From positions 18,430-47,004 of the forward strand of contig CAYQAC010000023.1 of assembly GCA_964415255.1 (NCBI GenBank): a stretch of 28,575 nt of DNA. The letters run 5' to 3'. This stretch comes from an uncultured Polyangiaceae bacterium. Lineage in GTDB: Bacteria > Myxococcota_A > Polyangia > Polyangiales > Polyangiaceae. A model generated the notes under the pieces. It made no database searches. It saw nothing but the letters and a program-made list of their open reading frames with translations, and had not been told where the DNA came from. Numbering within the stretch: position 1 is the first letter of the stretch; every line of letters begins with the position of its first letter. Shown here piece after piece: positions 1 to 28,575 of this stretch. A program made the translations under genes and the position numbers.

Positions 1-165
1 ATGGAGCGTTCCTACTCCAGCCAGCACGGCGCGTGGTGACGCTCGGCGCATGGTGACCACGCGGCGCCCTCAGCGGCGGCGCTGTGGCTGGCGGCGCCGC
101 TTGTTTCGCCGCCCCCGAGCAACATCCATGGATGGCGCGCGCTCGCGCGCTATGCTCGCGCGCCT

Positions 166-2376
166 ATGCCGGAGCTGTCGGTCATCGCCCCTTGTTACAA
201 TGAGGAGCTCAACGTCCCGGAGCTGGTGCGGCGCGTGGTTCAGGTGTTCGAGCGGGGGCAGCTGCGCGGCGAGCTCTTGTTGGTGGATGACGGCAGCCAA
301 GACGGCACCGCCCTGGCGATCCGCGCGGCCGCCGCGGCGCACCCTGGGATCGTGATCCCGTGCGAGCACCTGACCAACCGCGGCATCACCGAGGCGTGGC
401 GCACCGGGGTCAGCGCCGCGCGCGCGCCGGTGGTGGCGATCATCGACGCCGATCTCCAGTACCAACCGGAGGATTTGCTCCGGCTCTACCGCGAGCTGAA
501 CGAGCACCACGTGGACATCGTGCAAGGCTGGCGCAGCCAGGTCGGCCGTGAGCGGGGCGCGCGCTACCACCTGAGCCGCGGCTTCAACACGCTGCTGAAC
601 ACCGCGTTCGGGATGCAGCTGCAGGACAACAAGAGCGGCTTCTTGATCACCCAGCGGGAGATCTTGGAGGACTTGCTGAGCTACCAAGGGCGCTACCACT
701 ACTGGCAGAGCTTCATCATGGTGGCGGCGCACGCCAAGGGCTACTCCTACAAGCAGATCGAGACTTTGTTCGAGAACCGCCGCGCGGGGCAGAGCTTCTT
801 GGATGGTTACGCGTACCGCGCGGCCGCGAAGAGCTTGGTGGATCTCGGGCGCGCCGCCTGGGAGTACCGCGTGGTGAGGCAGCCCGCGGGCGCTTTGCGC
901 CATCATGGTGAGCGCGTGCTCAGCGAGCGCGCCCCGAGCGAGCAGGCGGCCAAGGCGCGCTCGAAGCGCACGCCCGCGGAGGCCGCGCGCTGGGGCGCCT
1001 ACATGGCGTCGTTCAACGCCACGCATTGGATGATCACCCGCGACGTGGAGCGCTACTACGAGTCGCTCCAGGAGACGGAGTGGCTGAGCCCCTCCGCGCT
1101 GCGCGAGCTCCAGGACGAGAAGCTGCGGCGCCTGGTGAGGCACGCTTACCGTAACGTGCCTTATTATCGTGAGCGGATGCGCGAGCGCGGCCTCACCCCG
1201 CAGGACATCCGGGGCCAGGCTGACCTGTACAAGCTGCCTTACCTCACCAAGCAGGCGGTGCGCGATCACCTCTACTTCGACATCCTGAGCGAGGACCACG
1301 ACAAGGACCAGGTGCTGCGGGTGACGACCAGCGGCTCCACTGGGGAGCCGTTCGTCTGTTATGCTGACCGGGCGCAGCTCGAGTTCCGCTGGGCGGCCAC
1401 GCTGCGCGCTCAGGAGTGGACAGGGTACCGCTTCGGTGATCCCTCCGTCCGCCTCTGGCACCAGACGCTCGGTATGAGCCCCGCGCAGGCGGCGCGGGAG
1501 CGGCTGGACGCCCTGCTCTCACGGCGAAAGTTCATCCCGGTGTTCGAGATGTCTGAGGCGCGGCTCGAGGCGCTGGTGAAGGAGATGATCGCCTGGCAGC
1601 CGGTGCTGCTCGATGGCTACGCGGAGGCGCTCGACTTCTTGGCGCGCTACCTCGGGGGGCGCGGGGAGCTGGGGCTCCGGCCCCAGGCGGTGATGAGCAG
1701 CGCGCAGACGCTGCCGGACAAGAGCCGCCAGCTGATCGAGTCGGCGTTTGGGTGCCGCGTGTTCGATAAGTATGGCTCACGCGAGTTCTCTGGCGTGGCC
1801 TACGAGTGCGAGGCGCACGCGGGGCATCACGTGGTGGGGGAGGGGTACCTGGTGGAGATCTTGCGGGAGGGTGAGCCCGCGCGCCCAGGGGAGGTGGGTG
1901 AGGTGGTGATCACCGATCTCAATAACCAGTGCCTCCCCTTCATCCGCTACCGCATCGGTGACTTGGCGGAGGCGATGGACCCAAGCGCGGTGTGCAGCTG
2001 TGGCCGCGGCCTGCCGCGGATCGGTCGGATTGAGGGGCGCGTGCAGTCGATCATCCAGGGCACGGACGGCCGCTACCTCCCCGGCACCTTCTTCGCCCAT
2101 TACCTGAAGGAGTTCGATCACGCGATCCAGCGCTTCCAGGTGGTGCAAGAGCGCCCGCGCGCCATCACGCTTCGGCTCGTGAAGGCGGGGCGCTATTCAG
2201 ACAGTGTCCTTGACGAAGTGCTCAGCACCTTCCGCCGCTACCTAGGGGAAGATTTGGCGATTGACGTGGAGTTCACCGACACAATCGAGCTGATCCGCAC
2301 CGGGAAGCACCTGGCCGCGGTGTCGAAGCTCGACGTGGACTTCCAGCGCCACGCGCCGAGGGTCGCGGCCTCGTGA
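166..2376 (+). CDS. Fusion protein: N-terminal family-2 glycosyltransferase (DPM1/polyprenol-phosphate GT-like) joined to a C-terminal CapK/PaaK-like adenylate-forming domain (phenylacetate-CoA ligase / F390 synthetase family)
   Basis: 736-aa ORF with strong G/C third-position bias. The N-terminus has SVIAPCYNEE...LLVDDGSQDGT and IIDADLQY, typical GT-A/GT2 motifs. The C-terminal half has LRVTTSGSTGEPF (the TSGSTGEP P-loop of the CapK/PaaK family) and a ...YRIGD... region. The long antisense ORF 70..1461 is a typical high-GC shadow ORF. Confidence 0.85.
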   Translation: MPELSVIAPCYNEELNVPELVRRVVQVFERGQLRGELLLVDDGSQDGTALAIRAAAAAHPGIVIPCEHLTNRGITEAWRTGVSAARAPVVAIIDADLQYQPEDLLRLYRELNEHHVDIVQGWRSQVGRERGARYHLSRGFNTLLNTAFGMQLQDNKSGFLITQREILEDLLSYQGRYHYWQSFIMVAAHAKGYSYKQIETLFENRRAGQSFLDGYAYRAAAKSLVDLGRAAWEYRVVRQPAGALRHHGERVLSERAPSEQAAKARSKRTPAEAARWGAYMASFNATHWMITRDVERYYESLQETEWLSPSALRELQDEKLRRLVRHAYRNVPYYRERMRERGLTPQDIRGQADLYKLPYLTKQAVRDHLYFDILSEDHDKDQVLRVTTSGSTGEPFVCYADRAQLEFRWAATLRAQEWTGYRFGDPSVRLWHQTLGMSPAQAARERLDALLSRRKFIPVFEMSEARLEALVKEMIAWQPVLLDGYAEALDFLARYLGGRGELGLRPQAVMSSAQTLPDKSRQLIESAFGCRVFDKYGSREFSGVAYECEAHAGHHVVGEGYLVEILREGEPARPGEVGEVVITDLNNQCLPFIRYRIGDLAEAMDPSAVCSCGRGLPRIGRIEGRVQSIIQGTDGRYLPGTFFAHYLKEFDHAIQRFQVVQERPRAITLRLVKAGRYSDSVLDEVLSTFRRYLGEDLAIDVEFTDTIELIRTGKHLAAVSKLDVDFQRHAPRVAAS

Positions 2377-3215
2377 GCGCCGATGAGGGGACGCCGGAGG
2401 CGCCGCTCACCTTCGACCCGTCGGAGTTCAAGCAGCGCGTGGCGCTCGAGCGGCGCCACTACTGGCATTTGCATCGAAAGCAGGTGCTGCTCGAGGCACT
2501 TCAGCGGGTGAACGGCGTGCGCGCTGCGGCAGATCCGCGCGGCGCGTCGCGCCTGGTGGAGGTGGGCTGCGGGATCGGGACGGTGGCGACCCACCTGAAC
2601 CTGTGGGGGTATCAGGTGGACTACGCCGAGCTTCACCGAGAGGGCCTCAAGCTGGCTCAGGCCGCCGCGGAGGAGCAGCTCGGCGCCGCGGCGCAGGCGC
2701 GGCGCTTCTTCGAGTTTGACGTACAGTCAGCGGAGCTGCCTAGCGGCTACGACGGCGCGCTGATGTTCGACGTGCTGGAGCACCTGCCAGACGACGTGCG
2801 CGCCCTGTCTCACCTCCGCGCGGGGCTGAGCGGCGCTGATTCGTTCGTATTGCTGACGGTGCCCGCCTTTCAGTTGCTCTGGTCACCGTGGGACGAGGTG
2901 GAGCACCATCAGCGGCGCTACACCCGCGCCCAGCTCACGTCCGTCGCGCGCGCTGCGGGCTTTCAGCTCGAGCACGCCACGTACTTCTTCGCGCCGCTGT
3001 TCTTCGCGGCGCTCGCCGTGAAGGGACTGCGTAAGGCGCGCGGCGCGCTGCTCGGCGCGCCGCCTCCAGCGAGCATGCCCGAGCTGCTGGAGGCGCGCGA
3101 GCTCCCGCTCGTGAATCAGGCGGCGCTCCGGGTGCTGCAGCCAGAGCGCCGCTGGCTCAGGCGCCGCGGCCTGCCGCTCGGCACCTCGCTGCTCGCGCTG
3201 CTGCGCCCGCGTTAG
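2373..3215 (+). CDS. Class I SAM-dependent methyltransferase
   Basis: 280-aa ORF. It has VEVGCGIGT (SAM-binding motif I) and FDVLEHLPDD (post-motif II region typical of Methyltransf_11/23-type enzymes). The GTG start overlaps the upstream stop (GTGA, 2373-2376), implying translational coupling and an operon with 166..2376. Confidence 0.85.
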   Translation: MSADEGTPEAPLTFDPSEFKQRVALERRHYWHLHRKQVLLEALQRVNGVRAAADPRGASRLVEVGCGIGTVATHLNLWGYQVDYAELHREGLKLAQAAAEEQLGAAAQARRFFEFDVQSAELPSGYDGALMFDVLEHLPDDVRALSHLRAGLSGADSFVLLTVPAFQLLWSPWDEVEHHQRRYTRAQLTSVARAAGFQLEHATYFFAPLFFAALAVKGLRKARGALLGAPPPASMPELLEARELPLVNQAALRVLQPERRWLRRRGLPLGTSLLALLRPR

Positions 3216-3339
3216 CGGCCGCAGCGCTGCGCACCGGCGCCCCGCTGATATAGTCAGTTAGACGGTCGAAGTTTGAGCGCAGCCTGCAGTCGTTGGTCTA
3301 GCGCCGCCGCCTCGCTGCTAAGCAGCGCCCCTGACGGAC

Positions 3340-4386
3340 TCAGCGCGGCGCGCGCCCACGCAGGCGCGGGCGCACCTGGTCACCGTGGATGATGTTCTGG
3401 GTGCTGTCGCGCTCAAGGAAGCGCTGGGGGAAGCCGGGCGCGCTGCGGCTGACCTCCCCCAGCCGCGCGAGCTGCGCCTCCGAGAGCGTTATCTGGGCGG
3501 CGCCCACCGCGTCTTCAATCTGCTCCACCTTGCGCGTCCCCACGATCGGGATGAAGCGCAGACCGTGCGCGGCGACCCACGCTAGGGCCACCTGGGTGGA
3601 GCTGACCCCCAGCTCGTCAGCTACAGTGTCTACCACGCGGGCGATCGCGAGGTTATGATCCGAGGTGCGCCCGCCCGCCTCATTGCCCTTCTTGCGCAGC
3701 GAGTCGATCTCCCCGCCACGGGTGTACTTGCCGCTCAGCACCCCGCCGCCGAGCGGCGCCCAGGCGAGCACCGAGAGTTCAAACTCCTGGGCCATGGGCA
3801 AGAGCTCGTGCTCCACCGTGCGCTCGATCAAGCTGTACTCGATTTGAAGGCCTACGAATGGCGTCCAGCCCTTCAGCTCGGCCAGCACGTTGGCGGCCGA
3901 GGCCACCCAGGCCGGGGTGTCGCTCACGCCTAGGTAGAGCACCTTACCGGCGCGCACGAGGTCGTCCAGCGCGCGCATCGTCTCTTGGTAGGGCGTGTGG
4001 TGATCCCAGGCGTGCACCCACAGTAGGTCGATGTAATCTGTACCCAGGCGCGAGAGGCTCGCCTCCACGGAGCGCACCAGGTTCTTCTTGTGACCGCCGC
4101 CCGCGTTCGGATCTTCGTGATCCATCGTGAGGGAGTACTTGGTCGCCAGCACCATCTTGTCGCGGCGTGGAGCCAACCAGCGCCCGCAGATCTGCTCGGT
4201 TTGCCCGTTGTGGTACTTGTTGGCGGTGTCGATGAAGTTGCCGCCCGCCGCCTCATAAGCGCTGAGCACCGCGTGGCTCGTCGCCTCGTCCGCGCCGAAG
4301 CCCCACTCATCCCCGAAACTCATGGTGCCGAGGCACAGCTCCGACACGCGCAACCCAGAACGCCCTAGCAGTCGATATCCCAGCAT
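3340..4386 (-). CDS. Aldo/keto reductase (Tas/YajO/Kv-beta-like NADPH-dependent oxidoreductase)
   Basis: 348-aa ORF beginning MLGYRLLGRSGLRVSELCLGTMSFG, followed by GGNFIDTANKY, DYIDLLWVHAWD and YLGVSDTPAW. These are classic AKR family blocks. Confidence 0.9.
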   Translation of the reverse strand: MLGYRLLGRSGLRVSELCLGTMSFGDEWGFGADEATSHAVLSAYEAAGGNFIDTANKYHNGQTEQICGRWLAPRRDKMVLATKYSLTMDHEDPNAGGGHKKNLVRSVEASLSRLGTDYIDLLWVHAWDHHTPYQETMRALDDLVRAGKVLYLGVSDTPAWVASAANVLAELKGWTPFVGLQIEYSLIERTVEHELLPMAQEFELSVLAWAPLGGGVLSGKYTRGGEIDSLRKKGNEAGGRTSDHNLAIARVVDTVADELGVSSTQVALAWVAAHGLRFIPIVGTRKVEQIEDAVGAAQITLSEAQLARLGEVSRSAPGFPQRFLERDSTQNIIHGDQVRPRLRGRAPR

Positions 4387-4489
4387 CGCTCTCTCTCCCT
4401 GAAGCCGCTGGCCGCGTGCGTCGCAGCCCTCCCATTCTCTATCACGCCGCGGTGCCGTCTAACCCCCCAAACCCACGCTCCGAGGTCAC

Positions 4490-4656
4490 AACAGGGCTTC
4501 ACGGCAACGTGGTGGGTGACCGGCGATATCGGGCCGTCATTCAGGTCACAGGGCGCTCAGGTGGCGCTCACGTTGCAGGGCTGCTCAGCTCACAGGGCCG
4601 CTCAGGTAGCAGGGCTGCTCAAGGTAGCAGGGCTGCTCAGGTAGCAGGGCTGCTCG
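4490..4656. repeat. Degenerate array of about 8 copies of a 15-17 bp unit (consensus CAGGGCTGCTCAGGTAG); the last three copies are near-perfect tandem (4605-4621, 4623-4639, 4640-4655)
   Basis: Read directly from the sequence: acagggcttcacgg / acagggcgctcagg / gcagggctgctcagc / acagggccgctcagg / GGTAGCAGGGCTGCTCA x3. The array lies between the AKR start (4386) and the acyltransferase stop (4637-4639) and overlaps the latter. Confidence 0.8.
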
Positions 4657-5311
4657 CCTCGCTGCTCAGCGGCGGGTTCCGCTCTTCGGTCAGCTCGATG
4701 CCGGTCGCCAGCTTGCCGTCGTGGCCGCGGATGTCAGCGTAGAACGCGCGGATGCGGTCCATGTCCGCGCGCACGTCACCGCTCGGCATGAGGCTGGGCC
4801 CCAGCCCGCCGATGCGCCGGCCGTAGTCGAGGAAGCCGAGGACGATCGGGACCTGGGCCTCGCGCGCGATGTGGTAAAACCCAGATTTCCACTTGGTATT
4901 TCCGGTGCGCGTGCCGCTGGGGGCGACCGCGAGGAACATGGAGTCCGCCTCGCGGATGCGCGTGGCCACCTGCTCCACCAGGCCGTGGCGCGCCCGACGA
5001 TCCACCGGGATGCCGCCCAGGCGGCGCATCAGCGCGCCGCTCGGCCCCTCGAACAGGGTGTGCTTGCCGAGCCAGTTCAGCTTCATCTGAAACTCCCAAG
5101 CCACGGCGAGCATGAACGGCAGATCCCAGTTGCTTGAGTGGGGGGCCGCGATGATGACGCCCTTGCCGCACTCCGGCAGCGCGCCGGACGTCGTCCAGCC
5201 GAAGCGCTTCAGGTACTGCTTGCCTAGGGTGCGGGTCATGGGGGAGCGCGGCATGCTTAGGCCGTGCCTGAGCGCTCCTCCTTCGTCAATCCAGGCGCCG
5301 CGCCCTGACAA
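4637..5311 (-). CDS. 1-acyl-sn-glycerol-3-phosphate acyltransferase family protein (PlsC-like)
   Basis: The ORF contains AAPHSSNWDLPF (the HX4D acyltransferase catalytic motif), FLAVAPSGTRT (block III) and PIVLGFLDY. The start is uncertain: in-frame ATGs at 5254 and 5239 are at least as plausible as 5311. Confidence 0.8.
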   Translation of the reverse strand: MSGRGAWIDEGGALRHGLSMPRSPMTRTLGKQYLKRFGWTTSGALPECGKGVIIAAPHSSNWDLPFMLAVAWEFQMKLNWLGKHTLFEGPSGALMRRLGGIPVDRRARHGLVEQVATRIREADSMFLAVAPSGTRTGNTKWKSGFYHIAREAQVPIVLGFLDYGRRIGGLGPSLMPSGDVRADMDRIRAFYADIRGHDGKLATGIELTEERNPPLSSEASSPAT

Positions 5312-5350
5312 GAATGTGACAGAGCGCGGCCCTGACGCTCCTCGGCAGCG

Positions 5351-7102
5351 CTACATGGAGATGCTGCCCTTGCGGAAGTCGCTGGCGGCGATCTGCACGT
5401 TGACGCACACCGGCTTACCGCTCTTGCTGAGCGCCTTCGCCTCGTCCAGCACGTCGTCCACCCGCGTGGGATCATCCAGGAGCAGCCCCACGCCGCCGTA
5501 GCCCTCCGCCACCCGGTGGTAGTCGGTGCGGCGCAGCTGGGTGCCGACGTCGTCCCCCAACATCTCCCCTTGTTCACGGGCGATCTGCGCCCACAGCGCG
5601 TCCGTGCCGATCACCGCGATGGGCGCCACGCCGTGGCGGAGGTAGCTATCAAACTCCGAGAGCGAGTAGGCGGAGGAGCCGTCGCCGTAGATGAGCCACA
5701 CCTCAGACTTTGGGCGCACGAGGCTCGCGCCCAGGGTGAAGCCGCCGCCCACCCCCAAGGTGCCGAAGGCGCCTGGGTCGAGCCAGGACAGCGGCGCCCG
5801 AGGGCGCAGGATGTAGCTCGCGGTCGCGACGAAATCGCCGCCGTCCACCACCAGCACCGCGTCGTCGCTGAGCTTCTCCTCCATCCGCAAGAAGAAGTGC
5901 AGCGGGTTGACGTAATTCCCCGCGGAAGCGCTCGCGCCCTGTTCGGCGATCTGAGCGTCGCGCGCGTCCTCCCGGGCGCGCAGGGTGCTGAACCACCCAG
6001 CCAGGCGCTCTCCTGGCGGGCTCACGCGCTCCGAGAGCAGCTCAAGGAACTGCCCCGCGTGGTACTGCACCGCCACCTCGGGCTTGCGGTTTTGCTTCAG
6101 CTCGGCGCGGCTCAGGTTGACCGCGACCACCGTCGCCTTGCTGCTGATGGCGCGCCCATAGCTCAGCCGGAAATCGAAGGGGAAGCCCGCCACGATCACC
6201 AGATCGGCCTCCTTCAGGGCGTTGCCACGCTTGTGGCGGAACTGGACGTCGCTCCGCCGCCCGAGCAGGCCGCGCGCCATCCCGCCGAGGAAGGTGGGGA
6301 GCCCGAGCTTCTTCACCGCGCGCGCCAGGGCCGGGGCGTCTCGCACGCCGACCAAGGTTTGGCTGCCGATCACCAGCACCGGGCGCTCTGCCTTCTCCAG
6401 CAGCTCGGCGACGCGCGTGAGCTGCTCTAGATCCAGGGCGGGCGTGGCCTCCCCGTGGCCGCCGAACGGCAGCTCCACGTGCGGCTGGTGGAACTGGCGG
6501 AACAAGTAGCCCTTGATGAGCAGCTCCAGCGCCTTGCCGCCGAGGTTCTTAGCGTCCTTCAGGCCGGCCTCCTTCAGGAAGATCTCCCGCACCATCGCCT
6601 CCGGGTAGAGCAGATCCACCGGGACCTCGACGAACACCGGGCCCGGCACGCCACTCGACGCAAGATCGAAGGCGCGCTCCACCGTGGGCCTGAGCGAGGC
6701 CACTGTCTTGCAGCTAGTGGCCCATTTGGTGATGGGTTGCATCAGGCTCAGCTGATCGATGTCCTGCAGTGAGCCGCGGCCCTTGAGCAGCGTGGCGGTG
6801 GCGCCGCCGAACAGCACGAGCGGCGTCTGCGCCATCTGTGCGTTCTTGATGGCGGTGACCGTGTTGGTCACGCCTGGCCCCGCGGTGACGGCCGCGACGC
6901 CGGGCACCCCCGTCATGCGCGCGACGGCGTCCGCCGCGAACACGGCGTGCTTCTCGTCGCGCACGTCCACCACCTGAATGCCGCGCGCCTTGGCGCCCAC
7001 CAGGATGGGGGAGATGTGTCCGCCGCACAGGGTGAACAAGGTCTCCACCCCACGCGAGGCCAAGACCTCACCAATGATCGCTCCTCCGTTTCGGTCCGTC
7101 AT
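5351..7102 (-). CDS. Thiamine-pyrophosphate-dependent enzyme, 2-hydroxyacyl-CoA lyase / oxalyl-CoA decarboxylase / acetolactate synthase large-subunit-like
   Basis: The N-terminus [30 protein letters not shown]...[31 protein letters not shown] is a TPP_enzyme_N signature. The C-terminal [16 protein letters not shown] is the TPP-binding GDG motif. I chose the ATG at 7102 (MTDRNGG); the 19-codon upstream extension to 7159 is Arg/Ser/Pro-rich and unlikely to be real. Confidence 0.9.
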
Positions 7103-7315
7103 GGCTCTGCTCTCTCCGGCTCGGGGCCTTGAAGCTACACGGCGACCCTGAGGCGTCAACCGCCGCTCGCGTCTACCCCAGCGCTTCGTAGCGTGCCAGA
7201 GGGTCCACGACGGCGTCGGCGGCTCCGCTCGTCACGCATGTCATGCGCGGGCTGACCGGGGAGCTATCGGGCGCTCATCAGCGCGGTTTCAGTTGATCTT
7301 CAGCCATCCGCGAAC

Positions 7316-9094
7316 ATGATGCGCGCCATGGCGACGCTCCTTGAACACATTGAAGCAGCCCTCCGGGGTGCGGTCATCCAAGCGCTGGGCGAAGCGCAGC
7401 AGGGAGCTGATCTGATGCTGCGGCCGGCGCAGAACCCGAGCTTCGGAGACTATCAGGCGAACCTCGCGATGAGCCTCGGCAAGTAGCTCGGCGTCCAACC
7501 CCGTGAACTCGCGGGTCGCGTGGTGCAGGCGCTGTCCGAAGAGCCAGCGTGTGAGGAGCTGTTCAAGGACGTGAGCGTGGCGGGCCCAGGCTTCATCAAC
7601 CTCACGCTCAGTGACCGCGCGCTGGCCGAGGAGGGCGCCGCCATGCTCGGCGATCCTCGGCTGCACGTGCCGCTGACGAAGACGCCGGATGTGGTGGTGA
7701 TCGACTACTCAAGCCCCAACGTCGCCAAGGAGATGCACGTGGGGCACATCCGCTCGACCGTGATCGGCGACGCCATCGTGCGGGTGCTCGAGCGGGCGGG
7801 TCACCGCGTGGTGCGCCAGAACCACCTGGGGGACTGGGGCACTCAGTTCGGCATGCTGATCGAGAACCTGATGGATCGCAGCGCGGCGGGCGACCCGGTG
7901 GACCTCAGCGCGGCCCGTGATCTTAACCCGATTTACCGTGAATCAAAGCAGCGCTTCGACACCGAGCCTGAGTTTCAGGAGCGGGCGCGGCGCCGGGTGG
8001 TGGCGCTGCAGTCCGGGGATGAAGCGACGCGCGCCTTGTGGCGTCAGCTGGTGGACTCCACGGTGGCCTACCTGGACGTCATGTACCAGCGGCTCGGGGT
8101 GAAGCTCGAGCCAGGGGACGTGTGCGGGGAGAGCTACTACAACGGGCGCCTCCAGGGGGTGGTGGAGCGCCTGCAGGCAGAGGGGCACCTCACCGAGAGC
8201 GACGGCGCGCTGTGCGTATTCCCTCAGGGATATAAGAACAAGGAGGGTGAGCCGCTGCCGATGATCGTACGGAAGGCTGACGGCGGCTACCTCTACGCCA
8301 CGACGGACTTGGCGGCGGCGCTCTACCGTAGCCAAGATCTAGGCGGCACGCGCCTGCTGTACGTGGTGGGCCTGCCGCAGCGCACGCACCTTGAGATGCT
8401 GTTTCAGGTGGTGAAGGACTTTGGCTGGGTAGGGGAGGGGGTTCGCTTGCAGCATGTCGGCTTTGGGTCGGTGCTCGGCCCTGACCGGAAGATGCTGAAG
8501 ACGCGCGCTGGGGAGAACATTCGCCTAGCGGATCTGCTGGATGAGGCGGAGGCGCGCGCCAGCGCCATCGTCCGCGGCAAGAACCCAGAGCTCAGCGAGG
8601 AGGAGGTGGGGGGTATCGCGCGCGCCGTCGGCGTGGGCGCGCTGAAGTACGCTGACCTGTCGAGCGACCGCATCAAAGACTACGTGTTCGACTGGGAGCG
8701 CATGTTGGCCTTTGACGGCAACACCGCGCCTTACCTGGTGAACGCGTACGTGCGCATCCAGTCTATTTTCCGCAAGGCAAATATTGGCGTGGAGGCGCTC
8801 GACGCGGGTGCGCTGGCGCCCGAAGATCCAGCGGAGCGCGCGCTGCTGCTCACGCTCACGCGCTACGGCGCCGCCGTTCAGTCGGTGGCGGAGAGCCTCG
8901 AGCCCCACCGCCTGTGCGGCTACTTGTACGACGTGGCCTCGGCCTTCCACCCCTTCTACGAGCGCTGCCCCATCCTCCGCTCGGATGTCCCCGAACCGGC
9001 GCGCAATAGCCGCCTGGTGCTGTGCGCGCTCACCGCGCGCGTGCTGCGTGAAGGCCTTGATCTGCTGGGGATCCAAGTCGTTGAGCAGATGTGA
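7316..9094 (+). CDS. argS: Arginine--tRNA ligase, full-length reading frame interrupted by one in-frame TAG (7484-7486); the uninterrupted part is 7520..9094
   Basis: 7520..9094 carries SPNVAKEMHVGHIRST (HIGH), GDWGTQFG, KNKEGEPLPMIVRKADGGYLYATTD, KTRAG, ALKYADLS and a C-terminal ...VEQM, collinear with E. coli-type ArgS. My translation of 7316-7483 in the same frame gives MMRAMATLLEHIEAALRGAVIQALGEAQQGADLMLRPAQNPSFGDYQANLAMSLGK. A TAG follows, then LGVQPRELAGRVVQAL...VAGPGFINLTL, matching the ArgS N-terminal Add-1 domain (E. coli [27 protein letters not shown]). Confidence 0.9.
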
Positions 9095-9127
9095 GCTCCC
9101 CCTGGGGCGGGGCGCCGCTGCGTTGGG

Positions 9128-10042
9128 CTAGCGGTAGCTCACCTGGAGCTCGAAGCCGCCCCACTCGTCGTCGTTCGAGGTGTCGAGGAATAGGTAGTAT
9201 ACCTGCCCTTCCGTCGCGTTGAACAGCAGGCTCACGGGGGCGAAGTTAGGGTCCGAGGCGCAGGCGATGGGTGATGGAGCACAGCTGCCCTCCGACACGT
9301 AGACGCTCTTCTCGAACGGGCCGGTCGCGTACAGCAGCACCTCACCGCTCTGTGGTGCGGTGAGCGCGAACACCAGATCCCCACCCCCCTGGGAGCCGCC
9401 GCCGCAACGCGGGTTGTAGTGATCGCGAGCGGAGCCGTTCGAACCCTTGATGGTCCAGCACTCGGTGCCGCTGGGTAAGGCCTGGCCGCTGCACGTGTCG
9501 GCGGTGGACGTCGACGTCACCGTCAGGCAGCCGCCCGAACCACCTCCCGAGCCCCCGGAGCCTGAGCTCCCGCCCGAGCCGCCGGTTGCGCCGCTGCCGC
9601 CGGTCGCGCCGCTGCCACCTGAGCCGCTAGTGGCGCCGCTGCCGCCGGTTGCGCCGCTGCCACCGGTTGCGCCGGTTGCGCCGCTGCCGCCAGTGGCACC
9701 GCTGCCGCCAGTTGCGCCACTGCCGCCCGCCGCGCCACTGCCGCCCGAGCCGCCGGCGCCGCTGCCCCCAGCGCCCGCTCCACCTGAACCCCCCGCGGCG
9801 CTGCCGCCCACGCCGCCCGTGCCAGCAAAGCTGCCGCCCGCGCCGCCTGCGCCACCGCTCGCGGCTGCGCCGCCCGCGCCACCGCTATTCCCTGCGGCAC
9901 CGCCGTCGCCGCCGCTCGCCCCCGAGGCGTCAGGGCTCAGCGGGATCTCACCGAAGCCCACGTCCGTCGCGCAGCCCACTCCAGCCCAGGGGAGCAGCAG
10001 CGAGATGACGGTCAGGGCGTGACGGGTGACGTGAGGGCGCAC
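9128..10042 (-). CDS. Lipoprotein with a long Gly/Ser/Ala/Thr-rich repeat linker and a Cys-containing beta-rich C-terminal domain (pre-peptidase-C-terminal-like; function unknown)
   Basis: GTG start. The signal peptide plus lipobox is ...LLLPWAGVGC. About 140 aa of GGSGAT-type repeats follow. The folded-looking tail is CLTVTST...GQVYYLFLDTSNDDEWGGFELQVSYR. The Pro-rich antisense ORF 9447..10022 lacks any start context or domain outside the repeat. Confidence 0.75.
   Translation of the reverse strand: MRPHVTRHALTVISLLLPWAGVGCATDVGFGEIPLSPDASGASGGDGGAAGNSGGAGGAAASGGAGGAGGSFAGTGGVGGSAAGGSGGAGAGGSGAGGSGGSGAAGGSGATGGSGATGGSGATGATGGSGATGGSGATSGSGGSGATGGSGATGGSGGSSGSGGSGGGSGGCLTVTSTSTADTCSGQALPSGTECWTIKGSNGSARDHYNPRCGGGSQGGGDLVFALTAPQSGEVLLYATGPFEKSVYVSEGSCAPSPIACASDPNFAPVSLLFNATEGQVYYLFLDTSNDDEWGGFELQVSYR
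9540..9900 (-). repeat. In-frame coding tandem repeats (18-bp GGTTGCGCCGCTGCCGCC-type units on the + strand, encoding GGSGAT on the - strand)
   Basis: Visible runs ccggttgcgccgctgccgcc / ggtcgcgccgctgccacc / agtggcaccgctgccgcc / agttgcgccactgccgcc. They lie within CDS 9128..10042. Confidence 0.8.
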
Positions 10043-10219
10043 CGGCTCAGCCTATCTGAAGTGCGGCGCGGGCGCCATGCGCCCCCGAGAGGGGGCTTCA
10101 TGGCTCCCGAAGCGCCGCGGTGACCGTCGACGATGCCAGTAGGACTCAGGCCGCCTTTGCGCCTTCAAACACGACTCACGGCGACCGACTCCGCACCCGC
10201 CAGCTCGCCGCGCCAGGGC

Positions 10220-10648
10220 TCACTCGTCGGAGACGCGCTGGGTGAAGACGACGGTCGTGGGGCTGGCGGCGGAGTCGCCGCCCTCCACGCTCACGGCCAA
10301 ATCGAACTTCAGCTCGGGGACGGAGAAGTCCTTGAGCGTCCCCTTGCGGCTGCTCTCGTCGTAGTCGAGGTTGCCGAGGCGGCTCCACTGGGAGGCGTCG
10401 TTCTTGCGGAACCACACCACGAAGCCGGTGCCCTTCGGATCGAGGTCGGCGGGGGGCTGGAGGAACTCGACCTCAATGGTCAGGCGGGTGGTCTTGGTGT
10501 CCTCCTGGGTCTTGCCCTCAATGCGCGCGATGGCGCCGGTGGCGGGCGGCTTGCCCTTCGCCTCATAGGAGAGCCCACCGCAGCCAGCGGCGAAGGTGGC
10601 GACCGAGAGGATGACGGCGACGGAGGTTTTACGAAGCAGGTTCAGCAT
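10220..10648 (-). CDS. Small lipoprotein of unknown function
   Basis: The internal ATG at 10648 gives MLNLLRKTSVAVILSVATFAAGCGG (signal peptide plus lipobox), with GGAG 11 nt upstream. The 76-codon extension to 10876 is Arg/Ala-rich junk. The rest of the protein has balanced, beta-rich composition. Confidence 0.7.
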   Translation of the reverse strand: MLNLLRKTSVAVILSVATFAAGCGGLSYEAKGKPPATGAIARIEGKTQEDTKTTRLTIEVEFLQPPADLDPKGTGFVVWFRKNDASQWSRLGNLDYDESSRKGTLKDFSVPELKFDLAVSVEGGDSAASPTTVVFTQRVSDE

Positions 10649-11099
10649 GATGGCTTGGACTCCAAGGTTCTGTAGGGGAGCGGCCGGAGGGAGACACAGG
10701 GCAGGCGCTGGGTTCAGCAGGGTGCCCTCGGCTCGCTTGGCTCGCGGCCGCTCGAAGCGTGGGGAGTTAGTTATGGATGTGGTGGCGCCCGCGACTTCGC
10801 TGAGCGCCGCCCGCCGGCACTGCAAGAAGCGGCCCCAACGGCCGCGCGGCGCCCTGCTGGCCACAGCCCCAGCCAATTTTTAGGCGAATTAGCCGCTGAT
10901 GACGGCGCTCACCAGGCTCAGGGGTCCCCACGTGGAGGAGACGAGCGACAGCGCCTGTCGTCTCGAAACCTCAGGCTGCGCCGCGAGCGCTCATCAGCGT
11001 TGCCACCCTGGTGAAACCGGCTAGGTAGTAGGGGCGTCGCCGTGCGAAGCCATCGCGTAGGCTTGCCAACCCCCATCCACGGCGCACATTCGCAACCTC

Positions 11100-13028
11100 A
11101 TGTCCCAACCCCAGACACAGCCCCGCCCCAGCGTCCCCGGAGGGCCACCCGCGCCGCCAGGCGCTCCTCAGAAGCCACAGCCCTGGGGCTTGATGGTGCT
11201 GCTCACCGTTTTGTTCGCGGTGTTCTGGGGTTACAACAACCTCTCCAACATGGGCAGCAAGGGGGCCGCCATCCCCTACACGCAGTTCTATGAGCAGCTG
11301 ACCCAGGGCAAGGTGGAGCAGGTCACCCTCCAGGGGGAGCGCGTGAAGGGCCGCTTCCGGGCTGGCGCTGATGGGGAGTCGGGGAAGGTGTTCACCACCA
11401 CCCTGCCCACCCAGGAAGATCAGGAGCTGCTGCCGGAGCTGCGGCGTCAGAAGGTGGAGGTGGAGGTGGTCTCCGCCGACCCGAACATGCTGATGCAGCT
11501 CGTGCTGCAGCTGCTCCCCATCGCCGTCATCATCGGGATCTTCGTGTGGATGGGGCGCCGCACCTCGCGCATGTTGTCGCAGGGCGGGCCGTTCGGTGGC
11601 CTCGTGAAGGGGCGCAGTAAGCGTTTCAATCAGGAAACAGACGTCAAGATCACGTTCGCTGACGTGGCGGGCGCCACCGGCGCCAAGACCGATCTGCAAG
11701 AGGTCGTCTCCTTCCTCAAGGAGCCGGAGCGCTACCAGCGCTTGGGCGGCAAGATCCCGCGCGGCGTGCTCCTGGTGGGGCCGCCGGGCACCGGCAAGAC
11801 GCTGATCGCGCGCGCGGTCGCGGGGGAGGCCGGGGTGCCCTTCTTCTCGATCAACGGCTCGGAGTTCGTCGAGATGTTCGTCGGCGTCGGCGCGGCGCGC
11901 GTGCGCGAGCTGTTTGAGGAGGCGAGGAAGGTCGCCCCGGCGATCGTGTTCATCGACGAGATCGACGCGGTGGGCCGCGCGCGCGGCGCGGGGCTCGGGG
12001 GTGGTCACGATGAGCGCGAGCAGACGCTGAACCAGATGCTGAGCGAGATGGACGGCTTCTCGCGCAACGATCTCACGATCGTGATCGCGGCGACCAACCG
12101 GCCTGACGTCTTAGATCCCGCGCTGTTGCGCCCGGGGCGCTTCGATCGGCGCGTGGTGGTGGATCGCCCAGAGCTCCGCGCGCGCGCCGCCATCCTGGGG
12201 GTGCACACTCGCACCAAGCCGCTGGGGAGCGACGTGGACCTCAACGTGGTGGCGCGCAATACGCCGGGCTTCTCCGGGGCGGATCTCGCGAACCTGTGCA
12301 ACGAGGCCGCCCTGATGGCCGCCCGCCGTGGTGGCAGCGACCTCACCATGGACGACTTCAACCAGGCCTTCGATAAGATCATCCTCGGTAACCCGAGCGA
12401 GGCCGTCTTGCTCCCTGACGAGAAGCGCCGGGTGGCGATCCACGAGTCAGGGCACGCGCTGGTGGCGCACCTCAGCCGCGGCGCAGACGCCGTGCATCGC
12501 GTGACCATCATCCCGCGCGGCATGGCGCTCGGCGTCACCCAGAGCTCGCCGATGCCTGACCGCCACCTGATGCTGCGCTCCGAGCTGATCGCCCGGTTGC
12601 GGGTGATGCTGGGCGGCTACGCGGCTGAGCGCGTGGTGCTCCACGAAGGATCGAGCGGCGCCTCCAACGACCTCCAGAAGGCGACGGACACCGCCTACCG
12701 CATGGTGGCAAACTACGGGATGAGCGAGGCGGTGGGCCCCGTGTACCACGACCACAAGAGCGAGCATCCCTTCCTGGGGCAGCGCATGGCCACGGAGCGC
12801 GGCACCAGCGACGCCACGGTGCACCTGATCGAGCAGGAGATCCGCGAGCTCATCAGCGGGGCGGAGCGCGAGGCGGAGGCGCTCGTGCGCGAGAATCGAG
12901 AGGGGTTCGACGCCCTGGTAGACGCGCTGCTCGACCACGAGACGGTGGAGCGCGCCGAGCTGATCGAGCTGCTCGGCCCCGGCCTCTCAGCGGTGCCGCT
13001 CGACGAGCAGTCGCAAGCGGTGCACTGA
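11100..13028 (+). CDS. ftsH: ATP-dependent zinc metalloprotease FtsH
   Basis: 642 aa. There are two TM segments. Walker A is GPPGTGKT, Walker B is IVFIDEIDA, the SRH region is [19 protein letters not shown], and the zinc site is HESGHA (HEXXH). Confidence 0.95.
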
Positions 13029-13052
13029 GCGCTTCGCCGCGCTGCGAGCCGA

Positions 13053-13072
13053 GGGCGCAGCATGCTGCGCCC
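13053..13072 (+). terminator. Perfect 20-nt palindrome GGGCGCAGCATGCTGCGCCC, 25 nt after the ftsH stop; possible U-tract-less terminator hairpin
   Basis: Read from the sequence. No T-run follows, so its function as a terminator is inferred from position only. Confidence 0.35.
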
Positions 13073-13247
13073 CTACCGTGCCGACCCTCGCGGTGCGTGG
13101 TCTAGGTCAGTTTAGCTCACTTCGGGGCAGCCGTCCGTGTTACTGACTAGTGACCGGAGGTCGCGGTAGTCGCGTGGCTTCCGTGGAGCGTCCGCTTGGC
13201 GACTCTCGTCCAACCCCCCCCCAAAAAAACGTGAGTTGTCTGCGGTG

Positions 13248-13382
13248 ACCGTCTGCGTGGCTGAGTAGCGTCTACTTGGCGGGCTATCGTCTGCCTGGCT
13301 GACTAGCGTTTAGCTGACTACTGTCTGCGTAGCTGACTAGCGTTTGGCGAGCTGACTACTGTCTGTCTGGCTGACTAGCTCC
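13248..13382. repeat. About 3.5 degenerate tandem copies of a 35-38 bp unit rich in CTGACTAG/CTGACTAC (GTCTGCGTRGCTGACTAGCGTTTRGCGAGCTGACTACT)
   Basis: Read directly: ...gtctgcgtggctgagtagcgtctacttggcgggctatc gtctgcctggctgactagcgtttagctgactact gtctgcgtagctgactagcgtttggcgagctgactact gtctgtctggctgactagct. The array overlaps the stop codon and last codons of CDS 13337..14578. Confidence 0.8.
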
Positions 13383-14578
13383 CAGAAGCTGCGGTAGCCC
13401 CGCGCGCTTTGGTGCGCGTGGAAGGCGCTGAAGGGTTGGAGCAGCGTCGCGGTGCGGTGCCCAGGTAGCTGCGCTGGGTGGCGCCGGCCCTGGTCCAGGT
13501 AGGCGCGGATGAAGGTGGTGTCAGGCTCCGTCGGCAGCGCCTTCAGGTTGGCCACCCAGCGCGCCCAGGTGACGGGCTCCGTGAGGTACTGCTCCACGTT
13601 CGAGGTGTAGAACACCCGCACGGTCAGCGCGTCTTGGGTGAGCTCGGCGCCAATCTTCGCCAGCGCGTGCTCACCAGCGAAGTCTCCGACCACGGGGATG
13701 ATCTGGTGACGCTCCTGGAGCGACTTCACGAACGCGTAGTCCTCAGGCGTCATAAGGAAGCTCCCGTGCCCCGCGTGCTCTGCCAACAGCAGCTGCTGGA
13801 GGCTCGGGTAGCTGCGGCCGTTCTCCTGATGTAGCGAGAAGCGCAGCTCCATCTGGGCGTCGATGAAGGCCTGGTGGGTGCTCTTCAAGGTCTCTCGGTC
13901 AGCTTCACTGAGCTTCACCCCCAGGGCCTCAATGTGCCGCACCAAGCGCGCGTGGACGCGCGCCGCCTCGTCGGGCGTAGGTGCCCCCTCTGGCAAGCGC
14001 GCGAGCACCTGTGAGAGCCCCTCAGGGCGCTCGGCGCTCGTCGCCTCGAGCTCGCCGTCGTGCCCCAGCAGGCGCGCCAAGAAGGTCAGCCTGCCTGGCG
14101 ATTCGGCGAAGAGGGCCTTGTAGAGCAGGTGGAGCAGCGCGTTCCCACGTCGAATATCGATGAGGTAGGCGCGCTCAGGTCGCGCTTTGGCGATGTAGCT
14201 GAAGTTCTGCTCCGGCCCCACCCCGAGGTAGGCGCCGCCGGGGCGCCGCTCGGCGAGCTGTTTTGCGACCTGGAGGTAGGACGTCTCGTTGGAGACGTAG
14301 TTGTCGCTGAAGAAGTAACGATCGGGCTCAGACAGCTGCGCGAACTTGGCGCTGAAGAGCGCGGCCTGCTCAGCTGCTTGCTGGGCGGCTCGGTCAGCCT
14401 CGCTCGGGGCGGACGGGCCTGCTATCGTCAGGGAGGCTGTCTGTGAGGCGGCCGGCGCGCTCGCGCTAGGCTCCTGCGTCGCTCCGGCGGCGCCCACCGA
14501 CCAGGGGCGTGGGCCTCCTGAGCAGCTGGTGAGCGCCAGGGCGGCGAGCGACGCGGTCAGGAGCGCTGCGCGCTTCAT
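13337..14578 (-). CDS. Conserved-looking lipoprotein of unknown function
   Basis: The ATG at 14578 gives MKRAALLTASLAALALTSCSGG (signal peptide plus lipobox). The body contains well-composed blocks (YLGVGPEQNFSYIA, YLIDIRRGNALLHLLYKALF, IIPVVGDFAG) that I cannot assign to a named family. The 178-codon upstream extension of the track ORF (to 15112) is Arg/Pro/Ser-rich and overlaps the divergent gene. Confidence 0.75.
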   Translation of the reverse strand: MKRAALLTASLAALALTSCSGGPRPWSVGAAGATQEPSASAPAASQTASLTIAGPSAPSEADRAAQQAAEQAALFSAKFAQLSEPDRYFFSDNYVSNETSYLQVAKQLAERRPGGAYLGVGPEQNFSYIAKARPERAYLIDIRRGNALLHLLYKALFAESPGRLTFLARLLGHDGELEATSAERPEGLSQVLARLPEGAPTPDEAARVHARLVRHIEALGVKLSEADRETLKSTHQAFIDAQMELRFSLHQENGRSYPSLQQLLLAEHAGHGSFLMTPEDYAFVKSLQERHQIIPVVGDFAGEHALAKIGAELTQDALTVRVFYTSNVEQYLTEPVTWARWVANLKALPTEPDTTFIRAYLDQGRRHPAQLPGHRTATLLQPFSAFHAHQSARGYRSFWELVSQTDSSQLAKR

Positions 14579-14905
14579 GAGCCAGCGACTCGAGCGGGGG
14601 GCTGAGGGCTGTTTTGGGGGCGCGCCGCGCGAGGTGGAGCCGCGACGTGGGAGGGCGAGCGGGGAGCGGCTCGTCACAGGGAGCAGGCAGGGAGGCCAGG
14701 GCGAGGGGGTTTGGGGGTTGGTCACGATGGTGTGCTTCGAACGCCGCTGCCTAGCGCTTGGATTCCCTGCGCGTGAGCGCCGGTGTGCGTGAGCGCGCCA
14801 CGCGGCGGACATGCTAGGCTTGAGCGGCGCTGAACGCGAAGCGGGCTCACGGGGCGCCGCCAGACACCCGACAGCGCAGCCGGCAGGAACTGCACGTCGA
14901 GCCCC

Positions 14906-16198
14906 GTGTCGAAGCTCCTCATGCCCCGCGACCCAACGTCCGAGCACCCAGGCGCTCCTCATCAGGATCAGCCTGTGGCTGAAGGGGGAGCGCCGGAGCT
15001 CGCCGCGCCTGAATCGGAGGCGCCGGTGGTGCGAGCGAGCCGCGTGGCCGCGCTCGGGCGCTCGCGCTGGGACCAGCTGGTCGGTGCGCTGGTCGCCTCC
15101 GTGGCGCTCCACGCCTTGGTGGTGGCGCCGGTGGTGCTCTTGGTGGCGCCCTCAGGGGCTGAAGCCCCGCCGCCGCCTGACGTGTGGGCGGGAGCGACCC
15201 TGGACGTCGCGCTCGCGGAGCTGGCGGGGCCTGAGGAGCTAGCGGGCGCCGAGCCTCCCGGGCTCGCCGCCGCACAGCCGGACGCGCCGCCACCCGCTGA
15301 GCCTGTCGCCGCTCCGCAGCCAGTGGCCTTGGCGGCGCCGCCAAAGGCGCCAGAGGCGCCAGAGGCGCCCACCGCTGAGCCGGCATCGCCGAGCGTCGCG
15401 CCCGCGCCGCTCGCTTTACCGCCGCCGGTCGCCTTTCCCAGCCCCCTTGAACCCAGCGAGCCGACGCGGCCGCGCCGCGAGCACGCCAAGGGCCCCCCGG
15501 ATCGCTCCGGGCGAAGCGGGCGGACCCCTCGGCGCCGCGCTGAGCGGCGCGCGTGGCGGCGAGACGAAGAACAGCGTGAGGCGCGGCGAGGTGAGCGGCG
15601 AGATGAGGCGCGGCGAGCAGCGCGTGGTGGGCGCGGTGGGCCCCCTGCGTCGGCGCCGAGCGCCTCGGGAGCGCCCCCTGGTTCGTCCGTCGGGGAGGCC
15701 GCTGGCGCGGCTCCGGACACACCGGGCGCGGCCGGGCTACCGCGCGGCGTCCGTCAGCTGCCCACCGCGCTCACTCGGGTGCTCCCGCGCGTCGCGGTAG
15801 GTGACGCGCGCTTCACCGAGCATGCACCTGGTTTCCTTGGGGAAATTAAGTTCACGATCGCCGTGAGCAGCGCCGGGGCCATCACCGAGGTGACGTTCGC
15901 GCCCGACAGCGATCCGCTGCTTCAAGGCTTGGTGGAGCGCGCCGTGCGCTTCTTGGGAAAGGGTCAGTTCGCGTTGCGTGACTCGGCTGAGGAGCTGGGA
16001 GGCGTGCAGCAGGTGATCTTGAAGGTGACGCTCAGTCAGGGCGCGCCCGATGAAGACACGGACGATCCGTCAGCGACCCGGTCTATCGGCTTCGATCCAC
16101 CGAAGCCAACCAGCGACGGCGCGCGTCGCGGCGTTGGTTACTTCGAGCTTCAAGGCGGGCTGCGCTTGGAGCTCGCCACCCATTTCGCGAGGGACTGA
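14906..16198 (+). CDS. TonB-like / proline-rich membrane-anchored protein
   Basis: The architecture is an N-terminal single TM (LVGALVASVALHALVVAPVVLLVA), a long Pro/Ala/Glu-rich spacer, an Arg/Glu-rich segment, and a C-terminal ~110-aa mixed alpha/beta domain (GEIKFTIAVSSAGAITEVTFAPDSDPLLQGLVERAVRFL) resembling a TonB C-terminal fold. The start codon is uncertain. The antisense ORFs 14919..15722 and 14968..15720 are low-complexity shadows. Confidence 0.6.
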   Translation: MSKLLMPRDPTSEHPGAPHQDQPVAEGGAPELAAPESEAPVVRASRVAALGRSRWDQLVGALVASVALHALVVAPVVLLVAPSGAEAPPPPDVWAGATLDVALAELAGPEELAGAEPPGLAAAQPDAPPPAEPVAAPQPVALAAPPKAPEAPEAPTAEPASPSVAPAPLALPPPVAFPSPLEPSEPTRPRREHAKGPPDRSGRSGRTPRRRAERRAWRRDEEQREARRGERRDEARRAARGGRGGPPASAPSASGAPPGSSVGEAAGAAPDTPGAAGLPRGVRQLPTALTRVLPRVAVGDARFTEHAPGFLGEIKFTIAVSSAGAITEVTFAPDSDPLLQGLVERAVRFLGKGQFALRDSAEELGGVQQVILKVTLSQGAPDEDTDDPSATRSIGFDPPKPTSDGARRGVGYFELQGGLRLELATHFARD

Positions 16199-16364
16199 GC
16201 GCCTGACGAAGGGGAGCGAGCGCAGGGCCAAGCGCTCTGGAGCGAGCTGTTGAGGCGCGGTTCGCGAAGGAGTGAGCGTGGCGCATGGTCGCGGTGAGCG
16301 GCCGCGCGTCACCTCTGGGTGCTAACTAGAGCGCATCCAGGAGCGTGAGAGGGGATATGAGCGC

Positions 16365-16612
16365 TGTGGATAACTTGGGGCAGCTTGTGGATAAGCTGCG
16401 ACTAGCGTTGGGGTTGAGGTCTTGTCCGTCGCCTCGGGCGAGCTGAGGTGCGCGCCCTCGTGATGCTGGATAGCCAATAAAATACGCGCGATCGGCGGCG
16501 CTTGGGGCGGCGTCTTCATGTGCGTCGCCTTCATGCGCGGCAGCGCGTCGTAGCGCTGGCGCCGGCAGAATATCCATATGGATAGTGGTAGCTGTGGATA
16601 ACTCATGGATAA
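16365..16612 (+). promoter_or_regulatory. DnaA-box cluster: three perfect TGTGGATAA (= TTATCCACA) 9-mers plus at least three 2-mismatch boxes
   Basis: The perfect boxes are at 16365-16373, 16386-16394 and 16593-16601, all in the same orientation. The degenerate boxes are ATATCCATA at 16570-16578 (opposite orientation), TATGGATAG at 16577-16585 and CATGGATAA at 16604-16612. An AT-rich patch (TCGATTCATGATTTTTGAG) follows immediately at 16622-16640. I saw no perfect box anywhere else in the window. Confidence 0.65.
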
Positions 16613-16641
16613 CTTCTGCTGTCGATTCATGATTTTTGAGC

Positions 16642-16670
16642 TTGCGTAAGTGGCAAGTTGGAGGCATAAA
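16642..16670 (+). promoter_or_regulatory. Possible sigma70-type promoter TTGCGT-N17-CATAAA pointing into the ORF-free region
   Basis: The -35-like TTGCGT is at 16642-16647, followed by an exact 17-nt spacer and the -10-like CATAAA at 16665-16670. This is a pattern match only, and consensus rules for this phylum are uncertain. Confidence 0.25.
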
Positions 16671-18740
16671 CAGGTCTGGAAGTTCGCGGGCCATTCGGGT
16701 CGCGGGCATCTCGAAGGTAGAGGTCATTCGGGGCACCTCGGGCGCAGCTTGCTGAGCCCGGTCTCCGCGCGGTGGGAGAGCGTTCAAGAGCTCTCATCGG
16801 GTGGGGTCAAACAGGGTGTTGACACCAGGCTTGCCGCGTCAGGCCTGGGTCGAGCCAGCGCGAGCTGGTCCACGGGTGGCCGAAGGGGCTCTGGCCTCTC
16901 CGGGTTCGTCAGCTTTCGCGAGCGGGCGGTTTCGGGTGGGTCTTGACGGGTTCGGTGTCGCTGGGTGTCTCTAACGCACAGCGGCTCGGGTTTCGTGACG
17001 AAGGGGCCTTCGGTGATGGGCGAGTCGGCGGTGTATCCTACCGGGAGCACGCTGGGTCGAACGTCGCCGGCCGCCAACGGGTGCGTGGTCGGTGTCGATG
17101 GGCACTAGGTCAGGCACACTCACTGTTGGTGGCCACGTGCTGCGTCGCAGCGCTGCCGTGCAACTCGTTTGCAAGGTGGCCCACTGAGCGCAGCCAGCCC
17201 GGGCGACCCACCAAGGCATTTGTCGAGGTGGCTAGCGGGGGCTGAGTGGTCTTCGGGTGTTCGTGGCGGTGCTCGTGTCTCCATGACAAGTGGCAAGGTC
17301 CTGTGGGGTGGGCGCACGCTTCAAGCGGCGTCTGCTCACTCAGGGCACAGAGGGTCCCTCGGGGGGCTTCATGGCTGTGGCGGTCACGCGTCGCGGTCTG
17401 GCCTCCCTTCGGCTCTGGGTCCTCCTTGAAGCTCCTCCGCCTGCGAAGGCGGGCGGGGCCGAGGCGTCAAAAAGCGCCTCACGGGGAGTTCAGAGTGACG
17501 GGTGTCGGGTAGAGCGCTGCGTTTCGGCGGAGCGGTGTGCCAGGCGCCTTGGGGCCTCAGAAGCTCGTCGCTTCATCACTGGGTCGCGCCCTTTGGCAAC
17601 TGCCAAGGGTGCTGTGGCCACGGTGGCACCATCAGGGGGAAGATAACGCCCCCAAGTGGAGCAGAGCGGCGGAGGCGGAAGCTGAGCGGCTGGCGTGAAC
17701 CAGCGGCTCAGCCTGCGGCGCGCGGCGCCCCGTGAGGGGTGAGGTGGGTCGTGGGTCACTTGGTCTAGGAGCGCGGGTGCGCGTCTTTGACATGCAGGTT
17801 GCAATGACTGGTCGAACGCATCTTGGGTCGGCTCAGGTCGCTAGCGCGAGCTAGCGGTTGGGTCCGGTCTAGTGTCGAGTGAAGCCGGGTTGAGCGGCGC
17901 GTAGAGAACCTACGCTCCTTTCGTCCTGGTGGGAGAGAGGCATGAATGGGTGCGCTGGGTAGGGGTTGGTTTGAACGCTGACTCCAGGCCTGGGCCTAGG
18001 CTGCTCGCTCGCGAGTGGGCTTAGGTGATTCGACACAGAAATAGGTGCGCTGGAGCGCGCACAGTGGGTCCCTCTAACCCGGGGCTCGCAGGTGGCGCTC
18101 CAACCCGCGGGTTAAGCCTCTGGCTGCCCATCGGTTTGTGACGCGCAGGGCCCAACGGTGCCGTAAGGAACCTGGTGGGAGCGGCGGTCGACGTCTGAAC
18201 AAGGCTCGGTCACCGCGCTGCGATGCGCGAAGGTGTTTCACCCTCGCGTAAGCGTCACACGGCCGAGAGGTCGCTGGAGAGGAGCTCGCACAGCCGGTTA
18301 GAGCCGGTGGTGTGAGCTGCCCGTAGGGTCTAGGTGTTGGGTCGTCTTGGGGTGCGGCTCGAGTAAGTCAGGTTCGGTGACGAACATGGCCTGTTCGGGT
18401 TCGCTGGCGTCGCCGCTGTGCGGCGCTCGTACCAGGGCCCCCGTAGGTGAGCGAGCTGCCGGTAACGGCGGTGCGTCGCCCATGTTCATCTGAGCGCATC
18501 AGCGGAAGGGGTTAGGTGGTGTCAGGCTCCCTCAGCCTTCATCGATGACGCGTAGCGCTCCTAGCAAGGAGCACCCCCACAGCGGGGCTACGCCGAGATC
18601 GGGGCGCAGGGGGTCTGCTGTCCGGTGGCAAGTGCCGCCGGCTTCGGTGACAGCGAGCGGGCTTCGGTCTGCCGCTGCTCCCAGCGGAGTGTTATCGCGC
18701 GGAAATGGTAGCACCCCGCGTCGTGTCAGCTGACTCGGCG

Positions 18741-18794
18741 GTGGCCTTGGGCCACGTTCGTGGCCTTCGGCCATGAAGTCGCGGCCTTTGGCCG
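18741..18794 (+). repeat. Three consecutive related mini-hairpins built on GGCC-TTN-GGCC
   Basis: The hairpins are GTGGCC-TTG-GGCCAC (18741-18755), GTGGCC-TTC-GGCCAT (18760-18774, with a terminal G-U pair) and CGGCC-TTT-GGCCG (18782-18794). The last two are each followed by TGAAG. Confidence 0.7.
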
Positions 18795-19444
18795 TGAAGC
18801 TGAGCCAGGGCGCGCCTCCTTGAGGTGGGTTTTCGGTCTGTGCCGGCGTTGCCGGTGCTGTAACGAGCCCTCCTCGCAGAGCGCGCTGGCGTGGCGCCGA
18901 CGACAGTCGACGCAGCGCCCTTCAGGGCCTTTCAAAGGGGGCCTTGGAGTCACGACGAAGCCGGTGCAGGCGCCACGACGTGTGTGACGGCCGTGTTGAC
19001 GGTGGTGAGCCACGCTGTTGGGGTTTGTGTTCGCACAGCTCTAATAGTGGGGTGGGTTCTTGCTCATGCTTCGCGTGAGGAGGAGGCCGAGCCACAGTTT
19101 CACAGCTCAGCACACCTTAGGGACTAGCCATCGAACCTCCGCCAAAGCTCGACACGCGAGCTCACCCGCTCCCCTTGAGGGTTGCCGCTTGGCCCACCAA
19201 GCGGTGGGTTGAGTGTCCTTGGTTTCCCGTGAGGGTCATCAGGGTCCGGCAGTCTTCAGGCTGTCAGCGTGTCCACTCGAGTCTTGCCCCGCCAGCGCGA
19301 ACTGCGCGAAGGCAGAGGAGAGAACCTGCATGAAGTCGTCGTGTGTCACGGCGCGCTGCGAGCGCGTCGTGGAGGTAGATGAAGGCGTTGAACGCACGCC
19401 AGAGGAGCTTGATTGCTCCCCATCAACCAGCGCACTTCCCAAAA

Positions 19445-19479
19445 GCGACCCGGGTGACCGGGTCGCTTTTGCTTTTTTG
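19445..19479 (+). terminator. Canonical Rho-independent terminator (possibly bidirectional)
   Basis: The stem is GCGACCCGG (19445-19453), the loop is GTGA, and the return stem is CCGGGTCGC (19458-19466), followed by TTTTGCTTTTTTG. An upstream CCCAAAA gives a weaker 4-U tract for the minus strand. Confidence 0.8.
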
Positions 19480-19507
19480 TCGCGCGCTTCCCAGGCGCTG
19501 CGGTCAC

Positions 19508-19684
19508 GCCTTCGATGCGTCGGTGCGCTGAGCGCTTGGCGGCGCCGAGCGCGCTACCAGGCGCAGACCTGCGCTGAGCGCGATGCGTTTGCGTGACGCT
19601 TGGCTTCGATGCGTCCGTGCGCTGAGCGCGATGCGTTTGCGTGGCGCTTGGCTTCGATGCGTCCATGCGCTGAGCGCGCTTGCC
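19508..19684. repeat. 48-bp tandem repeat, two full copies plus partial copies at both ends
   Basis: The unit is GCGCTGAGCGCGATGCGTTTGCGTGRCGCTTGGCTTCGATGCGTCCRT. Full copies are at 19571-19618 and 19619-19666 and differ at 2 positions. Partial copies are at 19508-19545 and 19667-19684. Confidence 0.85.
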
Positions 19685-19692
19685 GGCACCGC

Positions 19693-20458
19693 TCAGCTGC
19701 GCCCGACGACCTCGATGGGGGAGATGGGGAAGACGCGTGGGTCCTTGCCGCGGTCGAAGCGCACGCGGATGATGTTCCCCACCGCGACCTTGGGCATCGA
19801 CTCACTACGGACGAGCCAGGCCTCCTCGTCGCGAAACGACGCACCGCCAGCGGCTGGGGTGACGTCCACCAGGGCTAGCACCAGCGTGCCCCCCTTCACG
19901 TAGTCCACCTTGAGGACAGCCACCTTGACGAACCGCGCGCGCCCCTCGGCGCCGAAGTTGTAGACCAAGGCGGAGACGAGGTGCGGCGCGATGAAGCGAA
20001 CGAGCAGCGCCGCCGCCGCGAGGCGCCAGCAAGGCGAGCCCTAGCTCACCCTGAACGGCTCGCAGCGCAGCCCACCCAGCGCCCGCGAGCGACCCGCTGA
20101 TCAACAAGAAGACGATCAGCATCGCGCCCCATTGCATCGGCATGCGGCGCGTGAGTCGGAACAAGAGCGGCGTGATGAGCTGCTTCACGGCCTCTGAGGC
20201 CTCGGCCTGCGTCACCGCGGCGTGCTCGCTGTAGAGCGCGATGGCTTCATCCTGGCGCCCAGCGACGACGAGCTGCTTCACCTGCTCGACGATGGCGTGC
20301 GGCACCTGGTCGGCGGCGAGCCTCACGGGGCCGGGCGTCGCGGGATCGGCCACGACGCGCACGCTGGTATTGCAGTAGGCGCACAGCGCGATCTGCTGGG
20401 TGGCCTGGAGCGGCAAGGGCGCGCCGCAGTGGGGACAAGTCAGGGTGTGTGCCTGCAT
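19693..20458 (-). pseudogene. Zinc-ribbon / L7-L12-CTD-like / two-TM / beta-rich C-terminal domain membrane protein, apparently split by a frameshift near 20020-20040
   Basis: The ATG at 20458 has GAGGAG 5 nt upstream and gives MQAHTLTCPHCGAPL...CAYCNTSV (a CxxC...CxxC zinc ribbon). Next come VKQLVVAGRQDEAIALYSEHAAVTQAEASEAVKQL and a TM segment (WGAMLIVFLLISGSLAGAGWAAL), after which the frame decays into Arg/Gly junk. The frame of ORF 19693..19968 is open back to 20040 and reads WRLAAAALLVRFIAPHLVSALVYNFGAEGRARFVKVAVLKVDY..., with no ATG or GTG start before the TTG at 19968. The junction sits in a GCGGCGGCGGCG run. Confidence 0.6.
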
Positions 20459-20645
20459 GAATGCTCCTCGGCGCGACGAGGCGCTGGGTGCTCGCTGACG
20501 GTCAGTGTGACGTACTGTTTGCGGCGCCGTGGGGAACGATGCGGTGCAGCGAGGGACCGCACGGCGCTGCCACCACACCGGGCTGCCTCACGGCGCCGCG
20601 CTCGTCCAGCGCCGTGGGAAGCGATGCCTCACCGCGCGAAGGGGC

Positions 20646-20858
20646 TCACTCGCTCGGCGCGTCGGTGGGCTCGTCGCTCAGCTCGATCAGCGTGTTGAGC
20701 GCCTCGATCTGACGCTTGGCGCGGAGCTCGCGTTGGCGCACGGCCTTCAGCTCGGCGTCCAGCTTACGTTGCTCGACCTCGATGCCCTTGAGCGACTCCT
20801 TCAGCGCGTCGCGCTCGGCCCGCAGGACGTCCGCCTTCAGCTCTTGGCGATCACTCAT
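20646..20858 (-). CDS. Small (70 aa) coiled-coil protein, unknown function
   Basis: ATG start preceded by GAGGGG. It has heptad-like charged composition (ELKADVLRAERDALKESLKGIEVEQRKLDAELKAVRQRELRAKRQIEAL). It fits neatly between flanking same-strand genes. Confidence 0.5.
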   Translation of the reverse strand: MSDRQELKADVLRAERDALKESLKGIEVEQRKLDAELKAVRQRELRAKRQIEALNTLIELSDEPTDAPSE

Positions 20859-20982
20859 GGCCCCTCGCTAGCAACGCCGCCGCGGGGAGTAAAGCGCGAG
20901 GCGTAGGCACCTCCTGATGAGGCGTGGCGCGCCAAGCGCTCAAGCGCCCGCAGCTTTGCCCGGCGCGTTCAGCGCTGCGCGC

Positions 20983-21414
20983 TCAAGCGCCCCGGGGGAG
21001 GCGCGTGTCACCTAGCTTCAAGAGGGCGCGGAAGTGCTCCGCGCTGACCGGCACCACGCTGAGGCGGCTGCGACGGATCAAGAGCAGCTCGTTGAAGTCA
21101 GGGTCGGCCTTCAGTTGAGTGAGGGTGACCGGCACCTTGAAGGGGACCACCGGCTCCACGTCCACCATCGACCAGTCGCCCTCAGTCGCGGTGGGGTCTG
21201 GGTAGGCCTCGCGCGTGATCTTCATCACCCCAACCACGCTGCGCTCCTTTACCGAGTGGTAAAAAAGACCGAGGTCACCGACCCGCATCGCGCGCAGGTT
21301 GTTCCTCGCCTCGAAGTTGCGCACGCCGTCCCAGCTGCCTTGTCCTGCCTTCACGAGGTCGGCGTAAGAGTAGGCGTTGGGTTCGCTCTTCAGCAGCCAG
21401 TAGCTCTTGGCCAT
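20983..21414 (-). CDS. EVE domain-containing protein (PUA-like fold)
   Basis: 143 aa beginning MAKSYWLLKSEPNAYSYADLVKAGQGSWDGVRNFEARNNLRAMRVGDLGLFYHS. This is the hallmark N-terminal block of EVE/THYN1-like proteins. Confidence 0.9.
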   Translation of the reverse strand: MAKSYWLLKSEPNAYSYADLVKAGQGSWDGVRNFEARNNLRAMRVGDLGLFYHSVKERSVVGVMKITREAYPDPTATEGDWSMVDVEPVVPFKVPVTLTQLKADPDFNELLLIRRSRLSVVPVSAEHFRALLKLGDTRLPRGA

Positions 21415-21609
21415 GTCCTCACCAGTCAGTTAGGATTGCGAGATAGTTAGGGTGACTTACAAATGGGCCCGCGGGCTCATCGGGGGTCAATGGCCTTGGG
21501 TAGGCTCACGATGGGGTCCACGGGCTCGTTGAGGCGCAGTCATCGAGCTCAGGGCGCCGAGCGTCAAGCGCAGGGCGCGCACCGTCGGCGCCTCGGTCAG
21601 CTGTCGGCG

Positions 21610-23037
21610 TCAATCAATCCGGCTCGGTGTGCCGCCGTTCGGGCACTCCACCAGGGTGGACACCGTCGCCGCGGGCCCGGGCACTACCTGACGCCCGGTG
21701 AAGGCGATGCCGACGCTCATCGAGTCGCAGGGCGCGTCGGGGTTGAAGCCGCGCGCCTTCAGCATGTCCATATTACCACGTAGATAATCTGAGAGCAGGT
21801 TCGCCTCAGCCTGGCTGATGGTGCCGCCGCCTGGCAGCGCGCCGCCGGCGCACAGGCCCATTTGATTGAAGGCGAGCAGCATGTTTTGCTGCGTGACGGA
21901 CCCAGCCAAGAGGCCATCTTCCACTGTCCACAGGCCGTCCGCGCCGAGCCGTGGCCGCGCGACGAACACGCCCCCGTCGATTGACATCGCGAAGCCCGCT
22001 GAGTTGGCGTTGTCACCGATGAACCGCATCAGCGCGTTGTTTGGCATGTCACCCACGAGGTAGCCATCGCGCACGTAGGCATCGGGATCGTTCAGCGTGG
22101 AGTCAGGCAGCTCCCCAGGCGGCGCCGAGCCGCTCAGCATGGTCTCGTCGACCTTCCAGGGGAAGTTCGCGAGCCAGGGCGCTCGCGCCTCCCAGTCACT
22201 GCTGGGGCAGTCCCAGTCATCGAGCGCGCGGTCTAGGCCCGGCGACATGAAGAAGTCGAGCTTCACCTGGTCGTCGTTCTCGGTGCCGTTGTACCCGCTC
22301 ACCTTGATCAGGATGCTGAAGCTGCCGCGGTGGAGCTCGCAGTTGAAGGTGTCTTCGGTGATGCCGAAGGGCCGCCCTAGGTTGGGGTGCAGCGCGGCCA
22401 CGGGCTGTAGCCGCGCGAACATGTTGTCGCGGCAACCGAAACCGTCCGGTGGCACCCCGATCCCCGCGCGGCAGGCGACCTGGTTCTTGGGGGCGTCTTC
22501 GCAGTTGGGGGCGTTGGTGCAGGTGTTGTCGAGGTTGAAGCCAAAGAACTGCCAAGCGCCGACGCCGCTCGGGTGATTCACCGGCGCGGACTCACCAAAC
22601 CAGACGCGATCGATCGCGATGTAGAAGACCGGCACGTCGGCGCCGCTGGTGGGCGCGGGGCGGTCGGCTGCGGTGGGCGCTCGGTGATCGACGCAGCCCT
22701 CCGGGGTGGACGTTGACCACCAGCACGCGCCGGCCGCGCAGTCGGGGCCGGCGGCACCGGTGCCGCCGCTCCCCGCCTGACCACTGGAGCCACCGCTGCC
22801 TGCTCCGCCGTCGGTGCGCGGGTCCGGTTCCAGCAGGGCGTCCGTGTAGATGTTGCAGGAGGCGACGGCGAGCGCCGCCCCTGCGACGGCCCAGAGGGAG
22901 CGGGAGACGATGCGGGACGACACGGGTGGAAGTCTACTCTTGGTCGCGTGCGCGACTCCACCCTGACCCTCCAGCGCAGACGTTTGAGCGCTCCCCAGGT
23001 GGTCATTTTCCATGCTGAGCGGAGCCCCTAGGCGCAA
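21610..23037 (-). CDS. Cys-rich secreted protein / probable lipoprotein, unknown function
   Basis: A signal-like SRSLWAVAGAALAVASCN is followed by a Gly/Ser linker and a ~350-aa well-composed domain with many paired Cys. The true start may be the ATG at 23013 or the GTG at 22923 rather than 23037. Confidence 0.7.
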   Translation of the reverse strand: MRLGAPLSMENDHLGSAQTSALEGQGGVAHATKSRLPPVSSRIVSRSLWAVAGAALAVASCNIYTDALLEPDPRTDGGAGSGGSSGQAGSGGTGAAGPDCAAGACWWSTSTPEGCVDHRAPTAADRPAPTSGADVPVFYIAIDRVWFGESAPVNHPSGVGAWQFFGFNLDNTCTNAPNCEDAPKNQVACRAGIGVPPDGFGCRDNMFARLQPVAALHPNLGRPFGITEDTFNCELHRGSFSILIKVSGYNGTENDDQVKLDFFMSPGLDRALDDWDCPSSDWEARAPWLANFPWKVDETMLSGSAPPGELPDSTLNDPDAYVRDGYLVGDMPNNALMRFIGDNANSAGFAMSIDGGVFVARPRLGADGLWTVEDGLLAGSVTQQNMLLAFNQMGLCAGGALPGGGTISQAEANLLSDYLRGNMDMLKARGFNPDAPCDSMSVGIAFTGRQVVPGPAATVSTLVECPNGGTPSRID

Positions 23038-23117
23038 AATCCAGCGAAGCGCCGAAGTTCGGCGCTGCAGTTTGCGCGCCGCGTCCTGCGTACGGCTAAA
23101 CAGTCGCTCAAAGCTGG

Positions 23118-24527
23118 TCAGTCCAGATCGCGACCATCCAAGTCGATCAGGGTGGGGCAGTGGTCGCTCAGCTGGGTGAAGGCGGCCACCTCAGGTGCCT
23201 TGAGGCCGACCCCGCAGCTCGCCGTTTGGCACACCCCGGCCGACAAGGGAGGGCTCATCGCCTCCTGCATCGAGCGCTGGGTCGCGATGTGGTCCAGGGT
23301 GGAGGGCGCGCCCTGATAGTAGTGGGAGCACGCGGTCGGTGACAGGGTGAGGCCGGCCTGGGCGAGCTCCTGAGTCAGCGTGGCTAGTTCGTCAGAATGA
23401 CTGATGGCTGGGCGACAGCCGTCGCAGCCCATGCTGTTCATGTCGCCGAGCAGCAAGAAGTCTGGATCGCCGTGCGGCTTGGTGCGGCTCTGGAGCAGCT
23501 CGCTCAGGCGCACCAGGGACGCGCGGCGCAGGCCATAGGAGCGGGCGTCGGTGCCTGACTTCAGGTGCACCACGGTGAGCTCAAAGTCGACGCCCGAGGC
23601 GGCCACCACGCGCGCCGTGAAGCCAGGCCGCAGGCGATCCTTACATGCATTACCATGTGGATTCACATGAGCCGCGCTCACCACTTGGCTGAGCTGCGCG
23701 CGGCGCTCGTTGTACAGCGCGCCCACCCGCTGGCGCCCGTCGCTGGGGCAGTCGTCCAGGCGGAGTCGCCAGCTGCCCTGGCTGAGGCGGTTGAGCGAGC
23801 TCAGCAGCTCCTTCACCTCGCGCGACTCGGCGCCGCGGGTGAACTCTTGAACGCCGAGCACGTCTACCCCGAGCCAAGTGAGGCTGCAGGCGAGCCAACC
23901 GATGTGGGTCGGTTGTCCGCTTGCGCCGGGGGCGCCGCGCGGGAACCAGCGCAAGTTCCAGGTGCCGACGCGCAGCTGGCTAGGATCCTTCGCGAGGCGA
24001 TCGCCAGCGGCCAGCGCCGCTTCGCAGGCGGCGGGTGACGCCCAGATTGAGTCGTCTGGTATACTGTCAATCACCGCCGCTGGGCGTCCCGCCGCCACGT
24101 AGCGCGCGGTGATCCAGCCGCGCTCCCCCGTCCCCACCTCGATCTCGAGCCAGCGCTTGTCTGCGCTCCAGCGTTGGACGCGCGCCTCAGCGCCGTTCGG
24201 CGCCCGCCCTGAGACGGCGCTGCTGCCCTCACTTGGGTGCAGCGGCACCCCGAGCTTGGAGCGCGCTTGGAGGCGCACGCGCACGCGCGAGTCTGGCTTC
24301 GGTGTGGCGCTGCTTGGCTTCGCTGTGGCGCTGCCTGGCTGAGGCGGACTGGGTGTGGATGAGCTGGGTGAGCCAGGGGACGAATCGTCAGCTTTACGTC
24401 CTATCGCCGGCGAGCCACTCGGCGGCTCCGCGCGGGGTGGCTCGGGGCAGCCCACCAGCGTCAGCGTGAGCGCACCCAATGCGCACCAGCCTTGGACGCT
24501 GGAGGGGCGAGGCTTGGGTGAGCGCAT
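23118..24527 (-). CDS. Lipoprotein with a bacterial SH3-like domain and an endonuclease/exonuclease/phosphatase (EEP) domain
   Basis: The signal peptide plus lipobox is LTLTLVGCPEPP, followed by a Ser/Pro linker. The SH3b-like block is VRLQARSKLGVPLHPS...KRWLEIEVGTGERGWITARYV. EEP motifs are LRVGTWNLRWFP, DVLGVQEF, LLGDMNS and a C-terminal SDHCP. The track start at 24530 is a GTG directly before the ATG at 24527. Confidence 0.85.
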   Translation of the reverse strand: MRSPKPRPSSVQGWCALGALTLTLVGCPEPPRAEPPSGSPAIGRKADDSSPGSPSSSTPSPPQPGSATAKPSSATPKPDSRVRVRLQARSKLGVPLHPSEGSSAVSGRAPNGAEARVQRWSADKRWLEIEVGTGERGWITARYVAAGRPAAVIDSIPDDSIWASPAACEAALAAGDRLAKDPSQLRVGTWNLRWFPRGAPGASGQPTHIGWLACSLTWLGVDVLGVQEFTRGAESREVKELLSSLNRLSQGSWRLRLDDCPSDGRQRVGALYNERRAQLSQVVSAAHVNPHGNACKDRLRPGFTARVVAASGVDFELTVVHLKSGTDARSYGLRRASLVRLSELLQSRTKPHGDPDFLLLGDMNSMGCDGCRPAISHSDELATLTQELAQAGLTLSPTACSHYYQGAPSTLDHIATQRSMQEAMSPPLSAGVCQTASCGVGLKAPEVAAFTQLSDHCPTLIDLDGRDLD

Positions 24528-24589
24528 CACGCGACCGTAGCACTCAGGAGGCAGGTGACGCCGCGCCGCTGCGCGTCTATGCCCCTCGC

Positions 24590-26095
24590 GTGGCCACCGT
24601 ACATGAGCATGACGAAGCGGGCGTGCGTTGCCTCACGCTGGACAACCCTCCTTTGAATCCGCTCGCCGATGCGCTGCTCGAAGCGCTCACGGCCGCGCTC
24701 GATCGCGCCGAAGCTGACGGCGTGGAGGCGCTGGTCTTAGCCGGGGCGGGTGACACCTTCGTCGCCGGCGCGGACATCCGCCGCCTCCAGGCGCTGGCGC
24801 GCGGCGAGTCCGAAGGCGCTCCGACGCCATCGCTTGACGCTGCGCCCGAGCGCCCACGACCCGCGCTGGGTGAGCTGATCTTGCGCTTGGAGGACTGGCC
24901 GGCGCCGGTGGTCGCGGCGATTGACGGCTTCGCGCTCGGCGGCGGCTTGGAGCTGGCGCTCGGCTGTCACCACCGCGTGGCGACGGCTGAGGCGCGGCTC
25001 GGCTTGCCCGAGCTGAGCTTGGGCTTGATCCCCGGCGCCGGAGGCACTCAGCGCCTGCCGCGCTTGATTGGGCTTCAGGCCGCGCTGGAGCTGATGCTGA
25101 GCTCGCGTCAGCTCGAGGCGCCGGAGGCGCACACCCGTGGGTTGGTGGATGAGCTGACGTCGCGCGGGGAGCTGCTCACGGCGGCCGTTCAGGCGGCGCG
25201 GCGGCTGATCGGGGCGCCGCTCAGGCGGACGCGCTGGCTCGCGGATCGCCTCGAGACGGGGGAGGCGGCGCGCGCGTTGGCGCTCGCGGCGCGCGCGCAG
25301 CTCACTCGGGAGCAGCAGCTCGTGCGCTTCCCGGCCCACTGCCTCGACGCGGCGCTCACCGGCGCGCTCGAGGGGGCAGCGCGCGGCCTTGAGGTGGAGC
25401 GCGAGCGCTTCCAGGAGTGCCTGAAGGACCCCGCCGCAGGGGCGATGATCTACCTGTTCTTCGCGGCGCGCGTCGCCAAGAAGGCGGGGGTGAAGCTGCG
25501 CGGGCCGGAGGCGGCGCCGCTCTTGCGCCGGCTGTTGAAGCCGCCGGCGGAGGCGGCGGCCTGGCTCGTGTCGCGCGGGGCTTCGCCGCGCGAGGTGCAG
25601 GACGAGCTCGAGGCATTCGGGTGGTCGCTTGCGCCAGCTGGGTCGGCCAGGGAGCCCCAGTGCGGCGCCAGCGCTAGTCTAGAGAATTTCCTTGAGGAAA
25701 TGATGGGTGCACACGACGCCTCGCAGGACGCCGCGTCGGGGGCCTCGGTGGCTTCGAGCGCCTCGGGAGCCTTGAGCGCATCCAGTCAGGTTAACTGCTC
25801 AGTGCCGCGTGAGGAGTGGATCGCGCGGCTGCTGTACCCGCTCGTGAGCGAGGCCTGTCAGGCGCTGGCGGATGGCGACGCCGCGCGGGCGAGCGATCTG
25901 GATCTCGCGCTCCACCTCGGCGCTGGCTTCCCCCGGTTCCGCGGCGGCCCGCTGCGGTGGGCTGCAGCGAGCGAGCCGCTGGTCGTCCTGACGGCGCTCA
26001 CGCGCTTTCATCAAGAGACGGGCGCCGCGGTGTTTCGCCCGAGCGCAGCGCTCGAGGCGCAGGCGAAGCTCGGGCGCTGGTTCACGGGCGAGTGA
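24590..26095 (+). CDS. Enoyl-CoA hydratase/isomerase (crotonase) domain fused to a 3-hydroxyacyl-CoA dehydrogenase C-terminal-type domain
   Basis: Crotonase blocks are LVLAGAGDTFVAGADI and AAIDGFALGGGLELALGCHHRVAT...LGLPELSLGLIPGAGGTQRLPRLIG. The C-terminal IARLLYPLVSEACQALADGDAARASDLDLALHLGAGFPRFRGGPLRWA is 3HCDH_C-like. I saw no GxGxxG Rossmann motif. I chose the GTG at 24590 because the track start at 24479 overlaps the divergent gene; the start remains uncertain. Confidence 0.8.
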   Translation: MATVHEHDEAGVRCLTLDNPPLNPLADALLEALTAALDRAEADGVEALVLAGAGDTFVAGADIRRLQALARGESEGAPTPSLDAAPERPRPALGELILRLEDWPAPVVAAIDGFALGGGLELALGCHHRVATAEARLGLPELSLGLIPGAGGTQRLPRLIGLQAALELMLSSRQLEAPEAHTRGLVDELTSRGELLTAAVQAARRLIGAPLRRTRWLADRLETGEAARALALAARAQLTREQQLVRFPAHCLDAALTGALEGAARGLEVERERFQECLKDPAAGAMIYLFFAARVAKKAGVKLRGPEAAPLLRRLLKPPAEAAAWLVSRGASPREVQDELEAFGWSLAPAGSAREPQCGASASLENFLEEMMGAHDASQDAASGASVASSASGALSASSQVNCSVPREEWIARLLYPLVSEACQALADGDAARASDLDLALHLGAGFPRFRGGPLRWAAASEPLVVLTALTRFHQETGAAVFRPSAALEAQAKLGRWFTGE

Positions 26096-26372
26096 GCTAG
26101 AGCGACGGAAGGGAAGCAGCAGCGGGCTCGCATCGCGGCAAACGGATCGCCGCGCTAGGGCGTCGCTCCGTTCGCCGCAAGACGGACCTAGGAGACGGTC
26201 GGTCGTCCTAGGCGAGCTCACGGCGTGGGTCAGGCGCCGCGCGCAGCGCGTTGTCTTGCGCCTTCGGGCGACGCTGTCTCAGCGCTCTTCAGGGGTTTTG
26301 GGGGTTGGACGGGGCGGCGCCTCGCTGCGCTCTGGCGTAGCGAGGGTGCCTTGACACCGACGGAGCGCGGCG

Positions 26373-26406
26373 CGCGGCGCTTGAGTGAGCGCGGCGCTTG
26401 AGTGAG
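26373..26406. repeat. Perfect 17-bp tandem duplication CGCGGCGCTTGAGTGAG x2
   Basis: The copies are at 26373-26389 and 26390-26406, just upstream of the ABC binding-protein ORF and 17 nt after a TTGACA hexamer (26351-26356). Confidence 0.85.
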
Positions 26407-26430
26407 CCGAGTTGCTGACGACCGCGCCTT

Positions 26431-27447
26431 GTGGTTGGCTCGCCCGGCGACGTGGACTTCCGCATCTGGTGTTGGGGGGCGACTCAGTGGCTGCGGTGCG
26501 CGTGGCTGCTCGCTTGGCTGCGGCCTCAGTGGCGATGGCTCACGAGGCCTGCGCCTGGCTTTGCCCGCTTGGCGCTTGGGTGGCTAGGGTGGCTCGTCTG
26601 CGCGGCGCTCTCATGGTCCTTGGCCGCGTGCGAGCACGCGCCGCCGGCGCCGAGTGAGGCGGACGTCCGCTTGGTGTCGCTCACGCCTGCCATCACCGAG
26701 ACCTTGCTGGCGATCGGCGTCCATGAAGAGCTGATCGGCGTCAGCACCTACTGCGAGCTAAAAGCGGGCGAGCCCGCGCGTCAGCGGCTCGGCACGGCGC
26801 TCACCCCCGAGCTTGAGGCCATCGTGCGCGCGCGCCCCACTCGCATCCTCACCGAGCGCCACGTGGGGACGCGCAGCGAGGGGCTCGCGCGCGTCGCGCC
26901 CCTCACCGAGCTCCCTTGGCTCACGCTTGAGGACATCGCTGCCAGCACGCGCGCGCTAGGGCAGCTCGCGGGGCACCCAGAGGCGGCGGAGGCGCTGGCG
27001 CGGCGCTACGAGCGAGAGCTGGCGCCTGCCGATTCGCGCACCGGGCCGCGGACGCTGCTGGTGCTGGGAGGCCCCCCGACGCCGACGCTCAGCGAGGTCT
27101 GGTTCGTGAAGCGGGGCAGCGTCCACGGCGCGCTGATCGACGCGCTCGGCGCGCGTCACGCGGTGACTCGCGACGTGACGGGGGTGCCGCGGCTCAGCGT
27201 GGATGAGGTGCTCCGGATCGATCCGGAGGTGATCGTGATCTTGGTGTTGCCTGGGCCCGGCGCGGCGCAGGCCGCGCGCGGCGCCTGGGAGCGCCTCACC
27301 CCGCTCACGGCGCTCGGCGCCGGGCGCCTGCATGTGCTTGAGGCGCGCGAGGCGTTCAGCAGCGGCCCCAGCGTCCTTGAGCTGAAGCCGAAGCTCCGCG
27401 CGCTGTTGACCGCGCCGCGAGCGCCCTCAGGTGAACAGGGTGACTGA
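26431..27447 (+). CDS. ABC transporter periplasmic substrate-binding (lipo)protein, BtuF/FecB (cluster A, iron-siderophore/cobalamin) type
   Basis: A lipobox-like LSWSLAAC is followed by RLVSLTPAITETLLAIGVHEELIGVSTYC, the typical Peripla_BP_2 N-terminal block. It sits in an operon with an ATPase and a FecCD permease. The true start is probably downstream of 26431 (for example the TTG codon in ...RLALGW...). Confidence 0.8.
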   Translation: MVGSPGDVDFRIWCWGATQWLRCAWLLAWLRPQWRWLTRPAPGFARLALGWLGWLVCAALSWSLAACEHAPPAPSEADVRLVSLTPAITETLLAIGVHEELIGVSTYCELKAGEPARQRLGTALTPELEAIVRARPTRILTERHVGTRSEGLARVAPLTELPWLTLEDIAASTRALGQLAGHPEAAEALARRYERELAPADSRTGPRTLLVLGGPPTPTLSEVWFVKRGSVHGALIDALGARHAVTRDVTGVPRLSVDEVLRIDPEVIVILVLPGPGAAQAARGAWERLTPLTALGAGRLHVLEAREAFSSGPSVLELKPKLRALLTAPRAPSGEQGD

Positions 27448-28222
27448 CCTTGTGTTTGAGCGCGTGGGGCTCAAGCTCGGCTCGCGCGCGGTGCTCGAGG
27501 GCGTGTCGCTTAAGGTGGCGCCAGGGGACTTCGTGGCGCTGTTAGGGCCGAACGGCGCCGGGAAGACGAGCCTGATCAAGCTGGGGCTGGGCCTCGCCTC
27601 ACCGAGCGCCGGCCGCGTCACCCTGGGCGGGGCATCGCCGCGCGAGCTCTCGCCGCGGGAGCGCGCGCGGCGGGCCTCGTGGCTGCCTCAGGCGGAGCGC
27701 CCCAGCGAGCCGGTGCCGGTGATCGAGCTCGTCAGCTCAGCGCGCTATTTCGCCGGTGAGCCCCACCGCACGTCGCGCGCCCGCGCCATGGCCGCGCTCG
27801 AGCGTGTGGGCGCTGCGGCGCTGGCCGAGCGCTCGGTGCACGAGCTGTCGGGCGGTGAGCTACAGCGCTGTCAGCTGGCGAGCGTGCTGGCCCAGGGGGC
27901 GCCGCTGGTGCTGGTGGACGAGCCGGGCAGTCACCTCGATCCGCGCCATCAGGTGGCGATCTACCGTTTGCTCGGCGAGCTGTGGCGCGAGGGGATGGGG
28001 ATCCTGTGCGTCACCCACGACGTGAACCTGCTCGCGCACGTGGGCGGCGATCCGCGCATCATCGGGCTCACGGACGGCGCGCTGACGCTTGAGAGCCGCT
28101 TCTTAGCGCCGGGGCTCGCTGGGGAGCTGAGCCAGCTCTACGGGGTGCGGCTCCAGGCGCTGAGCGAGGGCGGTGGGCGCGTGTTTCATATCCCCGCGGA
28201 ATATGACGGGGCGCGCCCGTGA
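27431..28222 (+). CDS. ABC transporter ATP-binding protein (FecE/BtuD/HmuV-like)
   Basis: Walker A is GPNGAGKTS, the signature is LSGGELQR, Walker B is LVLVDEPGSHLD, and the H-loop is VTHD. It overlaps the upstream gene by 17 nt. Confidence 0.9.
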   Translation: MNRVTDLVFERVGLKLGSRAVLEGVSLKVAPGDFVALLGPNGAGKTSLIKLGLGLASPSAGRVTLGGASPRELSPRERARRASWLPQAERPSEPVPVIELVSSARYFAGEPHRTSRARAMAALERVGAAALAERSVHELSGGELQRCQLASVLAQGAPLVLVDEPGSHLDPRHQVAIYRLLGELWREGMGILCVTHDVNLLAHVGGDPRIIGLTDGALTLESRFLAPGLAGELSQLYGVRLQALSEGGGRVFHIPAEYDGARP

Positions 28223-28575
28223 GGTGGCTGCTGCATGGCCTCGTGTGCCTCACGGTGCTCGGCGCGGCGCCCTTCGTGGGCGCGCCGCTCGACGGCGCCG
28301 CGGGGGAGTTCATCTTGTTTGAGCTGCGGGTGCCGCGGGTGCTGGTGGGCGCGCTGGTGGGCGGCACCCTGGGGCTCACCGGCGCGGTGTACCAGGCGCT
28401 GTTCCGCAATGGGCTGGCGACGCCCAGCACGGTGGGCACCATGGCGGGCGCCACGCTCGGCGCGCTCGCCGCGCTGGTGCTCGGCGCGGGCGCGCTGCTC
28501 GGCCTGCCTGGCGTCGCCGCCGCCGCCTTCTTGGGCGCGGCGCTGGTCAGCGCCTTGGTGCTTTCAATTGCTTCA
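28219..28575 (+). CDS. FecCD/BtuC-family ABC permease, 5' partial (runs off the window)
   Basis: This is my own translation from the GTG at 28219, which overlaps the ATPase stop (GTGA). It reads VRWLLHGLVCLTVLGAAPFVG...ELRVPRVLVGALVGGTLGLTGAVYQALFRNGLATPSTVGTMAGATLGA. The RxPRxLxAxLvGaaLa..G...Q...rNPLA.P block is diagnostic of FecCD permeases. The frame is open to the window end. Confidence 0.85.
   Translation, partial: MRWLLHGLVCLTVLGAAPFVGAPLDGAAGEFILFELRVPRVLVGALVGGTLGLTGAVYQALFRNGLATPSTVGTMAGATLGALAALVLGAGALLGLPGVAAAAFLGAALVSALVLSIAS

Follow-up and report, generated by a model that had tools for sequence, protein, structure and literature searches.

What does a bacterial genome that is otherwise densely coding carry in a long stretch without open reading frames (ORFs)? 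The stretch considered here, 16200-19692, lies in a window of 28,575 nucleotides (the whole piece of DNA that was analyzed) from an uncultured Polyangiaceae bacterium. A first-pass annotation, made from sequence alone, read it as a non-ribosomal structured RNA of ~2.7 kb on the + strand, running from a promoter at ~16.65 kb to a terminator at 19.48 kb, and named decayed DNA and an origin-adjacent spacer as alternatives. Our analysis supports the leading reading, with transcription inferred rather than observed. We consider it likely that a very large noncoding RNA (ncRNA), structured and with multiple domains, has a stand-alone gene at 16676-19478 of the + strand, and that this gene is conserved in several Polyangiaceae lineages.

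The claim that the stretch has no believable ORF held. The spread of GC content among codon positions is at most 0.16 throughout 16151-19600, compared to 0.3-0.5 in flanking genes. No Pfam match was found for the longest ORFs (80-153 aa) in 16200-19692, and the ORF translations of the region had no relative in a database of 5.8 billion proteins. The 325 substitutions relative to the closest relative (L001) split 114/109/102 by position modulo 3 and thus lack 3-base periodicity. Likewise, the 728 variable columns among four homologs that are 72-80% identical (group B) split 238/251/239, with no periodic 150-nt windows. A check for pseudogene fragments, which the annotation had called for, was run and gave no coding signal; 16676-19478 is non-coding. 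The G/T skew that had been reported, including the hand-counted lines and the fading of the skew past ~18.85 kb, was confirmed on recount. Between 16501 and 19000, GC skew ranges from +0.10 to +0.24 and AT skew from -0.13 to -0.22, with base counts of A18 C45 G74 T43 in 16861-17040 and A4 C12 G28 T16 in 18301-18360; past 18851 the skew is weaker (A108 C186 G209 T126).

Six other Polyangiaceae assemblies contain homologous regions, also free of genes, which lie in two different gene neighborhoods; the carriers include several soil and sludge myxobacteria. Four homologs (L086, L091, L095 and L100) were found by nhmmer with E-values of 1e-32 to 1e-35 and a fifth (L106) with 7.5e-20, in a different gene context. 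The predicted RNA is 88% identical to that of L001, and the two match without a difference over stretches as long as 78 nt; third codon positions of the neighboring genes are 75-90% identical, and the RNA region is more conserved than the synonymous sites of adjacent genes. The region is therefore under strong purifying selection. Conservation is blocky, with lineage-specific insertions between blocks, indels are hairpin-shaped and unrelated to reading frame, and the order of domains is collinear across all homologs. The locus lies at a synteny breakpoint between lineages. It is a single, vertically conserved locus that has diverged to an extent consistent with the neighboring FtsH and EVE proteins. 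Two metagenome scans yielded no further homologs, so the known range is narrow.

These comparisons correct the limits of 16200-19692 given in the annotation. Conservation across homologs begins at a DnaA-type box ~85 nt 5' of a common promoter and extends over 2.3-2.9 kb to a common intrinsic terminator, which places the functional unit at 16593-19478 in the window. The segment 16200-16570 is a poorly conserved spacer, essentially unalignable, that bears two further DnaA boxes.

Folding predictions distinguish the two strands. In 300-nt windows compared to dinucleotide-preserving shuffles, the mean fold z-score of the + strand was -2.75 inside the region and -0.63 outside it, while the - strand inside the region scored -0.60, against a background of -0.6 to -0.7. 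Minimum free energies were -1417 kcal/mol for the + strand and -1067 kcal/mol for the - strand. The modeled folding excess is thus confined to the + strand, which meets the criterion for a structured ncRNA. All ten short hairpins listed by the annotation are present at the positions it gave (10/10) and are retained in the closest relative, some via compensatory changes. Its count of the hexamer CTTCGG was also correct, with exactly six sites at the positions claimed (six in the 3.5 kb of the region compared to nine in the remaining 25 kb).

Compensatory changes support the predicted pairs in several alignments. In group B, 120 of 766 predicted pairs carry compensatory double changes, compared to 39 +/- 5 (maximum 53) in shuffles, and the consensus energy is -920 compared to -559 +/- 13 in column shuffles. 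An alignment of six sequences contains 196 pairs with double changes (83 +/- 8 in shuffles). In a seven-sequence alignment of the 5' domain (A1), paired cells make up 94% of the total, and both sides have changed in 56 of 125 pairs. The corresponding number in shuffles was 28 +/- 3, none of 500 shuffles reached the observed number, and slid controls gave 6-16 double-changed pairs. The predicted pairs, which make sense on the + strand only, have been preserved through compensatory changes. The annotation had asked for conservation outside the strain and for covariation; the former was found and the latter is well above shuffled controls. The sample comprises seven sequences from approximately three lineages, so the covariation events are phylogenetically few, and the controls were not corrected for phylogeny.

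The features of the predicted RNA, all on the + strand, are as follows.

16676-19478, + strand: structured ncRNA of 2803 nt, from a conserved 5' end CTGGAAGTTCGCGG to the T-run of the terminator; transcription inferred
16678-16687, + strand: 5' strand of the predicted terminal helix, GGAAGUUCGC, pairing with 19430-19439
16676-17267, + strand: 5' domain, closed by helix 16699-16716 / 17251-17267, with 18 helices in the seven-sequence consensus
17269-17780, + strand: central domain, closed by helix 17269-17280 / 17769-17780 (12 bp, 97% paired, 3 covarying pairs)
17781-19339, + strand: large 3' domain, closed by helix 17781-17800 / 19323-19339 (16 bp, 100% paired)
17804-17816 / 18029-18042, 18044-18051 / 18493-18500 and 18502-18520 / 19126-19142, + strand: closing helices of 3' sub-domains
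18739-19032, + strand: lineage-specific expansion, nearly missing from group B homologs
~18239-18390 and 19170-19267, + strand: further expansions
19430-19439, + strand: 3' strand of the predicted terminal helix, GCGCACUUCC, directly before the terminator
19441-19478, + strand: intrinsic terminator, a 13-bp stem with GUGA loop (19441-19470) followed by a T-run

The 5' domain is the slowest-evolving part, with 16803-17142 ~96.5% identical to L001. The terminator proposed by the annotation at 19445-19479 held, and its position is conserved in all homologs: a 13-bp stem with T6-7 is present in six of six full-length homologs, three pairs of the stem show compensatory double changes, and the only strong terminator of each homolog is the one at its conserved 3' end. 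Across six sequences, pairing reaches 95% or more in five long-range helices with a length of 8 bp or more, compared to 0.55 +/- 0.74 (maximum 3) such helices in shuffles. These helices, including the one joining the 5' and 3' ends, suggest one multi-domain RNA. The terminal helix is 100% paired in six sequences; because it is invariant save for a change from U-A to U-G, it provides no true covariation. When the 5' domain is folded in isolation, part of the 5' strand of this helix (UUCGC) pairs locally with a downstream CCGCGG stretch instead. Compensatory changes in long-range pairs (13, compared to 16 +/- 5) do not exceed shuffles, and the global architecture consequently rests on helix length and quality alone. 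We propose that the locus produces one transcript whose two ends pair; long-range helices would close its three or four large domains, and peripheral hairpins would grow and shrink between lineages as rRNA expansion segments do.

The conserved block is bounded by the common promoter-like element and the common terminator. Upstream of the predicted RNA start are the following elements.

16365-16373 and 16386-16394, - strand: two perfect DnaA boxes TTATCCACA, reading TGTGGATAA on the + strand; consensus match, no binding data
16571-16585, no strand: palindrome ATATCCATATGGATA, formed by two DnaA-like half sites that are inverted and imperfect; conserved in L001
16593-16601, - strand: proximal DnaA-type box TGTGGATAA; consensus match, no binding data
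16604-16612, - strand: imperfect second box CATGGATAA, ~11-12 nt after the proximal box
16642-16670, + strand: promoter-like element with -35 TTGCGT (16642-47), a 17-nt spacer and -10 CATAAA (16665-70)

The annotation had guessed a promoter at 16642-16670, and this held insofar as a promoter-like element, inferred from sequence alone, is conserved in all homologs: hexamers and spacing are kept in seven of seven sequences (TTGnnT-17-CATAAA) while the spacer sequence diverges. The -10 hexamer lacks the usual final T. A DnaA-type box, identified by consensus match without binding data, is located at a fixed distance 5' of the promoter. A perfect TGTGGA(T/C)AA is present at -84/-85 in six homologous sequences and at -73 in L106, with binding to DnaA inferred. 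The window contains three perfect boxes, compared to 0.82 matches expected at one mismatch or fewer. In the window and in L001, three perfect boxes and additional imperfect ones fall within 250 bp, compared to only one or two boxes in distant homologs. The pair at 16365-16394, ~300 nt 5' of the RNA start, forms a conserved island within the unalignable spacer; it is limited to the window and its closest relative and is missing at that position in group B. A short AT-rich tract adjoins the DnaA boxes in the window. All box assignments (TTATCCACA / TTGTCCACA type) rest on consensus match only, and whether DnaA regulates the RNA gene, an inference made without binding data, could equally well be answered either way. 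If it does, DnaA bound at about -85, and at the two to four additional boxes that this genus carries, would couple synthesis of the RNA to the replication or growth state.

Several other interpretations of the locus can be considered. One is that it is a tandem cluster of smaller, independent structured RNAs, or a precursor cut into them. This could explain why most covariation support falls in local hairpins and domains of 150-600 nt, why long-range compensatory changes do not exceed shuffles, and why conservation is blocky with lineage-specific insertions in between. However, each homolog has a single promoter-like element at one end and a single strong terminator at the other; domain order is collinear; five long-range helices were found where 0.55 were expected; and the very start of the RNA is predicted to pair with the segment directly before the terminator. 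We regard a cluster as unlikely. Decayed coding DNA, whether pseudogene remnants or the remains of a mobile element, would account for a long ORF-free stretch in a densely coding genome. It is all but excluded because the region is conserved, more so than its neighbors' synonymous sites, and without any protein match, either in Pfam or among 5.8 billion proteins; its substitutions also lack 3-base periodicity and its indels follow hairpins, not frame. This alternative of the annotation thus failed.

The locus could instead be a DNA-level replication element, either a chromosomal or secondary origin or a DnaA-titrating locus, with the skewed stretch as an origin-flanking spacer or R-loop zone. 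The cluster of perfect TTATCCACA and imperfect boxes in the window and L001, the adjoining AT-rich tract and the G-rich non-template strand 3' of the promoter are consistent with this. Against it, neither dnaA, dnaN nor any other replication gene is found in the 28.5-kb window or at the homologous loci, whereas in Sorangium, a member of the same family, the predicted oriC adjoins dnaN (PMC2650636). Cumulative GC skew rises through the site without a minimum at 16.4-16.6 kb, although in a short window this is weak evidence. Moreover, distant homologs keep one or two boxes yet retain 2.3 kb of downstream sequence. The downstream changes preserve base pairs, including G-U, and the folding excess is on the + strand only, a pattern expected of RNA rather than of duplex DNA. 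A replication element is very unlikely, and the origin-adjacent spacer proposed by the annotation fails for lack of nearby dnaA or dnaN, of a skew switch, and of more than one or two boxes in distant homologs. A canonical oriC was rejected on the absence of replication-gene adjacency and of a skew sign switch, the latter being weak evidence in so short a window. We consider it similarly improbable that the locus encodes an ornate RNA of a phage or mobile element, such as a GOLLD- or ROOL-type self-assembling RNA-only cage on an integrated element. Large size, high structure, conserved loops, narrow distribution and the synteny breakpoint would fit, and GOLLD and ROOL are the nearest known size class (PMC12286853). 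Yet there was no Rfam match to GOLLD, ROOL or another family at E<=10, the surroundings lack integrase, phage or tRNA-island genes, phage, plasmid and IMG/VR collections contained no match to the region, and the locus is single and vertically conserved, diverging like its FtsH and EVE neighbors.

The reading as a structured-RNA gene was also compared to known RNAs. The annotation's failure to match the region to known families was borne out: with Rfam 15, the whole window had no match at gathering score to any family, including rRNA, RNase P, tmRNA, SRP, 6S, OLE, GOLLD, ROOL, HEARO, raiA, group I/II introns and riboswitches. When the cutoff was relaxed to E<=10, nothing but five sub-threshold chance matches, at the terminator, came up for the region, and nothing at all for the L091 homolog. 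A group II intron was rejected, as there was neither an Rfam intron match nor an ORF with a Pfam domain. Like GOLLD, ROOL and OLE, the Polyangiaceae RNA would be a stand-alone gene with an unusually large, intricate fold, in which loops and junctions are invariant and the peripheral helices vary, and with a narrow taxonomic range and no known biochemical function. In contrast, at 2.3-2.9 kb it matches none of their covariance models, and it is found in a non-phage chromosomal context in Myxococcota with a DnaA-type box at its promoter. It shares with 23S rRNA a length class (~2.9 kb), several domains closed by long-range helices, ends predicted to pair, lineage insertions that act as expansion segments, and highly conserved unpaired segments. 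It differs in having no similarity to LSU or SSU models at E<=10, in its location outside an rrn operon with no 16S, 5S or tRNA nearby, in being G/U-rich and not purine-rich, and in its restriction, as far as visible, to one bacterial family.

Parallels to DnaA-associated loci are partial. As at DnaA-controlled promoters and box clusters outside oriC (reviewed in PMC8203912), consensus 9-mer boxes lie 5' of a promoter, but the controlled gene would be a giant ncRNA instead of a protein gene, there are no binding data, and distant homologs keep only one or two boxes. The same-orientation box cluster with a short AT-rich tract in an intergenic region of the window and L001 resembles oriC. Unlike oriC, the locus is away from dnaA/dnaN and lacks a skew inflection, distant homologs have not kept the box cluster, and the conserved part is the downstream, inferred transcript, which evolves under RNA-pairing constraints. 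CcnA of Caulobacter (PMC8959179) is an ncRNA tied to the replication and cell-cycle control network, as is inferred here. No sequence relation to CcnA was seen, and Rfam finds nothing in the region. CcnA is a small base-pairing regulator, unlike the kilobase-scale folded RNA predicted here.

Taken part by part, a conserved structured-RNA gene is very likely, with transcription inferred. A single RNA of 2.3-2.9 kb (2.8 kb here) is likely, with start site, transcript length and RNA stability inferred. We speculate that the RNA works in trans, as a stably folded molecule, and is neither a leader nor a regulator that acts by base pairing. That it is an RNP scaffold or a ribozyme is our best guess, one we would not favor over its negation. 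A bolder reading, toward which the evidence leans slightly, is that the locus provides the first example of a bacterial RNA class not described before: single, stable, multi-domain, non-ribosomal, 2.3-2.9 kb long, vertically inherited in Polyangiaceae, and with a promoter wired to DnaA. Non-rRNA structured bacterial comparators (OLE, ROOL and GOLLD), each a source of new biology, reach only ~0.6-0.8 kb, and the predicted RNA is ~3x longer than GOLLD, at >800 nt the largest of the three (PMC12286853) and the largest described comparator checked. If correct, the size range of these comparators would be extended several-fold, in free-living myxobacteria, and RNA architectures on the scale of rRNA, other than the ribosome, would persist in modern bacteria. 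Such size and conservation would be expected of the core of a large RNP machine or ribozyme with a cellular role not yet recognized. The conserved DnaA-type box, for which there are no binding data, suggests a link between replication control and a giant ncRNA that has no precedent in the literature searched. The locus is a concrete, clonable target, with promoter, ends and domains defined from its sequence. Just past its terminator, 19480-19692 is a strain-specific tandem repeat.

The element within window positions 16200-19692 is conserved, non-coding and structured specifically on the + strand, and its homologs share a promoter-like site, a terminator and, upstream at a fixed position, a DnaA-type box. 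The surrounding genes show that the window (GC content approximately 68%) is a segment of a myxobacterial chromosome whose nearest relative is a Polyangiaceae MAG. Across 16151-19600, the difference in GC content among codon positions is at most 0.16, compared to 0.3-0.5 in the flanking genes, and no ORF in the region exceeds 153 aa. The first-pass annotation, made without database searches, had reported that the region contains no believable ORF, and this claim held. Its hand counts of a G/T skew agree with base counts showing enrichment of G and T on the + strand, and all ten hairpins and all six CTTCGG hexamers that it listed were confirmed in place. It had also described the region as hairpin-dense. 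In 300-nt windows inside the region, the mean fold z-score computed against dinucleotide-preserving shuffles was -2.75 on the + strand compared to -0.60 on the - strand, which resembles the background of -0.6 to -0.7, and thus hairpin density on the + strand does exceed chance.

The neighboring FtsH, used to scan species-representative genomes, identified a single close syntenic relative, Polyangiaceae bacterium ACE_MYX1 (locus L001; FtsH 95% identical), in which the same gene-free region is present. The RNA was not found at the FtsH locus of two more distant Polyangiaceae (L002 and L003). Apart from islands surrounding the DnaA boxes, positions 16200-16570 are essentially unalignable to L001. 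Conservation begins at a promoter-like sequence, TTGCGT-17 nt-CATAAA (16642-16670), in which the hexamers are kept and the spacer has diverged, and blocks of 90-97% identity, with perfect runs of up to 78 nt, extend to the terminator at 19441-19478. Because third codon positions of the neighboring genes are only 75-90% identical, the region is more constrained than synonymous sites. The substitutions have a transition/transversion ratio of 2.2, and the indels are hairpin-shaped insertions. Substitutions in predicted pairs preserve pairing in 61% of cases, compared to 46 +/- 3% in column-shuffled controls, and 17 pairs are doubly compensated, compared to 6.3 +/- 2.7 in shuffles. Relative to window positions 17427, 18146 and 18360, L001 has inserts at approximately 16160-16245, 16925-16952 and 17167-17214. 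These inserts, within the RNA, are short, duplicated and hairpin-forming (repeats of CTGTAAGCTCAGCCGCC and TCCTTCAAAGGAGC are examples) and show fast gain and loss of peripheral stem-loops.

More distant homologs were revealed through an EVE-domain protein encoded 1.5 kb to the right. Several contigs carrying its homologs have a gap of about 3 kb without called genes, 5-9 kb from the EVE gene, and these gaps were matched by nhmmer with the window region as the query. The 3' 220 nt matched separately, at approximately 1e-17.

Homologs of the RNA: source, E-value of the nhmmer match to the 5' half, and length of the unit, measured from the 5' motif CTGGAAGTTCGCGG, common to the homologs, to the terminator
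Window: query; 2803 nt
L001 (close relative): 2933 nt
L095 (group B): GCA_041389745.1; 9.5e-35; 2303 nt
L091 (group B): GCA_020633205.1; 1.4e-34; 2474 nt
L100 (group B): Logan DRR438478; 1.2e-32; 2359 nt
L086 (group B): GCA_050183255.1; 6.1e-32; 2392 nt
L106 (partial): Logan ERR12082727, truncated by the contig end; 7.5e-20

Within group B, the four sequences share 72-80% identity with one another and approximately 51% with the window. Here too, identity rises at the DnaA-type box, from approximately 0.45 to approximately 0.85, and it collapses past the T-run. L095 lies on the same contig (JAWKRF010000015.1) as L003, the FtsH locus without the RNA. At loci of EVE homologs with 66% identity or less, no large gene-free gaps were seen; the nhmmer profile gave no match in the first two sets of these loci, and those in the last two sets (L121-L128) were judged from gene tables only. 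In group B, a divergent EAL/GGDEF operon lies on one side of the element, and Cu2_monoox_C or periplasmic-binding-protein/ABC genes lie on the other. The gap in L106 starts directly after a 67-aa gene and continues past the contig end. In the window, the element has a TonB-like gene on one side and a 91-aa gene on the other. AT-rich AATCAA/ATCAAA repeats occur at L091 15925-15975, with equivalents in L086, L095, L100 and L106, approximately 350-400 nt upstream of the RNA and, in group B loci, near where the divergent EAL/GGDEF operon begins. These repeats are probably a promoter or operator of that operon, outside the RNA gene.

Compensatory changes are more frequent than in shuffled controls. 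For group B alone (n = 4), the RNAalifold consensus energy was -920 kcal/mol compared to -559 +/- 13 for column shuffles, and 120 of 766 predicted pairs showed double compensatory change (39 +/- 5 when shuffled, maximum 53). For the six full-length sequences (all but L106), these values were -606 compared to -230 +/- 11, and 196 of 653 pairs compared to 83 +/- 8. A seven-sequence alignment of the 5' domain (window 16676-17110) contains 125 pairs in 18 helices, with 94% of cells paired. Both sides changed in 56 of these pairs, compared to 28 +/- 3 in shuffles, none of 500 of which reached 56, and to 6-16 pairs when the 3' partner was slid by 1-3 columns. In a single 18-bp hairpin, 15 positions covary, and the terminator stem has three covarying pairs. 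These statistics rest on seven sequences from approximately three lineages without phylogeny correction, and the A-versus-B alignment is uncertain within the variable middle. The frequent G-U intermediates, together with a minimum free energy of -1417 kcal/mol on the + strand compared to -1067 kcal/mol on the - strand, place the constraint on a + strand RNA rather than on duplex DNA.

The consensus fold of the six full-length sequences predicts the following architecture.

Predicted features of the RNA (window coordinates)
16678-16687 with 19430-19439, + strand: terminal helix
16699-16716 with 17251-17267, + strand: closing helix of the 5' domain
17269-17280 with 17769-17780, + strand: closing helix of the central domain
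17781-17800 with 19323-19339, + strand: closing helix of the large 3' domain
17804-17816 with 18029-18042, 18044-18051 with 18493-18500, and 18502-18520 with 19126-19142, + strand: closing helices of 3' sub-domains
19441-19478, + strand: terminator, preceded by a short 3' region

The fold includes five long-range helices that are 8 bp or longer and 95% or more paired in all six sequences; shuffles gave 0.55 +/- 0.74 such helices (maximum 3). Compensatory changes in long-range pairs did not exceed shuffles (13 compared to 16 +/- 5), so the global multi-domain architecture, as predicted by the model, is likely and remains unproven. Expansions at approximately 18239-18390, 18739-19032 and 19170-19267 are specific to the window and L001. 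Each homolog has one strong terminator, the terminal one. Two invariant segments that both contain CGCG, UUUCGCGAG (approximately 16914-16922) and GCCGCGUCAG (16831-16840), lie in or beside hairpin loops in all seven sequences; a loop-loop (kissing) contact between them, intra- or intermolecular, is conceivable from sequence alone.

A perfect DnaA-type box, TGTGGA(T/C)AA, is present at position -84 or -85 in six sequences and at -73 in L106, usually with a second, imperfect box about 12 nt downstream. In the window and L001, a further pair of perfect boxes lies about 300 nt upstream, and there is also a half-site palindrome. The boxes are followed by a T-rich tract and then, in seven of seven sequences, by a -35 TTGnnT, 17 nt, and a -10 CATAAA. 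DnaA is known as a transcription factor (PMC8203912), and the fixed position of the box suggests that DnaA may activate or repress this promoter, which would link the RNA level to replication or growth state. This inference comes from box match and position without binding data, and we consider it as open to doubt as to acceptance.

Several other explanations were considered. If the region were decayed genes, as the first-pass annotation had allowed, substitutions should retain a trace of codons. The 325 substitutions relative to L001 are divided 114/109/102 by position modulo 3, variable columns in group B are divided 238/251/239 with no local window periodic, and translations of spurious ORFs have no relatives in the protein database, through which no homologous regions were found. 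With conservation also above that of synonymous sites, this alternative failed. A small ORF from ATG 19331 has an SD-like GGAGAG upstream but was rejected: its frame passes through the terminator, codon-position GC is flat, and about half of the substitutions relative to L001, as read from the pairwise alignment, are non-synonymous. UGGGUC, with 11 copies compared to 1.8 expected in 16676-19478, was considered as a repeated protein-binding motif and rejected: the copies are mostly inside G/U-rich stems and are kept only in part in L001. The annotation's other alternative, an origin-flanking element, is not supported: a canonical oriC was rejected because neither the window nor the homologous loci contain dnaA or dnaN, the cumulative GC skew has no inflection at the site over this short window, and group B does not retain the cluster of boxes. 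Sorangium belongs to this family, and its predicted oriC lies beside dnaN (PMC2650636). Plasmid or phage sequence was rejected as well, since blastn against both gave no matches, nor did a scan of IMG/VR for the pattern of promoter and 5' end common to the seven sequences.

We favor transcription of the element as one RNA of 2.3-2.9 kb, which is likely but inferred without expression data. The structure and conservation of the large non-coding RNA proposed by the first-pass annotation held, as did its terminator (19445-19479), the sole strong one at the conserved 3' end, with a covarying stem. Its possible promoter (16642-16670) is conserved in position in all seven sequences, with function inferred from sequence. 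Among the checks it suggested, conservation in related genomes (L001 and five distant homologs) and compensatory changes (above shuffled controls, uncorrected for phylogeny) were passed, and the Rfam scan matched no known family. The paired ends, multi-domain fold and invariant unpaired segments suggest a stable molecule that would act in trans, as a ribonucleoprotein core or ribozyme; this functional reading, made by analogy with other very large structured RNAs, is tentative, and we hold it with less than even confidence. A base-pairing regulator or cis leader seems less likely still, and the differing gene neighborhoods point to an autonomous unit, not the leader of a particular gene.

Searches at gathering and permissive thresholds, with the window and one distant homolog, found no Rfam family. 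GOLLD, ROOL and OLE, all large ornate RNAs, come closest in kind; the largest of these, GOLLD, exceeds 800 nt (PMC12286853), and the Polyangiaceae RNA, as inferred, would be about three times longer. Unlike these, it fits no covariance model, has ordinary chromosomal surroundings and bears, by sequence match, a replication-initiator box at its promoter. In size and domain logic it is nearest to 23S rRNA, but it does not match a covariance model. Since no such RNA is described for Myxococcota in the literature searched, we rate it as a new class. In metagenome scans, a 22-mer taken from a block without any variation had no matches, and a 14-mer with purine/pyrimidine-code flanks had three, none similar to the RNA by nhmmer and probably due to chance. 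These scans preceded knowledge of the family-wide pattern CATAAACNNNTCYGGAAGTTCGCGGNNCAT, and the range of the RNA is established only for these Polyangiaceae MAGs.

Other features of the window were observed. Between the terminator of the RNA and a convergent 91-aa ORF (19693-19968, - strand), the gap is filled by 48-bp tandem and direct repeats (19510-19690; TGCGCTGAGCGCGATGCGTTTGCGTGRCGCTTGGCTTCGATGCGTCC is one such unit). L001 lacks these repeats, and they are therefore strain-specific and do not belong to the RNA. The DNA of the 91-aa ORF is 96% identical to L001, with second codon positions 100% identical. This ORF has no Pfam or NCBIfam match, its sole relative in a 5.8-billion-protein database is itself, and it is not beside the RNA in distant homologs. 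A 500-bp stretch at 9501-10000 with 80% GC and a GC skew of -0.21 falls within a 304-aa ORF (9128-10042, - strand) without a family match. A DUF7790/LIC_10091-like lipoprotein ORF (13337-15112, - strand) overlaps a proline-rich TonB-like ORF (14906-16198, + strand) by approximately 200 bp as listed, and therefore one or both start codons are mis-assigned; the two ORFs have 74% DNA identity to L001, far below that of the other neighbors.

Follow-up and report, generated by a model that had tools for sequence, protein, structure and literature searches.

A conserved DnaA-box cluster upstream of a large structured noncoding RNA in Polyangiaceae: a candidate DnaA operator array

DnaA doubles as a transcription factor, and most of the direct targets known for it are protein genes. 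In E. coli, datA, DARS1, and DARS2 are chromosomal DnaA-box clusters outside oriC which control initiator availability and depend on an IHF site. The large structured RNA classes OLE, GOLLD, ROOL, and raiA have lengths of about 200–800 nt. In B. subtilis, DnaA controls transcription from box clusters outside the origin, among them those of sda, ywlC, and yydA (PMC2533591, PMC4447404, PMC3245932). These clusters (DBCs) are conserved in relatives and bind DnaA stably; they control the promoter next to them and, in addition, titrate the initiator (PMC2533591, PMC3245932, PMC4447404). In Caulobacter, the noncoding RNA CcnA (182 nt) is activated by CtrA and is located within a proven origin (PMC8959179).

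The locus described here is part of a window of 28,575 nucleotides, i.e., the whole stretch of DNA that was analyzed. It is a chromosomal segment of 68% GC, and its closest protein relatives are found in the Polyangiaceae (Myxococcota). As in the B. subtilis DBCs, high- and low-affinity boxes are combined in an intergenic region, here with putative binding and regulation. The locus differs from the DBCs in its target, which is a ~2.8-kb structured noncoding RNA and not a protein gene, in its high-GC myxobacterial host, and in the arrangement of the boxes in two groups ~210 bp apart. With the core of oriC, it shares tandem boxes in the same orientation with a 2-bp gap and a distal group that might act by looping (PMC6669920, PMC8287927), but conserved DnaA-trios, an AT-rich element on the correct side, a skew inversion, and origin-linked genes are missing here. 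Unlike datA and DARS1/2, the cluster has no IHF consensus, shows no sequence relationship to these loci, and is locked to a promoter.

Like CcnA, the RNA has its promoter among (here predicted) sites for a master regulator of replication or the cell cycle (PMC8959179); unlike CcnA, it is ~15 times longer, the sites are DnaA boxes, and the locus is not origin-like. It resembles OLE, GOLLD, ROOL, and raiA in being ORF-free, conserved, structured, and equipped with its own promoter (here putative) and terminator (PMC10898510, PMC10861870). In contrast to these classes, it has no Rfam match, is several times longer with ~2.8 kb, and was found in two genomes only. The novelty is the target, a very large, uncatalogued structured RNA; the kind of cluster itself resembles the DnaA-regulated promoters of B. 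subtilis.

DnaA boxes and the putative promoter

A scan of the whole window for TTATCCACA gave three exact matches, all on the - strand (TGTGGATAA on the + strand): box A at 16365–16373, box B at 16386–16394 in the same orientation and 21 bp from A (start to start), and box C at 16593–16601. These three 9-mers had been reported in a previous sequence-only reading of this DNA, and we found no other exact copy in the window. That reading had also estimated fewer than 0.1 chance occurrences, which agrees with dinucleotide shuffles of the window: the mean was 0.01, and no shuffle reached three. Scaled from 0.01 per 28.6 kb, a few perfect boxes per 10 Mb would be expected by chance.

Weaker boxes with two mismatches, which had likewise been noted, are present at 16570 (+, ATATCCATA), 16577 (-, CTATCCATA), and 16604 (-, TTATCCATG). 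Boxes of this quality are not enriched across the window (24 versus 16.9 expected), and thus the weak boxes count only by their location. The core TGGATAA was expected 0.2 times in the window and was found four times, each time at the box cluster. The weak boxes 16570–16578 (+) and 16577–16585 (-) are inverted and overlap, which creates the perfect 14-bp palindrome TATCCATATGGATA (16571–16584, without strand). The third weak box, D (16604–16612, -), follows the perfect box C at a distance of 2 bp and in the same orientation, which results in an 11-bp period. The distal group is ~210 bp away from this tandem proximal pair. Altogether, three perfect and three weak boxes are found within 250 bp of a 470-bp intergenic spacer, an arrangement that would also be expected for an oriC.

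A syntenic locus (L001) was reached through the DUF7790 homologue in the MAG Polyangiaceae bacterium ACE_MYX1. As only these two genomes carry the locus, every comparative statement is based on n = 2, and the statistics for conservation and covariation are thin. The intergenic spacer is ~63% identical between the two genomes with many indels; nonetheless, all DnaA boxes are retained. Conservation and synteny of the cluster in relatives had been suggested as a check, and both apply to ACE_MYX1, the only relative found. Box A of ACE_MYX1 is at L001 8167–8175, and the distance from A to B (start to start) is 20 bp versus 21 bp in the window. The 14-mer of the palindrome is identical, with one half being a 1-mismatch box in ACE_MYX1, and a 24-nt block in the region of box D (CTGTGGATAACTCATGGATAACTT) is identical as well. 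ACE_MYX1 has one additional 1-mismatch box farther upstream. A perfect box was absent from all 14 further loci that we fetched; most of these are from other Polyangiaceae, and one was an unrelated chance match.

Downstream of the boxes, conservation points to a promoter with a putative -35 hexamer TTGCGT (16642–16647, +; TTGCAT in ACE_MYX1) and a putative -10 hexamer CATAAA (16665–16670, +; the same in both genomes). The 17-nt spacer between them has kept its length and changed its sequence. Transcription would start at ~16677 ± 3, and the region after CATAAA is invariant between the two genomes. The pair was not called in a promoter consensus scan because CATAAA is devoid of the final T. This T is usually invariant in -10 hexamers. 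Two other candidates were rejected as they are not conserved in ACE_MYX1: a sigma-54 promoter, for which GG-N10-GC fits the window (manual inspection), and a promoter on the - strand (16656 to 16629), which the scan tool had suggested.

The conserved block GCTGTCGATTC and the T-tract TTTTTGAGC (together 16618–16641, +) are situated just 5′ of the -35 hexamer and may be regarded as an UP-element-like region. This region corresponds to the AT-rich patch that had been singled out at 16622–16640 as a plausible unwinding element. The patch reads as quoted and is contained in the 30-mer at 16608, which, with 67% AT, shares the highest AT content of the window with the one at 25675. Its assignment as an unwinding element, however, does not fit: the patch is only ~20–30 bp long, has a lower AT content in ACE_MYX1, is located on the wrong side of the boxes, and runs directly into the conserved -35 hexamer of the -35/-10 pair.

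We then expressed the position of each box as the offset from the -10 hexamer. In the window and in ACE_MYX1, respectively, the offsets are -61 and -63 for box D, -72 and -74 for box C (start of the box), and -95 and -97 for the palindrome. Thus, the proximal set is fixed relative to the promoter, with offsets that differ by 2 bp in the two genomes available, and boxes C, D, and the palindrome are all within ~100 bp of the putative promoter. The distal boxes are at -279 and -293 (box B) and at -300 and -313 (box A). This pair is therefore shifted by 13–14 bp between the genomes, which is slightly over one helical turn.

A phage contig, IMGVR_UViG_3300044940_000576 (L017), carries an identical 23-nt double box, CTGTGGATAACTCATGGATAACT, at 10520–10545. 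The contig is AT-rich, and the double box is intergenic, after a terminator-like hairpin and 5′ of a 500-aa ORF without Pfam match, with NinG downstream. Only part of the identity in its flank is accounted for by the extended consensus of the DnaA box, which is also seen at E. coli R4.

The candidate ~2.8-kb transcription unit

The region ~16677–19478 (+) is an ORF-free, conserved, structured noncoding RNA unit of ~2.8 kb, 89% identical between the two genomes, with its own terminator. 23S rRNA has about the same length. The identity profile along the locus delimits the unit: values are 60–90% in the coding flanks, drop to ~0.4–0.6 per 100 nt in the spacer (16200–16590), jump to 0.84–0.97 at ~16600, remain high for 2.9 kb, and collapse just past the terminator (~19480). 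The intrinsic terminator (19440–19478, +) is strong and consists of a 14-bp stem, a GUGA loop, and a U-run.

Several observations identify the unit as noncoding. From ~16200 to 19480, there is no ORF of more than ~150 codons in any frame, and the codon-position GC periodicity, which is strong in the flanking genes, is gone. Substitutions relative to ACE_MYX1 are evenly spread over the three codon phases (108/108/99). Transitions and transversions amount to 217 and 98 (ratio 2.2) versus a ratio near 1 or below in the flanks, and most indels are not multiples of 3. Pfam searches with all ORFs of at least ~80 aa in and around the region gave no family. A search of the protein database with a concatenated six-frame pseudo-protein of the RNA retrieved nothing; it also missed the ORF which the gene calls of the collection place over the region in ACE_MYX1, and it thus carries no weight here.

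The signals of structure are specific for the + strand. Single-sequence MFE folding of the two sequences gave a weak signal, with 64% of the changed pairs still paired versus ~57% in shifted controls. Instead of counting MFE pairs, we therefore used alignment-fold energies against column shuffles in 160-column windows (n = 35), together with coding controls. The mean z was -2.63 on the + strand and -0.53 on the - strand, and z was below -2 in 22 of the 35 windows on the + strand versus 3 of 35 on the - strand. Mean z values of four coding flanks, used as controls, were between -0.5 and +0.5. Stable GNRA-capped hairpins are found 10 times on the + strand and once on the - strand (shuffles of the + strand: mean 2.2, maximum 8). 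In the terminator stem, we noticed one compensatory change from A-U to G-C relative to ACE_MYX1 and one C-to-U change which preserves pairing (G.U) on the + strand only; as elsewhere, this covariation is from two sequences.

The RNA region is composed of 37% G, 28% C, 20% T, and 15% A. The excess of G over C and T over A to the right of the boxes, as stated in the sequence-only reading, is thus real (GC skew +0.14). Its direction had been noted as that expected for a leading strand leaving an origin, though with a strength unusual for replication skew; this bias, however, is what G.U-rich structured RNAs usually show (U over A in the RNA) and not a replication skew.

We searched for relatives of the RNA in different collections. 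Rfam 15, which includes rRNA, group II introns, OLE, GOLLD, and ROOL, gave no match at gathering thresholds in the whole window; in E-value mode (16200–19700), only sub-threshold chance matches appeared from 19178 to 19565, most of them near the terminator. The Rfam searches at both thresholds thus excluded that the RNA is a degenerate 23S rRNA, a group II intron, or one of the large noncoding RNAs already known. No tRNA or tmRNA was detected by the respective scan. An exact 20-mer of the RNA was found among the GTDB species genomes in ACE_MYX1 only, and a second 20-mer had one chance match in JGI metagenomes, inside a coding region. BLAST against plasmids and phages and a search of IMG/VR gave no homologue of the RNA, and nhmmer with the RNA against the fetched loci recovered ACE_MYX1 only. 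The candidate RNA may itself represent a new class.

ACE_MYX1 has insertions of 16–48 nt in the RNA, at window positions ~17427, 17452, 18147, and 18360. The larger ones are built from short, repeated units that look like hairpins (e.g., of the CTCCTTCAAAGGAG type, three copies) and resemble expansion segments on a conserved core.

Possible roles of the box cluster

In our preferred reading, the cluster is not a replication origin but serves the promoter of the giant noncoding RNA as a DnaA operator array with two parts (probability about 0.6). A DnaA-regulated promoter firing into the ORF-free region was the third of the possibilities raised in the sequence-only reading, and it is favored by boxes which are locked to a conserved promoter-like pair. 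In this array, DnaA would be anchored at the high-affinity sites A (about -300), B (about -279), and C (-72). ATP-DnaA could spread cooperatively to the adjacent weak sites, i.e., box D and the palindrome at -95/-88, using an 11-bp period as in the low-affinity arrays of characterized origins. The distal pair A/B may loop onto the proximal set. The edge of the proximal oligomer would be located 29–31 bp 5′ of the -35 hexamer, beside the T-rich UP-like tract, and could contact or occlude RNA polymerase. With a DnaA complex next to the UP-like tract and the -35 hexamer, synthesis of the ~2.8-kb RNA would track the level of DnaA-ATP and hence the status of replication initiation.

Activation seems somewhat more likely than repression (roughly 60:40), as the sites are 5′ of the core promoter and do not overlap with it. 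DnaA occupancy, the sign of the regulation, and a function of the RNA are parts of this reading that we infer, as are the promoter and its start site. In this main reading, which is a milder version of the combined origin scenario considered below, the candidate would be a new bacterial RNA of RNP scale whose synthesis is licensed by DnaA-ATP. An array locked to the RNA promoter would tie the replication initiator to a very large RNA. The link predicts both the timing of RNA synthesis (as DnaA-ATP rises) and the critical 50 bp.

Some features do not fit easily with an operator. With seven boxes in two groups, the cluster exceeds the need of most DnaA-regulated promoters, and a distal group with a proximal tandem pair also recalls the architecture of origins (PMC6669920, PMC8287927). 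Moreover, dnaA, dnaN, and a competing box cluster were not located in these two genomes.

A first alternative is a site similar to datA/DARS or to a B. subtilis DBC which titrates DnaA or changes its nucleotide state, with the promoter being adjacent by coincidence. As the only role of the cluster, we regard this as unlikely. Several high-affinity boxes are present where chance boxes should be very rare, non-origin clusters with such a role are known (PMC3245932, PMC2533591), and the conservation of the boxes by itself fits equally well. What titration does not explain is the spacing between the proximal boxes and the -35/-10 pair, which is maintained to within 2 bp, while the rest of the spacer is free to vary. 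The IHF consensus WATCARNNNNTTR is also absent from the spacer in both genomes. A datA/DARS-like site, which had been put forward in the sequence-only reading, is compatible with the regulated promoter but leaves this fixed distance unexplained. The two roles are not exclusive, as B. subtilis clusters do both. Since perfect boxes should be very rare in a genome with 68% GC, the locus probably also sequesters a meaningful share of the cellular DnaA.

Next, the cluster could be the oriC of this lineage, displaced from dnaA. DnaA on both groups would then open the DNA close by, and transcription of the neighboring RNA might help to activate the origin. We judge this to be improbable. Origin finders search for just such a density of perfect boxes, and the most AT-rich 30-mer of the window is located here. 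The two-part layout is like that of the loop-assisted incC of B. subtilis, and tandem boxes with the upstream one nearer to the consensus, as seen here when read on the + strand, are a common pattern in origins (PMC6669920, PMC8287927). Furthermore, the Caulobacter origin contains a noncoding RNA gene (PMC8959179), and the published origin of Sorangium is a computed call with a non-canonical box, so the Polyangiaceae origin is not experimentally fixed (PMC2650636).

The geometry, however, argues against an origin. The AT-rich element is too short, as described above, and its composition is not conserved. In E. coli, the unwinding element adjoins R1, 3′ of the box on the TTATCCACA strand. The order in B. 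subtilis is boxes 6/7, then trios, then the AT-rich element, again 3′ of the box on the TTATCCACA strand (PMC6669920, PMC8287927). At our locus, the expected unwinding side is to the left of the boxes. The DNA there is rich in GC and not conserved, and the AT patch is found on the opposite side. Read in the direction of the boxes, the perfect box C is nearer to the trio side and the upstream box D is weaker, which is the reverse of the common pattern. In an origin, at least three consecutive DnaA-trios (3′-NAN-5′) would be expected within 16 bp of a box (PMC8287927). A manual phase-by-phase reading 3′ of boxes A and C found no such run in the window. A loose run of three trios occurs in the flank of the palindrome in ACE_MYX1 only; hence, trios are not conserved.

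The surroundings do not support an origin either. On the + strand, the GC3 skew is above zero on both sides of the cluster, with +0.064 (pooled; positive in 8 of 10 genes) on the left and +0.154 (positive in all 8 genes) on the right. The bulk skew is likewise positive on both sides, and neither of the two inverts at the cluster within the 28.6 kb covered. The GC3 pattern would fit a single fork that traverses the region better than two diverging forks. Pfam scans of all large ORFs in the window detected none of dnaA, dnaN, gyrB, parAB, and rnpA, and a parS site was not found in the window. These results agree with two earlier remarks, namely that dnaA and dnaN are not nearby and that the neighbors are not classic origin genes. 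The four genes on the right are oriented towards the cluster. When more distant relatives were examined by synteny walks starting at either flanking gene, no ORF-free gap was found, i.e., those with a homologue of either gene have no comparable intergenic region beside it. Altogether, these findings do not support the proposal of an oriC displaced from dnaA. For origin prediction in high-GC myxobacteria, this calls for caution, as oriC is not necessarily located where perfect boxes are most densely clustered.

A combination of both roles appears more doubtful still: a true origin, displaced from dnaA, with an internal DnaA-dependent promoter that fires the 2.8-kb RNA, which joins or reports initiation. 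If true, this would be a giant RNA embedded in an origin, far larger than CcnA of Caulobacter, and computed origin calls of the Sorangium type would be wrong.

Least probable, in our opinion, is that another dimeric regulator occupies the palindrome and related half-sites, with DnaA being irrelevant, or that the ORF-free region is not a functional RNA and the boxes are orphans: dimeric helix-turn-helix proteins typically bind to sites like the perfect 14-bp palindrome, and the covariation from two sequences is close to the shifted controls, but three 9/9 matches to the universal DnaA box are direct and not inverted, and strand-specific z-scores, GNRA excess, terminator, and sharp conservation boundaries are independent signals for an RNA.

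Flanking genes

To the left of the cluster, the window encodes a family 2 glycosyltransferase, a methyltransferase, an aldo-keto reductase, a TPP enzyme, an arginyl-tRNA synthetase, FtsH, and a DUF7790 protein. The nearest gene on this side encodes a proline/alanine-rich protein and ends at 16198; this “TonB-like” protein has no Pfam match. As listed, its ORF (+) and the divergent DUF7790 ORF (-) overlap by ~200 nt (14906–15112). Since homologues of the DUF7790 protein have ~400 aa, at least its start codon is over-extended. Farther to the left, at 9501–10000, a spike of 80% GC with a GC skew of -0.21 is located within a 304-aa ORF of the - strand without Pfam match.

On the right, tandem and dispersed repeats of 26–48 nt (e.g., TGCGCTGAGCGCGATGCGTTTGCGTGRCGCTTGGCTTCGATGCGTCC, two copies) occupy 19510–19690, between the terminator and the convergent gene, and are missing from ACE_MYX1. 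In relatives (L010–L015, Logan contigs), homologues of the convergent 257-aa gene are directly followed by a convergent long ORF (up to >1148 aa) at the position of the RNA. The placement of the RNA and box module is therefore lineage-specific.

The 257-aa ORF (19805–20578, -) has an N-terminal zinc-ribbon-like motif, CPHC...CAYC, and its C-terminal third appears to be out of frame. The codon-position GC changes its phase near 20050, into the frame of a 91-aa ORF (19693–19968). The segment 19693–20578 (-) may represent two genes that overlap or are frameshifted, or it may contain a programmed frameshift. This segment is the most conserved DNA of the locus, with 96.5% identity to ACE_MYX1 including an 8-nt indel.
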